A DNA stretch of 64,000 nucleotides, taken from the sequence record SRR20825015_191; one strand, 5' to 3'. Below are positions 1 to 64,000 of this stretch, in pieces (the first letter of the stretch is position 1; every line of letters starts with the position of its first letter). The position numbers were made by a program, and so were the translations under genes. The notes beneath the pieces were generated by a model. It was given only the letters and a program-made list of their open reading frames with translations, had not been told where the DNA came from and did not search any database.

Positions 1-1061
1 GAAAAAATTCCCACGATAAAAGCACACGTCAAAGGACGGTAAAAATGGTTCAGTGGCCGAATGCCGTGATGCAATACGATCAGTAGCAGCGGAATGGCGA
101 GCAAATGGAGGCCATGAAGATTGTTGAGACTTCCTCCGGTGGAGAGCAGGCCGATGATTCCAAGCGGAAAACTGAACAAGAACGCTAAGAACGGGAGCCG
201 TAGCGGATGCGATGAGAGCAGGAGTCTTTTTCCGATCACGAGATAAGCCGCGAGTGGCAGCCCCCAGTGCACAAGGAGCTGTGGGGCGATATCAAGTAGC
301 CGTAGAGTTGGGTCAGCCACCCAGGGGAGCTGACCCGCGATGGTGACCACCCCGAACCACAGCTCGGCGAAGCCAAATTGAAAAATGGCGAAACTCGCGA
401 GAACAGCACCAATCAACACCGTGCGCACGAGAAACACTCCGGCGGTTCGTCGATCACATTCCATGGCGAGCCACAGAGTTTGGGCGCCGAGAATGCCGAG
501 TGAGTTTTGCTTACATCCCAGCGCGATTGCTGTCGTGGCGGCGACAATCCAGAGGCGGCGGTTTCTGTTCTGCGTTGAGGAGGTGACGAGCAGGAGGTTG
601 CCGAGCAGGGCGCAGGCGATCGCGAGGTTATCGGCTTGGAGGAAACGGAAGGTGTGGTCGGGCCAGATCGCGATGACTCCGGCGAAGGCGAGCCAACGAG
701 TTGCTTTTGAGATGTTCGCGATCGGCCAATAGGCGCAGGTCAATGCGATGACCAAGATGGATATCCCGATGTTGACCGCATCGGCGATCAGCAGAGCGGA
801 GATCGCGCTGTTGCCCCAGAGGGCCGGGCTCCAGAGCCACATCGGAAGGGGGCCATACATCCAGGTCGTGAGCACACCGGAACCCGGCAAGGTGTAAACA
901 GGTTCCCCGACTGCGGCCATGAAGACGGGCAGCAATCGGATATCGTTCCAAGCGTAATTGGGAAAGCGGCAGAAGTTGATCCAGAGCCAACCCATGCTCA
1001 TGACCAGAGTGCATGCGATCCAGACTCGGGTCATGGGATGCGAGTCGGAGGGGGAAGTCAT
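1..1061 (-). CDS. Polytopic membrane protein, possibly a GT-C-type glycosyltransferase (partial, runs off the left edge)
   Basis: Not in the ORF track. Reading from the ATG at 1061 gives MTSPSDSHPMTRVWIACTLVMSMGWLWINFCRFPNYAWNDIRL..., open to the window edge with many hydrophobic segments. It starts 3 nt after the GT2 gene stop. Confidence 0.65.
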   Translation of the reverse strand, partial: MTSPSDSHPMTRVWIACTLVMSMGWLWINFCRFPNYAWNDIRLLPVFMAAVGEPVYTLPGSGVLTTWMYGPLPMWLWSPALWGNSAISALLIADAVNIGISILVIALTCAYWPIANISKATRWLAFAGVIAIWPDHTFRFLQADNLAIACALLGNLLLVTSSTQNRNRRLWIVAATTAIALGCKQNSLGILGAQTLWLAMECDRRTAGVFLVRTVLIGAVLASFAIFQFGFAELWFGVVTIAGQLPWVADPTLRLLDIAPQLLVHWGLPLAAYLVIGKRLLLSSHPLRLPFLAFLFSFPLGIIGLLSTGGSLNNLHGLHLLAIPLLLIVLHHGIRPLNHFYRPLTCAFIVGIF

Positions 1062-1064
1062 CGA

Positions 1065-1754
1065 TTATCGAAACAAATTATATTTGATGATCGCGTAAAG
1101 GGCCCGGAACCCGTCGCGCCAGCCGATCTTTTTGCCTTCGTCGTAAGTGCGGCCGTAGTAACTGATGCCGACTTCGTAGATCGCCACGTTGAGGCGGGAA
1201 ATCTTGGCGGTGATCTCGGGTTCGAAACCGAAACGATTCTCTTCAATCGTAATCTTCTGCAGCACCTCACGACGGAACAGCTTATAGCAGGTCTCCATAT
1301 CCGTGAGATTTAAATTGGTGAACATGTTCGAACAGAGCGTAAGAAACTTGTTGCCGATCATGTGCCAGAAATAGACCACACGGTGCGCATCGCCCCCGGT
1401 GAAACGTGATCCAAAGACCACGTCGGCCTTTCCTTCGAGCAGAGGTTTCAGAAGCTTGGGGTATTCGTCGGGATCGTATTCGAGATCGGCATCCTGGATG
1501 ATGACCGCATCGCCCGTCGCGGCGTTGAATCCGGTGCGCAGGGCGGCCCCTTTGCCCTGATTGGTTTCGTGGTGGATAACCTTGTCCACGAGTGGGGCGA
1601 TTTCCGCATCGAGCACCTCGCGGGTGCCATCGGTTGAGCAATCGTTCACGATAATGATTTCCTTGTTCTCGACCGGAGCGGCGCGCACGCGTTCGACCAG
1701 CATCTTGATGGTTTTAGCTTCGTTATAACAAGGGATCACGATGGATAACTTCAT
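1065..1754 (-). CDS. Glycosyltransferase family 2 (polyprenol-phosphate glycosyltransferase/DPM1-like)
   Basis: [40 protein letters not shown] motifs. Confidence 0.93.
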
Positions 1755-1908
1755 ACGCGTAGGGGCACCGTAGTTTACGACGGGGCGAACGGAAGTCTTT
1801 TTCCTGACGACCTGACCATAGGGGCATCGTCCTGTTCTTCATAACGACGGCTGAAGGCAGACCAGTGTGTGATTGACGGCTAGGAAGCGGGGTGGGCATC
1901 GTGACGCC

Positions 1909-2586
1909 ATGAGTGAGCCCATGCCTCGTGAGAAAATGCAGATGCTGATTAAGCTGACCGTCCTTGGAGTCATCATCGTGATGGCCGCGATTTTCGCGCT
2001 CAGTGGGGTGGACCTCAAGGCGCTCCTTGAGCAGGGAATTGAGATCGTGCGCGAGGCGGGTCCGACGACCTTCTTCGTGGCACTGGCTCTGCTGCCGGCG
2101 GTGGGATGTCCGCTCACCGTATTTACGCTACCCGCCGGCTCGGTGTTTGCGCCGGAATTGGGCATGCCTTTGGTGCTGCTTTTGGTCTGCCTGAGTATCG
2201 GGGTGAACTTGGCTATTTCGTATTGGCTTTCACGCCACTTATTCCGGCCTTGGCTGATTAAGCTCTTGGCTTGGTTGGGTTACAAATTGCCGGAGGTCTC
2301 GGCGCAGAATCACCGAGTCATGGTCTTTTTGATCAGAGTAACTCCCGGCCCTCCCTATGTATTGCAGAGCTATATCCTTGGTTTGGCAGGAATCCCCTTT
2401 GTTACGTATTTTTATATTTCTTGGGTCATCTCTTCACTATACGCTTGTGCTTTCGTTTTGTTTGGCGATGCGCTTATGCATGGCCGAGGCAAGATGGCCT
2501 TGATGGCGATAGGCTTGTTCATCGTATTAACGGTGGGAGTGCAATTGATACGACGTCGCTATGCCGATAAGCAGATCAAGCCATGA
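1909..2586 (+). CDS. TVP38/TMEM64 (DedA/VTT domain) membrane protein
   Basis: Hydrophobic protein with LIRVTPGPPY..SYILG motif; start placed at ATG 1909. Confidence 0.8.
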   Translation: MSEPMPREKMQMLIKLTVLGVIIVMAAIFALSGVDLKALLEQGIEIVREAGPTTFFVALALLPAVGCPLTVFTLPAGSVFAPELGMPLVLLLVCLSIGVNLAISYWLSRHLFRPWLIKLLAWLGYKLPEVSAQNHRVMVFLIRVTPGPPYVLQSYILGLAGIPFVTYFYISWVISSLYACAFVLFGDALMHGRGKMALMAIGLFIVLTVGVQLIRRRYADKQIKP

Positions 2587-3869
2587 GTAAGCGGGGGGGA
2601 ATCACGTTGGACGATGACGAGATCCGCGTGGCGACGGTCGGCGAGTTTACGCGACGCGTAAAAGAACTGCTCGAAAACGGAATCGCTCCGGGTTGGGTGC
2701 GCGGCGAGGTTTCGAATCTGCGCCAGCAGGCGAGCGGTCATGTTTACTTTTCGTTGAAGGATAGTGAAGCCCAGCTCTCCGCCGTGATGTTTCGGGGCGA
2801 TGCGATGAGGCAGAGCACGAAACTGCGCGCTGGCCAGCAGGTGCTCGTTTATGGCGAGCTCAACGTCTATGAAGTGCGCGGCCAATACCAGCTGATCGTG
2901 CGCGTGATCGTCGAGGACGGGGTGGGGCGTCTCCAGCAGGAGTTTGAAGCGCTGAAGAAACGGTTGTCTGAAGAAGGGCTGTTCGATGCGAATCGCAAAC
3001 GTGAGCTGCCTACCATGCCGAGGACGGTGGGCTTCATCACTTCACCAACCGGCGCGGCGGTGCAGGATTTCATGCGGATTCTGATCCGACGTGAATGGCG
3101 CGGACGGGTGGTCGTCTTGCCGGCGAAAGTGCAGGGCGAGGGAGCGGCGAAGGAAATCGCGTCGATGCTGGAGTTGGCGGAAGAGCAGGGAATCTTCGAT
3201 TTGATCGTGGTGGGGCGCGGTGGTGGAAGTCTGGAGGATCTCTGGGCGTTTAACGAAGAGTCGCTGGTGCGGGCGATCGCCGAATGCGATATCCCGGTAA
3301 TCTCGGCGGTGGGCCATGAAATTGATTTCACTCTGAGCGATTTCGCGGCCGATGTGCGCGCGGAAACTCCGAGTGCGGCGGCGGAATTGATCTCCAGCCA
3401 TTTTGTCGAAGCGCGCGAACGCGTGCAGCAGGCTTCGGAGGATATGCGGACCGAACTCATGGGGGCGGTGGAAACCGCGCGCGCGCAGCTCGATCATGCG
3501 CAGAGCCGGTTGCGGTTGCTGAGTCCGCGGGGGCAGATCGAGCAGGGCTTTTTACGGATTGATGATTATGCCAACCGATTGGCGTCGGTGATGTCCGGGC
3601 AACTGCGGGAGCGGCGTCATCGTTTCGCAACCGTCGGTTCGGAACTGGCGCGTCACTCGCCCGAATTTCGGGTGCAGCAGGAATCGCAAAAGCTGTTGTC
3701 GCTTTGGAAACGCCTCCAATCGGTGAGTCCGGCCTCGGTGCTGCAGCGCGGCTTCGCGATTGTGCGCGACGAACAGGGGAATCCGGTGGCGCGGAAGGCG
3801 GGGGTGACCTCGGGACAAAAGCTCCAGACCGAGTTTGGCGACGGCACTTTGCCGGTGCGGGTGGAATAA
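2583..3869 (+). CDS. xseA: Exodeoxyribonuclease VII large subunit
   Basis: WVRGEVSN, SGHVYFSLKD, ITSPTGAA, RGGGSLEDLWAFN, VGHEIDFT, TPSAAAE. Confidence 0.97.
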   Translation: MSKRGGITLDDDEIRVATVGEFTRRVKELLENGIAPGWVRGEVSNLRQQASGHVYFSLKDSEAQLSAVMFRGDAMRQSTKLRAGQQVLVYGELNVYEVRGQYQLIVRVIVEDGVGRLQQEFEALKKRLSEEGLFDANRKRELPTMPRTVGFITSPTGAAVQDFMRILIRREWRGRVVVLPAKVQGEGAAKEIASMLELAEEQGIFDLIVVGRGGGSLEDLWAFNEESLVRAIAECDIPVISAVGHEIDFTLSDFAADVRAETPSAAAELISSHFVEARERVQQASEDMRTELMGAVETARAQLDHAQSRLRLLSPRGQIEQGFLRIDDYANRLASVMSGQLRERRHRFATVGSELARHSPEFRVQQESQKLLSLWKRLQSVSPASVLQRGFAIVRDEQGNPVARKAGVTSGQKLQTEFGDGTLPVRVE

Positions 3870-3896
3870 AACCGAAACCTGGTTACTCTTACCTGC

Positions 3897-4508
3897 ATGA
3901 AAAAATCACTTTTATCCCTGCTGGCTCTCGGATTGACGCTATCGGGAGGAGTCTTGATCGCTGCTACTATGAAAAATTCAGAAGAACCCGCCGCCAAAGA
4001 TGCCCTCGAATGTGAACTGGGCGAAACCTCCGCCTGCGGGCTTCCTTCCAATGTCGTGATCGACATGAGCAAAAACAAGGTGCAGCGCACCGAGGCTGAG
4101 TGGCGCTCCATGCTCAATCCGCGTCAGTATCAGGTCGCGCGCGAGCAGGGGACCGAGCCTCCGTTTCAGAACGAATATTGGGACAACAAGGCCGATGGCG
4201 TTTATTTCTGCGTAGGTTGCGAGACCCCATTGTTCGACAGTGAGACTAAATTTAAGAGCGGCACCGGCTGGCCGAGCTTTTATAAGCCGATGGAAAAGTC
4301 CTTCGTCGGCGTCGAACGCGACACCAGCTACGGCATGGTGCGTGACGAAGTGCACTGCAATGTCTGCGGCAGCCACCTCGGCCACGTCTTCAACGACGGC
4401 CCACGTCCCACCGGCGAACGCTACTGCATCAACTCCGCTTCCCTCCGTTTCATCCTCCGCGCCGACTACGAAGAATGGGTCGATCAGAACGACGGCATTG
4501 ATGAGTGA
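3897..4508 (+). CDS. msrB: Peptide-methionine (R)-S-oxide reductase with N-terminal signal peptide
   Basis: [36 protein letters not shown]; two CxxC Zn motifs; hydrophobic N-terminus. Confidence 0.95.
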
Positions 4509-4533
4509 GTAGAGGCGGGTCTTTGACCCGCCT
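4509..4533 (+). repeat. GTAG-family REP hairpin (left flank of RAYT)
   Basis: GTAG-AGGCGGGTC-TTT-GACCCGCCT, perfect 9-bp stem. Confidence 0.85.
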
Positions 4534-5129
4534 TACCGCGTCCAGAGATGATCCTGCCATCGCGTCACTAAATGAGCTTTGACCGGATTGTTCTGGATAT
4601 ACCGAATCGTCTTGGCCCACTCAGCATCGTTGCGAATCCAGTGATCAAACCATTCACGTTGCCAAACGGGACCACTCTGTTTTCGGGTGCGATTGATACG
4701 GAGACCGCTACGTCCTTTAATCCTCTTCATGATCGTCGCGAGTGGTCGGTTGGGTGTGCTAGGTGGAATAATTAAGGCATGCCAATGATTGGGCATGATA
4801 CTGTAATGCGGCACCTTAACCTGCCAGTCATCCAAGGCCTGTAACTCATCGGCGACGATGCTCGCAAGCGAGGAATCCCTCAGCGCGCAACTTCCACTGC
4901 CAGCATCGAGATACTTTTCCATCATGCGAAAATACACTCTCTGAAGATTGGAAAACTCTGCAGACTGCGGGCTGATTGATTGGAGATTTTGATAAATATC
5001 TCTCAGGCGCAGCACGACTTCCTGAGGAAGGCTATCACGCAATCTCACCGTAACAAAGTAGCGTCCCTCCTGCACTTCCCAATGGGGCAGTTTTCCTCTG
5101 CGAAATAGGGTTGTATGTGGAGGTGGCAT
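4533..5129 (-). mobile_element. REP-associated tyrosine transposase (RAYT, Y1 HUH family)
   Basis: LPHW..YFVTVRL, MPNHWH (HUH), VWQREWFDHWIR, IRYIQNNPVKA (catalytic Tyr); flanked by inverted REPs. Confidence 0.9.
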
Positions 5130-5137
5130 GATAAGAA

Positions 5138-5162
5138 AGACGGGTCAAAGACCCGCCTCTAC
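5138..5162 (-). repeat. GTAG-family REP hairpin (right flank of RAYT)
   Basis: Reverse complement GTAGAGGCGGGTCTTTGACCCGTCT, one mismatch to the 4509-4533 copy. Confidence 0.85.
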
Positions 5163-5254
5163 GGCTGATCGCTGTTCCATTTTGGAAATTAAACCTGTCT
5201 TACACGTTATGCTTATTCTGGCAATGAAGTTGCCGTGCCCGTCCCACGCGACTG

Positions 5255-5373
5255 ACTCGTGATAGTCTCACGCGGAGACCCCAAGACCCTAAGGTTTAGA
5301 TTTTATCGGATCGGTGGGTTCTGCGTTTGTTGAGGGCATTTGCGGCTTGAACTCGCGGAGCGAGCGGGCGTGA
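5255..5373. repeat. ~118-bp intergenic repeat, copy 1
   Basis: First 45 nt match 6050-6094 with 2 mismatches; TCTCACGC...GCGTGAGA ends. Confidence 0.85.
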
Positions 5374-5454
5374 GAAGAGAATAGGTGAATCACCGACCCT
5401 ATCCGGATCGGTTTGGGATTGGCCTCGTGCCGACCTGCGATACCTTCTCAAGGG

Positions 5455-5991
5455 ATGAAATTTGCGCCCAGAATGTTGCATCGCCGTCTTTCGCCTTGGT
5501 TGATCGCTCCGCTGTTGATTGTTGTCGCGACCGGAATGACCTACCGCATAGGACGTTCCTGGTTTGGCATGGATCGGGACACCGGGCACCGTATTTTGGA
5601 TATTCACACTGGCGCGGTGGTTGGCGACGGATTTTCCTTGGTCTACACGGCCGTGGTCGGGTTGAGCCTGCTTACGCTGGCACTTAGCGGTGGGTGGTTG
5701 TTGTGGCACTCACGAGCCAAAAATGGGGCCCGGCGATGGCACCGGATGATCTCCTGGGTGCTGTTACCGCCTTTAATTGCCACCTCAGTGACGGGTATGG
5801 GTTATCATTTTGGTGAACTGGTCTTTGATTTTGAAGAGAGCACGCTGAAGCTGCTGATGACTATTCATCAAGGCAGTTGGCTTGGTCCCAAGCTCCGTCC
5901 TTTCTACATTATTATGGTGGGTGGTGGACTGCTCATGCTCATCGTCACCGGAGTGTCGATGCTACGGGGCAAAAAGGACCGAACGAAGTGA
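5455..5991 (+). CDS. PepSY-associated TM helix-like membrane protein
   Basis: Two internal repeats of HR..(TM)..TG...IH.G..G; start placed at ATG 5455. Confidence 0.7.
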   Translation: MKFAPRMLHRRLSPWLIAPLLIVVATGMTYRIGRSWFGMDRDTGHRILDIHTGAVVGDGFSLVYTAVVGLSLLTLALSGGWLLWHSRAKNGARRWHRMISWVLLPPLIATSVTGMGYHFGELVFDFEESTLKLLMTIHQGSWLGPKLRPFYIIMVGGGLLMLIVTGVSMLRGKKDRTK

Positions 5992-6049
5992 TCCCCGCCA
6001 GGCTTGCGCTGCAAGCATCGGCGGCAACTCTCATATCCCCACTCCGTTA

Positions 6050-6165
6050 ACTCGTGATAGTCTCACGCGAAGACCCCAAGACCCCAAGGTTTAGGTTTTC
6101 TAATTGGCGGTTGTGCGTTTGCTTAGGGTCTTCGCGGCTTGAGTCCGCGGAGCGGGCGGGCGTGA
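6050..6165. repeat. ~116-bp intergenic repeat, copy 2
   Basis: Direct repeat of 5255-5373. Confidence 0.85.
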
Positions 6166-6234
6166 TTATCCTTCTGGAACAGGTGAATCGTATTTCATTA
6201 GGGTAGAGGTATCTTCTCGGGCTAAATCATTTCC

Positions 6235-6726
6235 ATGCGTCTCACCTCCACTCCGTTCCGACAGGTTTTACTCGCCGCCATCCTGTTGATTGTCGGGCTG
6301 AGTTTCGGGTGTCAGAGTCAGACGATTACGGTGACAGTCCCGCGAATCGAACGATTCAAGCTCAGTAACCCCGATGCACCTCGATTCGAGATCGATCGGG
6401 CGTTAAGCAACCGTGCCGAAGCCTACGCCCGCACTCGCCCTTACGCTGCTCAAGTTTGGCGCGGACACGGGCTTTCGATGGAACCCCTGATTCCGCCCGA
6501 TGCTTGGATCGTTTCCGGGCTGCTGCCCTTTGAAGAACTTCAGGTCGGCCAGGTCGTGCTTTACCACAACGGCTCGGGCCGTCGGGTGGCCCATGCGCTG
6601 GTGAAGAATACTAGCCAAGGTTGGATCACGGTCGGGGTGAATAACGAACAGGCCATCGATGACACCCGCGTGACCTACAGTAATTATCTCGGCGTGATCA
6701 CCGCCGCTTTCATAGCGGAGAAGTAG
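6235..6726 (+). CDS. Putative lipoprotein with S24/S26 peptidase-like domain
   Basis: Lipobox-like SFGC; GLSMEP...GQVVLY...VAHALV...GVNN resembles Ser-His signal peptidase-like S26 proteins. Confidence 0.6.
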   Translation: MRLTSTPFRQVLLAAILLIVGLSFGCQSQTITVTVPRIERFKLSNPDAPRFEIDRALSNRAEAYARTRPYAAQVWRGHGLSMEPLIPPDAWIVSGLLPFEELQVGQVVLYHNGSGRRVAHALVKNTSQGWITVGVNNEQAIDDTRVTYSNYLGVITAAFIAEK

Positions 6727-6786
6727 GTTAGGCTGATGGGTGATCGGGATCACCGTAAGAATCAACATTGACCTTGTTTACGCCCC

Positions 6787-7482
6787 TTACTCTGTCTGCT
6801 TTCCGATTCTCCAGACGGCAACTTCTTCTTTTATCGTATTCACGATTATAGTCATGTCCGCGTCAGAGAAATAGAGCGCTTTCAAGACCTTCGGATTCCC
6901 GCGTGTTAGTTGAAGCTCCTTGAAATCCCCAAGTTTTTTTGTGAACAGCTCTGCATTCCATCTATATCCGATATGGATTTCCTCCATTACCCATCTTTGC
7001 TTTTTGGCCTTATTTTCAATTTCACGAGAAGACTGGTTTGAACCGGAAATCGTAAAGGTATCTGATGCCGCTTGAATCTGTTCGGTCGCAAATCTAGAGG
7101 CTTCGGGATTATTCTTCGCACCCCATCGCGGATAGAAAGATACCTCAGCAGTGTATTCTCCATCGGGCAGTAGAGTGGGAGCATTCAATCCGATCCTAAC
7201 CTGGCTTACATCAATCTCATGATTTGATTTACTTCTGCTAAGCGTAACTCTCTGATTCGTTCCGATGTAAGTAGCATTCGGCTCTTGATCCTTCAACGAT
7301 ACCGAAATCATGACTTCGATTGGAGTTGTGATGTTCGTAGCGATCTCGACGTTCACGACGCCATCTTTTAGTGATACACGCTCGACTGAGATTTCTGGGA
7401 CGGACCTGTCGCTATCATCCGCTCGTAATTGCGGAGATGAAAAAGATAAGAAGACGAATATGAATATTATAAGATTTCTCAT
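6787..7482 (-). CDS. Hypothetical secreted protein (AT-rich, cassette-like)
   Basis: 231-aa ORF with signal peptide; visibly lower GC than its neighbours. Confidence 0.7.
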   Translation of the reverse strand: MRNLIIFIFVFLSFSSPQLRADDSDRSVPEISVERVSLKDGVVNVEIATNITTPIEVMISVSLKDQEPNATYIGTNQRVTLSRSKSNHEIDVSQVRIGLNAPTLLPDGEYTAEVSFYPRWGAKNNPEASRFATEQIQAASDTFTISGSNQSSREIENKAKKQRWVMEEIHIGYRWNAELFTKKLGDFKELQLTRGNPKVLKALYFSDADMTIIVNTIKEEVAVWRIGKQTE

Positions 7483-7491
7483 TCGATTTCT

Positions 7492-7552
7492 GGCGGACGA
7501 CTAAGCTGAGCCGCGGCGGCTTGCTGCCGTTGGATCGGGCGTCTGGCTAGGC
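7492..7552 (-). other. Degenerate integron attC-like site
   Basis: GCCTAGC-CAGAC-GCCCGATCCAACGGCAGC-AA-GCCGCCGCGGCTCAGC-TTAGTC-GTCCGCC; has R''/L''/L'/R' layout, overlaps the upstream stop codon and ends 9 nt before the next ATG. Confidence 0.5.
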
Positions 7553-7771
7553 TTTTTTATCTTTTGAGCGTCGATCTACTTCTTTTCGAAGATCGGCCGC
7601 ATAGCTCTTAACAATGCTCTCGATTCCAGCAAAGCGCTCTCGAATTTCTTCTCTTCCAGCAAAGTAATGCATTAGGCGAAAACGAAGATCAAAAAGACTC
7701 CTTTCGACCGCGGAGAGGTGCTGGCCGAGGTCCTTCTTCGCGTGGCTATCAATCGGGGCTTTTTTTGGCAT
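7547..7771 (-). CDS. Small hypothetical protein (cassette-like)
   Basis: 74-aa ORF whose TAG stop lies inside the attC-like R'' box. Confidence 0.5.
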   Translation of the reverse strand: MPKKAPIDSHAKKDLGQHLSAVERSLFDLRFRLMHYFAGREEIRERFAGIESIVKSYAADLRKEVDRRSKDKKA

Positions 7772-7904
7772 GGGAGTAAAGGGACTGATCGCTCTTCTTT
7801 GCCTACAGTGTTATTCGGCCTAACTCAAAGGCCTGATTCAAGTGTGGTGAAGGATATCGAAAGGTGAGCTAACATATTGATATACAATGGACGAATATTT
7901 TGAG

Positions 7905-9062
7905 TTACGCCTTCGGAAACTTAACCCATTTCGCGCCGAGCTTGGAGCTCTTCACGACGGTTTCGATGAAGGCCATGCCGTAGACGCCGTCTTCGATGGT
8001 GGGGAAGTCGAGATTCTTGGGTTGTTTCTTGCGGGTGACTTCGGCTTCGATCGCGCGGAAGGCTTCGAGGTAGATGTTGGCAAACGCTTCCAAGTAACCT
8101 TCGGGATGGCCGGCGGGGATGCGGGTGAACGCGGCGAGATTGGAGGCCAGGTAGTCGTTGCCGCGACGCCAGGTTTCGCGCGGCTTGTCGGCGTATTTGA
8201 CGACGAGCTCGTTGGGGAATTCCTGTCGCCATTCGATGCCGGCCTTGGTGCCGTAAACGCGGATGTTGAGCATGTTCTCGTCGCCGATGCTGATCTGCGA
8301 GGAATGGAGAATACCCTTGGCGCCTCCTTTGTAGCGCACGAGCACGTTGCCGTCGTCGTCGAGTTTGCGGCCTTTGACGAAGGTGGTGAGATCGGCGCAG
8401 AGGGAGTCGATTTCCAATCCGGTGATATAGCGTGCGAGGTTTTCGGCGTGCGTGCCGATATCGCCCATGCAACCGGCGGCGCCGCTGCGTTTGGGGTCGG
8501 TGCGCCAGGCGGCCTGCTTGTTGTCGGGCGTTTCGACAAAGCTGGAGAGCCAGCCCTGCGGGTATTCGACCACGACTTTGCGGATGTCGCCGAGCTTCCC
8601 CTTCTTCACGAGTTCGCGAGCCTGCTTCACCATGACATTGCCGGTGTAGTTGTGCGTGAGCACGAAGACCTTGCCGGACTTTTTGACGATGGTGCGGAGC
8701 TTCTTGGCCTCGGCGAGATCGAAGGTGGCGGGCTTGTCGAGGACGACGTTGAAACCGGCTTCGAGAAACAGTTTCGCGGGTGGAAAATGCTGGTGGTTGG
8801 GCGTGACGATGACGACGAAATCGAGCCGTTGTTCAGCGGGCATCTTCGCCTCGGCCTTCGCCATTTCGGCATAGGAGCCGTAGGCGCGATCAGGAGAAAT
8901 ATAGAGATCCTTGGCGGAGGCCTTGGCGCGCTTGGGGTCGGAGGAAAAGGCCCCGGCGACGAGTTCCGCCTGACCATCCATGTGAGCGGCGATGCGATGG
9001 ACGGCACCGATAAAGGCACCGCGTCCGCCGCCGATCATTCCAAAACGTAGTTTGCGATTCAT
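7905..9062 (-). CDS. Gfo/Idh/MocA family oxidoreductase
   Basis: [29 protein letters not shown]. Confidence 0.93.
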
Positions 9063-9063
9063 G

Positions 9064-9186
9064 GTAGTAGTAGTGAGTAGTGGGTAGCGAGGAGTGAGTA
9101 GGAATTTAGCGGTGGAAAGGAGTGGGTGGGCGAGAGTGAGCGAGCGGCACGATATGCTCGCTACTCACTCCTCACTACCCGCTACT
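9064..9186. repeat. Inverted heptamer-repeat hairpin (GTAGTGA-type)
   Basis: GTAGTGGGTAGCGAGGAGTGAGTAG (9077-9101) pairs with 9161-9185, 2 mismatches. Confidence 0.85.
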
Positions 9187-10219
9187 TCCTTTCAAAGGCC
9201 GCGTCGAAGGCCAGGTTGCTGGAAGGGAAGTCGACCTGACGCACGAAGGAGGCGGCTTCGGTGCCACCGTGCACACGGTCCATGCGGATATCTTCCCATT
9301 CAACGGAGAGCGGACCGGCGTAGCCGACATCGTTGAGGGCGACAATGATCTCCTCGAAGTTGATGTCGCCGTGACCGAGGGAACGGAAATCCCAGGCGCG
9401 TCGGGCATCACCGAAATCGGTGTGACCGCCAAAGACACCGACGGAACCGTCACCGTGCCCCCACCAGACATCCTTCATGTGCACGTGGTAAATGCGGTCG
9501 GCGAACTCGCGGATGAATTTCACGTAGTCGACTCCCTGATACCCGAGATGGGAAGGATCGTAATTGAAGCCGAATCGTTTGTGTCCCTTCACGGCGTCGA
9601 TCGCGCGTTTGGAAGTGGCGATATCGAAGGCGATTTCGGTGGGATGCACTTCGAGACCGAAGTTCACGTTTACCTTGTCGAAAGCTTCGAGGATGGGGCC
9701 GAAGCGTTTGCCGAAATCGGCGAAGCCCTTATCCCAATAGTCCTGTGAGGTCGGCGGGAAAGCGTAGATCGAATGCCAGATGGAGGAACCGGTGAAGCCG
9801 TTGACGACGGCGGGGAAGTCGTCGCGATTTTTTCGTCCGGGTTTGGCGTCGAAGAATTTCCGCGCGGCCTTGCCGGTGGTGATCATTTTCTTCGCGGCGC
9901 GTTTGCGCACGCCTTCCGGATCGCCCTTGCCCCAGACGTCGGGGGGAAGGATGCCCTGATGGCGCTCGTCGATGTTGTCGCAGATTGCCTGGCCGACGAG
10001 GTGGCTGGAAATCGCGTAGCACGTGAGACCGTGATCGGCGAGGAGCGCCCATTTGTCGTTGAGGTATTTCTTGGATTTGACGGCTTGATCGACATCGAAG
10101 TGATCGCCCCAGCAGGCGAGTTCGACGCCATCATAGCCCATCTCTTTAACGAGCGGCGCGAGCTCTTCGAGGGAGAGATCGGCCCATTGGCCGGTGAAGA
10201 GGGTAACAGGTCTTGGCAT
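9182..10219 (-). CDS. Sugar phosphate isomerase/epimerase (xylose isomerase-like TIM barrel)
   Basis: [47 protein letters not shown]. Confidence 0.92.
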
Positions 10220-10516
10220 ATAAAAACGGGGTTGAGGTCTAATCCGTCGAAACGGGGATTTACTGTTTCTTGAGGAATCGCGGTGGGTCGCAAGAGCTTT
10301 GTGCGGGATGACGTGATTCCACCTGCAACAATCCCTCCGGAGGCGGTGAAACTGAATGGGGCACAAAGAACACAGAGTTCCGATCCAGAGAGCACAGAGT
10401 CTTTTAATCTACCTCGCTTTCCTCGGCTCCGTCTGTGGTTACTCTGCAAAGACAAACTGGTTGATGACTACATTCTGCGCTTCGCAGGACGTGCCGAAAC
10501 TGTCATGATTTTGGGT

Positions 10517-11311
10517 ATGAATCGTTGTTTTTCGACCTTGGGTTGTGCGGAGATGGAATTGGATGAGGTGATCGGCTTGGCGCGTCGGCGCGGGATTGGG
10601 ATGATTGAATTGCGGGCGCTCGCCGATACGGTGGATCTGCCAACCTATTTTACCCAGCGTTTTGGCACGCCCGAGAAATTGGCGGCGCATGTGTCAGCGT
10701 CCGGTGCTCGGATCGTGGCGCTGGACACTTCGCTGAGTTTGAACGGTTCGACTGATGAAGATTGGCAACGCGATACCGAAGCGTTTTTGCCTTGGGCGGA
10801 AGCGTTGGGTGGTGTGAACCTGCGGGTCTTCGATGGTGGCGAATCGAATGATGCGGCCGCCATTGCGACGATGGCGGCACGTGTGAATTGGTGGCAGACT
10901 CTCCGCACCGAACGCGGTTGGCAGAGTGATCTAATGATTGAGACGCACGACAGTCTGTTTACCGCCGAGGCCAATCTGGCCTTGCTCGCGGCAGCCCCCG
11001 CGGCGCGGATTTTATGGGATTCGCATCACACCTGGAAACGCGGCGGTGAGGATCCGGTGACCACTTGGCGCGCGCTGGAAAAACACATCGTGCATGTGCA
11101 TGTGAAGGATAGTGTGAGTGAGCCCTCCGAGAAGCATCCCTTCACCTACGTGGCGCCGGGCGAAGGCGAGTTTCCGGCGGCTCCGCTGATGGAGTTGTTA
11201 CGCGCTGATTTTTCCGGACCGGTGAGTCTCGAATGGGAAAAACTCTGGCACCCCTATCTCGCGCCTCTTGATGATGCGCTGGCCACGGCCAATGAACGAA
11301 AGTGGTGGTGA
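10517..11311 (+). CDS. Sugar phosphate isomerase/epimerase (TIM barrel)
   Basis: FSTLGC, IELR, IETHD, WDSHH, HVHVKD, SLEWEKLWHP; start placed at ATG 10517. Confidence 0.85.
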   Translation: MNRCFSTLGCAEMELDEVIGLARRRGIGMIELRALADTVDLPTYFTQRFGTPEKLAAHVSASGARIVALDTSLSLNGSTDEDWQRDTEAFLPWAEALGGVNLRVFDGGESNDAAAIATMAARVNWWQTLRTERGWQSDLMIETHDSLFTAEANLALLAAAPAARILWDSHHTWKRGGEDPVTTWRALEKHIVHVHVKDSVSEPSEKHPFTYVAPGEGEFPAAPLMELLRADFSGPVSLEWEKLWHPYLAPLDDALATANERKWW

Positions 11312-11334
11312 TTGGTAATCAGAGAGTTAGCATA

Positions 11335-11361
11335 AAAGTGTAACCTATTAGGTTACACTTT
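11335..11361. repeat. Perfect 27-bp palindrome
   Basis: AAAGTGTAACCTA-T-TAGGTTACACTTT. Confidence 0.9.
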
Positions 11362-11372
11362 GGCAGGGGCTT

Positions 11373-11478
11373 GTCATTGCGGTAAATTCGCAAAGCTGAT
11401 AACGCGGCAATCCGCGCGTGGCTAAATGTGATCGACATTGTTGTGGGTGGATCACGTTGCTGCGCTCCTCGTGATGAC
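11373..11478. repeat. GTCATTGCG...CTCGCAATGAC-type palindromic element (degenerate)
   Basis: GTCATTGCG...GCGGCAATCC...GGATCACG...CTCCTCGTGATGAC; related copies at 12577-12684 and about 18194-18256. Confidence 0.65.
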
Positions 11479-11483
11479 GGAAA

Positions 11484-11507
11484 AGCGGGTCAGAGACCCA
11501 CCTCTAC
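11484..11507 (-). repeat. Dispersed copy of the RAYT-flanking REP
   Basis: Reverse complement GTAGAGGTGGGTCTCTGACCCGCT. Confidence 0.75.
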
Positions 11508-11532
11508 TATCTACAAGTTGGCCGTCGCCTAT

Positions 11533-12522
11533 TTAAATAATCCGTGTTTCCGCGTTCCAGAGATCGGCGTTGGGGCCGAGGGCGGCTTTTAATTCGGAGG
11601 TGGCCTCGTCGAGCGCGGTGAGGGTGGCGTCGTCAAGTTTGAGGTTTTCGGCTTTCACGTTGGCGGCGACTTGCTCGGGCGTGCGGGCACCGAAGATGAC
11701 GGAACTGACCTGGCGTTGATGAAGGAGCCACGCGAGGGAGAGATCGGCCATCGATTCACCGAGGTCGTCGGCGATTTTTCGGATGCGATCAAGTGTCGCA
11801 AAGGTGAGCGCTTCATTGCCGGTCCCGCCGTGGCGGCTCATTTCCGAATCGTTGGAGAAGTGGCGGGTGCGACGGCGTGACTCCGGAACTTCGCTGGCGT
11901 TGGCAAAACGTCCGGTGAGGAGGCCTTGTTGGATCGGGCTATAGCAGAGAATGCCCATATCGTGCGTCGCGCAGGCGTCGGTGATTTCAAACTCGATGGC
12001 GCGCGCGAGGAGATTGTAGGCAAGCTGATTGGTGATCCAACCGGTGCCATCTTCGTAAAGATCGTTGAGGGATTTTGGTCCGAAATTGCAGACGCCGAGC
12101 GTGAGCGCTTTACCGTCGTCGCGAAGTTTTTCCATAGCGGCGACCACTTCGTCGAGCACGGTATCTTCCCTGCGCCAGTGAATTTGGAGCAGATCAACGT
12201 GATCGGTCTGGAGTCGCTGGAGTCCTTGTTCGCAACAGGTGATGGTGGATTCGTAGTTCAGGGGCGCGGCACTGACTTTGTTGGCGATCAGCACTTGGTC
12301 GCGTCGGTCTTTGACCGCGCGTCCGACAATCTCTTCGGAGAGGCCGCCACCGTAGCCGGGAGCGGTGTCGATCATGGTCACACCGGCATCGATGGCGGCG
12401 TGAATCGTTTCGATGGATTGCTGCTCATCCTGATCGCCCCACATGGCACCGCCGGCGAAGGCCCAGGCACCGAGGGAAAATTTGGAAATGGGAAGCGGAA
12501 GGTCGGATAAACGTGGATTCAT
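11533..12522 (-). CDS. Aldo/keto reductase
   Basis: LGAW, IDTAPGYG.G.SEE.VG, LLQIHW, GVCNF, YSPIQQGLLTG. Confidence 0.95.
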   Translation of the reverse strand: MNPRLSDLPLPISKFSLGAWAFAGGAMWGDQDEQQSIETIHAAIDAGVTMIDTAPGYGGGLSEEIVGRAVKDRRDQVLIANKVSAAPLNYESTITCCEQGLQRLQTDHVDLLQIHWRREDTVLDEVVAAMEKLRDDGKALTLGVCNFGPKSLNDLYEDGTGWITNQLAYNLLARAIEFEITDACATHDMGILCYSPIQQGLLTGRFANASEVPESRRRTRHFSNDSEMSRHGGTGNEALTFATLDRIRKIADDLGESMADLSLAWLLHQRQVSSVIFGARTPEQVAANVKAENLKLDDATLTALDEATSELKAALGPNADLWNAETRII

Positions 12523-12576
12523 CAGAGCCTACTTTACTATGGGATGATCATGATTGCAAAGGACTAGACGCAGCAA

Positions 12577-12684
12577 GTCATCGTAAGCCTGCCTGGAACG
12601 GCATGGCATTCCACGAGCAATGAATGGCGTATACGATAAGCAATCGTGGATTGCCGCAGTCGACAATGTCTCCCTCGCAATGAC
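12577..12684. repeat. GTCAT...CTCGCAATGAC-type palindromic element
   Basis: GTCATCG...GGCATTCC...GGATTGCCGC...CCTCGCAATGAC. Confidence 0.6.
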
Positions 12685-12778
12685 AAATCAGAGGACGGCG
12701 AACCAAGTTAATCGTCCAATCTCCATGAGCCAGAACGGTTTGGTTTGTCCTCTCGCCATGACTGGCCTTGAGGAATCT

Positions 12779-13783
12779 TTAAGTTGATTGGTCGAGGACC
12801 GCTGGTGTGATCAATGCCGTGAGAGGTTGATCATCACGATAGGCTTGAAGGTTTTTCACGGCTAGGCGACCTGCATCGATGTAGCGATCGAGAGTGGGAC
12901 CGGCGATGTGCGGAGTGAGGCTGGCATTGCGCAGTCCGCGCCACGGGCTGTCTTCGGCCATTGGCTCTTGCACAAAAACATCGAGACCGACCTGGAGGCT
13001 GCCTTCGCTGGCGACGCGCAGGAGGGCTGCTTCATCGGTGATGCCGGCGCGGGCGACATTGACGAAGACTCCTCCGGGACGAATCGAACGCAGGTGTTTT
13101 TCAGTCACACTGCCGGTGGTCACCGGATTGAGCGGGGCGAGCTCGATGATGATGTCGTTGGCCGCGAAAAGAGATTCCAGTGATTCGGCGGGAGTGGCGC
13201 CGGTTTGCGCGGATTGAGTGGAATCGAAATCGGGGGCGAGGATCGAGATTTCACAATCGAAGGGTTGGATGAGCTTCAAAAATTCCCGGGCAACGGCACC
13301 ATAACCGTGAATGCCGACTTTACGTTCGAAGAGTGATTCGACCTGATCGAAACCGTCGCGCCAGCCTTTTTCGTGATGGATGGTGTGGGTCCAGTGTGTC
13401 GAACGGCGGAGGCAGGCAAGAGTGTGAAAGAGGGCGCATTCGGCGACGGTGCGGCTGATGGCGGAACCCCAGTTGGTGACGAGCAGCCCGTCCTCAAGTT
13501 GGGGACGGGTGACGAGGCGTTGGACCGAACCCGTGAGGTAACACAGGTAGCGCAGATTCGCAGGGAGCGGATCGGGAAGTGCCTGCGTTTGCCAACAACC
13601 CAACAGCACTTCGGGATTCGTGGAGACGACCTCGGCGGCGAATGCCTCGGGACTCATCCCGGTAGGATCGAGCGATCGGAAATCGTCGGAGAGGGATTGG
13701 ATTTCTGTAAAGAGAGGGTCGGGGAGAAATTTTTCCTTCTCACGCGAGGTGAGAACGGCGAGCAGTGATGAAATACGTGGCAT
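12779..13783 (-). CDS. D-2-hydroxyacid dehydrogenase family protein
   Basis: GIHGYGAV, FVNVARAG, GLDVFVQEP, TPHIAG; start placed at ATG 13783. Confidence 0.9.
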   Translation of the reverse strand: MPRISSLLAVLTSREKEKFLPDPLFTEIQSLSDDFRSLDPTGMSPEAFAAEVVSTNPEVLLGCWQTQALPDPLPANLRYLCYLTGSVQRLVTRPQLEDGLLVTNWGSAISRTVAECALFHTLACLRRSTHWTHTIHHEKGWRDGFDQVESLFERKVGIHGYGAVAREFLKLIQPFDCEISILAPDFDSTQSAQTGATPAESLESLFAANDIIIELAPLNPVTTGSVTEKHLRSIRPGGVFVNVARAGITDEAALLRVASEGSLQVGLDVFVQEPMAEDSPWRGLRNASLTPHIAGPTLDRYIDAGRLAVKNLQAYRDDQPLTALITPAVLDQST

Positions 13784-13790
13784 GTTGAGA

Positions 13791-15158
13791 TTACTGGTAG
13801 AGCCAAAATTGTCTCGATTGCTGTTGGTATACTCGAGCTTTGGCCTCCCAGTCTTGAAGGAATCCGGCGACGTTGACGCGGGCCCCGTCGCGTTTGAGTG
13901 CCTCAAAAAAGGCGGTCGATCCCATATGGATGAGAAAGCCCCGTTCCTGAGAAGAAGTCGCGGCGGCAAAGGGATTCTGGCCGTCGTATTGGCAGGCGAG
14001 CTGCATGAGGTGGAAGTTGAGCTCGGTTGGCCGCCACGCGCCAAAGTCGGTGATTTCGGCATAGAGCCCGGTGGCAGGTTTGCCATTGGCACCGGGCACG
14101 TTGACGACGCGGAAGTTGAGACCGGGCATTTGCCGCGCATTCAGAATCCTGGCGAGGGCCGCGCTGCGAATCTTGGGATGGGCAATCCCGCGGAACGCAT
14201 AATGAGCTCCGATGCCGTGGCTGAATTTTCCGAGGTAGGTGCCGAGTCCGGTCATCGGGTATCCGACGACCGCACCGAAGTCCTGAATGTATTGAGAAGT
14301 GGGGACCCATTTCAGTCCGGTTTCGGGCCAGCGCATCGAGCGATTCCATCCCTGCATCGGAATGACCGTGAGTCTGCCGCGCAGTCGATCCGACTCGGAG
14401 ATGTCGAGCGCGTTGGGCACTTGCATCACCCCGGGGGCTTCCTTGGCCATGCGCGCGAGTTCGCCGATGGTGAGACCGTGCACGTAGGGAACTCGAAATG
14501 CGCCGACATAGCTTTTCCACTGGGGATCGAGCGGAGGTCCGTCCACCTTCAAGCCGCCGAGCGGATTGGGCCGATCCAGCACGATGACTTCGACGTCATT
14601 TTCGAAACAGGCGCCCATCGTGTAGAGCATGCAGCTTACAAAGGTGTAGCTCCGGGTGCCGATGTCCTGCAGATCGATGACCATCGCATCGAGCCCTTTG
14701 AGCATTTCCTTGGTCGGCTTCCGGTATTTTCCGTGGAGCGAATAAACGGGCAACCCTGTGCGTTGATCGATGGAGTCATCGATATCGATAGCGGCTTTCA
14801 CGTTGCCATAAATGCCGTGTTCAGGACCGAACAGAGCGACGAGGTTCACCCCCGGCGCGTTGCGCAATGTATCAATCGTGCTGACGCCGTTGCGATTCAC
14901 GCCGGCCGGATGGGTGAGGAGGCCGATTCGCTTGCCGCGCACGGCGTTAAAGTTGCGCGAGGCGAGAACATCAACGCCGAGCATGATGGGGTAGATCGGC
15001 GCGACGGAAATCACCGGAGCAGGGCTGGTGGCCGTGCTCTCCGGACGTTGGGGAGTGGCGCGTGTGGCCTGACTGGAACTGCACCCGAGCAGACCGATCA
15101 AGGTGATCGCGAGAGTGAGCAGGCCGTTGAGGGGTAGGAGTCGCTGTGTTCCGAGCAT
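13791..15158 (-). CDS. Exo-beta-N-acetylmuramidase NamZ-like lipoprotein (DUF1343/YbbC)
   Basis: LFGPEHG, DLQDIGTRSYT, VLDRPNPLGG, HGLTIGELA; lipobox LLGC. Confidence 0.88.
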   Translation of the reverse strand: MLGTQRLLPLNGLLTLAITLIGLLGCSSSQATRATPQRPESTATSPAPVISVAPIYPIMLGVDVLASRNFNAVRGKRIGLLTHPAGVNRNGVSTIDTLRNAPGVNLVALFGPEHGIYGNVKAAIDIDDSIDQRTGLPVYSLHGKYRKPTKEMLKGLDAMVIDLQDIGTRSYTFVSCMLYTMGACFENDVEVIVLDRPNPLGGLKVDGPPLDPQWKSYVGAFRVPYVHGLTIGELARMAKEAPGVMQVPNALDISESDRLRGRLTVIPMQGWNRSMRWPETGLKWVPTSQYIQDFGAVVGYPMTGLGTYLGKFSHGIGAHYAFRGIAHPKIRSAALARILNARQMPGLNFRVVNVPGANGKPATGLYAEITDFGAWRPTELNFHLMQLACQYDGQNPFAAATSSQERGFLIHMGSTAFFEALKRDGARVNVAGFLQDWEAKARVYQQQSRQFWLYQ

Positions 15159-15166
15159 GAGCGGGG

Positions 15167-15835
15167 TTACTTTGGGGGGCCGGTCGGCTCCGTCGAGCGG
15201 GAACCTCGCTTTAAGTGTAAATGGATGGGGCCGATCCGAGCGGCCAGAACACGCCATAGAAAATCAAGCAGAGCCCCGAGCAGGGTGCCGATGATCGCTC
15301 CTCCGATGACGAGCGCGTTGATGGCCGTGCCGATCCGCCGACTCCAATGGACTTCCTTTTCTATTTCTCCGGGAGGATCGATCGGTTCGAGATCGGGACC
15401 AATCAAGCTGACGGTGGAGGGATCGATGGCATCTTCGACCTCGACGCCACTGCCGAAACCGGACCATTCGATCACCTGCGAGCCGAGGTGATGGGTTGCG
15501 TAATAAATCGGGGCGGCGGTGACGGGATTGGTGATGAATTGAAGTCCACCGAGAATCATGAAGTTGGCCCGAAACAACAACGCGAGCAGGAAGGCCGCCG
15601 GAAGTTGCACTCCCAGCACCGGCATGACAGCAAGAATGGATCCGGAATAAAACGCCGGTCGCAGGTGTTGGATTTTAAAGGACCATAAATAGGCGCGTTT
15701 GCGGGCTACTTCTGCAAAACGTCCGACGATGGGGTAGCGATGAAACGCCGTGCGCCGAGGCAAAAAACGCAGCACCTTCTTCCACAAACGAAAACGTTCG
15801 TGGCGATCCTTTCTCGCATGCTCCTCGGGTGCCAT
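15167..15835 (-). CDS. DUF2062 membrane protein
   Basis: P..G.Q, RAN, FITNPVTAAPIY motifs. Confidence 0.8.
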   Translation of the reverse strand: MAPEEHARKDRHERFRLWKKVLRFLPRRTAFHRYPIVGRFAEVARKRAYLWSFKIQHLRPAFYSGSILAVMPVLGVQLPAAFLLALLFRANFMILGGLQFITNPVTAAPIYYATHHLGSQVIEWSGFGSGVEVEDAIDPSTVSLIGPDLEPIDPPGEIEKEVHWSRRIGTAINALVIGGAIIGTLLGALLDFLWRVLAARIGPIHLHLKRGSRSTEPTGPPK

Positions 15836-15838
15836 GAA

Positions 15839-16999
15839 TCAGAATGTATCCGCAATCGCAGTGGTCAGCAACCGTGAAGCATTCCGAAAGGCTTCCGGTA
15901 GTGGCATCGATGCAGGAGTGATCGAGTGGAGATGCAGATTTTCGGGAAGTGTGGTCAGCGCTACCTGGCCGGCAAAGACGTGCACGGTTTTGTTCAACTC
16001 TAGCGCGTGCATAGCGAGAGCGCCGGGTCCTTTGCCGCTGAGGGAACTATCGTCGAAACGCCCTTCGCCGGTGATGATGAGATCGGTGTTCAGCAGATGT
16101 GATTCCACATCGAGCCACGCGGCGACGAAATCGGCTCCTGGAAGCAATCGCGCGTCGGCAGCGGTCATGAGTCCAAACGCGATCCCACCGGCTGCTCCGG
16201 CTCCGGGCGCTTCCATCGTATCGTGGGATTTGCCGTGGTGATCGCAGAGGAGCGCAGCGAGACGGGCGCTTTCGGCGTCGAGGCGCGCGAGATCGGCAGA
16301 GAGCAGGCCTTTTTGCGGACCATAGATCGCGGCGGCTCCATTTGAGCCGAGCAGCGGGTTATCCACATCGCAGGCGATGCGAATCGGCGGAAAGTCGGCC
16401 GGCAATTTTCCGCTCAGACTGGTGATGCGTTTCCACGTCGCGGGGGTCGGGGGAGAGATGGAGGTGGAGGAGTCGTCGCCGAAGTTGAGACCCATTGCAT
16501 TGAGCGCACCGAGCCCGAGATCGTTGGTCGCGCTGCCTCCCACGCCGAGAAGGATGGCCTTGGCTCCGAGCTCAACCGCACGCGTGATCAGCTCTCCGGT
16601 GCCGAATGAGGTGGTGTGCCACGGATCGCGTTGGCCCTGTTGGAGCAAGGCAAGTCCACTCGCGGTGGCCATTTCGATGAGCGCGACGCAGGCTGAATCT
16701 TCGAGGTGGGCAGGTAGATTGAGCAACTCACGGGCGGCTGCAGGGATGTTTCCCAAAGTGACGATCCCAAAGCTGGCCTCAACCGGAGTGCCTCGAGGTC
16801 CGGTTACTCTGTGTTGGTGAATCTGACCGTTACTCGCTTTGGTCAGGATGGCCGAAAATCCCTCCCCGCCATCAGTCAGCGGACAGGACGTGATCTCCCA
16901 ATCGGGTTGCTGGATGCGAAGGGCCGTGGAAGCGACTCCACACGCTTCAGGAGCGGTGAGTGAGTCTTTGAACTTATCAAAGGCGACGAGGACACGCAT
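15839..16999 (-). CDS. Glycerate kinase (class I, GlxK/GarK family)
   Basis: DKFKDSL, DGGEG, EMATASG, GGSATNDLG, GPQKG, GAGAAGG, TGEGRFD. Confidence 0.93.
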   Translation of the reverse strand: MRVLVAFDKFKDSLTAPEACGVASTALRIQQPDWEITSCPLTDGGEGFSAILTKASNGQIHQHRVTGPRGTPVEASFGIVTLGNIPAAARELLNLPAHLEDSACVALIEMATASGLALLQQGQRDPWHTTSFGTGELITRAVELGAKAILLGVGGSATNDLGLGALNAMGLNFGDDSSTSISPPTPATWKRITSLSGKLPADFPPIRIACDVDNPLLGSNGAAAIYGPQKGLLSADLARLDAESARLAALLCDHHGKSHDTMEAPGAGAAGGIAFGLMTAADARLLPGADFVAAWLDVESHLLNTDLIITGEGRFDDSSLSGKGPGALAMHALELNKTVHVFAGQVALTTLPENLHLHSITPASMPLPEAFRNASRLLTTAIADTF

Positions 17000-17061
17000 G
17001 GAATGATGACGAAATCAGCGTCAAAGAGCGTGGCGAGAATTTTGCACTGATTCGATGATTC

Positions 17062-18102
17062 TTATTTGTGAACCGCCGTGATCAGGCGATAAGCGTTCTC
17101 GCGTTGTTTCCCGGCGAAATCGTGGGCGGTTTCCGGATGTTCGATCCGGAGCCGGTCCGGTGGGCCCAGGAGTTTGAACACCGGGCGCGCGGCATCGGCG
17201 ATCCGGTCAACCGATTGCCATTGGAAATTATCGTCGTTGAGCGGTGCACTCACGTAAACCTTTCGGGGGGCGAGCGCGGCGATGAGTTCGTGGAAGTTGA
17301 AGGGGATCTCGTCGAGACGACCAGCGTAGTCGGAGAGCTGCGGCATATAGCGTGGCTGGCACCAGCCTTTCCCTTGATTCCAAATGTCGGGATTGCCGGG
17401 AGCGTAATCTTGAAAGGAATCGAATCCACAACTCGAAACGATCGCGGCGATCCGCGGTTCGAAAATAGAGGTGAAGATGGCATTGTGGCCGCCGAGAGAA
17501 TGACCGATGACACTGAATTTGTCCGGATTCACATAGGGTAATGATTCCAGCAGATCGAGCGCGCGGACATTATCCCAGATCGCTTTCATCGAACCGCTCT
17601 CATACCCGAGCCCTTTGAGGTCGGGTTTGTAATCGGAGAGATGCGGATAGAATGGCGCGATGGTCACGAAACCGCGACTGGCGAGCTCACTTGCATATTG
17701 ACGATCCTTCTTACCGCCGAGTCCGACAACGACTCCGGCACCGGTTTTGAAATCGGTGGGATGCAGGCAGAGGACGGCGGAAAAGGACTGATCGGTTTTG
17801 GTGAGCGCGGCCTTGGGAATGGAGAGGAAAGCGGGCGTGCGGCAGCCGGGCTCGGATTGATAGGTGATGCGACGAATCACGTAGGTATCGCGATCGATTT
17901 GTTCCTCAATCTTGATGTCGAAATCCACACACTTGGATGAATGGTGCCCTGGAAAGGCCCCCATGACGGATTCCATGTTGGCGACGATATCGGCGCGGCG
18001 AAGTTGCCAGTCGGCTTCGGTTTTGACCGGCAGGATCTCGCCATTGTCATTGCGATACAGGAGGAGCTTTTCACGTGGTAATCGAGCAGCGGATTCTGGC
18101 AT
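17062..18102 (-). CDS. Alpha/beta hydrolase (esterase-like)
   Basis: GHSLGG nucleophile elbow, ALAPR, C-terminal HDF; start uncertain. Confidence 0.85.
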   Translation of the reverse strand: MPESAARLPREKLLLYRNDNGEILPVKTEADWQLRRADIVANMESVMGAFPGHHSSKCVDFDIKIEEQIDRDTYVIRRITYQSEPGCRTPAFLSIPKAALTKTDQSFSAVLCLHPTDFKTGAGVVVGLGGKKDRQYASELASRGFVTIAPFYPHLSDYKPDLKGLGYESGSMKAIWDNVRALDLLESLPYVNPDKFSVIGHSLGGHNAIFTSIFEPRIAAIVSSCGFDSFQDYAPGNPDIWNQGKGWCQPRYMPQLSDYAGRLDEIPFNFHELIAALAPRKVYVSAPLNDDNFQWQSVDRIADAARPVFKLLGPPDRLRIEHPETAHDFAGKQRENAYRLITAVHK

Positions 18103-18193
18103 CGCACCAGTAACAAGAGTGTCGTGGGGAATCGCAAAAACAAAACAGGGCGATCCGATGATCGCCCTGTGGTAGAGTAGTGTGCGAAGGAAG

Positions 18194-18256
18194 GCGTGGC
18201 TATCGATTGAGCTGGATTGCCGCGTCGTCCCGCATGGCGGGACTCCTCGCAATGAC
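18194..18256. repeat. 3' part of a CTCGCAATGAC-type palindromic element
   Basis: GGATTGCCGCGTCGTCCCGCATGGCGGGACTCCTCGCAATGAC. Confidence 0.6.
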
Positions 18257-18262
18257 AATGTT

Positions 18263-19891
18263 TTAGAACGCTTTGCCGTCGGCTTTGGTGCCACAGAGCG
18301 AGACTTCGATGCCGAGGTCGGCGGCGAGGGCGGCTTTGGTGTAGAGCGCGAGATCGGCATCCTTCGCGGATTTGGCGTAAGCGACCTGAATGTGGTTGGC
18401 CTGATGACGTCCCATCAATTGATCGCGGGACACGCCGTAAGTGACCGCATGCATGATCGGCCACTCGGGAGAGGTTTCCTGCCAACGTCGTTCGGTTTCC
18501 TCACGCGGAAGGCTGATGACCTTGGCGCGGCCGAGATCCATCTTGAGTTTGCCGTCCTGAACGAAGACACGGCTCCAAACGATTTCGCCGGGCTTGGCGA
18601 TGCCGCGCACGGTGCCGCCGCCGAGGCGGAAATACATCTTGGGTTGGCGCAGAGAATCGGTGCCGGCGTAGCCGTCGATATGGTGTTCCGGAGGAGCGCT
18701 ACCGGAAATCAGAAAGACCCAAACGTATTCGTCGGTCGTGCCGCTCGCATCGTAGTCGCCCCAACGCAAATCGTGGAGGGTGTTCTCGACCGGTTGGCGG
18801 AGGGCCTTGTGCACGCGATTGGTGAAAAGTCCGTCGAGACCGGCGCATTCATCGACTTCATTGAAATGGGTGAGCGGCTCGCCCTTGCGAATGACTTTGC
18901 CCTGGGCGTTTTTGACTTCGGGGCGATCGGAATTGTTGAGCAACCCTTCAACCAAATCGGAGGCTGGCAAGAGATCCTTGAGACCCTGCTGATATTGGAT
19001 GCCGATCGTTTCGCAGCCGAATTCATCGGCGATGCGGAGCGCGGCGACATAGGTTTTACACTGCCACAGCACCTGCTCGCGGGTGAGTTCGTTCTCCTCG
19101 TCTTTGCCGAAGCGGAACTTCATGCCCTTGTCCTTGAGCCATTTGAACACGGCCTTCGCTTCCTTGTCGGTGACCTGGGTCGCGCCGTAATAGAGCGCGG
19201 ATTGGGAAAGACGTTCTTTGTAAACGCCGCAGGGGAAGAGCAATTCGTCGGGAATGATCGCGTTATACATGCCCATGCAACCTTCATCGAAGACGCCCAT
19301 GATGGATTTCTTCTGACGCAGATCGTCGGCGATTTTTTTTGCGATGCTCTTGGCTTTCGGTGGCACCTTACAGCGGGAAAGGGACTTAACGTGTTTCGAA
19401 GTGTGCTTGATGGCACCGGTTTCGATCCATTTGGCGAGATTGGTGAGGAAAAACTCGTCGGTGAAATCCTTACTCCAGAGCGTGGAATAATTCACACCGG
19501 CCTTGGTGAGAGAACCATTGAGATTGAGCATGCCGACGAGACCGGGGGCGGAGCCCGACCAGTTGGCCACGGTGAGGATCGGAGCCTGATGCGAGATCAA
19601 GCCGGAGAGGATGTGGGAGGAATACTGCCAAACGGCTTCGGCCACGATCAGAGGGGTCTTCGGATCGATCTTCGAGAAAACTTCCATCCCTTCTTTTTGG
19701 GATCCGATGAAGCCGTGCTTGAGTTTCGATTTGTAAGGATGGGCGCGGACGAGCTTGTAGCCGAGCTTGGCGACGGCGGTGGTGAGTTGCTTCTCCATCG
19801 CCTTCTGGAAGCCCCAGGTGTATTCGTTGGCGGCAGGACGCAGATCGCCGTTGGCGATGAGCAGGATTGTTTTGGCAGAGGTCTTTTTCAT
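18263..19891 (-). CDS. L-fucose isomerase-like protein
   Basis: NWSG..PGLVGMLNL, DEGCMGM, FNEVDEC, TLHDLRWG, QANHIQVAY. Confidence 0.8.
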   Translation of the reverse strand: MKKTSAKTILLIANGDLRPAANEYTWGFQKAMEKQLTTAVAKLGYKLVRAHPYKSKLKHGFIGSQKEGMEVFSKIDPKTPLIVAEAVWQYSSHILSGLISHQAPILTVANWSGSAPGLVGMLNLNGSLTKAGVNYSTLWSKDFTDEFFLTNLAKWIETGAIKHTSKHVKSLSRCKVPPKAKSIAKKIADDLRQKKSIMGVFDEGCMGMYNAIIPDELLFPCGVYKERLSQSALYYGATQVTDKEAKAVFKWLKDKGMKFRFGKDEENELTREQVLWQCKTYVAALRIADEFGCETIGIQYQQGLKDLLPASDLVEGLLNNSDRPEVKNAQGKVIRKGEPLTHFNEVDECAGLDGLFTNRVHKALRQPVENTLHDLRWGDYDASGTTDEYVWVFLISGSAPPEHHIDGYAGTDSLRQPKMYFRLGGGTVRGIAKPGEIVWSRVFVQDGKLKMDLGRAKVISLPREETERRWQETSPEWPIMHAVTYGVSRDQLMGRHQANHIQVAYAKSAKDADLALYTKAALAADLGIEVSLCGTKADGKAF

Positions 19892-19975
19892 AGGGCTAGA
19901 TAAAATCGGCTGAAATCAGCAAGAATTGGTATGAGGTTAACTTCGCCATTATGCACTGGCGAATCGTAAGTCGGA

Positions 19976-20878
19976 ATGGATACTTTGCGGAAAGGAATGG
20001 ATAATATCGGCATCAAAAAGCAGCAAACGCTGCTTTCCCAGCAGGTCACGGGCACGCGCTACTTTTTTCAGGATCTTGCGAATGAACCCCGCGGGCCGTT
20101 GCGTCCGGCTCTGGGTGGTCGCGAATATTGCAATCCGGATTATGCGGTCGATCGCGAGGGGTATGCCTATGCCGGTTTGGAATATGTGGCTGAGGGAGAG
20201 GGATGGATAACATTGGATCGCACGCGGCACGAGTTGAAACCCGGCACGGTGTTTGCCTACGGGATGGGCACCCGGTGCGTGATTCGCACAAATCCGGAGG
20301 TCCCGTTGGTGAAGTATTTCGTCTGTCTGGCGGGGACTGGGGCGGTGGGGCGATTGCGTCGGGCCGGGGTTAATCCGGGGAAGGTTCGGGTGCTGGCCAC
20401 CCATGCGGAGATGCGGGGTTTGTTCGAAGAACTGATTCACGAAGGGCAACGTCCGGGGACCTTGGCGCGATCGCTGAGTGCCGTTCGATTGGAACTGCTG
20501 TTACTAAAAATCGAAGAACACATCGCGCATGGTCCACGCCGGGATGATCCGGCGCGTGAGCGTTTTCTGCGCTGCAAATCGGTGATCGATGAACGGGCGA
20601 TCAAGCTCACCACGTTGGAGGATATTGCGAAGGTGGTAGGGATGGAGGTGTCGAGTGTCTGTCGCTTGTTTCGACGCTTTCACGATTGCAGTCCCTATCG
20701 CTACTTATTGCAGCGCAAGATGACACTGGCGGCGGAAGACCTCGTGGAGAATGGCGGTCTGATCAAGGAAGCCGCGCAGCGCGTGGGCTTCGCCGATCCG
20801 TATCATTTTTCGCGGTGCTTCAAGCTTATCCACGGCGTGGCTCCGCGCGACCTGTTGCGCTACCGTCGCGCGGAGTAG
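19976..20878 (+). CDS. AraC family transcriptional regulator
   Basis: N-terminal cupin-like domain and C-terminal AAQRVGFADPYHFSRCFK; divergent from the isomerase gene. Confidence 0.93.
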   Translation: MDTLRKGMDNIGIKKQQTLLSQQVTGTRYFFQDLANEPRGPLRPALGGREYCNPDYAVDREGYAYAGLEYVAEGEGWITLDRTRHELKPGTVFAYGMGTRCVIRTNPEVPLVKYFVCLAGTGAVGRLRRAGVNPGKVRVLATHAEMRGLFEELIHEGQRPGTLARSLSAVRLELLLLKIEEHIAHGPRRDDPARERFLRCKSVIDERAIKLTTLEDIAKVVGMEVSSVCRLFRRFHDCSPYRYLLQRKMTLAAEDLVENGGLIKEAAQRVGFADPYHFSRCFKLIHGVAPRDLLRYRRAE

Positions 20879-20885
20879 GCATGAT

Positions 20886-22271
20886 CTACTGCTGCTGAAG
20901 CGCGTAGAGATCGGCTTCGCTCAAGGTGAAACGCAGCCGGATCGCGCGACCGGCGAGTTCGGACCAACTACGCTTCTTCGACCATTTGACGGGATGATGC
21001 ACGCTGTCGCCAAAGAGTTTGGGAGCGGCGCGACCGGAGAAGCCTTCGATGGGTTTGTTTTCAGAATCGAGCACTTCGATGCGAATGGTGCCGGCCGCGC
21101 TAGTCGCGAAATTGAGGAAGAGTTGATCGCCTTCACTGATGAAGGTTTTGGTGAGAACCTTTCCTTTTTGACGTCCGGCCCGCAGGCGAGCGAAACCATC
21201 GGTGCGGAGGGTGTGCAGGTTAAGATGGCAACTCTCGGAGGCATAGTGCCGACAGCGATAAAACCCCAGGGTGTTGGGATTGAGCGGCACGACTCCGACG
21301 GAGACCATGTTATTGCGGCCAACCCAATCCTGAGGGTCGAGCCCCGGTTTGAGGTAGGCCTCAGGGAAATGCCGATCGTATTGGGTGCCGCCCCGGCTGG
21401 TCATGAACACGGTGTCAGAAACATCGGCTTCGCGACCTTCCAGCACGCCGAGCGACTTGGCCTGCGCTGAGGTCATCCACTGTCGTTTTTGCATGAAACG
21501 GGATGGCAGGGCGATGTAGATGTGGGGGGCGAGCGCATAGGGCTCGGTGACGTTGGTGTAGTATTCTTCCTGGGGAAGGTCGCCGAATGACATCACATCA
21601 GCTTTCGACCAGTGGATGAAATCAGGAGAAGTGGATCGTGCGATGGTGCGAAGCCCTTTGTAACCTTCACCCGTCCAGACGCGAAAATAGAGCACGTAGC
21701 ATTGTTCGGAGTCGGACCAGAAGGGGACATTCTGGGAGTCGAAAATCCCTGCGGTGTAGACTGCTTCTTTTTGGATTTTTCGCCAATGGATGCCATCTGC
21801 TGAGGCCAGACCAAAGAGGCCGAGTTTGTCGTTACCAGCGACGGCTTTAAATTTCTCGTCGGATTTAACCGCAGGATTGGTGTCGAGAAATGGCGTGAAA
21901 TTGTGGGTGATCGTTTCACCGGAATCATCGTCGACGATGATAATGTTGGTATCATTGCGGTCTTCGTATGGGAACAGTCCGAGCTTGGGCTTCACCCAAT
22001 GAATGCCATCGGTGCTTTCCGCGTAGCAGGTGAAGGCCTTGGCTTTGATGGCGCTATGCCCGCGATAATACATGCGGTAGAGATCGCCGTCTTTGATCGT
22101 GGCGCAGTAGAGGCTATAAGCTCCTTCCCAAGGTTCATCGAAAGGGATGACGACATCGGTGGGGGTGGGATCGACAAGCTCGTGGGAGACCCGGGTGAGC
22201 TTCTCAAGAAGATGGCCGTCGAAAAAGGGTTCGCGGCGAGTGCTGATGGTCAGAGGGGCAGGGGATGACAT
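20886..22271 (-). CDS. Putative beta-propeller glycoside hydrolase-like protein
   Basis: YAESTDGIHW.KP, SADGIHW, FDSQN, SPDFIHW, LRTDGF repeats. Confidence 0.7.
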   Translation of the reverse strand: MSSPAPLTISTRREPFFDGHLLEKLTRVSHELVDPTPTDVVIPFDEPWEGAYSLYCATIKDGDLYRMYYRGHSAIKAKAFTCYAESTDGIHWVKPKLGLFPYEDRNDTNIIIVDDDSGETITHNFTPFLDTNPAVKSDEKFKAVAGNDKLGLFGLASADGIHWRKIQKEAVYTAGIFDSQNVPFWSDSEQCYVLYFRVWTGEGYKGLRTIARSTSPDFIHWSKADVMSFGDLPQEEYYTNVTEPYALAPHIYIALPSRFMQKRQWMTSAQAKSLGVLEGREADVSDTVFMTSRGGTQYDRHFPEAYLKPGLDPQDWVGRNNMVSVGVVPLNPNTLGFYRCRHYASESCHLNLHTLRTDGFARLRAGRQKGKVLTKTFISEGDQLFLNFATSAAGTIRIEVLDSENKPIEGFSGRAAPKLFGDSVHHPVKWSKKRSWSELAGRAIRLRFTLSEADLYALQQQ

Positions 22272-22379
22272 CCGCGTAGTCTTGAAGTGAATCGTGGTAA
22301 TCCAATCTCAAAGCGAGTCATGTTCACTGCGGCTTGAGAATTAGCTCTCTTTTTCCTATAAGCCCCCATAGGGTCTGCC

Positions 22380-24185
<1,806 letters not shown>

Positions 24186-24294
24186 ACACGACATTTTTGC
24201 GGCTCAGGATATGAGCTGATCGGGCTGTCATCCGAATGTGACATGCCCTCGTCTTGACATGGGCGGACGTGCGCGGTTATTGCGATAGCCCCGT

Positions 24295-24912
24295 ATGGAG
24301 GTCGCTCTTGATCAACCGGTGCTGGTTCTTAACCGTCTATGGCAGGCGGTCAACGTCATCGGCGCCCGCCGGGCCTTTGCGATTCTCTCCCAAGGGCACG
24401 CCCAGGTCGTGCATCATGCGCAGGATAATTTTCAGACCTTTGAGTTGCTGGACTGGATTGATTTTTCCGCCAATAATCCACCGATCGAGGCGATGGAAAT
24501 GGTGCATACGCCCAATCACACGATTCGATTGCCCCGGGTGATTCTCCTTTCGTTTTTCGACAAACTTCCCCGCAAGGAACTCAAACTCACGCGGAACAAT
24601 GTATTCGAGCGCGATAAGGATACCTGCCAGTATTGCGCCAAACGCCTTCCCCGGGAGATGCTCAATCTCGACCATGTGATCCCGCGCGATTTCGGAGGTA
24701 AGACGACTTGGGAAAACATCGTCTGCTCGTGTATCAAGTGCAACACGCACAAGGCCAATCGCCTGCCGCATCAGGCAAAAATGCGTTTGATCCGCAAGCC
24801 GATCAAACCGAAGTGGCGCCCCGTGATTTCACTCGTGCTCGGACATCAACATCGTGAGATGTGGAAGGGTTTTCTCGACGTGGCCTACTGGAATGTTGAG
24901 CTGGAAGAGTGA
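24295..24912 (+). CDS. HNH endonuclease (stand-alone)
   Basis: VLVLN, RDKDTCQYC, DHVIPRDFGG.TTWENIVCSCIKCNTHK. Confidence 0.93.
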   Translation: MEVALDQPVLVLNRLWQAVNVIGARRAFAILSQGHAQVVHHAQDNFQTFELLDWIDFSANNPPIEAMEMVHTPNHTIRLPRVILLSFFDKLPRKELKLTRNNVFERDKDTCQYCAKRLPREMLNLDHVIPRDFGGKTTWENIVCSCIKCNTHKANRLPHQAKMRLIRKPIKPKWRPVISLVLGHQHREMWKGFLDVAYWNVELEE

Positions 24913-25026
24913 GGGGATTTTCGATTTTGGATTACTGCTGCGCGCCAGGCTTCGCAGCACAAGTTGGGGATTTGGGATTGGCCGAAGCTATGGGACAGAG
25001 CGATAGTTCGATGCCCTGAGGTTGAT

Positions 25027-25082
25027 GTAGAGCGGCTTTATGCCGCGATTCGAGAGATTATCGCGGCGTAAACCGCTCCTAC
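25027..25082. repeat. REP doublet (REPIN-like), second GTAG family
   Basis: GTAGAGCGGCTTTATGCCGCGAT...ATCGCGGCGTAAACCGCTCCTAC. Confidence 0.8.
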
Positions 25083-25149
25083 AGTTTTTGATGTTTAGCT
25101 CTGTTCACGAAGTCATTGCTTCAGCGGGATCGATTCGTAGATTGTTGGC

Positions 25150-25674
25150 ATGCTCACAAATCTCGTGATGACAATTATCGGGGCGGATCGTCCCGGCTTG
25201 GTTCAACTGGTCGCGTCGCGTTTGGCCGATCACGGCGGGAATTGGCTGGAGAGCCGGATGGGTCATTTGGGCGGACAATTCGCCGGGATCGTGCGCGCCG
25301 AGGTGGAAACGGATCAAGCCGATGAACTCGTCAAAGCGCTGCATGCTCTGGAAGTCGACGGTCTGCGCGTGATCGTGCACACTGAGTCTGAGGTTATGCC
25401 TGCAGCAGGCGGTGTGGCGGCGACTTTGAGTGTCGTCGGACAGGATCGTCCGGGCATTTTGCGCGCGGTTTCCGCCGTGCTGACGGCGCATGCCGTCAAT
25501 GTGGAAGAGCTTGAATCGGAACGAATCAGTGCACCGATGGGCGGCGGCACTCTGTTTCAGGCCGCGATTTCAGTGCACGCCGGTTCGACGGAAATCCTCG
25601 CCGACGTGCAGGCCGACTTGGAAAAGATCGCGACCGATTTGATGGTCGATCTGAAACTGAACACCGAATCCTAA
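25150..25674 (+). CDS. Tandem ACT-domain protein (GcvR-like)
   Basis: GADRPGLV, GNWLESRM, GQDRPGIL. Confidence 0.88.
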   Translation: MLTNLVMTIIGADRPGLVQLVASRLADHGGNWLESRMGHLGGQFAGIVRAEVETDQADELVKALHALEVDGLRVIVHTESEVMPAAGGVAATLSVVGQDRPGILRAVSAVLTAHAVNVEELESERISAPMGGGTLFQAAISVHAGSTEILADVQADLEKIATDLMVDLKLNTES

Positions 25675-25693
25675 CCCAGGTAGGTAGGGGTTG

Positions 25694-25912
25694 TTATTTG
25701 CCGCTGAACTTTTGCCTGCCGATGAGCCAGATAGCGGCAGCGGCGATGAGATCGGTGAACACGACCACCAGCTTGATGGGCAGAGAGATTGGTAGAGGGA
25801 GGATCAAGATAAGCAGAGAGCTGATCGCGATGGCGGTGCAGATGATCGTGAGCAGGGCTTTCTTGCGGGCGAGATCGCCTGCTTGAGGATCGGTGGAAGG
25901 AGTTTCGGACAT
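25694..25912 (-). CDS. Small two-helix membrane protein
   Basis: 72 aa with two hydrophobic helices. Confidence 0.65.
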   Translation of the reverse strand: MSETPSTDPQAGDLARKKALLTIICTAIAISSLLILILPLPISLPIKLVVVFTDLIAAAAIWLIGRQKFSGK

Positions 25913-26022
25913 GGTAAATGTTGATGTCAGCGATGGAGCAGTGAGGAGATTTTTGCCTTATCTGACGGTTCTCAATCAATGCACAATCCTGAGAGAAAGA
26001 GTAAGAATAATGAGAATGATTT

Positions 26023-27783
26023 TTAGTGGGCGAGAGGTAGGGTGATCCGAAGGGTTGTCCCCTCGGGATTGCTGGTGACGAGCGCAATATCGCCATGGTG
26101 GCCCAATAGAACGCGTCGCGCGATGGCGAGGCCGAGGCCACTTCCATCGGGGCGACCGGAGAGAAATGAATCGAAGATGCGCTCCTGAAGTTCCTGCGGA
26201 ATGCCGCAACCCGTATCGATGATGTCCAGGCTGAGGTGTCCGGGATCGAGGGGTTGAAGTTTCAGAATAATCCTGCCGCCTTCGGGCATCGCTTGGGAAG
26301 CGTTGAGCAGGAGATTCAGCAGGACTTGCTGGAGCTGACCCTGATGACCTTCGACGACCAGAGCGTTCTTGGGATGGGAGAAATCGATCTCGATCTTGGC
26401 CTGCGCAAATTTAAGCCGCAGCAACACGAGGGTATCTTTGATGATATCTGCAAAGGACCAGCGCGCGTGAAGGTTGGACGAAGGGGTGGCTCCGAATTGA
26501 AGCACGCGGGTGACGATCCCTTCGAGCTGGTCGAGCTTTTCACCGATTACCCGCATATCGGTGTGACGGGGATCGTCGGGTGGGAAATCCATGCCGAGTC
26601 CGCCGTGCAAGAGTTTGAGCACGGTGAGTGGATTGCGGATTTCGTGGGCAATTTCGGCGGAGAGCAGACCGAGGGTGGTGAGTTGTTCGTTTTTACGGAG
26701 GGTGTCTTCGCTTTGAAAAACCCGGGCGTAGAGATGGGCGTTTTCCATCGCGACGGCCCCAAGGCTGGCGAGCCCGGCGGTGAGCCGTTTCGTGTCGTTG
26801 TCGAAGCGTTGGATCCTTTTGGCAAAGAGGGTCAGCGCACCGCGCACGCGGTTTTCGTAAACGAGCGGGGTGATCAATACGGAGTGGAGTTCAGGATCGT
26901 TGGGGAGATCGGGCAGATCCAGAAACCCGGGCGAGCGAATGTCCGAGTATTCGGTTTGACGGGCGGTGCGCACCGAACCGCCGATGAGGCATTCGTCGGT
27001 GGGGTGTTCCGTTTGGTCGATGGTGATATCGTGGGAAGCGGAGAGAGAGACGCAGCGCAAGGTGTCGGGGGATTCCTCGTAAAGATAGAGTGCGCAGGCT
27101 TGAGCGTTGAGCATGTGCCGCGTGTCGCGGGTCAACGAATCAAAGAGTTCCTGGGGCGCGAGCTTGCCCACGAGTGAGTGGCCGATGGTGATGAGCGATT
27201 CCAGCTGATTGGCCTTACCTTGCAGTTGATCGACGAGCCAGATGCGACGGAGCACGCGAGTGATCTCATCAGTAAGAGCGATCAGTAATTCGAGTTCGGA
27301 TGGAGAAAAACCGCTGTCTTGATCGTGATCGAGCACGATAACCCCAATGGGATTTTCATCGATCAGCATGGGGGCCGCCATTTGGCAGTGAGTCGATTCG
27401 CGCAGAGGGCGATAACGCGGATCGGTGGCGACTACTTCGGCCAGCACGGCCTGGGCGTGCAGGGCAGCCCAGCCGGGGAGCCCTTTGCCCATCTCAAATG
27501 TAGGGATGGAAGTAGCGGCGGGGTGACCGCAATGCGCTTCGCATTCGAGCAGACCCGAATCGGGATTGAGGAGAAACAGATAGCCGTGCTGAGCGTGGAG
27601 CGCGCTGAGCGTGGCTTCCAAGGCGCGCTCGGCGGCATCGGGCCGCGATTCCCCGCTGGCCAGTGCGGCGATTTGGTAAAGCGCAGGATAGGCGTGGGAT
27701 GGGAGTGAGTCCCGGGACGATGAATTAGGCGACGCGTGGTGATCCACGTGGACAAGTCTCTCGCTCTCGGGACGAGGCGGCAA
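26023..27783 (-). CDS. Two-GAF sensor histidine kinase
   Basis: AHEIRNPL, QVLLNLLLNA, DTGCGI, GSGLGL; start uncertain (TTG 27783 or GTG 27747); directly downstream of glnD. Confidence 0.88.
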   Translation of the reverse strand: MPPRPESERLVHVDHHASPNSSSRDSLPSHAYPALYQIAALASGESRPDAAERALEATLSALHAQHGYLFLLNPDSGLLECEAHCGHPAATSIPTFEMGKGLPGWAALHAQAVLAEVVATDPRYRPLRESTHCQMAAPMLIDENPIGVIVLDHDQDSGFSPSELELLIALTDEITRVLRRIWLVDQLQGKANQLESLITIGHSLVGKLAPQELFDSLTRDTRHMLNAQACALYLYEESPDTLRCVSLSASHDITIDQTEHPTDECLIGGSVRTARQTEYSDIRSPGFLDLPDLPNDPELHSVLITPLVYENRVRGALTLFAKRIQRFDNDTKRLTAGLASLGAVAMENAHLYARVFQSEDTLRKNEQLTTLGLLSAEIAHEIRNPLTVLKLLHGGLGMDFPPDDPRHTDMRVIGEKLDQLEGIVTRVLQFGATPSSNLHARWSFADIIKDTLVLLRLKFAQAKIEIDFSHPKNALVVEGHQGQLQQVLLNLLLNASQAMPEGGRIILKLQPLDPGHLSLDIIDTGCGIPQELQERIFDSFLSGRPDGSGLGLAIARRVLLGHHGDIALVTSNPEGTTLRITLPLAH

Positions 27784-27790
27784 TCCGGTT

Positions 27791-30583
27791 TTACTTCTCC
27801 GGGTTTTCTTCCGGAGCGATAATTTCCGCGAGGACATCACGGAGCGTGTGGAGACGCTCTTCATCGGCCGGCCGATCGGGATCGGTGTTTTCAATATAAA
27901 AGGTATCGATGGCGATTCCTCTTTCCGTGCCGATGCGGGAGAATGTGATGTCGAAGCCCTGCTCTGAAATCGCCCGTGATACGAGATAGAGGAGTCCCAC
28001 CCGATCGACGGCCTGAATTTCCACAATCGTGCGTTTCATCGAAAGCTCGCGGTAAACCTCCACCGTGGTGGGGAAGGAGGCATGGGGCCCTTCCTTCTGC
28101 TTCAGCGTGAAGCGGCTGTAGTGTTTCTTGGCCTGACCGAGAATTTCGGGATAGAGGTCGCGATCGGAGACCAGCGAATTTTTGACCGTCTGTTCGAAGA
28201 GCTCCTGAGCGCGGGTATTTTGCACCACCCCGCGTCCGGCTTCGACGACATAGAACGTATCAATGGCGATGTGATCGGCGCGGGAATTTACCTTGGCGCT
28301 GAGAATGGAGAGCCCGGCCACATTGAAAGCACCCGCAAGATTGTAGAAGAGACCGGGACGATCCCAGGTAACGACGTCGACGACGGTCAGGGAGCGATTG
28401 AGATCATCATGCCAATCGATCACCGGGCGGAGCGAACCCACGGATTTGGCATTCGCAATGGTCTTGAGGAGTTGGTTGACCATTTGAATATGGAGCACGA
28501 TTTCATCGTTATCCGTATAGAGAGAATAGCGTTCGGGGAGGAGCTGGAAGTGCGCGGTGATCTCCTCATTGGAAATGCCGGGAAGCTGACGGGCGATGAT
28601 GTCCTGATGAGTCATCTGGATACGCTCCTCGTGGTGGGCCTGAAGTTTTTCACCGTGGCGCAGGTGTTCGAGCGTGCGGCGATAGAGTCCCGTATGGAGG
28701 GTGTCCTTATAACTGTTCCAAAGCGATGCAGCCGTGCCGCGGGCATCGCAGAAGGTGTGAACGTAGAGGTGATGGAGTTTTTCCGGCTCCTCAATGATAT
28801 CGGCAAAGGCGGCGGCGGTTTCAGGGTCATCAACATCCCGCTTCTGCCAGAATCGTGCCATAATGAGATGGTTCTTGATAATATAGGCAACGAGCGCGCG
28901 ATTATTACTGGAAATATCGAGGCGTTGAAGGATGGGCTCGGCGATGCGCACACCACTTTCGGCGTGGCCTTGGATCCCGACCGCCTTGCCGATATCGTGC
29001 AGGAGTAAGATCAGATAGAGAAGGACGGGATCGGAGGTTTCATGGAGCGCTTTCCGATATTTAAGCGTGATGGGTTCGGCTTCCGAGAAGACGCGATCAA
29101 GCTCCCGAATCGTGCTCAGCGTGTGCACATCCGCAGTGTAGCGATGGTAGTATTCGTGCTGCACCAGACAGGTAAGCTTATCGAATTCGGGGATGAACCG
29201 ACCCAGCACGCCGAGTTCGTGCATCATGTTCAGCGTCGGATAGACCGAGCCCGTTTCGCTGAGGATGGCCTTGAAGCTTACGTTGGCTTCCTTCGAGTTG
29301 ATGACGGCATCGTTAATGAGGTCGCGACATTCCCGGATTTTGTTGATGAGATGAAAATCCGGTTGGCAGTCGAGCTGCTGACAATGCCGGAATACCCGGA
29401 TCAATCGCGCTGGATCGACTTGGAAAACATCAGGTCTTTCGGCGGCCAGTTCGCGTCCACGTAGGATGAACCCGTCGATGCGCTTGGCGCGCTGCATCCG
29501 CTGGGCGCGAATCACTTCGCGGAAGGAGACTTTCCCGTTATCGGGTTGCTCCAAACTCAGGGCGAGGCGGTTTTCGACGAGTTTGGATATGCGGTAAATC
29601 GCCCGGGCGGAACGATAGTAATTCTGCATGAAACGTTCCACGCGTTCCAATTCGTTTTTGCTGCGATAGCCGAGATTCCAGGCAATTCGGGTTTGGATCT
29701 CCAGATCGAGCGTATCGGTCGGCCGGGTGACCATGAAATGCAGTTCGTTGCGCACCCGATGGAGGAAATCGTAGGATTCGTTGAAGCGTTTGACCTCGGC
29801 CGGGCGCAAATAATTCTCCTCGGCGAGCTCATCGATGGAGAAGACGCCCAGTTTTACCTGAGCCATCCAGAGCGCGTTTTGATAATCCCGGAGCCCGCCC
29901 ACGCCGTTTTTGATATCGGGTTCCTGGATGAAAACGGTATCGCCGAACTTGGCGCGGCGCGACGCCTGGTCGGTGAGCCGATTGGCGATGTAAGCCTTGG
30001 GTTTTTCCGTGGTGTAGTAGCTGCGATACGCCTGCTGAAAAGTGGAGAAAAGGGAACGTGAACCGGCGATACGGCGCGATTGCAACAAAGCGGTCTTGGT
30101 CTGGATATCTTTACGCGCTTCCACGAAAACCTCGTCCACCGTGCGGGTGGAATGACCGACTTTCAGGTCGCAGTCCCAGAGCGGGTAGAGAATTTCGTTG
30201 GTCAGATGCTCCATGAACGGCTTGACGGCCTGGGCATTGGTCTTGGTCGGAAACAGAAACATCAGATCGATGTCGCTCAGCGGACTCAGCTCGCTGCGGC
30301 CATAACCCCCGAGAGCGACGAGGCAGACCGGCGTCGGTTTTGCACCGTGTTTTTCCTGATAACTTTTGATGGCGTGGTCGAACAGCTGCCGGATTAACAC
30401 GTCGATAAATGCCGCTCTTTCCTTGGTGATGGCCAGTCCGGAGGTGCCGGAATCATGGCTCGCCTTGAGGTGCGCAGTCTGGGCTTCGAGAAACGATTTG
30501 CATGCGGCCAGACGTTTGGCGTTGGACACGCCGACGGGTAGCATCAGGAGTTCGGATGAGAGTGACGAGGTCGGAGCGGCCAT
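27791..30583 (-). CDS. glnD: [Protein-PII] uridylyltransferase
   Basis: ALGGYGR.ELSPLSDIDL, EPDIKNGVGGLRD, YH.YTAD.H, LLHDIGK, two C-terminal ACT domains. Confidence 0.97.
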   Translation of the reverse strand: MAAPTSSLSSELLMLPVGVSNAKRLAACKSFLEAQTAHLKASHDSGTSGLAITKERAAFIDVLIRQLFDHAIKSYQEKHGAKPTPVCLVALGGYGRSELSPLSDIDLMFLFPTKTNAQAVKPFMEHLTNEILYPLWDCDLKVGHSTRTVDEVFVEARKDIQTKTALLQSRRIAGSRSLFSTFQQAYRSYYTTEKPKAYIANRLTDQASRRAKFGDTVFIQEPDIKNGVGGLRDYQNALWMAQVKLGVFSIDELAEENYLRPAEVKRFNESYDFLHRVRNELHFMVTRPTDTLDLEIQTRIAWNLGYRSKNELERVERFMQNYYRSARAIYRISKLVENRLALSLEQPDNGKVSFREVIRAQRMQRAKRIDGFILRGRELAAERPDVFQVDPARLIRVFRHCQQLDCQPDFHLINKIRECRDLINDAVINSKEANVSFKAILSETGSVYPTLNMMHELGVLGRFIPEFDKLTCLVQHEYYHRYTADVHTLSTIRELDRVFSEAEPITLKYRKALHETSDPVLLYLILLLHDIGKAVGIQGHAESGVRIAEPILQRLDISSNNRALVAYIIKNHLIMARFWQKRDVDDPETAAAFADIIEEPEKLHHLYVHTFCDARGTAASLWNSYKDTLHTGLYRRTLEHLRHGEKLQAHHEERIQMTHQDIIARQLPGISNEEITAHFQLLPERYSLYTDNDEIVLHIQMVNQLLKTIANAKSVGSLRPVIDWHDDLNRSLTVVDVVTWDRPGLFYNLAGAFNVAGLSILSAKVNSRADHIAIDTFYVVEAGRGVVQNTRAQELFEQTVKNSLVSDRDLYPEILGQAKKHYSRFTLKQKEGPHASFPTTVEVYRELSMKRTIVEIQAVDRVGLLYLVSRAISEQGFDITFSRIGTERGIAIDTFYIENTDPDRPADEERLHTLRDVLAEIIAPEENPEK

Positions 30584-30690
30584 GGAACGCCATCATGGAA
30601 GGAAAAATTGCCAGCGGGCGAGGGGATTTAACCACTTGCCTCGAACCGACTGCCGGAGTTCTCTCGGCGGTTCTAATCAATAGAATAGTC

Positions 30691-33423
30691 ATGGCCGAAA
30701 TCACCAAGAGTTACGAATCACGCGAAATTGAGCAAAAATGGTATGCCGCTTGGCAGGCCGCGCAGGCTTTTGCCGGAAAAGTGGACGAGGGCAAAGAGGC
30801 GTATTCGATCGTGATTCCACCGCCGAACGTGACCGGTGTGCTCACGATGGGCCATGTGCTGAACAATACTTTGCAGGATGTGCTCACCCGCCGCGCCCGA
30901 CTGGAGGGTAAATCCGCGCTCTGGCTTCCCGGCACTGATCACGCGGGAATCGCGACGCAGACCGTCGTGGAAAAGCAGCTGCGGAAGAACAAAGAGACGC
31001 GGCACGACTATGGCCGCGAAAAGTTCATCGAGAAAGTCTGGGACTGGCGCGAGGAGAAGGGCGGCATTATCCTGAAACAGCTCCAGGCGCTCGGCGCTTC
31101 CTGTGATTGGGATCGCACGCAATTTACGATGGATCCGGCCTACTCACAGGCGGTTCTCGGCGTGTTTGTTGATCTCTTTAACAAAGGCTACATTTATCGG
31201 GGCAAACGGATGGTGAACTGGTGTCCCGTTTCGATGACCGCACTTTCCGATGAGGAAGTAATCATGAAACCCTCGAAAGGTTTCATGTATGTGGTGCGCT
31301 ACGAGCTGGTTGATACTCCCGGTCAATTCATCACGGTAAAAACGACGCGTCCGGAAACGATAGCCGGTGACGTGGCGATCGCCGTGCATCCCGAGGATCC
31401 GCGCTACACGGCTCTGATTGGGAAAAAAGTGCGCCGGCCGATTGGTCCTGCCGCGGAGATCCCGATTATCGCGGATGCCGAGGTGGACAAAGAATTTGGT
31501 TCGGGCGCGCTCAAGATCACGCCGGCGCATGACAAGGTGGATTACGATATCGGCCAGCGCCACGGCTTGGAAGCGATCGATACGCTTGATGCCAATGGCA
31601 CGTTGAATGCCTCCGCGGGTCCGGAGCTCGCGGGCCTGGATCGTTTTGCCGGTCGCAAGAAAGCGGCGGAATTACTTGAGGAAAGCGGCGCGCTGGTGGA
31701 AGCGGAACCCTACGAAAACAATGTCGGCTATTCCGAACGCGCCGATGTGCCGATCGAACCACGTCTGACCTGGCAGTGGTGGTTGAAGTATCCACGCGTC
31801 GAAGAGGCCAAGCAGGTCGTTCGGGATGGTCACATCAAGTTTTACCCGGAACGCTGGTCGAAGGTTTACCTGCACTGGCTGGATAACCTGCAGGATTGGT
31901 GTATCAGTCGCCAATTGTGGTGGGGGCATCGCATTCCCGTGTGGTATCGCAAGGGGCTCGATGTTGAAGCGTTGACCGAAGAGGAACTGCGCGATCCGGA
32001 GAAGCTTCACGTCTCGCTGGAAGGCCCGGCCGATCCGGAAAACTGGGTGCAGGAAGGCGATGTGCTCGACACGTGGTTTAGTTCCTGGCTCTGGCCTTTC
32101 GCGACGATGGGCTGGCCCGATAAGGAGGCGATGAAAGCCTCCGGATTCGAGACGTTCTATCCGACCTCCACACTCGTGACCGGACCGGATATTATTTTCT
32201 TCTGGGTGGCCCGCATGATTATGGCGGGTCTGGAATACACGCGCCCCGGTGAATCGGTGGAGCAGCGGATTCCGTTTAAGAACGTCTATTTCACCGGCAT
32301 CATTCGGGATGCCTCGGGCCGCAAGATGTCGAAATCGCTCGGCAACTCACCCGATCCTCTCGACCTGATCGCGAAATATGGGGCCGACGGATTACGTTTC
32401 GGCATCATCTCCATTGCACCTCAGGGGCAGGATATTCGTTTCCAGGAAGATCGCATCGAGACGGGTAAAAATTTCAGCAACAAGCTGTGGAACGCCTGTC
32501 GTTTCCGACAGATGAGCGGTCCGATGAGTGATAACAGCTCCTTGGCTGCCATCCTTACCCGACTGACGCCGGCGCAATTCGATGCGGATGATCACGCGAT
32601 CCTCGATCGCCTGCTGCGCACGACTCAGGAAGTGGATCGCTGTTTCGCCGAATTCGAATTTTCTCCGGCGGTGCAGGCGCTCTATGGTTTCTTCTGGAAT
32701 GATTTTTGCGATTGGTATGTGGAAGTGTCCAAAGCGAAGCTACAGGATGAATCCACCAAGGATAATTGCCTCGCGTTGCAGGATTTGGTGCTGCGGCAGA
32801 CCCTGATGCTCTTACATCCGTTTATCCCGTTTATTACCGAGGAGCTCTGGACCCAACTCGGCTATGCCGGCGATTCGCAGTTTATCGAAGAGTCACGGAT
32901 TGAACACGCCAAGGACATCGAGGCCACTTTCAAGGGAATCGACCTGACGGTGGATCGTGATGCGGCGCAGTCGGTGGAGAAACTTAAGGGTTTTGTCTCT
33001 TCGGCTCGCACGCTTAAGGCAGAACGGGGCCTCGCCTCGCGGCGCGATACACGATTCCTGATCAAGGCCGATGATACGGAGTGGGAGATCGTGGGCGGTA
33101 ATCTGTCCAAAATTACTCGTATGATTGGTGCAGAAGAAGTGGTGCGTCAGGACAACGTGGAAGGTGCTCCCGCCGTGGTGACCCCGCTCGGCACGCTCGC
33201 TCTCGACCTTGCTGCGAATCTCGATGTCGGCGCGGAAAAAGAACGCCTCAGCAAAGAACTCACGGCGCTCGCAAAACATATTGCTGGCACAAGGGCGCGT
33301 CTCGGCAACAAAGCGTTTACCGATAAGGCTCCGCCTGCGGTGGTCGAGGGGGCGCAGAAGCAGTTGGCCGACCAGGTAGCCAAACACGAAGAGCTCGAAC
33401 GCTTGCTGAAAGCCTTGGGTTGA
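30691..33423 (+). CDS. valS: Valine--tRNA ligase
   Basis: PPPNVTG.LTMGH, DWCISRQLWWGH, KMSKS, C-terminal coiled coil. Confidence 0.98.
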   Translation: MAEITKSYESREIEQKWYAAWQAAQAFAGKVDEGKEAYSIVIPPPNVTGVLTMGHVLNNTLQDVLTRRARLEGKSALWLPGTDHAGIATQTVVEKQLRKNKETRHDYGREKFIEKVWDWREEKGGIILKQLQALGASCDWDRTQFTMDPAYSQAVLGVFVDLFNKGYIYRGKRMVNWCPVSMTALSDEEVIMKPSKGFMYVVRYELVDTPGQFITVKTTRPETIAGDVAIAVHPEDPRYTALIGKKVRRPIGPAAEIPIIADAEVDKEFGSGALKITPAHDKVDYDIGQRHGLEAIDTLDANGTLNASAGPELAGLDRFAGRKKAAELLEESGALVEAEPYENNVGYSERADVPIEPRLTWQWWLKYPRVEEAKQVVRDGHIKFYPERWSKVYLHWLDNLQDWCISRQLWWGHRIPVWYRKGLDVEALTEEELRDPEKLHVSLEGPADPENWVQEGDVLDTWFSSWLWPFATMGWPDKEAMKASGFETFYPTSTLVTGPDIIFFWVARMIMAGLEYTRPGESVEQRIPFKNVYFTGIIRDASGRKMSKSLGNSPDPLDLIAKYGADGLRFGIISIAPQGQDIRFQEDRIETGKNFSNKLWNACRFRQMSGPMSDNSSLAAILTRLTPAQFDADDHAILDRLLRTTQEVDRCFAEFEFSPAVQALYGFFWNDFCDWYVEVSKAKLQDESTKDNCLALQDLVLRQTLMLLHPFIPFITEELWTQLGYAGDSQFIEESRIEHAKDIEATFKGIDLTVDRDAAQSVEKLKGFVSSARTLKAERGLASRRDTRFLIKADDTEWEIVGGNLSKITRMIGAEEVVRQDNVEGAPAVVTPLGTLALDLAANLDVGAEKERLSKELTALAKHIAGTRARLGNKAFTDKAPPAVVEGAQKQLADQVAKHEELERLLKALG

Positions 33424-33437
33424 GTTTAGTGGGGAGG

Positions 33438-34001
33438 ATGTCCTCAGCTCCCAAAATTCTCGCTTTCGCCGGAAGCGCCCGGAAAGATTCTCTCAATCGC
33501 AAGCTTCTCGCCTCAGCGAGCAAGGCGGTGGAAGCCGCCGGAGGAAAGGTGACGCTTGTGGATCTCAACGAGTTTGCACTCCCGCTTTATCATGGTGATC
33601 TGGAAGAAGTGGAAGGGCTGCCCGCCAATGCGGTGAAACTCATCGAGCTCGTGCAGTCACACGCTGGTCTGCTGATCGCTTCACCTGAATACAATTCCCA
33701 GATCACCCCGCTGCTGAAGAACACGATCGATTGGCTTTCACGTGCGGATGAAAACCCATTCGAAGGCAAAGTGGCCGCAGTTGTTTCGGCTTCGCCTGGC
33801 GCCTTGGGCGGTTCGCGATCTTTGCAGCACGCGCGCCATCTGCTCTTGCATCTCGGCTGCCATGTCGTGCCGGCGCAATGCATTCTCCCTAAGGCGCACG
33901 AGGCGTTCGACGATCAGGGTGGTTTAACGAACTCACGTTCGCAAAAATCAGTAGATTCGTTGGCGAAGCAGTTAATGGATCTGGTGAGGAAATTGAGCTG
34001 A
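33438..34001 (+). CDS. NADPH-dependent FMN reductase
   Basis: [34 protein letters not shown]. Confidence 0.92.
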
Positions 34002-34050
34002 CGATCAGTGCTTGTCGCGAGGTCCACTCTTTGACTCAGTGGTGTCTTTC

Positions 34051-35085
34051 ATGAAGAAAGCACTCATCACTGGTATCACTGGGCAGGACGGTTCGTATCT
34101 TGCGGAACTGCTGCTCGAAAAAGGTTACGAGGTTCATGGCATTATTCGCCGGGCTTCGACCTTCAACACGAGTCGGATCGATCACCTCTATCGCGATCCG
34201 CATGTGAATGGCGTGAAGCTGTTTCTTCACTACGGCGATTTGGCCGATTCGGTGCAGATGGTTAAATTGCTCTACAATCTCCAACCTGACGAAATCTATA
34301 ATCTCGGAGCGCAGTCACATGTGAGGGTTTCGTTTGATGTTCCCGAATACACCGGTGATGTGGTCGGCGTGGGCGCAGTGCGAATTCTCGAAGCGATTCG
34401 TGAGGCTGGATTGGTTGAGAAATGTCGTTACTATCAGGCTTCCTCGTCGGAAATGTTTGGTAAGGTCCAGGAAGTTCCTCAGACGGAAAATACCCCTTTC
34501 TGGCCGCGTTCGCCATACGGTTGTGCCAAAATGTATGCTCACTGGCTGACCGTGAACTACCGTGAATCCTACAACCTTCACGCGTCGAACGGCATTCTGT
34601 TTAATCACGAGAGTCCACGGCGTGGGGAGACTTTTGTAACGCGTAAAATCACGCGTGCCGCGACCCGAATCAAGATGGGGCTGCAGGAAAAACTCTACAT
34701 GGGTAATCTCGATGCGAAACGCGATTGGGGTTACGCCAAGGAATACGTCGAAATGATGTGGGTGATGCTACAGCAGGACAATCCTGACGATTACGTGGTC
34801 GCGACCAACGAAACGCATTCCGTGAAGGAATTCATTCAGGAGACTTTCGCGCTGCTCGATCTCGATTGGGAAAAATATGTCGAGTATGACAAACGCTACG
34901 AGCGGCCTTCGGAGGTTGATCTGCTGATCGGCGATCCGGCCAAAGCTAAGAAACAGCTGGGTTGGGAGCCCCAGGTGAAGTTCAAGGAACTGGTGAAAAT
35001 CATGACCGAGTCCGATCTTGAACTCGCCAAGCGTGAGGCTCAGATCGCGGCCCTTCCTGACGTTTCGCGGACACCGTTTGTATGA
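34051..35085 (+). CDS. gmd: GDP-mannose 4,6-dehydratase
   Basis: [43 protein letters not shown]. Confidence 0.98.
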
Positions 35086-35188
35086 TCAGCAGGAGCGAGC
35101 CTCGAGTCGCCAGTAGCGCGCCTATGGATGGGCTGGTGGGGATTGGCTTTCTACTCACGCCTCGTTACGCTCTACCCACTACTTTATC

Positions 35189-36124
35189 ATGAAACTTTTC
35201 ATAGCAGGACATAATGGAATGGTCGGCGGCGCGCTGGTGCGTCGATTTGAACGCGAAGCTGGCGTGGAACTGATCCTGCGCTCACGTGCGGAACTCGATC
35301 TTCTGGATCAAGCGGCCGTCGAGGCTTTTTACGCTGAGGAGAAGCCTGATCTGGCGATCATCGCGGCTGCGAAGGTCGGCGGTATTCACGCCAACAACAC
35401 CTATCCGGCGGATTTCCTTTTCGATAATCTGGCGATTGCGACCCATACAATTCACGGGGCTTATCGCGCCGGGGTGAAGCGGCTACTCTTTTTGGGAAGT
35501 TCGTGCATCTACCCGAAACTCGCGCCACAGCCCATGCCGGAAGACTGCTTGCTAACCGGATCGTTGGAGCCGACCAATGAAGCTTACGCGATTGCGAAGA
35601 TTACGGGCCTGAAGCTTTGTCAGGCCTACCGCAAACAACACGGCGTGATGTTTCACTCCGCGATGCCGACGAATCTCTACGGGCCGGGCGATAACTATCA
35701 TTTGGAAAACTCACATGTGATGCCGGCGCTTATCCGCAAATTTCATGAAGCGAAGGAAGCGAATCGTCCGGATGTGGCGGCTTGGGGCACGGGTTCCCCG
35801 AAACGGGAGTTTCTCCACGTCGATGATCTGGCCGATGCCTGCGCCTTCCTCCTCGAACAGGAGAGCCCGCCGGATTGGATCAATGTGGGCACCGGCACCG
35901 ATGTGACTATCAAGGAACTGACCGAGGTGGTTGCGGAAACAGTCGGTTATCCAGGTAAGATTGTCTGGGATTCGACCAAACCCGATGGCACACCGCGCAA
36001 GTTGATGGATGTTTCCAAACTCACCGATCTCGGCTGGAAAGCACGGATCGAACTCCGCGAAGGGGTTGAAAAGACCTACGCGAGCTTTCTGGCGGAAAAA
36101 GAGGCGGGAATTCTGCGCTCCTGA
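35189..36124 (+). CDS. fcl: GDP-L-fucose synthase
   Basis: GHNGMVG, AAKVGGI, GSSCIYP, YAIAK, PTNLYG, DGTPRK. Confidence 0.97.
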
Positions 36125-36174
36125 GAAATCGCGCTTGCGGCGGGCAGTGGGCTGGCAAGGTTAGTTCCTTCATT

Positions 36175-37321
36175 ATGATTCTTCCAGAGACATTCGACCA
36201 TATCGAGAACATCAAAAAGCGCGCCGGGCACTTATGGAGGTATCTTTGACTGCGAACAAAAGCAGCGTGAGATCGAAGCGATGGAAGCCCAGATGGGCGA
36301 TCCGACTTTTTGGGATAACAATGAGAAGGCGCAAAAGCACATCGCCAAACTCAATGGCCTGAAGAACACCGTGTTGCCGATTGTTGCCTTCCGAAAGAAG
36401 GTTGAGGATATCGGCGTGACGCTTGAGTTTGTCGAGATGTCCGAAGGGGCGGAGAAGGAGGGCTTCGAAAAGGAGGTCGAGACGAATACCGACGCGATGC
36501 TCGAGGAGCTCGATAAGATCGAGATCGCCTCATTCCTGACGGAGCAATTCGACGCGAATAATGCGTTTCTCTCGATTCAAGCCGGTGCCGGTGGCACCGA
36601 GTCGAATGACTGGGCGGATATGCTGTTCCGCATGTATAGCCGTTGGGCGGAACGCAGTGGTTTCGATATCGAAATCCAAGATATTCAACATGGTGAGCAA
36701 GCCGGTATCAGCAAAGTGACGATGATGCTTAAGGGCGAAAACGCCTACGGTTACGCAAAGGCGGAACGTGGTGTGCATCGCTTGGTGCGGATCAGTCCAT
36801 TCGATTCGAACAAACGCCGGCACACGTCCTTTTGCGCGGTCGACGTCGTGGCGGAAGTGGATGACGACATCGATATGGAAATCCCCGAGTCGGAGATCCG
36901 CGTGGATGTTTACCGGTCTTCCGGTAAGGGCGGCCAAGGCGTGAATACGACCGATTCGGCCGTCCGGTTAACGCATATCCCGTCCAATCTGGTGGTGGTT
37001 TGTCAAAACGAACGTTCCCAGATCAAGAATCGCGCCAGCGCTTTGAAGGTTCTCAAATCACGTCTCTACGAGAAGAAACTCGATGAGCAACGCAGTGAAA
37101 TGGAGAAGTTTTATGGCGACAAGGGTGAGATCGGCTGGGGCAGTCAGATCCGCAGCTATGTCTTTCAACCCTACCAAATGGTGAAGGATCTGCGCACGGG
37201 GGTGAGCAACGGCGATGTGCAGGGAGTGATGGACGGCGATTTGGAACCGTTCATCAACGCGTGGTTGCGGGCGGGTTGTCCGCGGCACCGGAATAAAGAT
37301 ATCCAGATGGACGATGAGTAA
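36175..37321 (+). CDS. prfB: Peptide chain release factor 2 (programmed +1 frameshift at 36244-36250)
   Basis: 24-codon [27 protein letters not shown], then GGAGG-TAT-CTT-TGA-C; the +1 frame contains SPF and GGQ. Confidence 0.97.
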
Positions 37322-37322
37322 G

Positions 37323-37426
37323 ATCGAAAGACTGAAGGCCTGAAAAGTTGAAAGGCTCAACACTTTGTCTCACGGCAAAAACGAAACAGCCATTCGACAT
37401 TTCAGTCTTTCGGATTTTCAGTCTTT
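37323..37426. repeat. Inverted octamer-repeat region
   Basis: ATCGAAAG ACTGAAGG CCTGAAAA GTTGAAAG ... TTTCAGTC TTTCGGAT TTTCAGTC TTT. Confidence 0.7.
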
Positions 37427-37434
37427 CCCAATCC

Positions 37435-38847
37435 ATGTCCGACCTCACCCACGAAACGATCAAAGCCGAGTTATCTTCGCAGACCTTGTTTGAGGATAAG
37501 ACATGGCAGCTTTCCCCTGAGGCGTGGCGGCTTACGCCAGAGCAACGCGAGGGGCTCGATCTGATTGGAGTGGCGTGTCTCGAGTTTCATCAAGCTCTGG
37601 AAACGCTTTATCTGCGCGCGGCGGCGGGAAAAAATCTCCTGCGTAACAAACCGCTGAAAGCCTCTTGGGTGGTGGATTATCTCGATCGCGGCAAACCGGC
37701 AGAGCTGATCGCGCACCAACGCGACGAACGTAATCGGGGAAAATTCCCCACGGTGCTTCGCCCGGATTTATTGTGGACGGAGGATGGCTTTGTGATGTCC
37801 GAGTTGGATTCGGTGCCGGGAGGCATCGGATTGACGGCTTTTCTGAATCGCTTGTATGGGGAGCAGGCAGGAATCGTCGGCAGTCAGGATGCGATGATCG
37901 AACTCTTCTACCAGTCGCTCAAAGCATTGAAACCGGGTGAGGCGAATCCGTTGATCGCACTGGTTGTCAGTGATGAGGCGGGGACGTATCGACCCGAGAT
38001 GCAGTGGCTCGCGGAGCAATTGCAATTGCAGGGGCGCCGGGTCTTTTGCCTGCACCCTGATGAGCTTTTCCCACTGGAAAATTCCCTCTTTTTCGATGCC
38101 GATGGCGATCCCGAGAGAGTCGATGTGATTTATCGATTCTTTGAACTCTTCGATTTGCCCAACATCGGGACGCAGCAGCATATCCTGGAGGCATGGCGAC
38201 AGGATGAGGTCGTGATTGCGCCGCCGATGCGGGCGTTTCAAGAGGAGAAACTGGCGATGGCCCTGTTTCATCATCATCTCTTGCCGGATTTTTGGTCGGA
38301 GAGCCTGAGTAAGAAATCGCGTAAACTGTTGGCAAAACTGATTCCCAAATCGTGGGTGATGGATCCTGCGCCGCTGCCTCCGGGCGCGGTGATGGACGGT
38401 CCACTGGCCGGAGGACGCGCGCTTAACGATTGGCGGGACCTGATCGGCGCCTCGCAAAAAGAGCGAGATTTGATCATCAAGATCAGCGGCTATCACGAAA
38501 CGGCATGGGGCGCACGAAGTGTGACCTTGGGGAGCGATAGCTCGCGCGACGAATGGCAGACTGGAATCGAGGACGCACTGAAGTTGGCCGAGACCAATCT
38601 GCATGTCTTACAGGAGTTTCGTAAGCCGAGCCGGGTGAAACACCGGATTTATGACCGCGAGCAACAGGTTCGCGAAGTCGAAGGTCGTTTGCGATTGTGT
38701 CCGTATTTTTTTGTTCAAAACGGGAATACGAACCTGGGCGGTGTGCTCGCCACATTCTGTCCGCCGGACAAAAAAATTATCCATGGGATGCAAGATGCTG
38801 CCTTGCTCCCGTGTAGGGTTTTCCCCTTAAGTGAGGCTCGTGCCTAG
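37435..38847 (+). CDS. Hypothetical protein with glutathionylspermidine-synthase/ATP-grasp-like motifs
   Basis: LRPDL..SELDSVPGG, IIKISG..WGARSV.LG, VLQEF. Confidence 0.55.
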   Translation: MSDLTHETIKAELSSQTLFEDKTWQLSPEAWRLTPEQREGLDLIGVACLEFHQALETLYLRAAAGKNLLRNKPLKASWVVDYLDRGKPAELIAHQRDERNRGKFPTVLRPDLLWTEDGFVMSELDSVPGGIGLTAFLNRLYGEQAGIVGSQDAMIELFYQSLKALKPGEANPLIALVVSDEAGTYRPEMQWLAEQLQLQGRRVFCLHPDELFPLENSLFFDADGDPERVDVIYRFFELFDLPNIGTQQHILEAWRQDEVVIAPPMRAFQEEKLAMALFHHHLLPDFWSESLSKKSRKLLAKLIPKSWVMDPAPLPPGAVMDGPLAGGRALNDWRDLIGASQKERDLIIKISGYHETAWGARSVTLGSDSSRDEWQTGIEDALKLAETNLHVLQEFRKPSRVKHRIYDREQQVREVEGRLRLCPYFFVQNGNTNLGGVLATFCPPDKKIIHGMQDAALLPCRVFPLSEARA

Positions 38848-38893
38848 CTCCCCAGCCGAGTATTGTCCATTCCCATCAGTGTTGCGTAAGTCC

Positions 38894-41800
38894 ATGCGGT
38901 TCATCGTCGCATGTGCGATTGTGGTATGTTGGATCGCGGAATCGGCTGCGCAGGCTCCCATCTCGGAGATTCAAGCACGGGCGTCGGCTGGTGACGTCGA
39001 AGCGCTCAATGAAATGGGTAATCGCTTGGCCAACGGCCAGGGCATCGCCCGCGATGATGCTGAGGCGATTCGATACTACACAGAGGCGGCGAAGCGTTCG
39101 TATGCTCCAGCCAATTTTAATTTGGGAATGATGCATGAGATCGGGCGGGGAGTGTCCGCTGATTTGCGTCAGGCTTTTGGATTTTATCTGCAGGCAGCCC
39201 AGCAGGGGTTTTCACCCGCGCAATTCAATGTGGGTAACATGTATGCCAGCGGGCAGGGGGTGGAGCAGGATTACTTTGAAGCGATTCTTTGGTTTCGGCA
39301 GGCCGCTGAAAATGGGGTGGTCGAGGCGCAGTATAACCTTGGTTTAGCCTATGAGGCGGGCCGTGGGGTCGGACGAGATGATGCTCAGGCTCAACGTTGG
39401 TATCGCATGGCTGCTGATCAGGGATATCCGCGGGCGGCGTATAACTTGGCACTGATGGTCGAGGAAGGCCGCGGTTCGCCGGTCAATGAAGTCGAGGCGG
39501 TGAAACTCTACCGAGGTGCCGCGGAGAAAGGGTTTGGCCCGGCGCAAAACAATTACGGGATCATGCTGGCAGAGGGCAAAGGAGGGTTGAAGGTCGATCT
39601 GGTGGAGGCGTATTTATGGTTCTGTTTGGCGGTGGATAATGGAGTTGATCCGTTGGGCCGCGACATGGTGATCGCGCATTTATCTCCTGCGCAGTTAGCA
39701 GATGCGAATGCACGTCTTGCGAGGATTAGAGGTGAGGATCCCGCGCCGATTGCATCGCGTCCGTCCGGTGCAAACACAACGACGGAAGCCGTGGACAACG
39801 ATGATCGTGCGTTGCGGGTGAAAATAGATGCGTTGGCTGCCGAGAATGCGCGACTGCAGGCCGCTTATAACAAACTGCAGATGGTGCGTGACGATCTCTC
39901 TGCGCAACTGCGTGAAAATTCTGAACTCAATTCGAAGTTGATGGCGCAAACCGAGTTGCTCACCCAGCAACTGGAAGTCAAAGCGGGAGAGACGACTGAT
40001 GTCCGGATCCAGCAACTCACCGAGACGAATCGGAGATTAAATCGCGAGGTGCGCCAATCGACGATGCAGCTCAGCAAGTTGAACCGTCTCTTAAGAATAG
40101 CTGAAACCAAATTGAGGGCGCAGCCAAACGAAGGCGATGAGACGGTTGACTCTGATGAACTCGTTACGCTGCGGGAGGAGCTGCAAGAACTCCGCGATAC
40201 CAATGCTCAGTTATCCGCTGAGAACAACCGCCTCTCCCAGAGTGGGATTTCAGCGGAGGATCTCGCGCAATGGCAGAAGCAGGTAGCGGTGGCCGAAAAG
40301 GCCGCCCAGGACGCGATTCGTCGCACTGAGGTGCTTGAAGAGGCGGTCAATACGGCTGAACAGGCGACTCAGCAAGCACTGGCGGCCCGCGATGAATTGC
40401 AAGCGAAGCTGACGTCAATGGCTTCCAATGACAGCAAGGGCGCGCAGGAAATATCTGAGATCAACGGGGTGCTGCGAAAGACGCGATCCGATTTGGTATC
40501 TGCTCGTCGGGAGACCGAGGAGATCCGGGTGCAATTACAAGCGACCCAAAGCGAGCTAAAGATTTTGGCCCGCGATAGTAAGGCGCAGCTGGAAAAGGCG
40601 ACGGCGGATGCAGAGAATGCGGCGAAGCTAGCTCGTGAGTTGGAGACTTCGAATCAACAGTTACAGTCGCAGGTCGACACGTTGACGACTCGTTTAGGTG
40701 CCTCTTCGAAAACAGGCGCTTCGAATGCGGCTGAGCTCGCCAGTGCCGAGCAAAAAGCGGCGGAAGCAGATGCTTTTGCCCGTAGCCTCGAGACGTCCAA
40801 TCGTCGTTTACTCGTGCAATTGAACGAGCTGAAGGAGTCGAAAGCGTCACTCATCGAACAACTCGAAGCCTCCTCAGAGAGTGCTCAAAAATATCGCAGG
40901 GAAGCCGAGCAATTGAGATCGGATAATGCCTCTCTGGCGGCTTATGAAAGCGCGCTTCGCTCCACTCAAAATCAGGTGCAAGTGTTGCAGAGTGAAATTA
41001 CGACGCTCAATCAGCGCTTGCGTGCGAAACAGTCCACCCAAGGGGAGATTGATCAGATTCGCGATCAATTGACCACTGAGGTGGCCTCACTCCGTGAGGC
41101 TTTGGCGGCCAAAGAAAAAGAACATGCCAATTTGTTTTCTGCAGCGACCCGGCAGGGTGAAGCTCATGAGGCTCTCCGGGCTCGCTACGATCAGGTGACC
41201 GCTCAACTGCAACAGGCTCAGGCGCAGATGACTGAGTTATCGGCCAAGAATCAACGTTTGGTGGCGAATTCCTCGCGATCGCCTGCACTGACCTCTGAAG
41301 ATCAAAAACGCTACGAAGCGGAGATTGATGAGGCGGCCCGGGTTCTGGCGGAAAAGGAAGCCGCGGTGAGCAATCTTACGGATCAGGTCGCATCGTTGCA
41401 GCAAGACTTGGAAACCTCTCGCAAAAGCGTCGCGGCGGCTCTGGCCGCGCAGGCGAAGGCGGCGGGAGCCTTGCCGAATGCGCAGGCGATGTTACTGGAA
41501 ATGCAGACCCTGCAATCACAGGTCGAGCAGCTCGAAGAGCAATTGGCACAATCGCGGGCGAGTTCGGCTGCCGAGGTGGCTCAATTGGCTGATCAATTGA
41601 GTTTGGTCACGAAGACGAACCAGTCACTGACCTCTGCCAATCGTGCCTTCCTCGAGATGAAATCATCCGAGATCGGAGCCGTGCAGAAGGAATTATCCGG
41701 AGTCCGTGAGGAGCAGGCTAAGTTGACACAGAAACTGGCCGACGCCGATAAAGTGATTTCGCGTCAGTCGGAAAGCGTGGCTGAGCTAACCGGTGCCAAT

Positions 41801-43027
41801 GCTGAACTCGGCAGAGCGAAAGAGGCTTTGGAACTGCAATTGGCCCGGGTGGTAGCCGAGAAAGGCAAGGCGCAGCAGAATTTGGAAGCAACCCGGGCGG
41901 TCTTGGCCGAACACGAGCAACGCGCAAAGATGTTGATTGCGCAGAGTGGCAGCGATGATGCCGAGAAGCAGGCATTGCAGGATAAAGTGACCACTCTGAA
42001 TGCGAAACTCGCCGCCCTGCAAACCTCGCAGGTCCGTCTGATGGAAATCGAGCGTCAGGCCGCGGCCCAGGACGCAGAATTGGCGACCTTGCAGCGCAAG
42101 TTGTCCGATGGCGATGAACTGCTCGCGCAGCAAAATACGACCATCGCTGAGCTCACCGGAGTGAATGAGAATTTGAGCAAGGATAAGGAGGCTTTGCAGA
42201 TGCAGTTGGCCCGTGTTTCCGATCAGAGCGGCACGGCTCAAAGTGAAATCGCGACATTGCGCAAACAGCTGGGAGAGCAAAGCGACCTCGCACGCCGACT
42301 CGGCGAGCAGGCGGATGCTGATGGATTACTCAAACAATCTTTGGAAAATCGAGCGGCGGATCTGGCCAACGAATTGAAGCAAGTGCAGGCCAAGCTCGCC
42401 GTCGCGCAGCAACAGGCGAATGCGAATTCGGTGGATGCCACGCGCGAGTCTGAAGAAAACGCCGCGTTGCAGCAGCAGCTCGCGGTAGTGCAGGCTCGAT
42501 TGAGTGCCTTGCAGGAGGAGAACGCGCGATTGGCTGGAGTGGAGCAAGCTCTCGAAGCGACCGAGCAGCAGGTGGCAAGCCTGACTGCCACGAGTGCGGC
42601 GTTGAACAATGCCCAGCGGGAATTGGCGGAATTGCGATCAGCGAACACCGAACTCAACAATACGATGCGTGCTCTGGAACGTGATCGGTCGAACCGGATC
42701 GCAACCCTGCAACAGGATAACGCGGCTTTGTCTTCACGTTTGCAACAGGCGCAGGGCACCCTCGATCAGATCGCATCGGCGGCCCGATTGATCAATCCGA
42801 CTTCCATGAACAATGCGTCCCAGACATCCTCGGGAGGCACTCAGGTTAGCTCGCGTCCCGCTTCAGCTGAGCGCGAACACATTGTCGTTCAGGGCGATTC
42901 TCTTTCCCGGATCAGCCTGCGCTATTACGGCACAAGCACCCGATGGCAGGAAATCTACGAGGCCAACCGCGACGTTTTGAGTCGCGAGAATGTGCTTCGA
43001 CCAGGACAGCGCTTGAAACTGCCTTAG
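38894..43027 (+). CDS. Secreted Sel1-repeat / long coiled-coil / LysM protein
   Basis: Signal peptide; about 6 SEL1 repeats (AQ.NLG.MY..G.GV..D); long heptad-rich region; C-terminal HIVVQGDSLSRIS..YG...W..IY.AN...PGQ.L. Confidence 0.88.
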   Translation: MRFIVACAIVVCWIAESAAQAPISEIQARASAGDVEALNEMGNRLANGQGIARDDAEAIRYYTEAAKRSYAPANFNLGMMHEIGRGVSADLRQAFGFYLQAAQQGFSPAQFNVGNMYASGQGVEQDYFEAILWFRQAAENGVVEAQYNLGLAYEAGRGVGRDDAQAQRWYRMAADQGYPRAAYNLALMVEEGRGSPVNEVEAVKLYRGAAEKGFGPAQNNYGIMLAEGKGGLKVDLVEAYLWFCLAVDNGVDPLGRDMVIAHLSPAQLADANARLARIRGEDPAPIASRPSGANTTTEAVDNDDRALRVKIDALAAENARLQAAYNKLQMVRDDLSAQLRENSELNSKLMAQTELLTQQLEVKAGETTDVRIQQLTETNRRLNREVRQSTMQLSKLNRLLRIAETKLRAQPNEGDETVDSDELVTLREELQELRDTNAQLSAENNRLSQSGISAEDLAQWQKQVAVAEKAAQDAIRRTEVLEEAVNTAEQATQQALAARDELQAKLTSMASNDSKGAQEISEINGVLRKTRSDLVSARRETEEIRVQLQATQSELKILARDSKAQLEKATADAENAAKLARELETSNQQLQSQVDTLTTRLGASSKTGASNAAELASAEQKAAEADAFARSLETSNRRLLVQLNELKESKASLIEQLEASSESAQKYRREAEQLRSDNASLAAYESALRSTQNQVQVLQSEITTLNQRLRAKQSTQGEIDQIRDQLTTEVASLREALAAKEKEHANLFSAATRQGEAHEALRARYDQVTAQLQQAQAQMTELSAKNQRLVANSSRSPALTSEDQKRYEAEIDEAARVLAEKEAAVSNLTDQVASLQQDLETSRKSVAAALAAQAKAAGALPNAQAMLLEMQTLQSQVEQLEEQLAQSRASSAAEVAQLADQLSLVTKTNQSLTSANRAFLEMKSSEIGAVQKELSGVREEQAKLTQKLADADKVISRQSESVAELTGANAELGRAKEALELQLARVVAEKGKAQQNLEATRAVLAEHEQRAKMLIAQSGSDDAEKQALQDKVTTLNAKLAALQTSQVRLMEIERQAAAQDAELATLQRKLSDGDELLAQQNTTIAELTGVNENLSKDKEALQMQLARVSDQSGTAQSEIATLRKQLGEQSDLARRLGEQADADGLLKQSLENRAADLANELKQVQAKLAVAQQQANANSVDATRESEENAALQQQLAVVQARLSALQEENARLAGVEQALEATEQQVASLTATSAALNNAQRELAELRSANTELNNTMRALERDRSNRIATLQQDNAALSSRLQQAQGTLDQIASAARLINPTSMNNASQTSSGGTQVSSRPASAEREHIVVQGDSLSRISLRYYGTSTRWQEIYEANRDVLSRENVLRPGQRLKLP

Positions 43028-43054
43028 GAGCGGTGAAGGAAGTCCACGTTACCC

Positions 43055-43134
43055 GGTGCGCGGGCAGGTTCCCTGCGCCTGCCGTTGGGACGGAATCGCG
43101 CGGTCTGCCGGACACAGGGACGTGCCCAGCCACC
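43055..43134. repeat. Degenerate inverted REP-like pair between convergent genes
   Basis: GGTGCGCGGGCAGGTTCCCTGCGCCTG vs reverse complement GGTGGCTGGGCACGTCCCTGTGTCCG. Confidence 0.5.
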
Positions 43135-43157
43135 TTTATTCACAGCTTCAAGACGGT

Positions 43158-44438
43158 TTACTGATGTCGGTCGCGGAATGCTTTCAAGTCCACGATCTGA
43201 CCTTGCAGGCGTGATTCTTCGGCGGCGAAGCCCATCGCATGGCTCTCCACCGAACGTTGGATGGACGAGCGCATGTCAGCCGGGTTGGGCTTTTGCCATT
43301 CGCCGTCCAACGCATCAATGAGACCGAAATCACCGCCCCCGTGGCCCACATAAGCGCCTTCCTCGGCTCCGACGTCGTGATATTCGGATTCACCGCTGCG
43401 ATGATTGGTGACGGCGATGTCGTGTCCTGCGAGACGTTTGACCGCGGTGCCTGCGAGGAGAACGCCTTCCGTCCCACGAATTTCCAGACTGCGGCCACTG
43501 TCAAAGGCAGTCATGGTCAGCGTAGCATTGATGTTGTTGGTAAAACTCAGATTCACAGTTTGGCGATCAACTGCGGTGTTGTCACATCGGTAAACGCACC
43601 GCCCCCAAGGGGAAGTGCGAAGCCACTCTTTGATCTCTTCGTCGGGCGCATCGATCCCACCGTCAAACACCCACTGGAGCCAGCGTCGCTCATCAGTAAG
43701 ATAGCGTTGGGCGTCATAAATACAGGTCTCGGCGACCGGACAGCCTTCGATACAGCGCTCCGGGGCTCCCGCCGGTGCGTTGGCGGCGGTGAAATATGAG
43801 AGCGATCCAAAGCTGGAAACCTGCTCGCATTGGGCATCGACGAGCCAGGAAATGATATCCAGATCATGGCAGCACTTCGCGATAATCATGGGCGAACTTT
43901 TCTCCACGACACTCCAGTGGCCACGCACATAGGAGTGGGCCTGATGAAAGAGACCGACCCCTTCGGTAGCGTTCAGCGTGCAGATTTGACCGATGACTCC
44001 GGAATCCAGCAGGGCTTTTACTTTGGTGAAAAACGGAGTGTATCGCAGCACGTGGCAGACGAGCACACGGCGGCCGAGTTTTTGAGCTTCCTGATTCAGT
44101 TTGGCGACTTCGGGGAAATTGGTCGCGATGGGTTTTTCCAAAAGGATATCGTAGCCCAGCCGCATCGCGTCGATACAGGGCTGCACGTGATAGGAATCCT
44201 GCGTGCCGATGATCATGATATCAGCCAGTTTTCCGGCGGCGAGTAGCTCGCGATCATTGGCAAATGTCTGCAGTCCCTGATCGGGAACCAGAGATTGGAT
44301 CAACCGGAGTTTTTCAGGATTGGGATCCGCAGCCGCCACGACTTGATAACGATCCGGCATATGTTTGGCGACTTCCGTGTAAGCACGAGCGCGACCGCCG
44401 CAACCGATGATGGCAAAGGAGAGGGGAGAAGAGGGCAT
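43158..44438 (-). CDS. Gfo/Idh/MocA family oxidoreductase
   Basis: IIGCGGR, LEKP, CHVLRY, HSYVRGHW, KCCHDLD, GHGGGD. Confidence 0.92.
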   Translation of the reverse strand: MPSSPLSFAIIGCGGRARAYTEVAKHMPDRYQVVAAADPNPEKLRLIQSLVPDQGLQTFANDRELLAAGKLADIMIIGTQDSYHVQPCIDAMRLGYDILLEKPIATNFPEVAKLNQEAQKLGRRVLVCHVLRYTPFFTKVKALLDSGVIGQICTLNATEGVGLFHQAHSYVRGHWSVVEKSSPMIIAKCCHDLDIISWLVDAQCEQVSSFGSLSYFTAANAPAGAPERCIEGCPVAETCIYDAQRYLTDERRWLQWVFDGGIDAPDEEIKEWLRTSPWGRCVYRCDNTAVDRQTVNLSFTNNINATLTMTAFDSGRSLEIRGTEGVLLAGTAVKRLAGHDIAVTNHRSGESEYHDVGAEEGAYVGHGGGDFGLIDALDGEWQKPNPADMRSSIQRSVESHAMGFAAEESRLQGQIVDLKAFRDRHQ

Positions 44439-44453
44439 CGCTGCCTAGAGTGC

Positions 44454-44484
44454 AAAAAAAAGCCGCACTGGAAAGTGCGGCTTT
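44454..44484 (-). terminator. Intrinsic terminator closing the small two-gene unit
   Basis: AAAGCCGCACT-TTCC-AGTGCGGC followed by T8 on the minus strand. Confidence 0.85.
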
Positions 44485-44508
44485 GGATTTAATCGAAAAG
44501 ATTCCGGT

Positions 44509-44796
44509 TTAGGCGCTGCGACGTGCGTCCGTCTCCCAAGCCCGAAAATAGTAGTCGTGGATCTGGGTTTCGAGCTCTCGGCGGGACAGGGTGCTTTGAA
44601 GGCCAGTGGGGTTACCATTGGCCAACACGTAGGACCAGCGCACTGGGGCACCTTGGCCAGCGGGGAGTTGCACGATGTATCCGGCCGGGACGGGAGATTC
44701 GTCCACGCACACCTCGAGTTGGAGGTGGGAATCGGACCACACCGGTGCTGTGCTTCCGGGGAAACGGAAGCGCAGACTACGATGCAGTGAGCTCAT
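44509..44796 (-). CDS. Hypothetical protein, 95 aa
   Basis: MSSLHRSLRFRFPG...; its ATG overlaps the upstream TGA (ATGA); followed by a terminator. Confidence 0.7.
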   Translation of the reverse strand: MSSLHRSLRFRFPGSTAPVWSDSHLQLEVCVDESPVPAGYIVQLPAGQGAPVRWSYVLANGNPTGLQSTLSRRELETQIHDYYFRAWETDARRSA

Positions 44797-45050
44797 GCGG
44801 CGGCGGCTTTCCGTTCGTTGGCATTCGCCGCCTTGGCGGCTTCGCTCGCTAGATGCGTGAAGAACGAATCGCGTCGTTCCCGGGCCACTTCGAGATCCTT
44901 GGTGCCAAGCGAGCGACGGATGCGCTCCTTGGTGTAAGGAGTCGGGTGGATCGTGTAGTGAAGGAACCACGTTCCGTGGTTGTTCCACAGGTGGTGATTA
45001 GGGTTGTCCGCACGAACGCGGATTCCGGGGAGGTTATTGATGGTTGTCAT
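44793..45050 (-). CDS. Small protein, 85 aa, resembling an integrase N-terminal (arm-type) DNA-binding domain
   Basis: NPNHHLWNNHGTWFLHYTIH...ERIRRSLGTKDLEVARERRD; three-strand plus helix pattern with RRSLGT.D...A motif. Confidence 0.7.
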   Translation of the reverse strand: MTTINNLPGIRVRADNPNHHLWNNHGTWFLHYTIHPTPYTKERIRRSLGTKDLEVARERRDSFFTHLASEAAKAANANERKAAAA

Positions 45051-45099
45051 GATGCGTGATGGTCTGTGGTTGCAGGTTCGCGCATCAGGGATCGAAAAC

Positions 45100-45130
45100 A
45101 AAAAACCGACCTGAAATGCATCAGATCGGT
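45100..45130 (-). terminator. Leader (riboswitch expression platform) terminator
   Basis: ACCGATCTGA-TGCATT-TCAGGTCGGT followed by a T-run, about 50 nt upstream of the ATG at 45050. Confidence 0.85.
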
Positions 45131-45139
45131 ATCGTCTTC

Positions 45140-45270
45140 GGGAGCGTTACTGGTTCGTCCCTCAGGAGAGAAACGCACATCCGAATCCCCACAGGCGGGA
45201 CTCGATCCACCGTGGCCGCTCCCGGCCCGGTTGGCGGAATCGGTTCTGAGGCCGACTCGTTCCTGATGCA
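45140..45270 (-). promoter_or_regulatory. SAM-I/IV-like riboswitch aptamer
   Basis: P1 UGCAUC/GAUGUG; P2 GAGUCGG/CCGAUUC; P3 core CCAACC...GGUGG; P4 GAGUCCC/GGGAUUC; P5 CGUUUCUC/GAGGGACG; L3 GGGAGC pairs with 3' tail GCUCCC (PK-2). Confidence 0.75.
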
Positions 45271-45440
45271 GGCCATAAACTGGAGTATATGACGTAGTTT
45301 AGTCCAGTTATTTTTGTCTTAAATTGTAATTAATCTGACCTGTATCATTTAACAATAGGGTAAGATGCTCAATGACAATAAGAAAGGGGATTGTCGGAGT
45401 GGAATTAATCGCTCAATTGCCATTGAACTGAACCCATTCT

Positions 45441-47330
45441 CTAGTTTGCAGGGGTGACTTTGATTCGAATTGAGGCTTCCAGCACGGGTTCACGCAGACG
45501 CCAGCTGAGGCGAGTAGGCGTGGAACTCTCTTGGATTACGCAATGGGTAAAGTCGAATTCACCCTGATCCGAGCTTACTTCGACGACGATGGCCTCACCA
45601 TTTGCTGAGATTTTCAGACGTCCGTCATCGAGTTGTTCCCAATTCGCGTAGGTGATCAGGGCTGTTTCGTAGGTATCGGCGGTGGCGAATTTGACGGAAT
45701 CATAGACCTCCACGGAGCCATCCCCGGAACGATCATAGGCAAAGGCCCGGATCAGATTCTCAAGATGGCGCACTTTATAGGCGCGATCCATCTCAAGGAT
45801 GACTTGATCCCGATTCTCGGTAAACGTGGTGTCCACTAGGACCGTGTAAGCATCACGACCATAACCCGTGCGGTGGTAGCTCTTGTCGGGAAATTGCAGT
45901 TCGCCGGCGACGACCGGCACGGGATGTCCGAAGGAATTGAGCAAATCGCCTTCGTAGCGGTGAACGCTAAACGTGCGTTTATCGTATACCTCTGCGCCCG
46001 GATCGGTGAGGAGTTCTTCTTTGCCGCTGAGCACCGTGAAAGTGCCGAGATCGTTGTGATTGTGATTCGCACCATTGTGGCCACCTTTGAAGGTCGCCGC
46101 GAGGCGCGAGGTCGATTGATCGCCGGGCCGGCAGATCAGGAACTGCACGTCTTCAAACCAGTCACGGATTTCGTGACTTTCATCGACGGCATAAGCCTGA
46201 TTCGGATCGATCTGGTGAAAGAGGAGCAGGTGAATGATCGGGGAAAATTGAAAGTGTATCGGATCAAATGCGTCGGCCGGCACGGCCGTCTTACGGGTTT
46301 CCCGATCCGGATCGATCCGGTTGTTTAGCCAGTTTTTTAGCCACTCGGGAGGGATTACATCGCGTTTGCAGTCGGCGAATGTAGGGAACGCCTGGTGCTG
46401 GATTTCCATCCGGTGACCGAAGTGGGAGGCTTTTTCCACGCGGGGCTTTTGCATCCAGTCGATTTTGCCCCCGGTGGCCCCGCGCACCAATTCGGCTCCG
46501 AGAATGTAGTGACTGTAGCCGTATCCCCAGTAGCCAACTCCTTCGATATAAAAGCCGCTGTGCTCAAAACTGTCTTCAGAATGCTTGAGCAGTTTCTCGA
46601 CGACGGCGATATACCACGCTCTTTCGCGGGGATCTTCCTTCAATCGCAGGGCGCAGCTCAGGATTTGTGACAAGCAGACGCTGTTCCAGTTGTGATTGAC
46701 GATGAACCACCAATACCCATCGCGGCCGGTCTTCACTCGTTCCTCGAATGGTTTAAAAATCCTTGTTTCGATCTCATTACGGATGAGCTGACAGGTTTCC
46801 GGATTTAGCCTATTCTCCAATAAGTGGAGGATGCTCGTGAGATTGCCTGCATAGTGGGTGGATATCAGATCGACAAAGTAGGCCTCACGATCATAGAGCT
46901 TTCGTCCCAATTCATGGAGAGGAAAGGTCCAAGAATTTAAGGCGCACAGCTGATGGATATCTTCCTCAATGCGTGGGAGGTATTTACCATCGGGTTCGAG
47001 GCATTCGGCGATGGGTAACAAAACCTGCCGGGGAGCGAGAGGCACCCGCAGTTTATCGAAGCGACTCCGATCCTGCGTCTCGATGACATAGAGACAATCT
47101 TCGTTGGTGAAGCAATTAAGAGGCTCCAGCTCATTGGCTTTCCGCGCTTCATCCAGCAACTTTTGGCCGATTTTACTATCGCGAATAGTTTCCCAAGCCT
47201 TCCGATCCGTGCCGGGCTTGCCCAGATGAAAGGTGCCGCCGATCAGAGTCATCAGTTCTTCGACTCGTTTCGGATCGGGGGCGAAATTGTGGTCGCCGGG
47301 TAGATTGAGGTTTTGGTCGCCGTGTCCCAT
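45441..47330 (-). CDS. Heparinase II/III family protein
   Basis: HNWNSVC, EGVGYWGYG, FADC, KGGHN..HNHNDLG, DPG..Y, SFGHPVP; no obvious signal peptide. Confidence 0.85.
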   Translation of the reverse strand: MGHGDQNLNLPGDHNFAPDPKRVEELMTLIGGTFHLGKPGTDRKAWETIRDSKIGQKLLDEARKANELEPLNCFTNEDCLYVIETQDRSRFDKLRVPLAPRQVLLPIAECLEPDGKYLPRIEEDIHQLCALNSWTFPLHELGRKLYDREAYFVDLISTHYAGNLTSILHLLENRLNPETCQLIRNEIETRIFKPFEERVKTGRDGYWWFIVNHNWNSVCLSQILSCALRLKEDPRERAWYIAVVEKLLKHSEDSFEHSGFYIEGVGYWGYGYSHYILGAELVRGATGGKIDWMQKPRVEKASHFGHRMEIQHQAFPTFADCKRDVIPPEWLKNWLNNRIDPDRETRKTAVPADAFDPIHFQFSPIIHLLLFHQIDPNQAYAVDESHEIRDWFEDVQFLICRPGDQSTSRLAATFKGGHNGANHNHNDLGTFTVLSGKEELLTDPGAEVYDKRTFSVHRYEGDLLNSFGHPVPVVAGELQFPDKSYHRTGYGRDAYTVLVDTTFTENRDQVILEMDRAYKVRHLENLIRAFAYDRSGDGSVEVYDSVKFATADTYETALITYANWEQLDDGRLKISANGEAIVVEVSSDQGEFDFTHCVIQESSTPTRLSWRLREPVLEASIRIKVTPAN

Positions 47331-47374
47331 GGTGTTTTGGTGGTGAAGTTATTAAGTGAGGTGTAGGGGAGAGT

Positions 47375-47674
47375 TTACGCGACTTGTTGGGTGGGTTGCA
47401 CGCGAGCGAGTTCCTTACTGTGGGTGCGCTCGACCTCTCTTAAATCATAAGCAATTTGGAGGTTGAGCCAGTTGCGAGGATCGATCTTGAAAAAACGACC
47501 TAATCGGGCCGCAGTATCCGCCGTGATTGAGCGTTGTCCGGACAATAGTTGACTTAATCGGCTTTGAGGAATCCCGGTAGCTTTGGCGGCGGCGAGCTGA
47601 GTGATCTCAAGTGGCTCGAAAAATTCCTCGCGCAAGATGATGCCGGGATGGATGAGAGATGGTGTTTTAGTCAT
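47375..47674 (-). CDS. higA: HigA family antitoxin (HTH)
   Basis: HPG.IL.EEF..PL, R.ITADTA.RL...F....WLNLQ..YDL. Confidence 0.93.
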   Translation of the reverse strand: MTKTPSLIHPGIILREEFFEPLEITQLAAAKATGIPQSRLSQLLSGQRSITADTAARLGRFFKIDPRNWLNLQIAYDLREVERTHSKELARVQPTQQVA

Positions 47675-47684
47675 GAGGGTTTTC

Positions 47685-47966
47685 TTAATGATAGTCGGTG
47701 ATTTCTACCTGCTCAGCGTCGGTGCCGTTCCAGACAAAACAGATTCGCCATTGATCGTTAATCCGAATGCTGTGCTGTCCGCTGCGATTGCCGTGCAAAG
47801 GTTCAAGACGGTTTCCGGGAGAGAGTCGGAGAAACGAAAGCTCCACTGCCGCATCAACCAATTGTAGTTTAATAAGCGCCCGTCTTTGGATATCGGGTGG
47901 AAACGAACGCGAACGATTACCCTGCCAGAGTTTCTCGGTTTCCGGATTGGCGAAACTCTTGATCAC
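47685..47966 (-). CDS. higB: HigB family toxin (RelE/ParE superfamily)
   Basis: [36 protein letters not shown]; toxin-first order. Confidence 0.93.
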
Positions 47967-47990
47967 GTAGGCAAGGTTTCCTCGTTTCTG

Positions 47991-48026
47991 TTATTCGTCA
48001 AACGAATAATATACGTTTGACGAATA
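47991..48026. promoter_or_regulatory. Double operator-like inverted repeat upstream of higBA
   Basis: TATTCGTCAAACG-N9-CGTTTGACGAATA; the first half is itself palindromic (TTATTCGT-CAA-ACGAATAA) and contains TTGACG on the minus strand. Confidence 0.65.
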
Positions 48027-48091
48027 TATTTCTGGGATTTTCTGAAAAGCTGGCTGGCCGACTTTGCTCCTTATCGTCAAGTTATGACTTC

Positions 48092-48451
48092 ATGTTTGAT
48101 ATCACTGGCACAGTTAAGAAAATTTTCGACGAACAGACCTTCGGGAGTGGATTCAACAAGCGTGAATTCGTCATCACCGTTCCTGATGGCCGTTTTCCAC
48201 AGGACATCAAGTTCGAGACGGTGAAGGACAAGGTTGGCCTCGTCGCTGATCTCAAGGAAGGGGACGAGATCAAAGTATCCTTCGATATTCGCGGTCGCGA
48301 ATGGAAGGAGAACTACTACGTCAATCTGAATGCCTGGAAGATTGAATCGGTTGGTGGGGCATCGCCTGCCCCGGAGGATGACGGTCCTCCTTTGACCGAG
48401 CCCGAACCCGGTGCGGGTAATATGGATTTGGACGAAGAACCGCCGTTCTAA
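48092..48451 (+). CDS. DUF3127 family protein (OB-fold/SSB-like with acidic tail)
   Basis: F.KREFV..., [11 protein letters not shown]...YY..L.AWKI, tail DLDEEPPF. Confidence 0.85.
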
Positions 48452-48472
48452 ACCGAGGCCTTTCAATCGCAT

Positions 48473-48511
48473 AAAAAAACCGCCATCGGGATAATCCCGT
48501 GGCGGTTTTTT
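48473..48511. terminator. Bidirectional intrinsic terminator
   Basis: AAAAAAACCGCCA...TGGCGGTTTTTT between convergent genes. Confidence 0.85.
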
Positions 48512-48527
48512 GTGAAGGTGTAGTCGC

Positions 48528-49451
48528 TTAGGCCAAACTCACGCCCTTGGCCTCGGCGGCCCGGAGGAGGGCGTCGGCCATATCGGATGGGGTTTCGGCG
48601 ACTTCGATGCCGCATTCTTTGAAGACGGCGATCTTGGCCTCGGCGGTATCTTCAGCTCCACCGACGATTGCCCCGGCGTGGCCCATGCGGCGGCCCGGAG
48701 GAGCGGTCGCACCAGCGATGAATCCGGCGACGGGTTTGGTGCAGTTGTCCTTGATCCAGCGCGCGGCTTCGACTTCGGCATTACCACCGATTTCACCGAT
48801 GAGGATGATCCCCTTGGTGTCGGGATCTTCGTTGAAGAGTTTGATTACATCGAGGTGGTCGGTGCCGTTGACGGGATCGCCACCGATACCGACGGAAGTC
48901 GATTGGCCGAGTCCTTTCGAAGTGATTTGGTAAACGGCTTCGTAGGTGAGGGTGCCGGAGCGCGAGACAACGCCCACGTGACCCTTTTTGTGAATGTAGC
49001 CGGGGGCGATCCCGATGCGGCAGCCGCCATGGGAGTCTTCGCCTTCACCGGGGGTGACGAGTCCGGGACAGTTGGGCCCGATCAAACGGGTCTTGGCTCC
49101 CCGCATGGCGCGTTTCACGCGAACCATATCTTTAATCGGAATGCCTTCGGTGATGCAGACGGCGAGGTCGAGACCGGCATCGACGCATTCGAGAATGGCG
49201 TCACCCGCGAATGGCGGCGGCACGAAAATGGCCGAGACAGTCGCGCCGGTCGCCTTGGCGGCTTCGGCAACGGTGTTGAACACCGGCACGGAAACCCCGG
49301 CGTGTTCAAAGGTTTGGCCGCCCTTACCGGGGGTCACCCCGGCGACAACTTGCGTGCCGTAATCGATGGAGAGCTGGGCGTGCTTACCACCAAAGGCGCC
49401 GGTGATGCCTTGGATGAGAATCTTGGTATCGGAAGAGATGAGAATGGACAT
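48528..49451 (-). CDS. sucD: Succinyl-CoA ligase alpha subunit
   Basis: [35 protein letters not shown]. Confidence 0.98.
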
Positions 49452-49497
49452 GGGGAGTTTCGATTTTGGATTGCGGATTTTTGATTGGGTCCGCGGA

Positions 49498-50679
49498 TCA
49501 CGCGACCAGTTTGACGATCTTTTGGGCGGCGTCGGCCATGGTGTCCCCGGAGACGAGTTCGAGTCCGGAGGCAGCGAGGGTAGCTTTGCCGGCCTCGACG
49601 TTGTTGCCCTCGAGTCGAACGACGAGGGGGAGTTTGAGACCGACTTCCTTGACGGCATCGACGATGCCTTCGGCGATCACATTGCAATCCATGATGCCAC
49701 CGAAGATGTTGACGAAAATGCCCTGCACATTGGCGTCGCCGAGAATGATCTTAAACGCGGCCACGACTTTCTCTTTGGAAGCGCCACCACCGACATCGAG
49801 GAAGTTGGCCGGATTGCCCCCGTAGTGCTTAATGATGTCCATCGTGGACATGGCCAGGCCGGCTCCGTTGACGAGACAGGCGATGTTTCCGTCGAGCGCG
49901 ATGTAGGCGAGGTCGTATTTGGAGGCCTCGATTTCCTTGGGATCTTCTTCATTCAGATCACGCAGCTCGACGATCTCCGGATGACGGAAGAGAGCGTTAT
50001 CGTCGAAGGAGACTTTCGCGTCGAGTGCGAGCACGTCACCGTCGGGCGTGGTGATGAGGGGGTTGACCTCTACCATCGCGGCGTCCGTTTCCCAGAACAT
50101 CGTGTAGAGGTTACGGATCAGTTTGTAGGCGTTCTTGGCTTCGCCACCGGTGAGTTCGAGACCAAAAACGATTTCGCGGATCTGGAAGTCGGCGAGTCCA
50201 TAAGCGGGATCGACGAAGACCTTGGTGATCTTTTCTGGCGTTTCCTCGGCGACCTTTTCGATTTCCACGCCGCCTTCAGTCGAAGCGACGATGACAGGAT
50301 GAGAGGTGCCGCGATCAAGTAGGATGGCCAGATAGTATTCCTTTTTGATGTCGCTCGCGGCGGTGAAATAGACGGTCTGCACCTTGCGACCGGCGGGGCC
50401 GGTCTGGATCGTAACGAGCGTGTTATCGAGCATTTTGCCAGCGACTTCGAGGGCCTCGTCTTTGGTTGGGCAGAATTTTACTCCACCTTTATACCCATCG
50501 GTGAAGGTGCCTTTGCCGCGTCCACCGGCGTGGATTTGGGATTTAACCATTGTAGGGCCATCGGGAAGCGAGGCGAGCGCGGTAGCGAACTCGTCGGCTG
50601 ACTTAGCGGCGGCACCCTGTGGGGCGGGCACACCGAACTTGGCGAAAAGGGCTTTGGCCTGATACTCGTGTATATTCAT
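49498..50679 (-). CDS. sucC: Succinyl-CoA ligase beta subunit
   Basis: [36 protein letters not shown]. Confidence 0.98.
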
Positions 50680-50803
50680 GGGGAAAGTGTCATTAAGCCA
50701 GAATCCTGGGGCAGAACGCACTCAAAAAAGGGAAATCAGTAAAAGTCGTTAGCTGAGGTGCGGTCCGGATTGCGTTTCGCTAATGGAATGCCAGCGTGCT
50801 GGG

Positions 50804-51265
50804 ATGGAATCGCATGAGGTTCTCCGAGACGTATTAAAGAAGACCAGCGCCAAGCAGATCGCCAGCGATCTGGGGCTTTCGCTGTCGCTTATCTACAAGT
50901 GGGCGGAGCCACCTGCCGAGGGCAGTGGGGCCAATAATCCATTGGATCGCGTGGAACAGCTGATCAAATCCACGGGCAACCCGCAATTGGCTCAATGGAT
51001 CTGTGAGCGCAGTGAAGGGTTCTTTATTCGCAATCCCGATTCGGTGCGTCACACCGGCCAACTCATTCCCCTGACCAACGACATTGTGCAGGATTTCGCC
51101 GATATGCTTGCGACGATTGCGACCTCGTCGGCGGATAATGTCATTACACAGCAGGAGGCGAAAACCATCCGCGACCGCTGGGAGAGTTTGAAGAGTGTGA
51201 CCGAGGGTTTTGTGCGCGCGGCCGAAAGCGGCAATTTCAAGGCAGTGGCTGAGACGGGGGATTAG
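50804..51265 (+). CDS. Phage CII-like regulatory protein (N-terminal HTH)
   Basis: KQIASDLGLSLSLIYKW, NPLDR, DNVIT..EA..IR pattern. Confidence 0.6.
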   Translation: MESHEVLRDVLKKTSAKQIASDLGLSLSLIYKWAEPPAEGSGANNPLDRVEQLIKSTGNPQLAQWICERSEGFFIRNPDSVRHTGQLIPLTNDIVQDFADMLATIATSSADNVITQQEAKTIRDRWESLKSVTEGFVRAAESGNFKAVAETGD

Positions 51266-51419
51266 GCCGAGGACTCAACCGCAGGGCCCTGCCTGGGTGT
51301 AGACGAACTTTGCTTCCGCAAGACGGGAGAAAGTTGTTTATCTGCCGACGCGATATTTGATGAGCCGCACTTTTGCCGATGCCTCAAGTGCAGCTACCTG
51401 ATTGGTTTAAACGCACTAT

Positions 51420-52172
51420 TCAGCTTTTCAGCAATTGCTGCGTGAGAAAAGCGGTTTGGAGTTTCGCTAACTCGGCCAAGCCGGGCTGGGCGATCTTGAT
51501 GAGGTTCTGCAACTGATCGTGAGAGAAGGTGGCCTCTTCACCGGAACCCTGCACTTCCACGAATTGCCCTTGTCCGGTCATGACGACGTTGAAATCGACA
51601 TCGGCGTCCTTGTCTTCGACGTAATCGAGATCGAGGAGTTCGCGGTTTTCGCACACCCCGACACTGACGGCGGCGACGGAATCGTGCAGCGGGTTTTCCG
51701 TGAGTTTATTCTCATCCATCAGTTTTTGCACCGCGAGTCTCGTCGCGAGATAGGCTCCGGTGATTGAAGCGGTGCGGGTGCCTCCGTCGGCCTGAATCAC
51801 ATCGCAATCAATCCAGAGCGTCTTTGCACCGAGCTTCTGCAAGTCGATGACGGCGCGGAGTGACCGGCCAATCAAGCGTTGGATCTCCACTGTGCGTCCG
51901 TCGAGCTTACCCCGGGAGATATCGCGGGATTTCCGATCCAGAGTGGAATAGGGCAGCATCGAGTATTCGGCCGTTAACCAGCCGCCTTTGACGCCTTGTT
52001 GGCGCATCCAACCGGGAACCTTTGGCTCGATCGTAGCCGCGCAGATCACGCGAGTGTCCCCGAAAGAGACGAGCACTGAACCGGTCGCGTGAGGTGCGAT
52101 GTCGGCTTGAAATGAAATCTCACGAAGTTGGTCGGGACGGCGACCATCGTGACGGAGTTTTGAATCGGACAT
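51420..52172 (-). CDS. rph: Ribonuclease PH
   Basis: TAEYSMLP, EIQRLIGRSLR, DGGTRTASITG, EVQGSGE. Confidence 0.97.
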   Translation of the reverse strand: MSDSKLRHDGRRPDQLREISFQADIAPHATGSVLVSFGDTRVICAATIEPKVPGWMRQQGVKGGWLTAEYSMLPYSTLDRKSRDISRGKLDGRTVEIQRLIGRSLRAVIDLQKLGAKTLWIDCDVIQADGGTRTASITGAYLATRLAVQKLMDENKLTENPLHDSVAAVSVGVCENRELLDLDYVEDKDADVDFNVVMTGQGQFVEVQGSGEEATFSHDQLQNLIKIAQPGLAELAKLQTAFLTQQLLKS

Positions 52173-52175
52173 GAA

Positions 52176-53183
52176 TCAGAGGGTGGAACGTCTCTCTTCA
52201 ATGTCGAAAGGTTTGATTTCCCGAGGCTGGTTTTTCTGAGACTGCTTGGTCATGTGCGCAATGAGCTGATCATTGAAATCCTTGGCCGGATCGTGACCAA
52301 TTTTTTTGAGTGCTTGGGTCAGGGAGGCGACTTCGACGAGCCGGGCCACATCGCGTCCGGGACGCACATAGAGTTCAATATGGGGAACGTTTTTCCCGAG
52401 GATTTCGTAATAATTTTCCTCGAGGCCGGTTCGCTCTTCCACGACTTCGGGAGTCCATTCCTGGAGCGAGACGACCAGATCGATGCGTTTTTCGAGCCGG
52501 ACGGAACGCACTCCAAACATCTCGGCAATGTTGATAATCCCGATGCCGCGGCACTCCATCCACCCCCGATTGAGCTGGCGGCTCGTGGCCATCAACTCGC
52601 GTTCGTCGAGCAGCTTGATGACCGTGAGGTCATCGGCCACCAGCGAGTGTCCCCGTTCGATCAAAGCCAGCGCGCATTCGCTTTTGCCGACACCGCTCGA
52701 ACCGCGCAGGAGCACCCCAATGCCTTTGATATCGAGGGTGGTCGCATGCACCGTGGTTGAAGGAGCGAATTCGTTGTCGATGCACAACGTGGCAAGATTC
52801 ACGAAATTCATCGTGATCATCGGGGTGCGGAAAACGGGCAGACGCATTTCCTCGGCAACTTTGATCAACGCTGGGGTGGCGTGGTAGTTACGGGTGAGCA
52901 TCAGACAGGGAATTTGTCGGCGCACCATCTGCTGAAAAATTTTCACCTGTTGCTCTTCGGGCAGCGACTTGAGATAAGTCATCTCCGCGGCGCCGAGCAC
53001 TTGGATTCGTTTGTTGGCGAAGTATTTGAAAAAACCTGTCAGAGCCAGGGCAGGGCGGTTGATCGAACCTTCCTTGATTAGCCGATGCATGCCCTCGGAG
53101 CCGATCAGGAGCTCCATCTTGAGTTTGTCACCGTAGATTTCGTGGAAATGGGAGACCGTAATTCCGGGGAGTGACTTGGGCAT
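52176..53183 (-). CDS. hprK: HPr(Ser) kinase/phosphorylase
   Basis: GSSGVGKSE, LVADD, ECRGIGII, VRPGRD. Confidence 0.96.
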   Translation of the reverse strand: MPKSLPGITVSHFHEIYGDKLKMELLIGSEGMHRLIKEGSINRPALALTGFFKYFANKRIQVLGAAEMTYLKSLPEEQQVKIFQQMVRRQIPCLMLTRNYHATPALIKVAEEMRLPVFRTPMITMNFVNLATLCIDNEFAPSTTVHATTLDIKGIGVLLRGSSGVGKSECALALIERGHSLVADDLTVIKLLDERELMATSRQLNRGWMECRGIGIINIAEMFGVRSVRLEKRIDLVVSLQEWTPEVVEERTGLEENYYEILGKNVPHIELYVRPGRDVARLVEVASLTQALKKIGHDPAKDFNDQLIAHMTKQSQKNQPREIKPFDIEERRSTL

Positions 53184-53188
53184 GAGTT

Positions 53189-53929
53189 TTAGAGATTAAA
53201 ATTGTCGCCGAGGTAAAATTCGCGGGCCTGCGGATCGTTAATGAGGAAATCGCCGGAGCCTTCGGTGAGGATCTTGCCGTCGTGAAGGAGGTAGGCGCGA
53301 TCCACGATCCGAAGTGTTTCCCGCACGTTGTGATCCGTCACCACCACGCCGATCCCGCTGTTCTTGAGCTGGATGATAATTTTCTGCACTTCGGCGACCG
53401 AGATGGGATCGATCGCGGCAAAGGGTTCATCCATCAGCAGAAACTTAGGTTTTGTCACGAGCGCACGGGCGATTTCCAAACGGCGTCTTTCTCCTCCGGA
53501 AAGCGTGAACGCTTTTTGTTTGGCCACGTGTCCGAGGCTGAGCTCCTCCAAGTGATGTTTTACGAGCGCTGAACGTTCACCGCGTGGCACGCCAATCGCT
53601 TCAGCGATGGCGAGAATGTTCTGCTCCACGGTGAGTTTACGAAACACCGAAGCTTCCTGAGGCAGGTAACCAATGCCATGGCGGGCGCGGTCGTGCATCC
53701 GCAGTTTCGTCATATCCTTCCCATCGAGGCTGACCGTGCCCTTGGTGGGTGGCACGAGGCCAACGATCATGTAAAACGTGGTGGTCTTACCCGCGCCATT
53801 GGGCCCGAGCAGGCCGACGACCTCGCCGGCGTTAAAGTGGACATCGACCCCATTGACCACGTTGCGCTCGCCAAATGATTTGATGAGTCCTTCAGTGCGG
53901 ATTTCGGATTGTGCGACAGCGGTGGTCAT
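53189..53929 (-). CDS. lptB: LPS export ABC transporter ATP-binding protein
   Basis: GPNGAGKTT, YLPQEASVF, LSGGERRR, DEPFA, TDHNVRETL. Confidence 0.96.
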   Translation of the reverse strand: MTTAVAQSEIRTEGLIKSFGERNVVNGVDVHFNAGEVVGLLGPNGAGKTTTFYMIVGLVPPTKGTVSLDGKDMTKLRMHDRARHGIGYLPQEASVFRKLTVEQNILAIAEAIGVPRGERSALVKHHLEELSLGHVAKQKAFTLSGGERRRLEIARALVTKPKFLLMDEPFAAIDPISVAEVQKIIIQLKNSGIGVVVTDHNVRETLRIVDRAYLLHDGKILTEGSGDFLINDPQAREFYLGDNFNL

Positions 53930-53935
53930 GGGAAA

Positions 53936-54493
53936 TCAGGGGTTGGTGGTTCCGGCAGAATCCGATTTTTCCTCGTCGAAACCGAGATCCTTGATCGCAG
54001 GAAGCGTGATCTGGGTGCGTCGTTCTTCGGTGCCCTGCACGACCGCGCGACGTTGTCCGCGATAGAGCAGAATCTCAGGTCCGGTGATCACGTATTGATC
54101 GTCGATGCTCCGCACCACGGGGTTCTCGCTGAGGACGATACGATCTTCGTTTGGAAAGACTTCGGCGCGACCACAGGTGGCCTCGCGGTCGCCCTGGATG
54201 ATTCGCACGCGACCGGTGGCGACGAGCGATTTGAAATAGCCGTATTGGCCGAGCGTGGCCGTGGGATCGCCTTTGCGGATGGCCACGATCCGAAGATCGT
54301 CGCAGTAAAGTTTCAGGTTGTTTCCGGTCACCACGACCTGATTGGTGAAGGTCGCGATGGTTTCCGTGTCGGTGCTGATTGTCTCAGCGGCACCCGCGCA
54401 TTCAATGATTGTCGGTGGTGGCTCATCGGCGGCCCGGAGAGGAGCGACGAAAAGCAGAAGGGCGGTGAGGGGAAAGAATGGGAATCGGCTCAT
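53936..54493 (-). CDS. lptA: LptA/OstA family LPS transport periplasmic protein
   Basis: Signal peptide, beta-jellyroll-like ATG.V.I.Q, position upstream of lptB. Confidence 0.8.
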   Translation of the reverse strand: MSRFPFFPLTALLLFVAPLRAADEPPPTIIECAGAAETISTDTETIATFTNQVVVTGNNLKLYCDDLRIVAIRKGDPTATLGQYGYFKSLVATGRVRIIQGDREATCGRAEVFPNEDRIVLSENPVVRSIDDQYVITGPEILLYRGQRRAVVQGTEERRTQITLPAIKDLGFDEEKSDSAGTTNP

Positions 54494-54918
54494 TTGAGGA
54501 TATCGGGGAGCTGGGCGCGGAAAACTACCCTCGCTTGGGAGTGGATGGAAACTTTTTTCTGACGGTGATCATAGGTCCAACCCCGGCCCGTAATTTCCAG
54601 ATCATCGCGGATGATTCGCACCGAAGCGGCTCCTTTGACGAGACCTTCTTCCGGTTGGACTGAAGCGAGCGGACTGAGAATGACGGTGTCCACGGCATTG
54701 CGTTCATCGCCGGAAAACAGCGTGAGGTTGAGATCCACCAGTTGAACGTGGACTGCGCCGACAATGGCTTCTGATCCAAGGAGCATCATGGAACGATGGC
54801 CGTCCTTGGTAAAGGTGGGCAGGCGGAATTGAGAGACCGGTGCCATCGCGGTTGGCGAGGGTTCAGCTCGCAGTGCCGAACCGCCCAATATGAAGATGAT
54901 AATCAGGAAAACTCTCAC
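54490..54918 (-). CDS. lptC: LptC-like protein
   Basis: N-terminal hydrophobic anchor, ITGRGW motif, kdsC-lptC-lptA-lptB synteny. Confidence 0.7.
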   Translation of the reverse strand: MRVFLIIIFILGGSALRAEPSPTAMAPVSQFRLPTFTKDGHRSMMLLGSEAIVGAVHVQLVDLNLTLFSGDERNAVDTVILSPLASVQPEEGLVKGAASVRIIRDDLEITGRGWTYDHRQKKVSIHSQARVVFRAQLPDILK

Positions 54919-55445
54919 GATTCCGAAGTGGGACTGCGATGGGACAGGATATGTTCACATATTTCCCGCACGGCCCCTCGTCCGGCGGCGCGAGTGGTCA
55001 CGATGTCTGCCGCCGCGATAGCGGAGGGCATTGCATCGGGAACACTCACCCCGATACCGGCCCAGGCGATGGCCTCGGCATCAATATCATCGTCGCCCAT
55101 ATAAACGCATTGTTCGGCTTGGAGGTTGAGGCGGCCGGCGAGTTCCCGGAGGGCCGTGATCTTATCGGTGCGGCCTTGAATCAAATGCGGGACTTTCAAC
55201 TCGGTCGCGCGTCGCGTGCTGGCTTCGGAGGGACGTCCGCTAATCCAAGCTACCGCGACATCCGCTATGTTGAGGCGAACGATTCCCATGCCATCGAGAA
55301 TGGAGAACACTTTGCTCTCCGTGCCGTCTGAGGAAATCCGCACCGTGCCATCCGTAAGAATCCCATCCACATCCATCGCGAAGAGGCGAATGCGAGACCA
55401 CGATGCCTTTTCGATTTTGGGTTTTTGATTTTGGATTTCAGGCAT
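54915..55445 (-). CDS. kdsC: KDO 8-phosphate phosphatase (HAD)
   Basis: MDVDGILTDG, F...DG.G, YMGDD.ID, GRGAVRE. Confidence 0.92.
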   Translation of the reverse strand: MPEIQNQKPKIEKASWSRIRLFAMDVDGILTDGTVRISSDGTESKVFSILDGMGIVRLNIADVAVAWISGRPSEASTRRATELKVPHLIQGRTDKITALRELAGRLNLQAEQCVYMGDDDIDAEAIAWAGIGVSVPDAMPSAIAAADIVTTRAAGRGAVREICEHILSHRSPTSES

Positions 55446-55526
55446 GTCGGTAAAAATTGAACTTTGCGTTCAGATAGGGGTTCGTGGTTTGGAAAATTGA
55501 AAATCCGAATTCAAAAATCAAAAATC
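55408..55526. repeat. Inverted heptamer repeats (TTTTGGA/AAAAATC type)
   Basis: TTTTCGA TTTTGGG TTTTTGA TTTTGGA ... AAATCCG AATTCAA AAATCAA AAATC. Confidence 0.75.
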
Positions 55527-55529
55527 ATG

Positions 55530-57560
55530 TCATCCCATCCAAGTGATGAGTTTTTCGATCACGGCGTTCGTGTTGGGACGGAAGGCCTTTTCGAGTTCGG
55601 GAGCGAAGGGCACCGGCATATCGAGTGAACCGATCCGGAGGGGCGCGGCCTTGAGTTGGGCGAAGTTCTCTTCGGTGAGTTGAGCGACGATTTCGGCGCC
55701 GAAACCGTGCGTGCGGCGACCTTCATGTAAGACGACCAGACGGCCGGTGCGACGAAGTGATTCGGTGATCGCGTCGAGCTTCATCGGAGCGAGCCCGCGC
55801 AGATCGAAAAGATCGAAGGTGGTTTCGTATTCCTCGGCGAGATAATCGCAGGCTTCGCTCGCGAGGTGCACCATTTCGCCATAAGTCACGAAAGTCGCGA
55901 AGTCGCCGTCGCGGAGTTTTTGGGGATTCCAAACGTCACGGAAATCGGGATTCCAGACCACAGGTTGTTTACTGCGGCGATAGAGTGCCTTGTGCTCAAA
56001 GAGGAGCACGGGATTGTTGTCCTCGTAGGCGGCGAGGAGGGCATCGAATCCATCCTGTGGCGTGCTTGGATAAATGGCTTTGAGGCCGGGCATCGAGAGG
56101 AAAAAGGATTCGAGTTCCTGGGAATGAAACGAACCGAAGGTCAGGCCTCCGCCGCAGGGGAATCGAAGCACCAGTGGGCAGGGCGAGCCGGAACGAAAAT
56201 GCATCGTCGCGGCATTCAGCGTGATCTGCGTGACAGCCTCGGTGGAAAAATCAGCGAACTGGAATTCCTCGATGGGGCGGTGACCGTTGACGGCCATGCC
56301 GATCGCGTAGCCGGTGCAGGCGCTTTCCGCGAGAGGGGTGTTGAAGACGCGGGCGCGACCGTATTTCTCAAGGAGGTCTTCGGTGACTTTAAATGCGCCG
56401 CCGTAAGTGCCGATATCCTGTCCGAGGATGAGAGATTCACCGCGTTCGGTGAGGATCTTATCGAGCCCGGCATTGATGGCCTGAGCGAGGTTCAGGTTTT
56501 GGGGGGAAGCCGGCTCGGGTTGCCAATCGATGGTGTGCTCCGGTGCGTAAACTTCATCGAGCATCTTGCCCGGAGTGGGGTCACCCACCGCCATGCTGAC
56601 TTTGACGCATTGGTCGAGATACCCACTGATCTCGGCATCAATTTGGTCGAGACGGGAACCAAAACCGGCGGTGGCCAGCTGAGCTCGGAGTTTCGGCAAC
56701 GGATCACGTGCGAGAAAACCTTCGGTTTCACCGGGTTTCAGATAATCGGCGGTATCGTATGCGGCGTGTCCGCGCAGCCGGAGCGTTTGAACTTCAATCA
56801 GGATCGGACGCGAGGTGCTCCGTGCCTGATCGATCGCTTTCGCAAATCCCTTGGCGCAGGATTCAACATCGGTGCCATCAAGCGCGATACCTTCGATGCC
56901 GTAACCCGCGGCGCGCTTCCACAGTTGGGTCTCAGGCGCGAACTGCTCGCTGATCGGCGTCGAATACGCGTAGCCATTGTTTTCGATGATGAAAATAACC
57001 GGGAGGGAGAGGAGCGACGCGAGGTTGAGCGATTCGTGCACATCGCCGGTGCTGGAGGAGCCATCGCCGAAAAATGTGAATCCGACGGCGTTGTGTCCGT
57101 TGCGACGTTGCGAATCGACCGCGCCAGTCACGCCACTGAGCATCGCTCCGAGATGGCTGATCATGGGCAGGGAACGGTGCGCCGGATCGCCGTGATGGAT
57201 ATTACCCTCTCGCGCCTTGGTTGGACTATCGGCGTTGGCAAAATATTGATTGAGATGATCGCACAGATGACCGCTCCAGATCAGATGTCCCCCGAGATCG
57301 CGATGAGAGAAGGAAACCACGTCATTGGTTTTGTCGGCGAGGAGCGCGAGGGGCACGATGAGGCCTTCATTGCCCTGACCGCCTGTCACCGTGCCCTTAA
57401 TCAGTCCTTGGCGGTAAAGATCGAGGATGCGGTTGTCAGTGGCTCGCGAAAGTTGCATCCACGTGTAGATGCGGAGCAGTGCTTCGTCGCGATTGGTGGA
57501 CAGGTCTTCGGATTTTAAAGTGCGCTCAGTGAGAAACGCAGGTGGGTTGGGAAAAGCCAT
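55530..57560 (-). CDS. Fused alpha/beta E1 component of a 2-oxoacid dehydrogenase (branched-chain/pyruvate type)
   Basis: TPP motif GDG...NN, RGHA; beta part GQDIG.YGGAF, NTPLAE, EFQFADF, HSQ, FEHK. Confidence 0.92.
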   Translation of the reverse strand: MAFPNPPAFLTERTLKSEDLSTNRDEALLRIYTWMQLSRATDNRILDLYRQGLIKGTVTGGQGNEGLIVPLALLADKTNDVVSFSHRDLGGHLIWSGHLCDHLNQYFANADSPTKAREGNIHHGDPAHRSLPMISHLGAMLSGVTGAVDSQRRNGHNAVGFTFFGDGSSSTGDVHESLNLASLLSLPVIFIIENNGYAYSTPISEQFAPETQLWKRAAGYGIEGIALDGTDVESCAKGFAKAIDQARSTSRPILIEVQTLRLRGHAAYDTADYLKPGETEGFLARDPLPKLRAQLATAGFGSRLDQIDAEISGYLDQCVKVSMAVGDPTPGKMLDEVYAPEHTIDWQPEPASPQNLNLAQAINAGLDKILTERGESLILGQDIGTYGGAFKVTEDLLEKYGRARVFNTPLAESACTGYAIGMAVNGHRPIEEFQFADFSTEAVTQITLNAATMHFRSGSPCPLVLRFPCGGGLTFGSFHSQELESFFLSMPGLKAIYPSTPQDGFDALLAAYEDNNPVLLFEHKALYRRSKQPVVWNPDFRDVWNPQKLRDGDFATFVTYGEMVHLASEACDYLAEEYETTFDLFDLRGLAPMKLDAITESLRRTGRLVVLHEGRRTHGFGAEIVAQLTEENFAQLKAAPLRIGSLDMPVPFAPELEKAFRPNTNAVIEKLITWMG

Positions 57561-57665
57561 GAGTTGCTACCCACGGTGAAGCGTGCTCCCGCCACGCGCA
57601 AGAACGGGATTATCCTATAAGATGAGGTCTCGGGTTGGGGAATGCCAGATTCAGGATGAGGCTGC

Positions 57666-58667
57666 TTAATCGCCTAGTTTGATTTTGGCCAAGCGGATCT
57701 CGGTAGGCACAAGATAACGACCTCCTTCGGTCGCCTCGTCAGCACTGCTGTAGTAGCTGACCCAAAGTATTCCATCCTGATAAACGATTCCGGGATAACT
57801 GGAATCGCCGCGCGCTGGTAGATCGATTAGGAGGCTGGTGTTGCCGGTATCCGGATCGATCTCGAACAGTTTCATGGTGCCCCAGTCCGCTTGGCGTCCG
57901 CCAATGATGAAACGCCCGTCAGGCAGGCGGGCCAATTTCGGGCCGCCAAAATCGAGAGTCGGTTGCCAGGTCCAATCCGTGTAGGGGGCGTGCGCTTGTC
58001 CGATCGCCTGACCCGCCCGCATGAAACATACGGCCGTGCCATCGGGCTTGAATGCAATGGAGGATTCGTTGCCCGGATAAAAATCGCTGACCAGCACATC
58101 CCATTGGCGGCCGTCTTTGCTTTGGTATAACCGGGTATTCGCTTTCTCGGTGGTCGGGTAACCGATGCCATAGGCGATCCCCTCGTGCCAGGTGACACTC
58201 CAGATCCAGATGTCCGATTCTCCAATCGCCACCGGCTCGCTCCAGTTTTGTCCGTCACGGGTAAACCAAGCGTAGTTCTGGTGAAGATCGGGATCCGGAT
58301 GATACACTTGGATCGCGGAATTGAGCATGAGTTCTCCCTGCGAGGTGATCGATAGCTTGGCATCGCGCAAGTCGCCGCTCGGTATCACAAAATGGCCGGC
58401 ACTCTCCCAATATTTACCATCGACCGAACTGATTACCCTCAAGGCACCCCGGCCTTCGAGGCCGCCATGATGTTTGAGGGCTTCGCGAAACCCCAGATAC
58501 CAACGGTCCTGGAAACGGATCAGATCGGTGAATGCATTGTGGGGTTGTCCGCTGTCGGCATTGGTCCAAATCGTCTCGAGGGAAACGAGCTGGACATCGG
58601 AGGTGTCAGATGGGGTTGCCATGAGGGTCGTGCCAATGATCAGCCCGATGAAGAGTGCTCTTCGCAT
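57666..58667 (-). CDS. Secreted BNR/sialidase-like beta-propeller protein
   Basis: HNAFTDL, S.DG..W Asp-boxes, DLRD.KL, GDSSYPG, WVSYYSS. Confidence 0.75.
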   Translation of the reverse strand: MRRALFIGLIIGTTLMATPSDTSDVQLVSLETIWTNADSGQPHNAFTDLIRFQDRWYLGFREALKHHGGLEGRGALRVISSVDGKYWESAGHFVIPSGDLRDAKLSITSQGELMLNSAIQVYHPDPDLHQNYAWFTRDGQNWSEPVAIGESDIWIWSVTWHEGIAYGIGYPTTEKANTRLYQSKDGRQWDVLVSDFYPGNESSIAFKPDGTAVCFMRAGQAIGQAHAPYTDWTWQPTLDFGGPKLARLPDGRFIIGGRQADWGTMKLFEIDPDTGNTSLLIDLPARGDSSYPGIVYQDGILWVSYYSSADEATEGGRYLVPTEIRLAKIKLGD

Positions 58668-58714
58668 GGAGAATGAAATCACGAAATTCCCTGAATCTCA
58701 CGATGCGCTGCCGG

Positions 58715-59158
58715 CTACGCCATGCTATCGAGTTTTTTAATGCGCGCGACGTGCCGATCACCTTCGAACTCGGTCGCGAGCCAGACGCGCACGATGTGAA
58801 GCGCCTCTTCTTCGGAAATGGTGCGTTCACCAAGGGAGAGGCAATTGGCGTCGTTGTGGGAACGGTTCCAGATGGCGACCTGTTCGTTCCAGCAGACGCC
58901 ACAGCGCACACCTTTCACACGATTAGCGGCCATCGCCTCACCATTACCAGAACCGCCGAGGACGATCCCGCGCTCCACTTCACCGGCGGCGACAGCGCGG
59001 GCAACCGGGAAACAGAAATCAGGGTAATCGCAGCGTTCCGTCGAATCCGTTCCCAAGTCGCGCACTGTGTGTCCTTCGGCGAGCAACATGGTCTTGATGG
59101 CCTCCTTATAGTTGTAGCCGGCATGGTCGGAGCCGATGGCAATGGAATAGGTTTTCAT
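58715..59158 (-). CDS. rpiB: Ribose-5-phosphate isomerase B
   Basis: GSDHAG, DYPD, GSGNGE, RSHNDAN, FEGDRH..RI. Confidence 0.95.
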   Translation of the reverse strand: MKTYSIAIGSDHAGYNYKEAIKTMLLAEGHTVRDLGTDSTERCDYPDFCFPVARAVAAGEVERGIVLGGSGNGEAMAANRVKGVRCGVCWNEQVAIWNRSHNDANCLSLGERTISEEEALHIVRVWLATEFEGDRHVARIKKLDSMA

Positions 59159-59231
59159 GAAGTAAAGTGAACGGATCAGAGTTTGCAGTGTCAGTATGAT
59201 GGGGCCAGATTAAAGGCATCCCAATCCCATT

Positions 59232-59654
59232 ATGAAAATATTGCTCTCCATTCTTTCACTCGGGTTAGCCATGGCGATCAGCGGGTGTGCCACGGCTGAA
59301 TCCCGGATCAGTAAAAACCAAGCCGCCTTCGATTCATGGCCCCGTGAGGTGCAATCCTCGATCCGGGCGGGCAAAGTAAAAATCGGCTTTACGTCCGACC
59401 AAGTCCGCGTGGCCCTGGGAGAACCCAATCGGGTGTATACCCGGCAATCAGCCGAAGGAGAATCAGAGGTCTGGGCTTATTATGAACCCGGTCCGAAATT
59501 TTCAGTCGGAGTGGGAGTGGGCTCCGGCGGCTACGGCAGCAGTGTGGGAGGCGGAGTGCGCTACAGCGAAGGCGCCGACCATCGCGATGAAGCCATGCGC
59601 GTGGTGTTCACCGACGGCTTGGTCGTCTCGATCGAATCACGGACCGATAAGTGA
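59232..59654 (+). CDS. Lipoprotein (BamE/SmpA-like fold possible)
   Basis: Lipobox ISGC; G.T.DQV..ALGEP..., W.Y, V.F.DG.V. Confidence 0.7.
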   Translation: MKILLSILSLGLAMAISGCATAESRISKNQAAFDSWPREVQSSIRAGKVKIGFTSDQVRVALGEPNRVYTRQSAEGESEVWAYYEPGPKFSVGVGVGSGGYGSSVGGGVRYSEGADHRDEAMRVVFTDGLVVSIESRTDK

Positions 59655-59670
59655 TCCGCGCGCTAGCCAA

Positions 59671-60396
59671 TTAAGCTCCCACCGCGCGCAAGAACGCAGT
59701 CGTGTCGCTCAGATCGGCAAAGAGTGCCGTCGGTTGATGTGCTGCCAATTCGTCGTAAGTATATCCGCCGGTGGCGACGGCGATGGTCTGAGCGCCGATG
59801 ACTTTACCGCATTCGATATCGTGGGGGGTGTCACCGATGATGAAGGTTTTTTCCGGGGCGAAATCGACGCCGTGGAGCTCTTTTGCACGGCGTTGGGCGT
59901 GCGGACCGAGGTCGTTGCGGCGGGCGCTGTCATTGGCGAAGGCTCCGAATTGGAAATAGTCCCAAACCTGATAGTGGGACAGTTTATGGCGGGCCCCCTC
60001 GCGCATGTTGCCGGTGAGAAGACCTTGCGCGATGCCGTCGTGATGGTGAAGCGTTTCGAGCAGTTCGGCAATGCCGGGGAGCACTTCTCCCTGCGGCCCA
60101 TTAGCGAGTTCTTCCGGGAGAATACTGAGATAGGCGGCGACATAGGCCGCGATGTTTGCCGGTGAATCGCGGAGATTGTTGTGTCTGAGCACTTCACTCG
60201 TGATCCAGGTATCGGTGCGTCCCGCCCAATCGATGGTTCCGAGATTACACGCCAAACCGAACTGTTTTTGGAAACCACGCTCCATGGCGCGGACTCCAGC
60301 TCCGACCGAAGCGATAATGGTCCCGTCGATATCCCAAAGAATTAAGGTGTGCTTGCTCACGCTTTTAGTAAGCGGGGCAGGTGATTGTGCGGGCAA
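59671..60396 (-). CDS. HAD family hydrolase (phosphoglycolate phosphatase-like)
   Basis: WDIDGT, LTGN, IGDTPHD. Confidence 0.9.
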   Translation of the reverse strand: MPAQSPAPLTKSVSKHTLILWDIDGTIIASVGAGVRAMERGFQKQFGLACNLGTIDWAGRTDTWITSEVLRHNNLRDSPANIAAYVAAYLSILPEELANGPQGEVLPGIAELLETLHHHDGIAQGLLTGNMREGARHKLSHYQVWDYFQFGAFANDSARRNDLGPHAQRRAKELHGVDFAPEKTFIIGDTPHDIECGKVIGAQTIAVATGGYTYDELAAHQPTALFADLSDTTAFLRAVGA

Positions 60397-60402
60397 GTGA
60401 TT

Positions 60403-61290
60403 TCACCGGGATAGGTTCAGTTGTTTTCGTTTGTAAGCGGTGGGAGTATCGCCGGTGAAGCGTCGGAACACGGTCGCGAAGTATTGGGAGCTGGAAAATC
60501 CGAGCGAGTAAGCGAGCTGCGTTATCGGGGTATCGGTCTGAGTCAGGGACTGGCAGGCGGCGTTTATTTTACTTCGCAATACATAATCGCCGGGAGGTGC
60601 CCCGACCTCATCACGGAAGCGATTCTTGAAACGGGAGACGGACAGGCCGATCAGATCAGCGAGTTCGGGAACCGTCAGAGGATCGCTCAGGTGACTGGCG
60701 ATGTAGTCGAGACTGCGTTGAATCCGGGGAGAAGGACCGGAGGTTTTCGCGATGTTGGTCGCTTCGATAACCTGAAAGAGATAGCGCAGGATGGTTTGCG
60801 AGGCTGCAATCCGGTCGATCAAGCGCGTGGGCTTGGATTGAAGGATGTTTAATATTGTAGCGGCAAGATCATTGGCTTCGGGGTGGGCGGTAAAATGCCG
60901 GGTAGGTAACGAGAGCAAAGTTTTGCGAAGCTCGATGGCGGCGCTTTGTTTTAGAAAAAGCAACGGCCCATCGATGGGATCCATGCGCAGAGTAAACCAA
61001 TAGAGGTGGCCTTTTTCTTCGGGCGTGCCCGCCGTATCCAAAACTTCACCCGGAAACACGAGCAACTGATCTCCTCCCCTTAATTGGTAGGTTTGGTCAT
61101 TTACGCGATAGGTTTGCACGCCGCGTGCCAGATGACAGATCCCCATCGACTCCCGATGAACGACGTTTTGAAGACCGCGTTGCGCCGATTTGTAATGGTA
61201 GCTCCCGATTTCAACCGCTCCGGGAAGGTTGATGTCACGGGTCTTCAGATCGACCCGGCCGGAACTTCTGGCACTCGGTGTGTGTGGCAT
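60403..61290 (-). CDS. AraC family transcriptional regulator
   Basis: LAYSLGFSSSQYFATVFRRFTG.TP; start placed at ATG 61290; divergent from the dioxygenase gene. Confidence 0.92.
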   Translation of the reverse strand: MPHTPSARSSGRVDLKTRDINLPGAVEIGSYHYKSAQRGLQNVVHRESMGICHLARGVQTYRVNDQTYQLRGGDQLLVFPGEVLDTAGTPEEKGHLYWFTLRMDPIDGPLLFLKQSAAIELRKTLLSLPTRHFTAHPEANDLAATILNILQSKPTRLIDRIAASQTILRYLFQVIEATNIAKTSGPSPRIQRSLDYIASHLSDPLTVPELADLIGLSVSRFKNRFRDEVGAPPGDYVLRSKINAACQSLTQTDTPITQLAYSLGFSSSQYFATVFRRFTGDTPTAYKRKQLNLSR

Positions 61291-61358
61291 GATGTTTGAT
61301 TTTGTTCTGCAATATATTGATGGACGCAAGCGAATGAGAATTCCGGTATGCTTCGCCC

Positions 61359-62183
61359 ATGACACCTTCCCAATCCCCGAACTATGGCGCTCCAGCGACA
61401 CTTGAATCCACCCATTTGCTCACGTCCGAGCAGATCGCGTTTTATCAGGAGCATGGTTACCTGGCGATTGATGCGGTGATGCCGGAAGCAGAGATCAAGG
61501 AGGTGCGCAAAACTTATGATCGCCTTTTCAATGAGGATCGAAGCAAGGCAGAGGCAGATTATTATGATCTCAGCAGTGCCAAGGAAACCGGCAAGAAAGT
61601 CGCTATTCCGCAGATTCTCCAACCGGCCAAATATGCACCCTCACTGCTGCAGACCCAGATGGTGGCGAATCTGAAAGCCATGATGAAGCAATTGCACGGC
61701 GAGGAAACGACGATGGTCGGCGACCACGCAATTAACAAACCACCGCATAATGCGGCACCGACACCTTGGCATCAGGATGAGGCATATTGGGATCCGGCAA
61801 AAGAGTATTCGAGTTTGAGCGTGTGGGTGCCGTTGCAACCGGTTACCAAGGAGAGCGGCTGCATGCATTTTGTGCCGGGCTCACATCTCAACGAAATCGT
61901 GCCCCATCGTCCGATTGGCGATAATCCCTCTACACCGGGTCTCGAAGTGGAACCCGGCGCGATTGATTTAAGCAGTGCGGTGGCCTGCGAACTGCCGGCG
62001 GGAGGCGCGACCTTTCACCACGGACGCACCCTGCATTTCACGACGCCGAATAATTCCGACGACTTCCGACGCGCCTATATCGCGATGGGCTCAGCCTACG
62101 AAAAGCCTCTCGCAACCCCGCGCCATTTCCCGTGGCAGGAACGCCAAAAGGAGGCCCGGGAAGCGGCGGCGTGTAAGACCTAG
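61359..62183 (+). CDS. Phytanoyl-CoA dioxygenase (PhyH) family Fe/2OG dioxygenase
   Basis: PWHQD, WVPL, GC..FVPGSH, FHHGRTLH, RRA. Confidence 0.92.
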   Translation: MTPSQSPNYGAPATLESTHLLTSEQIAFYQEHGYLAIDAVMPEAEIKEVRKTYDRLFNEDRSKAEADYYDLSSAKETGKKVAIPQILQPAKYAPSLLQTQMVANLKAMMKQLHGEETTMVGDHAINKPPHNAAPTPWHQDEAYWDPAKEYSSLSVWVPLQPVTKESGCMHFVPGSHLNEIVPHRPIGDNPSTPGLEVEPGAIDLSSAVACELPAGGATFHHGRTLHFTTPNNSDDFRRAYIAMGSAYEKPLATPRHFPWQERQKEAREAAACKT

Positions 62184-63085
62184 GTCGGACGCAGTTTCAC
62201 TTGGCGGCGCAATGCGGGAATCGTGGTGCCGATGAGGATCAAGACTGCGCCAACGCATTCGAACAGGGAGAAATATTCCTGATAGAATGCGATGCCTCCG
62301 GCGGCGACGCCGAGGGGAACCAGCATCTGGATCAAGGCACCTTCGCCGACAGGGAGATGACGGAACGAATGCGTCATCGTGATCTGACCGACGCCGGAGC
62401 ACAGTCCGGCCGTGATCATGAGCGCCCAGGCCAAGAGATCGTGGTGGCTCCAGTAGATGAGAGCGGGGATCAAGCAGATGATCAGTCCGTAGACACATTG
62501 CGCAGCGAAAATGGTGGCGGTGTGTTCTCCTTCCGCATGGAGCTTGCGAATGACCACGATCACATAGCCCGCGATTAAGGCGACTCCGACTGCAATCAAG
62601 TCATCGAAACTGATACCGGCACCGGTGCCAAAAGCATTCGTGATTAACGCCAAGCCGGTCAACGCCAGTAAAGTGCCGCCGATCAGGGCCGGACGAAAAC
62701 GCTCACGCAACAGAACGACTGCGAGTAAGCCGCCCATGATGACATAGGTGTTGTTGATGAAGGTGGCCCGGCCCGCGCCAAGATGGACGATAGTATAATA
62801 AAATCCGAAGATAGTTACTCCGCCCAATACGCCCCGGGTGATCAAGAGTCGATTTTGAAAGAGGTGTTTTGGTTGTAATCCATCGTTTCCGATCGGGTAA
62901 GCGACCCAGAGTAAACCAAGGCCAACGGCACAGCGCACACAACTGAGTAACCACACGTCCACCTCCTGTCCTGAACCGAGGGCGCGGATAAACAGGGCAT
63001 TGGCGGTAAAGGAGAATGCTGAGACCAGCATCAGGGCGATCCCCAGGCGATGGCTTGTGGGGGCGGGTGATGAAGTGGCGTTCAC
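62180..63085 (-). CDS. DMT/EamA family transporter
   Basis: About 10 TM helices; RG..G, GAGRATFINNTYV. Confidence 0.9.
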   Translation of the reverse strand: MNATSSPAPTSHRLGIALMLVSAFSFTANALFIRALGSGQEVDVWLLSCVRCAVGLGLLWVAYPIGNDGLQPKHLFQNRLLITRGVLGGVTIFGFYYTIVHLGAGRATFINNTYVIMGGLLAVVLLRERFRPALIGGTLLALTGLALITNAFGTGAGISFDDLIAVGVALIAGYVIVVIRKLHAEGEHTATIFAAQCVYGLIICLIPALIYWSHHDLLAWALMITAGLCSGVGQITMTHSFRHLPVGEGALIQMLVPLGVAAGGIAFYQEYFSLFECVGAVLILIGTTIPALRRQVKLRPT

Positions 63086-63100
63086 GTTGCTCGTCGGAGA

Positions 63101-63964
63101 CTATTTCTGCTTCGCCGCCCAGATGGTGGCGGCGATAATCAGGGATGCTCCGATGATGTCGGAGCGCTGGAAAGGTTCGCTGAATAGGAGCACGCCACCT
63201 ATCGTTACTCCCACGGGCACCAGGGTTTGAAAAATCACCGCTTTTCCGACGGGAAGCTCCCGGTAGGCGCGGGTCATACAGAGTTGGGAGAGACTGGCGA
63301 GGAGGCTGGTCCCGAGCAGCGCCAGCCAAAGATTGTCGGGGATACTGCGCGCTCTGACCAGAGTGGGGATGCCGCAGATGACCATGCCATAGAGGCACTG
63401 CGCGCCGTAAATCGTCGAGGTATGCTCGCTGTCATGCAGGCTGCGAATAAGGACCGCGACACTGGCGGAACCGAAGGCGGTCAGCAGAGCCAACCCGTCG
63501 TAGAGACTCGGTGAGACGCCGGTGTTGAGAACCTTGGTGAGCAGAGCGAGTCCGATCAGAGTTGCCGCGCAACTCAGCATGAGCCGGGGTTTGAGCTGTT
63601 CGCCTAGAAACCATACCGCGAACAATCCTGCCCAGACGACGTAGGTATTATTGATGAAAGTCGCGCGCCCGGCGCCGAGATAGATGATGGCCTGGTAGAA
63701 CGCGACCGTGGTAACCGCACCTATCACGCCTCGGGCGATCAGTCGCGGACTGGTTAGTAAATGGAGTGGTTGAAATCGTCGCCGATAAACCAGCGCGATG
63801 ATGATCAATCCGACTGTAAACCGAATACTGACGAGCGTCCACGCGTCGATCCCCCGATGGCCGAGCGATCTGACCACAAGAAAATTTACGACCAGACACA
63901 GGACGGAAGCCAGCATCAGCGAAACCCCGAGGGAGTGATGCTGCGTTCTGGTCGAGTCGCTCAT
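63101..63964 (-). CDS. DMT/EamA family transporter (tandem paralog)
   Basis: Shares LGAGRATFINNTYV and EHT.TI..AQC.YG with the neighbouring gene. Confidence 0.9.
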   Translation of the reverse strand: MSDSTRTQHHSLGVSLMLASVLCLVVNFLVVRSLGHRGIDAWTLVSIRFTVGLIIIALVYRRRFQPLHLLTSPRLIARGVIGAVTTVAFYQAIIYLGAGRATFINNTYVVWAGLFAVWFLGEQLKPRLMLSCAATLIGLALLTKVLNTGVSPSLYDGLALLTAFGSASVAVLIRSLHDSEHTSTIYGAQCLYGMVICGIPTLVRARSIPDNLWLALLGTSLLASLSQLCMTRAYRELPVGKAVIFQTLVPVGVTIGGVLLFSEPFQRSDIIGASLIIAATIWAAKQK

Positions 63965-64000
63965 GGATTCAGCGTAGGAGCGAGAACGACTCCCCGATCA

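Follow-up and report, generated by a model that had tools for sequence, protein, structure and literature searches.

The minus strand of the window, the 64,000-nt stretch of record SRR20825015_191 analysed here, carries at positions 45273-45136 a leader that, judged by its sequence, is a SAM-I/IV-class riboswitch with predicted ligand binding, placed in front of a small operon. The explanation that we favour, and regard as probable, is that this riboswitch shuts the operon off at high SAM and that its first gene, ORF1, encodes an arm-domain-like protein, with a DNA-binding regulator acting at low SAM as the best guess for its role. An arm-domain-like protein behind a SAM switch suggests an undescribed low-SAM response. 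In neither the window nor 20 related loci did any Rfam match attain its family's gathering score, and standard annotation therefore misses the riboswitch. For a large, uncharacterised family of small proteins, this RNA is a closer tie to SAM status than any annotation provides. The individual features listed in a first-pass annotation of this DNA (boxes, core motifs, terminators and open reading frames) were all found on the minus strand at the positions claimed for them. Genome-wide counts given below come from the genomes of relatives, not from the window's own genome. No earlier account of the association between the riboswitch and ORF1 was found in the literature covered, a scope that excludes Additional files 1 and 6 of PMC2864571.

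Class and conserved structure of the leader

The predicted fold of the 201-nt leader has an energy of -88.1 kcal/mol, compared with a shuffle mean of -67.4 (sd 4.8; z = -4.35), and none of 200 shuffles was as stable. The first-pass annotation had described a SAM-I/IV-type leader with helices P1 to P5 and an L3/3'-tail pseudoknot, and the RF01725 (SAM-I/IV) match and the covariation together bear this out. In cmscan the RF01725 match was full-length, as that description leads one to expect, but at 30.5 bits (E = 0.0054, 501 nt searched) it stayed under the gathering score of 41.1. Opitutaceae relatives likewise score 25.8-40.0 bits, under 41.1, and among 20 metagenome leaders located 5' of ORF1-family members, 17 match RF01725 and six reach its gathering score (46.4, 46.1, 46.1, 43.6, 41.6 and 41.1 bits). 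Model R1, which was built from the leader, gives the window aptamer 119 bits.

Read along the minus strand, P1 pairs 45270-45265 with 45181-45176 and is followed by P2, a continuous 8-bp helix (45258-45251 with 45244-45237), and by P3 (45234-45224 with 45217-45207), which holds CCAACC at 45234-45229 and GGUGG at 45211-45207. The L3 strand GGGAGC (45223-45218) pairs with the 3' strand GCUCCC (45145-45140) as PK-2, the P4 hairpin (45204-45182) lies in the junction, and the P5 hairpin (45175-45156) comes after P1. PMC6890682 gives as marks of SAM-I/IV a P2 without interruption, a P4 helix and the lack of PK-1, and for SAM-IV it reports PK-2 and the P5 stem-loop; in the window P2 is unbroken, P4 is present and a non-exhaustive look for PK-1 found none. 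Parsed by eye, the crystallised SAM-I/IV RNA sequence in PMC5393176 has the same helix order. The CAUC/GAUG of P1 and the CCAACC/GGUGG of P3 are present in the window and invariant among 77 Opitutaceae leaders. The window J1/2 is AGGAAC, the Rfam consensus being AAGAG, and the RF01725 consensus structure line has no helix at the place of the P4 hairpin, which cmscan treats as inserted residues.

Much of this structure is backed by compensatory change. When 77 distinct leaders were aligned with MAFFT, the paired fraction of cells was 97.1%, falling to 30-44% once the partners were slid, and 13 pairs show compensatory change. Among 75 distinct diverse leaders, in an alignment fitted to the model, 94.5% of cells pair (34-44% when slid) and 24 of 35 pairs are compensatory, five of them in P3. 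Five to seven pairs covary in P2, and the diverse set has covariation in all four pairs of P4 and in eight of eight in P5. PK-2 reads GGGAGC:GCUCCC in 85 of 86 leaders and AGGAGU:ACUCCU in six of six, with no cross-matches, and further variants also keep complementarity through changes on both strands. Covariation thus supports P2, P3, P4, P5 and PK-2, together with the switching helix described below, as predicted pairings. The leader is conserved at homologous loci and its P3 and PK-2 covary; P1, which had been put forward for the same check, varies on one side only, with no compensatory pair in the 75 diverse leaders.

The sub-threshold score and altered J1/2 could also mark a SAM-clan variant of shifted specificity, one that senses SAH or another SAM derivative, and it would fit this reading that the gene under control encodes no Met/SAM enzyme and that metK has no known riboswitch in four relatives. 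We consider such a variant very improbable, as the strongly conserved RF01725 core (CAUC, CCAACC, GGUGG and GAUG) is all present, homologous leaders do reach the SAM-I/IV gathering score, and one homologous leader controls an operon with metK behind the ORF1-family gene.

Terminator, switching helix and start region

An intrinsic terminator had been proposed after the aptamer, and the terminator scan confirmed one at 45139-45094, composed of an A/G tract (45139-45132), a stem-loop (45130-45105) and a U-tract (45104-45094). Its 5' half and loop contain an anti-P1 box, UCUGAUGC (45125-45118), complementary to the P1 5' strand and J1/2, GCAUCAGG (45269-45262). Across lineages the box covaries with the 5' strand of P1 and J1/2, and it is kept unchanged while the sequence of the terminator stem varies between clades. 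Leaders with CAUCAGG have CCUGAUG downstream in 92 of 123 cases, those with CAUCAAG have CUUGAUG in 19 of 21 and those with CAUCACG have CGUGAUG in five of six, with no cross-matches among the three classes; allowing at most one mismatch, 155 of 162 leaders carry the complement of their own P1 strand downstream.

With SAM bound, P1 and PK-2 would be locked, the anti-P1 box would stay inside the terminator hairpin and transcription would stop near 45094. Without SAM, the P1 5' strand would pair with the anti-P1 box, the terminator could not form, and ORF1, plus ORF2 where it is present, would be transcribed. In three relatives, a fold constrained to contain the antiterminator helix lies about 9 kcal/mol above the terminator state, so the balance between OFF and ON would rest on kinetics; this modelled energy figure neither proves nor excludes switching.

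A second anti-P1 box, CCUGAUGCGCGA (45089-45078), lies 3' of the terminator, and CCUGnnGCGCGA is conserved there in the aligned leaders. The start region, AUCACGCAUC-AUG (45060-45048), imitates the 5' strand of P1 (CGCAUCA) and lacks a Shine-Dalgarno sequence. It is nearly invariant across 79 leaders, and among 80 loci each from genomes and metagenomes the start codon stands in the context CAUCAUG at 58 and 44, respectively. Predicted pairing of the second box with the start region is strong in the window (-12.6 kcal/mol, z = -4.0) and weak in two relatives. The middle two bases of this start-sequestering hairpin vary without compensation, and RNAalifold on the post-terminator region returned five invariant pairs at -3 kcal/mol and no covariation. 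The second box and the P1 mimic at the start (CGCAUCA-UG) may repeat the switching logic at the level of translation. One sequence word is used three ways, as P1 5' strand, as anti-P1 boxes and as start-codon mimic, and the covariation of this reused word across lineages makes the leader well suited to a clean test of combined control over transcription and translation.

Upstream of the aptamer, a promoter-like element is predicted at 45317-45302, where an A-rich tract (45317-45308) precedes the -35-like hexamer CTGGAC (45307-45302). A CT[CGT][GT]AC hexamer ends 30-32 nt 5' of GCAUCAGG in 79 of 79 leaders and follows a run of at least five A in 66 of the 79. The TATACT box that had been named as the -10 element does exist (45289-45284), but a TATACT-like box occurs in only seven of 79 aligned leaders and is not conserved; the adjoining hexamer CCAGTT (45283-45278) aligns with the conserved -10-like position of the relatives, at which a CAyGTT-type hexamer is common. 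A sigma-70 consensus scan found no promoter at 45289-45278. Searched as a combined pattern, the A-tract, CTSGAC and CAYGTT were found only at the ORF1 locus in one of five relatives' genomes and nowhere in the window, which provides no evidence for a shared promoter class.

The two genes and their linkage to the riboswitch

ORF1 (45050-44793, 85 aa) had been taken for an orphan, a status refuted by a family with 1089 close homologs and 904 clusters at 50% identity. Members are small, about 60-160 aa, and the best 150 profile matches are all short stand-alone proteins of 52-159 aa. The motif NHHLWNNxGTW is invariant, variation at codon positions 1, 2 and 3 amounts to 278, 101 and 1157, and 1487 synonymous against 479 non-synonymous codon differences indicate strong purifying selection. 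DUF6538 (Pfam) matches ORF1 weakly at 20.9 bits (E = 2.8e-4), short of the 27-bit cut-off, and a weak match recurs in 26 of 26 family members tested (best E 3.7e-5). In addition, the ORF1 profile matches the N-termini of tyrosine integrases in three of three checked, and among named Atlas clusters those closest to ORF1 are arm DNA-binding domains (0.89-0.90). The AlphaFold2 model, with a pLDDT of only 69, has strands at residues 21-24, 27-37 and 40-47 and a helix at 53-83. Foldseek of this model against PDB gave nothing at E <= 0.001, the top match being an integrase arm domain (E = 0.76), and the ORF1 profile against PDB sequences gave one match at chance level. The most likely fold for ORF1 is that of a tyrosine integrase's arm-type DNA-binding domain.

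ORF2 (44796-44509, 95 aa) overlaps ORF1 by ATGA and is followed by the operon-end intrinsic terminator at 44484-44453, where the terminator scan placed an 11-bp stem (44484-44459) and a U-run. It has 29 divergent homologs, each at the same overlapping position, and an AlphaFold2 model with pLDDT 87.3, for which Foldseek against PDB gave nothing at E <= 0.001; no known family was matched in Pfam, NCBIfam, PADLOC or PHROGs. NCBIfam, PADLOC and PHROGs gave no match for ORF1 either. It had been stated that neither gene looks like a Met/Cys/SAM enzyme, and this agrees with Pfam and NCBIfam, in which no such family was matched.

The two genes had also been described as a fixed, self-contained pair, which does not hold. 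ORF2 stands beside ORF1 in about 28 of 80 loci and occurs in 14 of 151 Opitutaceae genomes, all 14 copies just 3' of the riboswitch, and at most loci ORF1 is a single gene with a terminator of its own behind it. ORF2 is a lineage-restricted accessory partner, found only in the ORF1 operon of part of the Opitutaceae. These counts weigh against the idea that the two genes make up a toxin-antitoxin or anti-phage module triggered when SAM is depleted, as phage SAM lyases might do. A small DNA-binder-like gene that overlaps a second small gene does resemble a toxin-antitoxin layout, and the genes after ORF1 vary between lineages. Type II toxin-antitoxin pairs, however, consist of two genes that always occur together, and ORF1 is mostly without ORF2, which is found in 14 of the 151 genomes against 63 with the riboswitch. 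Apart from the weak DUF6538 match, PADLOC, PHROGs, NCBIfam and Pfam returned nothing; in particular, with PADLOC and PHROGs blank, nothing supports the link to phage SAM lyases or defence that had been floated earlier, and we hold a module of this kind to be extremely improbable.

What accompanies ORF1 consistently is the riboswitch. Model R1 finds the leader 5' of ORF1 homologs in 95 of 95 sources tested, and the riboswitch lies directly upstream of an ORF1-family gene at 80 of 80 genome loci and, on the same strand, at 72 of 80 diverse metagenome loci, a linkage that gives a concrete handle on the function of the family. The model matches 63 of 151 sampled Opitutaceae genomes, with one match per genome in five of five complete or large genomes of relatives. 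The riboswitch is absent before some family members, namely at 14 phylum-sample loci, including 11 Akkermansia-like ones, and at three metagenome loci with enough upstream sequence.

Mobility offers a further reading, in which ORF1 is a mobile-element remnant or accessory, for instance the N-terminal piece of an integrase or a recombination directionality factor, and its riboswitch is irrelevant to SAM physiology. The homology to integrase arm domains would fit, as would an excisionase-type HTH_17 protein paired with the ORF1-family gene in one clade, up to six family copies in some genomes, and flanking genes, including those 3' of ORF1, that vary between lineages. Strong purifying selection, the stand-alone form of all of the best 150 profile matches, the single copy in five of five complete or large genomes and the near-obligate riboswitch linkage argue against it, and no integrase adjoins ORF1 in the window. 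This, too, is a reading to which we give hardly any credence.

In the whole genomes of five relatives, the riboswitch at the ORF1 locus was the only one of the SAM clan detected. It was the sole RF01725 match, SAM-I (RF00162) had no match, and SAM-II and SAM-IV had one weak match each, far under cut-off and at another place; these SAM-class scans scored 150 prefilter candidates in each genome and may have passed over weak copies. A sole SAM-clan riboswitch at the ORF1 locus, together with a metK that has no known riboswitch, makes ORF1 a candidate for control of Met/SAM supply.

A role for ORF1 in low-SAM physiology could also be exerted without regulating transcription. With the riboswitch part unchanged, ORF1 would then act at low SAM on a protein or RNA such as SAM synthetase, a methyltransferase or the ribosome. 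Its fold assignment is weak, ribosome hibernation factor chains are among its non-significant Foldseek matches (TM 0.38-0.41), the homolog in Akkermansia-like genomes sits directly after rpmB, and at one locus (L180) the ORF1-family gene overlaps metK by 4 nt and is translationally coupled to it. That metK linkage is confined to one of 80 loci, and the sequence-based leads all point to arm-type DNA-binding domains; we regard direct action as unlikely, though the most credible of the alternatives. For the favoured explanation, the best guess is a regulatory relay, in which ORF1 would be a DNA-binding regulator made at low SAM, an assignment that we make tentatively and that may well prove wrong. 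It is more doubtful still that the whole family is an unrecognised SAM-starvation regulator, a stand-alone arm-type DNA-binding protein whose level the riboswitch sets and which relays low SAM to other genes in many environmental bacterial lineages. Were this so, the targets of the ORF1 regulon would be methionine/SAM supply, methylation-dependent processes or the variable downstream cargo, and the riboswitch would be mainly the sensor of a protein-based regulon and not a direct controller of metabolic genes.

Relation to known systems

SAM-I/IV riboswitches usually precede genes of Met/Cys/SAM metabolism or transport. The window cargo is instead a small arm-domain-like protein, not a Met/SAM enzyme or transporter. 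With the SAM-I/IV class (RF01725; crystallised environmental representative PDB 4L81) the leader has in common the core of P1 CAUC/GAUG and CCAACC...GGUGG, as well as the unbroken P2, the P4 junction hairpin, P5 after P1 and PK-2; it differs in its sub-threshold score, its AGGAAC at J1/2 and a P4 hairpin that goes beyond the Rfam consensus structure.

The ligand-binding core is also common to SAM-I (S-box) riboswitches, which belong to the same Rfam clan (CL00012), whereas the window leader has PK-2 and is without a K-turn or PK-1. S-box leaders are platforms of terminator and antiterminator in which transcription termination depends on SAM, and a similar termination logic is proposed for the window leader. 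In classical S-box leaders the antiterminator draws on the aptamer's 3' side; in the window the predicted competing helix uses the P1 5' strand and J1/2.

For the protein, the closest comparison is with integrase arm domains (DUF6538, Arm-DNA-bind), whose three strands followed by a helix have a tentative counterpart in the ORF1 model (pLDDT 69) and whose sequence likeness to ORF1 is weak but consistent. Those domains sit N-terminal to a tyrosine recombinase; ORF1 stands alone without a catalytic domain and has its own NHHLWNNxGTW motif and a sub-cut-off Pfam score.

Finally, for the arrangement as a whole, a c-di-GMP riboswitch precedes the flagellar operon of Clostridioides difficile, which includes sigD. 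If ORF1 is a regulator, we infer that its module would resemble this riboswitch-to-regulator relay, with a metabolite-sensing RNA setting the level of a DNA-binding protein.

Conservation of the leader RNA and its linkage to ORF1

The main result of this analysis is the linkage between a riboswitch and ORF1, the 85-aa gene on the minus strand at 45050-44793. All features named in the first-pass annotation are present on the minus strand: sequence reading places TATACT at 45289-45284, the P1 5' strand within GCAUCAGG at 45269-45262, CCAACC at 45234-45229 and GGUGG at 45211-45207, the loop GGGAGC (45223-45218) is the complement of GCUCCC (45145-45140), and a terminator scan returns a hairpin with U-run (45130-45105) and a second terminator (44484-44459). 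The 201-nt leader folds at -88.1 versus -67.4 kcal/mol when shuffled (z = -4.35), and none of 200 shuffles matches its stability.

A homolog search with the 85-aa protein yielded 1246 candidates, 1089 of them close homologs (74-98% identity among the 120 matches listed), and the named proteins among the matches listed were hypothetical proteins of Opitutaceae, Cephaloticoccus or Verrucomicrobiota. At one genome per species, 219 loci encoding ORF1 homologs were found, of which 80 were examined; a simple pattern located the core motif 5' of the homolog in 78. R1, a covariance model of 77 distinct leaders, found the RNA in all 95 sources searched, including both loci missed by the pattern, one with the RNA farther upstream and the other truncated at a contig end.

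Using a structure-independent MAFFT alignment, RNAalifold predicted 35 pairs, 13 with compensatory changes, and for a 41-pair structure including PK-2, the L3/3'-tail pseudoknot, 97.1% of cells pair versus 30-44% with partners slid 1-3 columns. As P1, P3 and PK-2 are invariant within Opitutaceae, support for these helices comes only from more distant copies. In a divergent clade reached by phylum-wide protein search, one P3 pair changes from C-G to U-A, and PK-2 reads AGGAGU:ACUCCU in 6/6 leaders compared with GGGAGC:GCUCCC in 85/86 others, with no cross-complementarity. For 75 distinct leaders including metagenome copies, in an alignment fitted to the model and therefore biased towards it, 94.5% of cells pair versus 34-44% slid, and compensatory change is seen in 24/35 pairs (P2 7, P3 5, P4 4/4, P5 8/8). 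A 6-bp helix joins the L3 loop to its own tail in 45/75 leaders, compared with 562/11,610 combinations with foreign loops. Of the helices that the first-pass annotation had proposed to check, P3 and PK-2 covary, and P1 shows nothing but one-sided changes in the 75 leaders.

In each of five genomes of relatives, R1 matches a single site, the ORF1 locus, which is also the only SAM-I/IV match in these genomes; none of the other SAM classes tested there scored above cut-off (prefilter scoring 150 candidates per genome). Metagenomes scanned with distant ORF1 family members as seeds yielded 578 relatives, and the riboswitch lies directly upstream on the same strand in 72 of the best 80 of these loci, the remaining eight comprising four with short upstream sequence, one marginal match and three without a match. 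The 3' neighbours vary, and include a terminator alone, ORF2, a 64-aa HTH_17 protein, several family-less proteins and, in one locus, metK. This last operon (L180:531-1578) consists of a SAM-I/IV-like leader, a 72-aa ORF1 homolog and metK (S-AdoMet_synt_N, E = 2.9e-37) with a 4-nt overlap, and is the sole direct SAM-gene link among the 80 metagenome loci.

The riboswitch was not matched in 14 loci of the phylum sample, which include 11 near-identical 74-aa ORF1 homologs (L110-L120). These lie 3' of rpmB (L28) in Akkermansia-like genomes of small size (about 2-3 Mb). The conserved ~190-nt leader preceding them matches neither R1 nor any Rfam family and may represent another, undescribed element controlling the ORF1 family. 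One clade (L135-L142, e.g. L137:957-1148) carries the 64-aa protein after ORF1; it is an excisionase-type helix-turn-helix protein (HTH_17, E = 4.3e-8) and gives the ORF1 riboswitch a second DNA-binding module of recombination origin.

Separately, an identical 24-nt box, ATCACAGAATCGGCATATGTTGAT, was observed ~60-90 nt 5' of metK in L128 (G002), L129 (G003) and L130 (G001), with a variant in L127. It occurs once per genome in three of the five genomes, with no control matches, and Rfam at E <= 1 gave no family match in these four metK loci. The box is a candidate operator or leader of metK. It has short words in common with the ORF1 leader (ATCAC, ATCAGGAA), an apparent resemblance noted post hoc.

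The encoded proteins

Codon patterns mark ORF1 as a real gene maintained by purifying selection: letters other than the majority one number 278, 101 and 1157 at codon positions 1, 2 and 3, and codon differences to the window are 1487 synonymous versus 479 non-synonymous. Searched with a profile, 1.84 billion representatives yielded 904 family clusters at E <= 1e-3, of which 541 reach E <= 1e-10, with lengths of 52-159 aa for all of the best 150 profile matches. Among the invariant residues are HH, W, N, G, R..R..L.T, A and RD.

The fold leads are weak and all point to an arm-type DNA-binding domain. They comprise a sub-threshold DUF6538 match in 26/26 family members, a model of three strands and a long helix (pLDDT 69) whose best Foldseek match, an integrase arm domain, is non-significant, a position among Atlas clusters at which the nearest named ones are arm DNA-binding domains, and weak profile matches to the N-terminal ends of long frames, with a tyrosine integrase in 3/3 cases checked. 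Our best guess is a DNA-binding regulator induced by low SAM; the main alternative is that ORF1 acts through a direct protein or RNA partner. Nothing supports the earlier suggestion of a defence role. A toxin-antitoxin reading is likewise unsupported.

The C-terminus of ORF1 (44793-44801) is Ala-Ala in 26/26 close homologs, Val-Ala in the divergent clade and Ile-Ala-Ala in those from Akkermansia-like genomes; for a short-lived regulator, a degradation signal at this end would be fitting. Some Verrucomicrobiota genomes (G293, G173) hold up to 5-6 family copies, and one metagenome locus (L212) seemingly carries two ~550 nt apart.

ORF2, the 95-aa frame at 44796-44509 on the minus strand, overlaps ORF1 by ATGA and matched no known family in database searches. 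It is a real gene, with 29 divergent copies that all retain the same 4-nt overlap and a model pLDDT of 87.3. It occurs in 14 of 151 sampled Opitutaceae genomes, each copy ~330 nt 3' of the riboswitch, which itself is present in 63 of the 151. Elsewhere in the window, a 1398-aa plus-strand ORF (38831-43027) reads by eye as N-terminal Sel1-like repeats, then a very long Ala/Gln/Glu-rich coiled-coil-looking stretch and a LysM-like end segment.

Promoter and proposed switching

TATACT had been proposed as a -10 box but occurs in only 7/79 leaders and is not conserved. In all 79, a CT[CGT][GT]AC hexamer ends 30-32 nt 5' of GCAUCAGG, preceded by an A-tract in 66 and usually followed ~17 nt 3' by a CAyGTT-like hexamer. 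With this pair as candidate promoter, the transcript would start a few bases 5' of P1. A search for the pattern across the five genomes matched only the ORF1 locus of one genome.

An anti-P1 box complementary to GCAUCAGG, the P1 5' strand with J1/2, lies in the 5' half and loop of the terminator and reads UCUGAUGC (45125-45118), or CCUGAUGC in most relatives. It stays invariant despite a different terminator stem sequence in the divergent clade, and it covaries with the P1 5' strand plus J1/2 across lineages: CAUCAGG leaders carry CCUGAUG downstream in 92/123 cases, CAUCAAG leaders CUUGAUG in 19/21 and CAUCACG leaders CGUGAUG in 5/6, with no cross-matches among the three classes. With at most one mismatch, 155/162 leaders hold their own complement, in a table with a few rows mis-registered by the search pattern.

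With SAM bound, P1 and PK-2 would be locked, the box would be kept in the terminator and transcription would stop near 45094, and with SAM absent the P1 5' strand would take the box and RNA polymerase would read through. We infer the usual OFF logic, repression by SAM, and the same leader ahead of the metK-containing operon fits this. Imposing the competing helix carries a penalty of ~9 kcal/mol in three relatives, and the switch is not evident from thermodynamics by itself.

A second box, CCUGAUGCGCGA (45089-45078, minus strand), lies 3' of the terminator, where the start region (CGCAUCA-UG) also copies the P1 5' strand; the CAUCAUG start context is found in 58/80 genome and 44/80 metagenome loci. 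In the window, second box and start region fold together (-12.6 kcal/mol, z = -4.0). Two relatives form this hairpin weakly, and variation at its two middle bases is uncompensated, which leaves a translational layer as a possibility here. In many metagenome loci the aptamer ends ~22-25 nt 5' of the start codon with the box right after the PK-2 tail, a layout from which control there would have to be translational.

Relationship to the SAM-I/IV class

Rfam at gathering thresholds gave no match in the entire window. In E-value mode over 501 nt, the SAM-I/IV family (RF01725) was the sole meaningful match; it aligns over its full length (45274-45140, E = 0.0054) at 30.5 bits, under the 41.1-bit threshold. 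The strongly conserved model positions CAUC, CCAACC, GGUGG and GAUG are all matched, and a hairpin between P3 and the P1 3' strand is handled as an insertion. Opitutaceae copies in the five genomes score 25.8-40.0 bits, all under threshold, and the divergent clade 36.9-39.3 bits. Of 20 metagenome leaders 5' of distant family members, 17 match RF01725, six of them at 41.1-46.4 bits, which makes the window RNA a sub-threshold member of a continuous group including accepted SAM-I/IV riboswitches, with putative ligand binding.

No description of a SAM-I/IV-ORF1 association was found in the literature searched, a set lacking Trausch et al. 2014 and the PMC2864571 supplements, where mentions are possible. 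In PMC6890682, the SAM-I/IV class is described as having an unbroken P2, no PK-1 and a P4 helix, and PK-2 and a P5 stem-loop are described for SAM-IV. The crystallised SAM-I/IV RNA, as printed in PMC5393176, parses by eye into P1, P2, a looped P3, a junction hairpin, P1', another hairpin and a tail able to pair with the P3 loop. Because the element order of the window RNA is identical to that printed sequence, the 'inserted' hairpin is the P4 of this class, and the architecture previously proposed (P4, P5 and PK-2) holds. The leader most likely belongs to a known class and operates in a known way. What is new is that an entire lineage of SAM-I/IV riboswitches escapes Rfam's threshold, that a large uncharacterised family of arm-domain-like proteins has this riboswitch as its dedicated control, and that the P1 5' strand is recruited into the switching helix, alongside a mimic at the start codon.

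Follow-up and report, generated by a model that had tools for sequence, protein, structure and literature searches.

The window analysed here is a stretch of 64,000 nucleotides (record SRR20825015_191), in which a structured leader precedes two small genes, P0001 and P0002, on the minus strand (Table 1). Further upstream, a gene pair encoding a HigB-like toxin and an HTH antitoxin (47966-47375, minus strand) precedes a heparinase II/III-like gene (47330-45441), and a gene for a Gfo/Idh/MocA oxidoreductase (44438-43158) follows the target genes. The leader, 191 nt long, folds better than 200 of 200 shuffled sequences (z -3.65). A sequence-only reading of this DNA had proposed a terminator/antiterminator switch built on four complementarities, each of which is present in the minus-strand sequence at the coordinates that it gave. 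The switching-strand match UGCAUCAGG (45270-45262) pairs with UCUGAUGCA (45125-45117) by eight Watson-Crick pairs and one G-U pair. The remaining elements on this strand are GAUGUG (45181-45176), the third complement CCCUGAUGCG (45090-45081), and two mutually complementary hexamers, CCUCAG in loop L2 (45251-45246) and CUGAGG in P5 (45165-45160). A terminator scan returned a 10-pair stem (45130-45105) followed by UUUUUGUUUU. The heptamer CUGAUGC is not over-represented in the window (13 copies seen, 10.7 expected); within the 211 nt behind the 5' strand, dinucleotide shuffling produced two copies in 0 of 20,000 trials and at least one copy in 242 of 20,000.

Table 1. Coordinates of the leader elements, target genes and upstream sites in the window
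Feature	Position	Strand	Evidence
TATGACA-like motif TAAGACA (one mismatch), upstream of the -35 box	45315..45321	-
Inferred promoter: -35 TGGACT 45306-45301, -10 CAGTTT 45282-45277	45277..45306	-	conserved in homologs
Inverted near-copy CGTCATA	45294-45288	-
Switching strand A1, GCAUCAGG: P1 5' strand and J1/2	45262..45269	-	identical in 164/169 leaders
J1/2 part of A1: A9, G10, G11 (SAM-I numbering)	within 45262..45269	-
P2 hairpin, uninterrupted, without kink-turn; loop L2 45251-45244	45237..45258	-	covariation
P3 with SAM pocket CC-AA-CC / GG-U-GG; loop L3 GGGAGC 45223-45218	45207..45234	-	Rfam alignment, pocket counts
P4 hairpin	45182..45204	-	folding and covariation
B1: P1 3' strand GAUGU	45177..45181	-
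P5 hairpin	45156..45175	-	4/4 basal pairs change on both sides (alignment A4)
PK-2 3' strand CGCUCCCG; partner L3	45139..45146	-	at least 5 bp in 167/169 leaders
Intrinsic terminator: stem 45130-45105, U-tract 45104-45095	45095..45130	-	detected in 159/169 leaders; arms covary
B2: A1 complement in terminator 5' arm and loop (antiterminator partner)	45117..45125	-
B3: third complement CCCUGAUGCG(CGA); partner A1 or start region	45078..45090	-
A2: start region UCACGCAUC-AUG, mimic of A1	45048..45059	-
P0001, target gene, 85 aa, small and unstudied	44793..45050	-
P0002, 95 aa, overlaps P0001 stop, coupled to the target gene	44509..44796	-

Homologs were gathered through the downstream 85-amino-acid protein and with sequence patterns. 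The loci used comprised 80 of the 221 from genomes and 80 of the 585 from metagenomes, together with 30 loci and 40 regions from a 401-genome sample of the phylum in which 69 genomes matched, and nearly all named loci belong to Opitutaceae or other Verrucomicrobiota. Among 232 gene copies, including that of the window, 186 carry the aptamer by pattern, 10 are cut off upstream and 36 have none by pattern; this last group includes L119, which scores 31.8 bits with the SAM-I/IV model (RF01725), and L045, which has a gap of Ns. The set contains 170 distinct leaders, 169 without L047 and 168 when L132, for which the wrong start codon had been picked, is also set aside; the homologs are akin, so all counts overstate the number of independent events.

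A promoter scan of the window with an E. coli-type consensus found none. Across the Opitutaceae loci L001-L080, a consensus that this type of scan missed lies 40-10 nt before the aptamer, with (C)TGGAC or CTCGAC as the -35 box, CAnnnT as the -10 box and an A-tract in front. A pyrimidine precedes the first G in 166 of 168 leaders and, together with the promoter spacing in the homologs, indicates that transcription probably starts at G45269, with the pyrimidine at -1. With such a start the U45270-A45117 pair may be absent from the RNA, which would leave an antiterminator of 8 bp.

Architecture and class of the aptamer

At gathering thresholds, Rfam models found nothing in the whole window. Positions 45274-45140 gave a full-model match to RF01725 at 30.5 bits (E 0.0064), below the 41.1-bit gathering cut-off. 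That cut-off serves annotation, and the long P4 and P5 count as inserts in the score. None of 20 close homologs reached this cut-off, and the distant homolog L123 passes it at 44.9 bits. At E <= 0.05, the leader was the only RF01725 match in each of five genomes searched, so standard annotation, with the family below the cut-off, misses the only SAM-I/IV match in each of them. A search with the SAM-I model (RF00162) matched in 0 of 5 genomes (150 candidates scored per genome).

The P2 helix consists of seven contiguous pairs, is 98% paired and has no internal-loop split; five of its seven pairs change on both sides in alignment A1, and all seven do in alignment A4. P4, P5 and the terminator likewise covary across the leaders. 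The pseudoknot PK-2, between L3 and the 3' tail, shifts in sequence among clades with its pairing kept, and in a swap test the native partner beat the swapped one in 28 of 28 types. PK-1 is absent: J3/4 is two bases long, and the only proposed partner of L2, in P5, is not conserved.

That L2-P5 partner came from the sequence-only reading, which had suggested an extra alternative pairing there, and it did not survive comparison. The hexamers CCUCAG and CUGAGG occur together in 1 of 168 leaders, namely the window's; such a 6-mer pairing arises in 1,308 of 20,000 shuffles, and some 6-bp self-complement in 1,819 of 2,000 shuffled aptamers, which places the match within chance. On alignment A1 the helix is 55.8% paired (5.8% for the outer two pairs), less than the 64-70% of slid controls. 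The native partner won the swap test in 74 of 142 types (z -2.5, 68 of 10,000 permutations), and the covariation score exceeded all 500 shuffles yet was equalled by a slid control. Relatedness can produce such a residual signal; a contact of 3-4 bp may exist. Both strands of CUGAGG are already engaged in P5, and we reject L2-P5 as a conserved helix.

The pocket residues A6 U7 C8, G11 A12, C44 A45 A46 C47 and U57 G58 are exact in 163 of 168 leaders, and two of the five exceptions change P1 on both sides. Two further pairs of the leader we take to be 42:60 and 43:59 in SAM-I numbering. All residues of the shared SAM pocket listed in PMC6890682 (SAM-I positions 6-8, 11-12, 44-47, 57-59 and 87) are kept in the window, except that residue 59 is a G paired with C43. 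The flipped C43-G59 pair is also found in Rfam's present consensus, and the 43:59 pair covaries, being G:C in 3 of 168 leaders.

Judged by its predicted structure, the leader is a SAM-I/IV riboswitch, though below the annotation cut-off. A structure of a member of this class, env87, was reportedly described by Trausch et al. in 2014. As outlined in PMC2864571 (Weinberg et al. 2010, SAM-I-IV-variant) and PMC6890682, SAM-I/IV RNAs share with the leader P1-P5, an uninterrupted P2, P4, PK-2, the absence of PK-1 and the pocket. The leader differs from the family in its sub-cut-off Rfam score, in C43-G59 with G-A beneath it, in A13, in switching through the P1 5' strand and J1/2 rather than PK-2 with two serial complements, and in having a mini-protein rather than a methionine enzyme as its target. 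Two related classes were rejected. SAM-I (RF00162) has a kink-turn P2 and PK-1 and lacks P5 and PK-2, whereas the P2 of the leader is uninterrupted and P5 and PK-2 are present; SAM-IV (RF00634), according to PMC6890682, lacks P4 and has a split P2a/P2b and PK-1, whereas the leader has P4 and a single P2.

Some related RNAs were seen along the way. A second SAM-I/IV-like RNA (L082:1-126, minus strand, 35.7 bits) lies at a contig end of genome G001, whose best RF01725 match it is, and its gene falls off the contig. In L105 (G056:C1, about 2213990-2214180), P1 carries the compensatory change GAAUC/GAUUC, and J1/2 reads ACUA in place of AGGA; the same genome also carries a canonical copy (L141) beside this paralogous leader, which from its sequence is a candidate for altered ligand specificity. 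In L013, a TPP riboswitch (2312-2425, minus strand; 55.3 bits) lies divergently to the SAM leader.

The switching strand and its two complements

The terminator was detected in 159 of 169 leaders by a rule that overlooked those of L013, L127 and L132, although the eye picks them out, and a complement of A1 of at least 7 bp lies inside the terminator in 156 of 169. Terminator stems differ among clades, with CUGAUG(C) kept, including loop positions that have no role in the hairpin, and in the swap test of the arms the native partner was better in 34 of 34 types. On alignment A4, 99.3% of A1:B2 cells pair and no pair changes on both sides; A1 is invariant, so this is conservation and not covariation. 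A G+C-rich hairpin, a U-tract and a mutually exclusive antiterminator, which together mark an intrinsic attenuator, are all present, with P1 and the terminator excluding the 5'-strand antiterminator. The earlier claim of a real transcriptional attenuator is thereby supported. Three leaders (L104, L105 and L141) have no clean B2 and B3.

It had further been claimed that the 5' strand forms a longer helix with the terminator than with GAUGUG in P1. By itself this longer helix does not make the switch. When B2 has just been transcribed, all 156 of 156 leaders favour A1:B2 over P1 (mean -10.1 kcal/mol, window -8.6 kcal/mol). Once the stem is complete, however, the P1 state wins by a mean of 2.2 kcal/mol (window 2.5 kcal/mol). 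Stepwise equilibrium folding of the window gave the succession of P1 (to about 45125), A1:B2 (at 45117-45112) and terminator (at 45105); the full terminator has a probability of 1.00 at equilibrium with or without a bonus of -4 kcal/mol on P1, and A1:B2 at its emergence step stays at 1.00 even with that bonus. Since the finished terminator always wins at equilibrium, read-through must be kinetic, which is the usual mode of control for such switches (PMC10907184). These folds contain no pseudoknot, PK-2 included, and do not respond to the P1 bonus, so the model requires SAM to protect P1 more than they capture, through tertiary contacts or kinetics. What emerges first of B2 is complementary to A9-G10-G11 of J1/2; as G11 belongs to the pocket (PMC6890682), a bound ligand should hide this toehold. 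The conserved pairings, energies and helix covariation support the proposal that the ligand turns the gene off, and we regard SAM-dependent transcription termination as a highly probable first tier of control.

The third complement had been noted as lying after the terminator; its presence was confirmed, and its part had been under-read, as it appears to be an arm of a conserved hairpin that hides the AUG and not a spare copy. B3 lies 15-45 nt before the AUG, and in 163 of 168 leaders it matches A1 at no fewer than 7 of 8 positions (among shuffled regions, 23.5% reach 7 of 8 pairs including G-U and 1.5% reach 8 of 8). The start region CGCAUCAUG is one base off CGCAUCAGG, the commonest 5' end of the leaders, and B3 can therefore also close a hairpin over the start region that includes the A of the AUG. 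In a swap test of B3:A2 the native duplex beat the swapped one in 101 of 115 types (z -7.8, 0 of 10,000 permutations), against z -0.4 for a control on the coding region. From the 168 leaders, 48 distinct rows were picked for diversity and aligned by sequence only; there the B3:A2 hairpin is 84% paired and seven of its nine pairs change on both sides, above 500 of 500 shuffles and all slid controls. Distant leaders such as L107, L108, L111, L123, L140 and L146 rebuild the hairpin with new sequence, and in L111 A1 and B3 have changed together (GCAUCACG / CGUGGUGU). The two middle pairs vary and are broken in 37 and 28 of 78 close homologs, but 130 of 131 leaders of the common type keep one or both. 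The hairpin also recurs before unrelated genes (L368, L392 and L398).

With A1:B3 forced, the start region is more open than with P1 forced in 159 of 163 leaders (0.72 vs 0.34); in L388, A1:B3 does not open it. For the full mRNA of the window, A1:B3 has a probability of 0.95 without ligand, and a P1 bonus of -4 kcal/mol shifts the ensemble to P1 (0.85) and B3:A2 (0.86). As just 6 of 168 leaders carry a Shine-Dalgarno-like word at -20 to -4, what is occluded would be the start region itself. The 5' flank GAAGAC pairs with the U-tract in 109 of 168 leaders, and this pairing would help the terminator hairpin to re-form after read-through, which would free A1 for B3. Together these results make start-codon occlusion a likely second tier.

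Alternatively, the leader could be a transcription-only attenuator, with B3 merely capturing A1 after read-through and B3:A2 incidental or constitutive. Such a design would agree with the presence of the first tier in most leaders (156 of 169), with the failure of RNAalifold to find any consensus pair on the same 48-row B3-to-AUG alignment, and with the weakness of the start hairpin in many Opitutaceae (-6.7 to -8.9 kcal/mol in several). We consider it unlikely, because B3:A2 covaries, because A2 has drifted mainly where its B3 partner was already lost, because little energy separates the two full-length states (mean -3.0 kcal/mol), and because B3:A2 is kept where no terminator was detected: in L106, L107, L108, L111 and L140, B3 still matches at 8 of 8 positions. 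The converse, that the switch is translational and the terminator largely constitutive or leaky, setting a basal level and releasing a short aptamer RNA with B2 as a duplicated relic of B3, is also unlikely. The finished terminator does win at equilibrium in both conditions (by a mean of +2.2 kcal/mol against A1:B2), and B3 is kept more widely than B2 (163 of 168 vs 156 of 169). Against it, CUGAUG(C) is retained in terminators whose stems have otherwise changed, loop positions included, and 99.3% of cells pair with A1.

Probable ligand and proposed mode of action

The ligand was approached through a pattern search for the same aptamer over the 401 genomes, in which many matches were chance occurrences in coding DNA. 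Of 11 loci picked by eye, five lie before metK, one before a gene for an SsuA-family sulfonate-binding protein, four before uncharacterised genes and one before the mini-gene of the P0001 type; four of the metK loci were scanned, and all exceeded the TIGR01034 cut-off. From the family match, the intact pocket and this metK context, SAM is very probably the ligand. A variant of the SAM-I/IV fold that senses another ligand (e.g. SAH or a SAM analogue) or acts through a protein is very unlikely. It would account for the departures from the 2010 consensus of PMC2864571 (C43-G59 instead of R-Y, G-A below it in 137 of 168 leaders, and A13), for a target gene that is not a methionine enzyme and for the sub-threshold Rfam score, but the flipped pair is in the current consensus and covaries, the remaining listed pocket residues are retained, and the same aptamer type precedes metK.

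In loci L381-L385, where this aptamer type stands directly before metK, P5 is followed immediately by a purine-rich stretch and the start codon; in the L381 leader neither a terminator nor B3 was seen, so the switch there is of another design. Genome G266 (L238, about 1710-2100) has the riboswitch, the mini-gene and then a metK-like frame that overlaps the mini-gene stop codon and holds one TGA inside the match.

Taking both tiers together, we favour with moderate confidence a mechanism in which SAM leads to termination and to start-codon occlusion through one switching strand, the eight bases of A1, for which B1, B2 and B3 are three different possible partners. The aptamer would fold first. 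As the 5' arm of the terminator emerges, its (U/C)CU would meet A9-G10-G11 of J1/2 as a toehold, after which GAUGC would displace the 3' strand of P1; the A1:B2 helix covers the upper terminator stem and loop, and polymerase would thus read through. Bound SAM would hold P1 and bury G11, so that the toehold would be lost, the terminator would form and transcription would stop near 45097. In read-through RNA, the terminator hairpin would re-form and A1 would move to B3, leaving the start region open until later binding of SAM returned A1 to P1, whereupon B3 would pair with the start region and hide the AUG. According to PMC8525861, PK-2 is reported to be the regulatory element of env87, its stabilisation being required for regulation, and PK-2 is conserved across the leaders, but that PK-2 itself is the switch and the A1 complements are secondary is the least probable reading, because its 3' strand (45146-45139) overlaps neither the terminator stem, B2, B3 nor the start region and so cannot itself exclude any of them. 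More likely, PK-2 helps SAM to hold P1.

The proposed two-tier switch resembles several known systems in part. In S-box attenuators (RF00162, e.g. Bacillus subtilis yitJ), P1 stabilised by SAM is an anti-antiterminator, SAM likewise leads to termination and the antiterminator uses the 3' strand of P1; the leader, unlike these, has no kink-turn or PK-1, and its antiterminator takes the P1 5' strand. Strand exchange with dual output is described for a TPP riboswitch (translation and Rho; PMC10907184) and for the c-di-GMP riboswitch Bc1 (PMC11218506), and dual transcription-translation control for the S. meliloti SAM-II riboswitches of metZ and metA (PMC9373788). Like the dual-output strand-exchange riboswitches, the leader would begin strand exchange from its first helix at a toehold, control termination kinetically and act at both levels. 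It would differ in that both tiers are RNA-only and act in the same direction, with one strand facing two successive copies of its complement, and in that its second tier covers the AUG region of leaders that, in 162 of 168 cases, contain no Shine-Dalgarno-like word.

A literature search, with subscription papers mostly outside its reach, found no description of this expression platform or of the TATGACA motif treated below; an Opitutaceae member could be listed in the supplement of PMC2864571. SAM-I/IV riboswitches are known mostly as aptamers, and the present family adds about 170 full-length leaders from nature whose expression platform can be read. They come in three forms: some combine terminator and start hairpin, some have only the start hairpin, and those of metK have neither. 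The link from ligand binding to output is therefore directly testable, and a toehold that includes a ligand-contacting base makes for a sharp prediction.

The target protein and the TATGACA motif

P0001 has 1,089 relatives of similar length and 871 cluster representatives, and its predicted model has three strands and a long helix (pLDDT 75.9). Integrase arm-type DNA-binding domains (the lambda Int N-terminal domain, Arm-DNA-bind and DUF6538) likewise combine a three-stranded sheet with a helix. P0001 scores 20.9 bits against DUF6538 (cut-off 27), and the weak match recurs in 117 of 144 relatives; its nearest named Atlas clusters are arm domains (0.89-0.90). The VIA search gave Z scores of 4.0-4.3, tied with unrelated folds, a Foldseek search returned no match at E 0.001, and a PDB sequence search yielded a single match (E 2.1). 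P0001 differs from the arm domains in being a stand-alone 85-aa protein, and all matches lie below curated or significance thresholds; the links are consistent, and the modelled protein weakly resembles an integrase arm domain. P0002 had no Pfam match, and a homolog of it is present in 35 of 233 loci, the genes further downstream varying.

Exact TATGACA occurs at -70 to -42 in 48 of 160 homologous leaders, against 0 of 160 in a control window. It lies upstream of the -35 box in L017, L103, L109, L123, L127 and L140, sometimes with an inverted copy near the -10 box, and is also found before serA in many Opitutaceae and before some riboswitch-less paralogs (L138, L142, L143 and L112). The motif may be an operator of the target protein. 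Genomes G062, G239 and G332 have sites close to ilvB, ilvN, a leuA-like gene, serA, a gene for a Cys/Met PLP enzyme, cysK, gltB, an anthranilate phosphoribosyltransferase-family gene and a sulfite/nitrite reductase gene, as well as near many unrelated genes and inside coding DNA. The motif is not over-represented genome-wide in G062 or G056.

The core of the serA site was found in 12 of 20 genomes with the protein and in 0 of 12 where the protein was not found, a comparison among related and possibly incomplete genomes in which one search had no positive control. Equivalent comparisons found no conservation before leuA-like genes (1 of 15 with the protein vs 0 of 12), before metK (4 of 18 vs 1 of 12, where the single site is in a genome in which the protein was not found) or before lrp (1 of 16 vs 0 of 12), and, at the threshold applied, none of 29 other genomes yielded a close ortholog of the Cys/Met enzyme of G062. 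Lrp/AsnC is disfavoured as the binder of the serA site, as it is present in 12 of 12 site-negative genomes and was not found in four site-positive ones.

A relay in SAM starvation is a tentative and rather doubtful proposal: low SAM would open both tiers, and the integrase-arm-like protein so made would bind TATGACA upstream of the -35 box. The proposed sites, at its own promoter and at serA, cysK, the Cys/Met PLP enzyme gene, ilvB, ilvN, gltB and sulfite reductase, are known beyond serA from single genomes, and the failure of the leuA-like, metK and lrp comparisons makes the relay a lead. Were it true, a single riboswitch would govern a regulon by way of a new kind of one-domain transcription factor that feeds back positively, and reading of TATGACA by the target protein would explain how a SAM signal passes to amino-acid and sulfur genes in abundant uncultured Verrucomicrobiota.

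Paralogs of the mini-gene also occur apart from the riboswitch. In L133-L136, such paralogs lie directly behind a gene with a leuB-like 3' end, as judged by eye. A conserved clade of aptamer-less mini-proteins of 74-75 aa (L114, L116-L118, L120-L122, L124, L126, L128-L131 and L147-L152) is encoded mostly right behind a ribosomal protein L28-like gene, again by eye, and L129 has two copies of the mini-gene in tandem.
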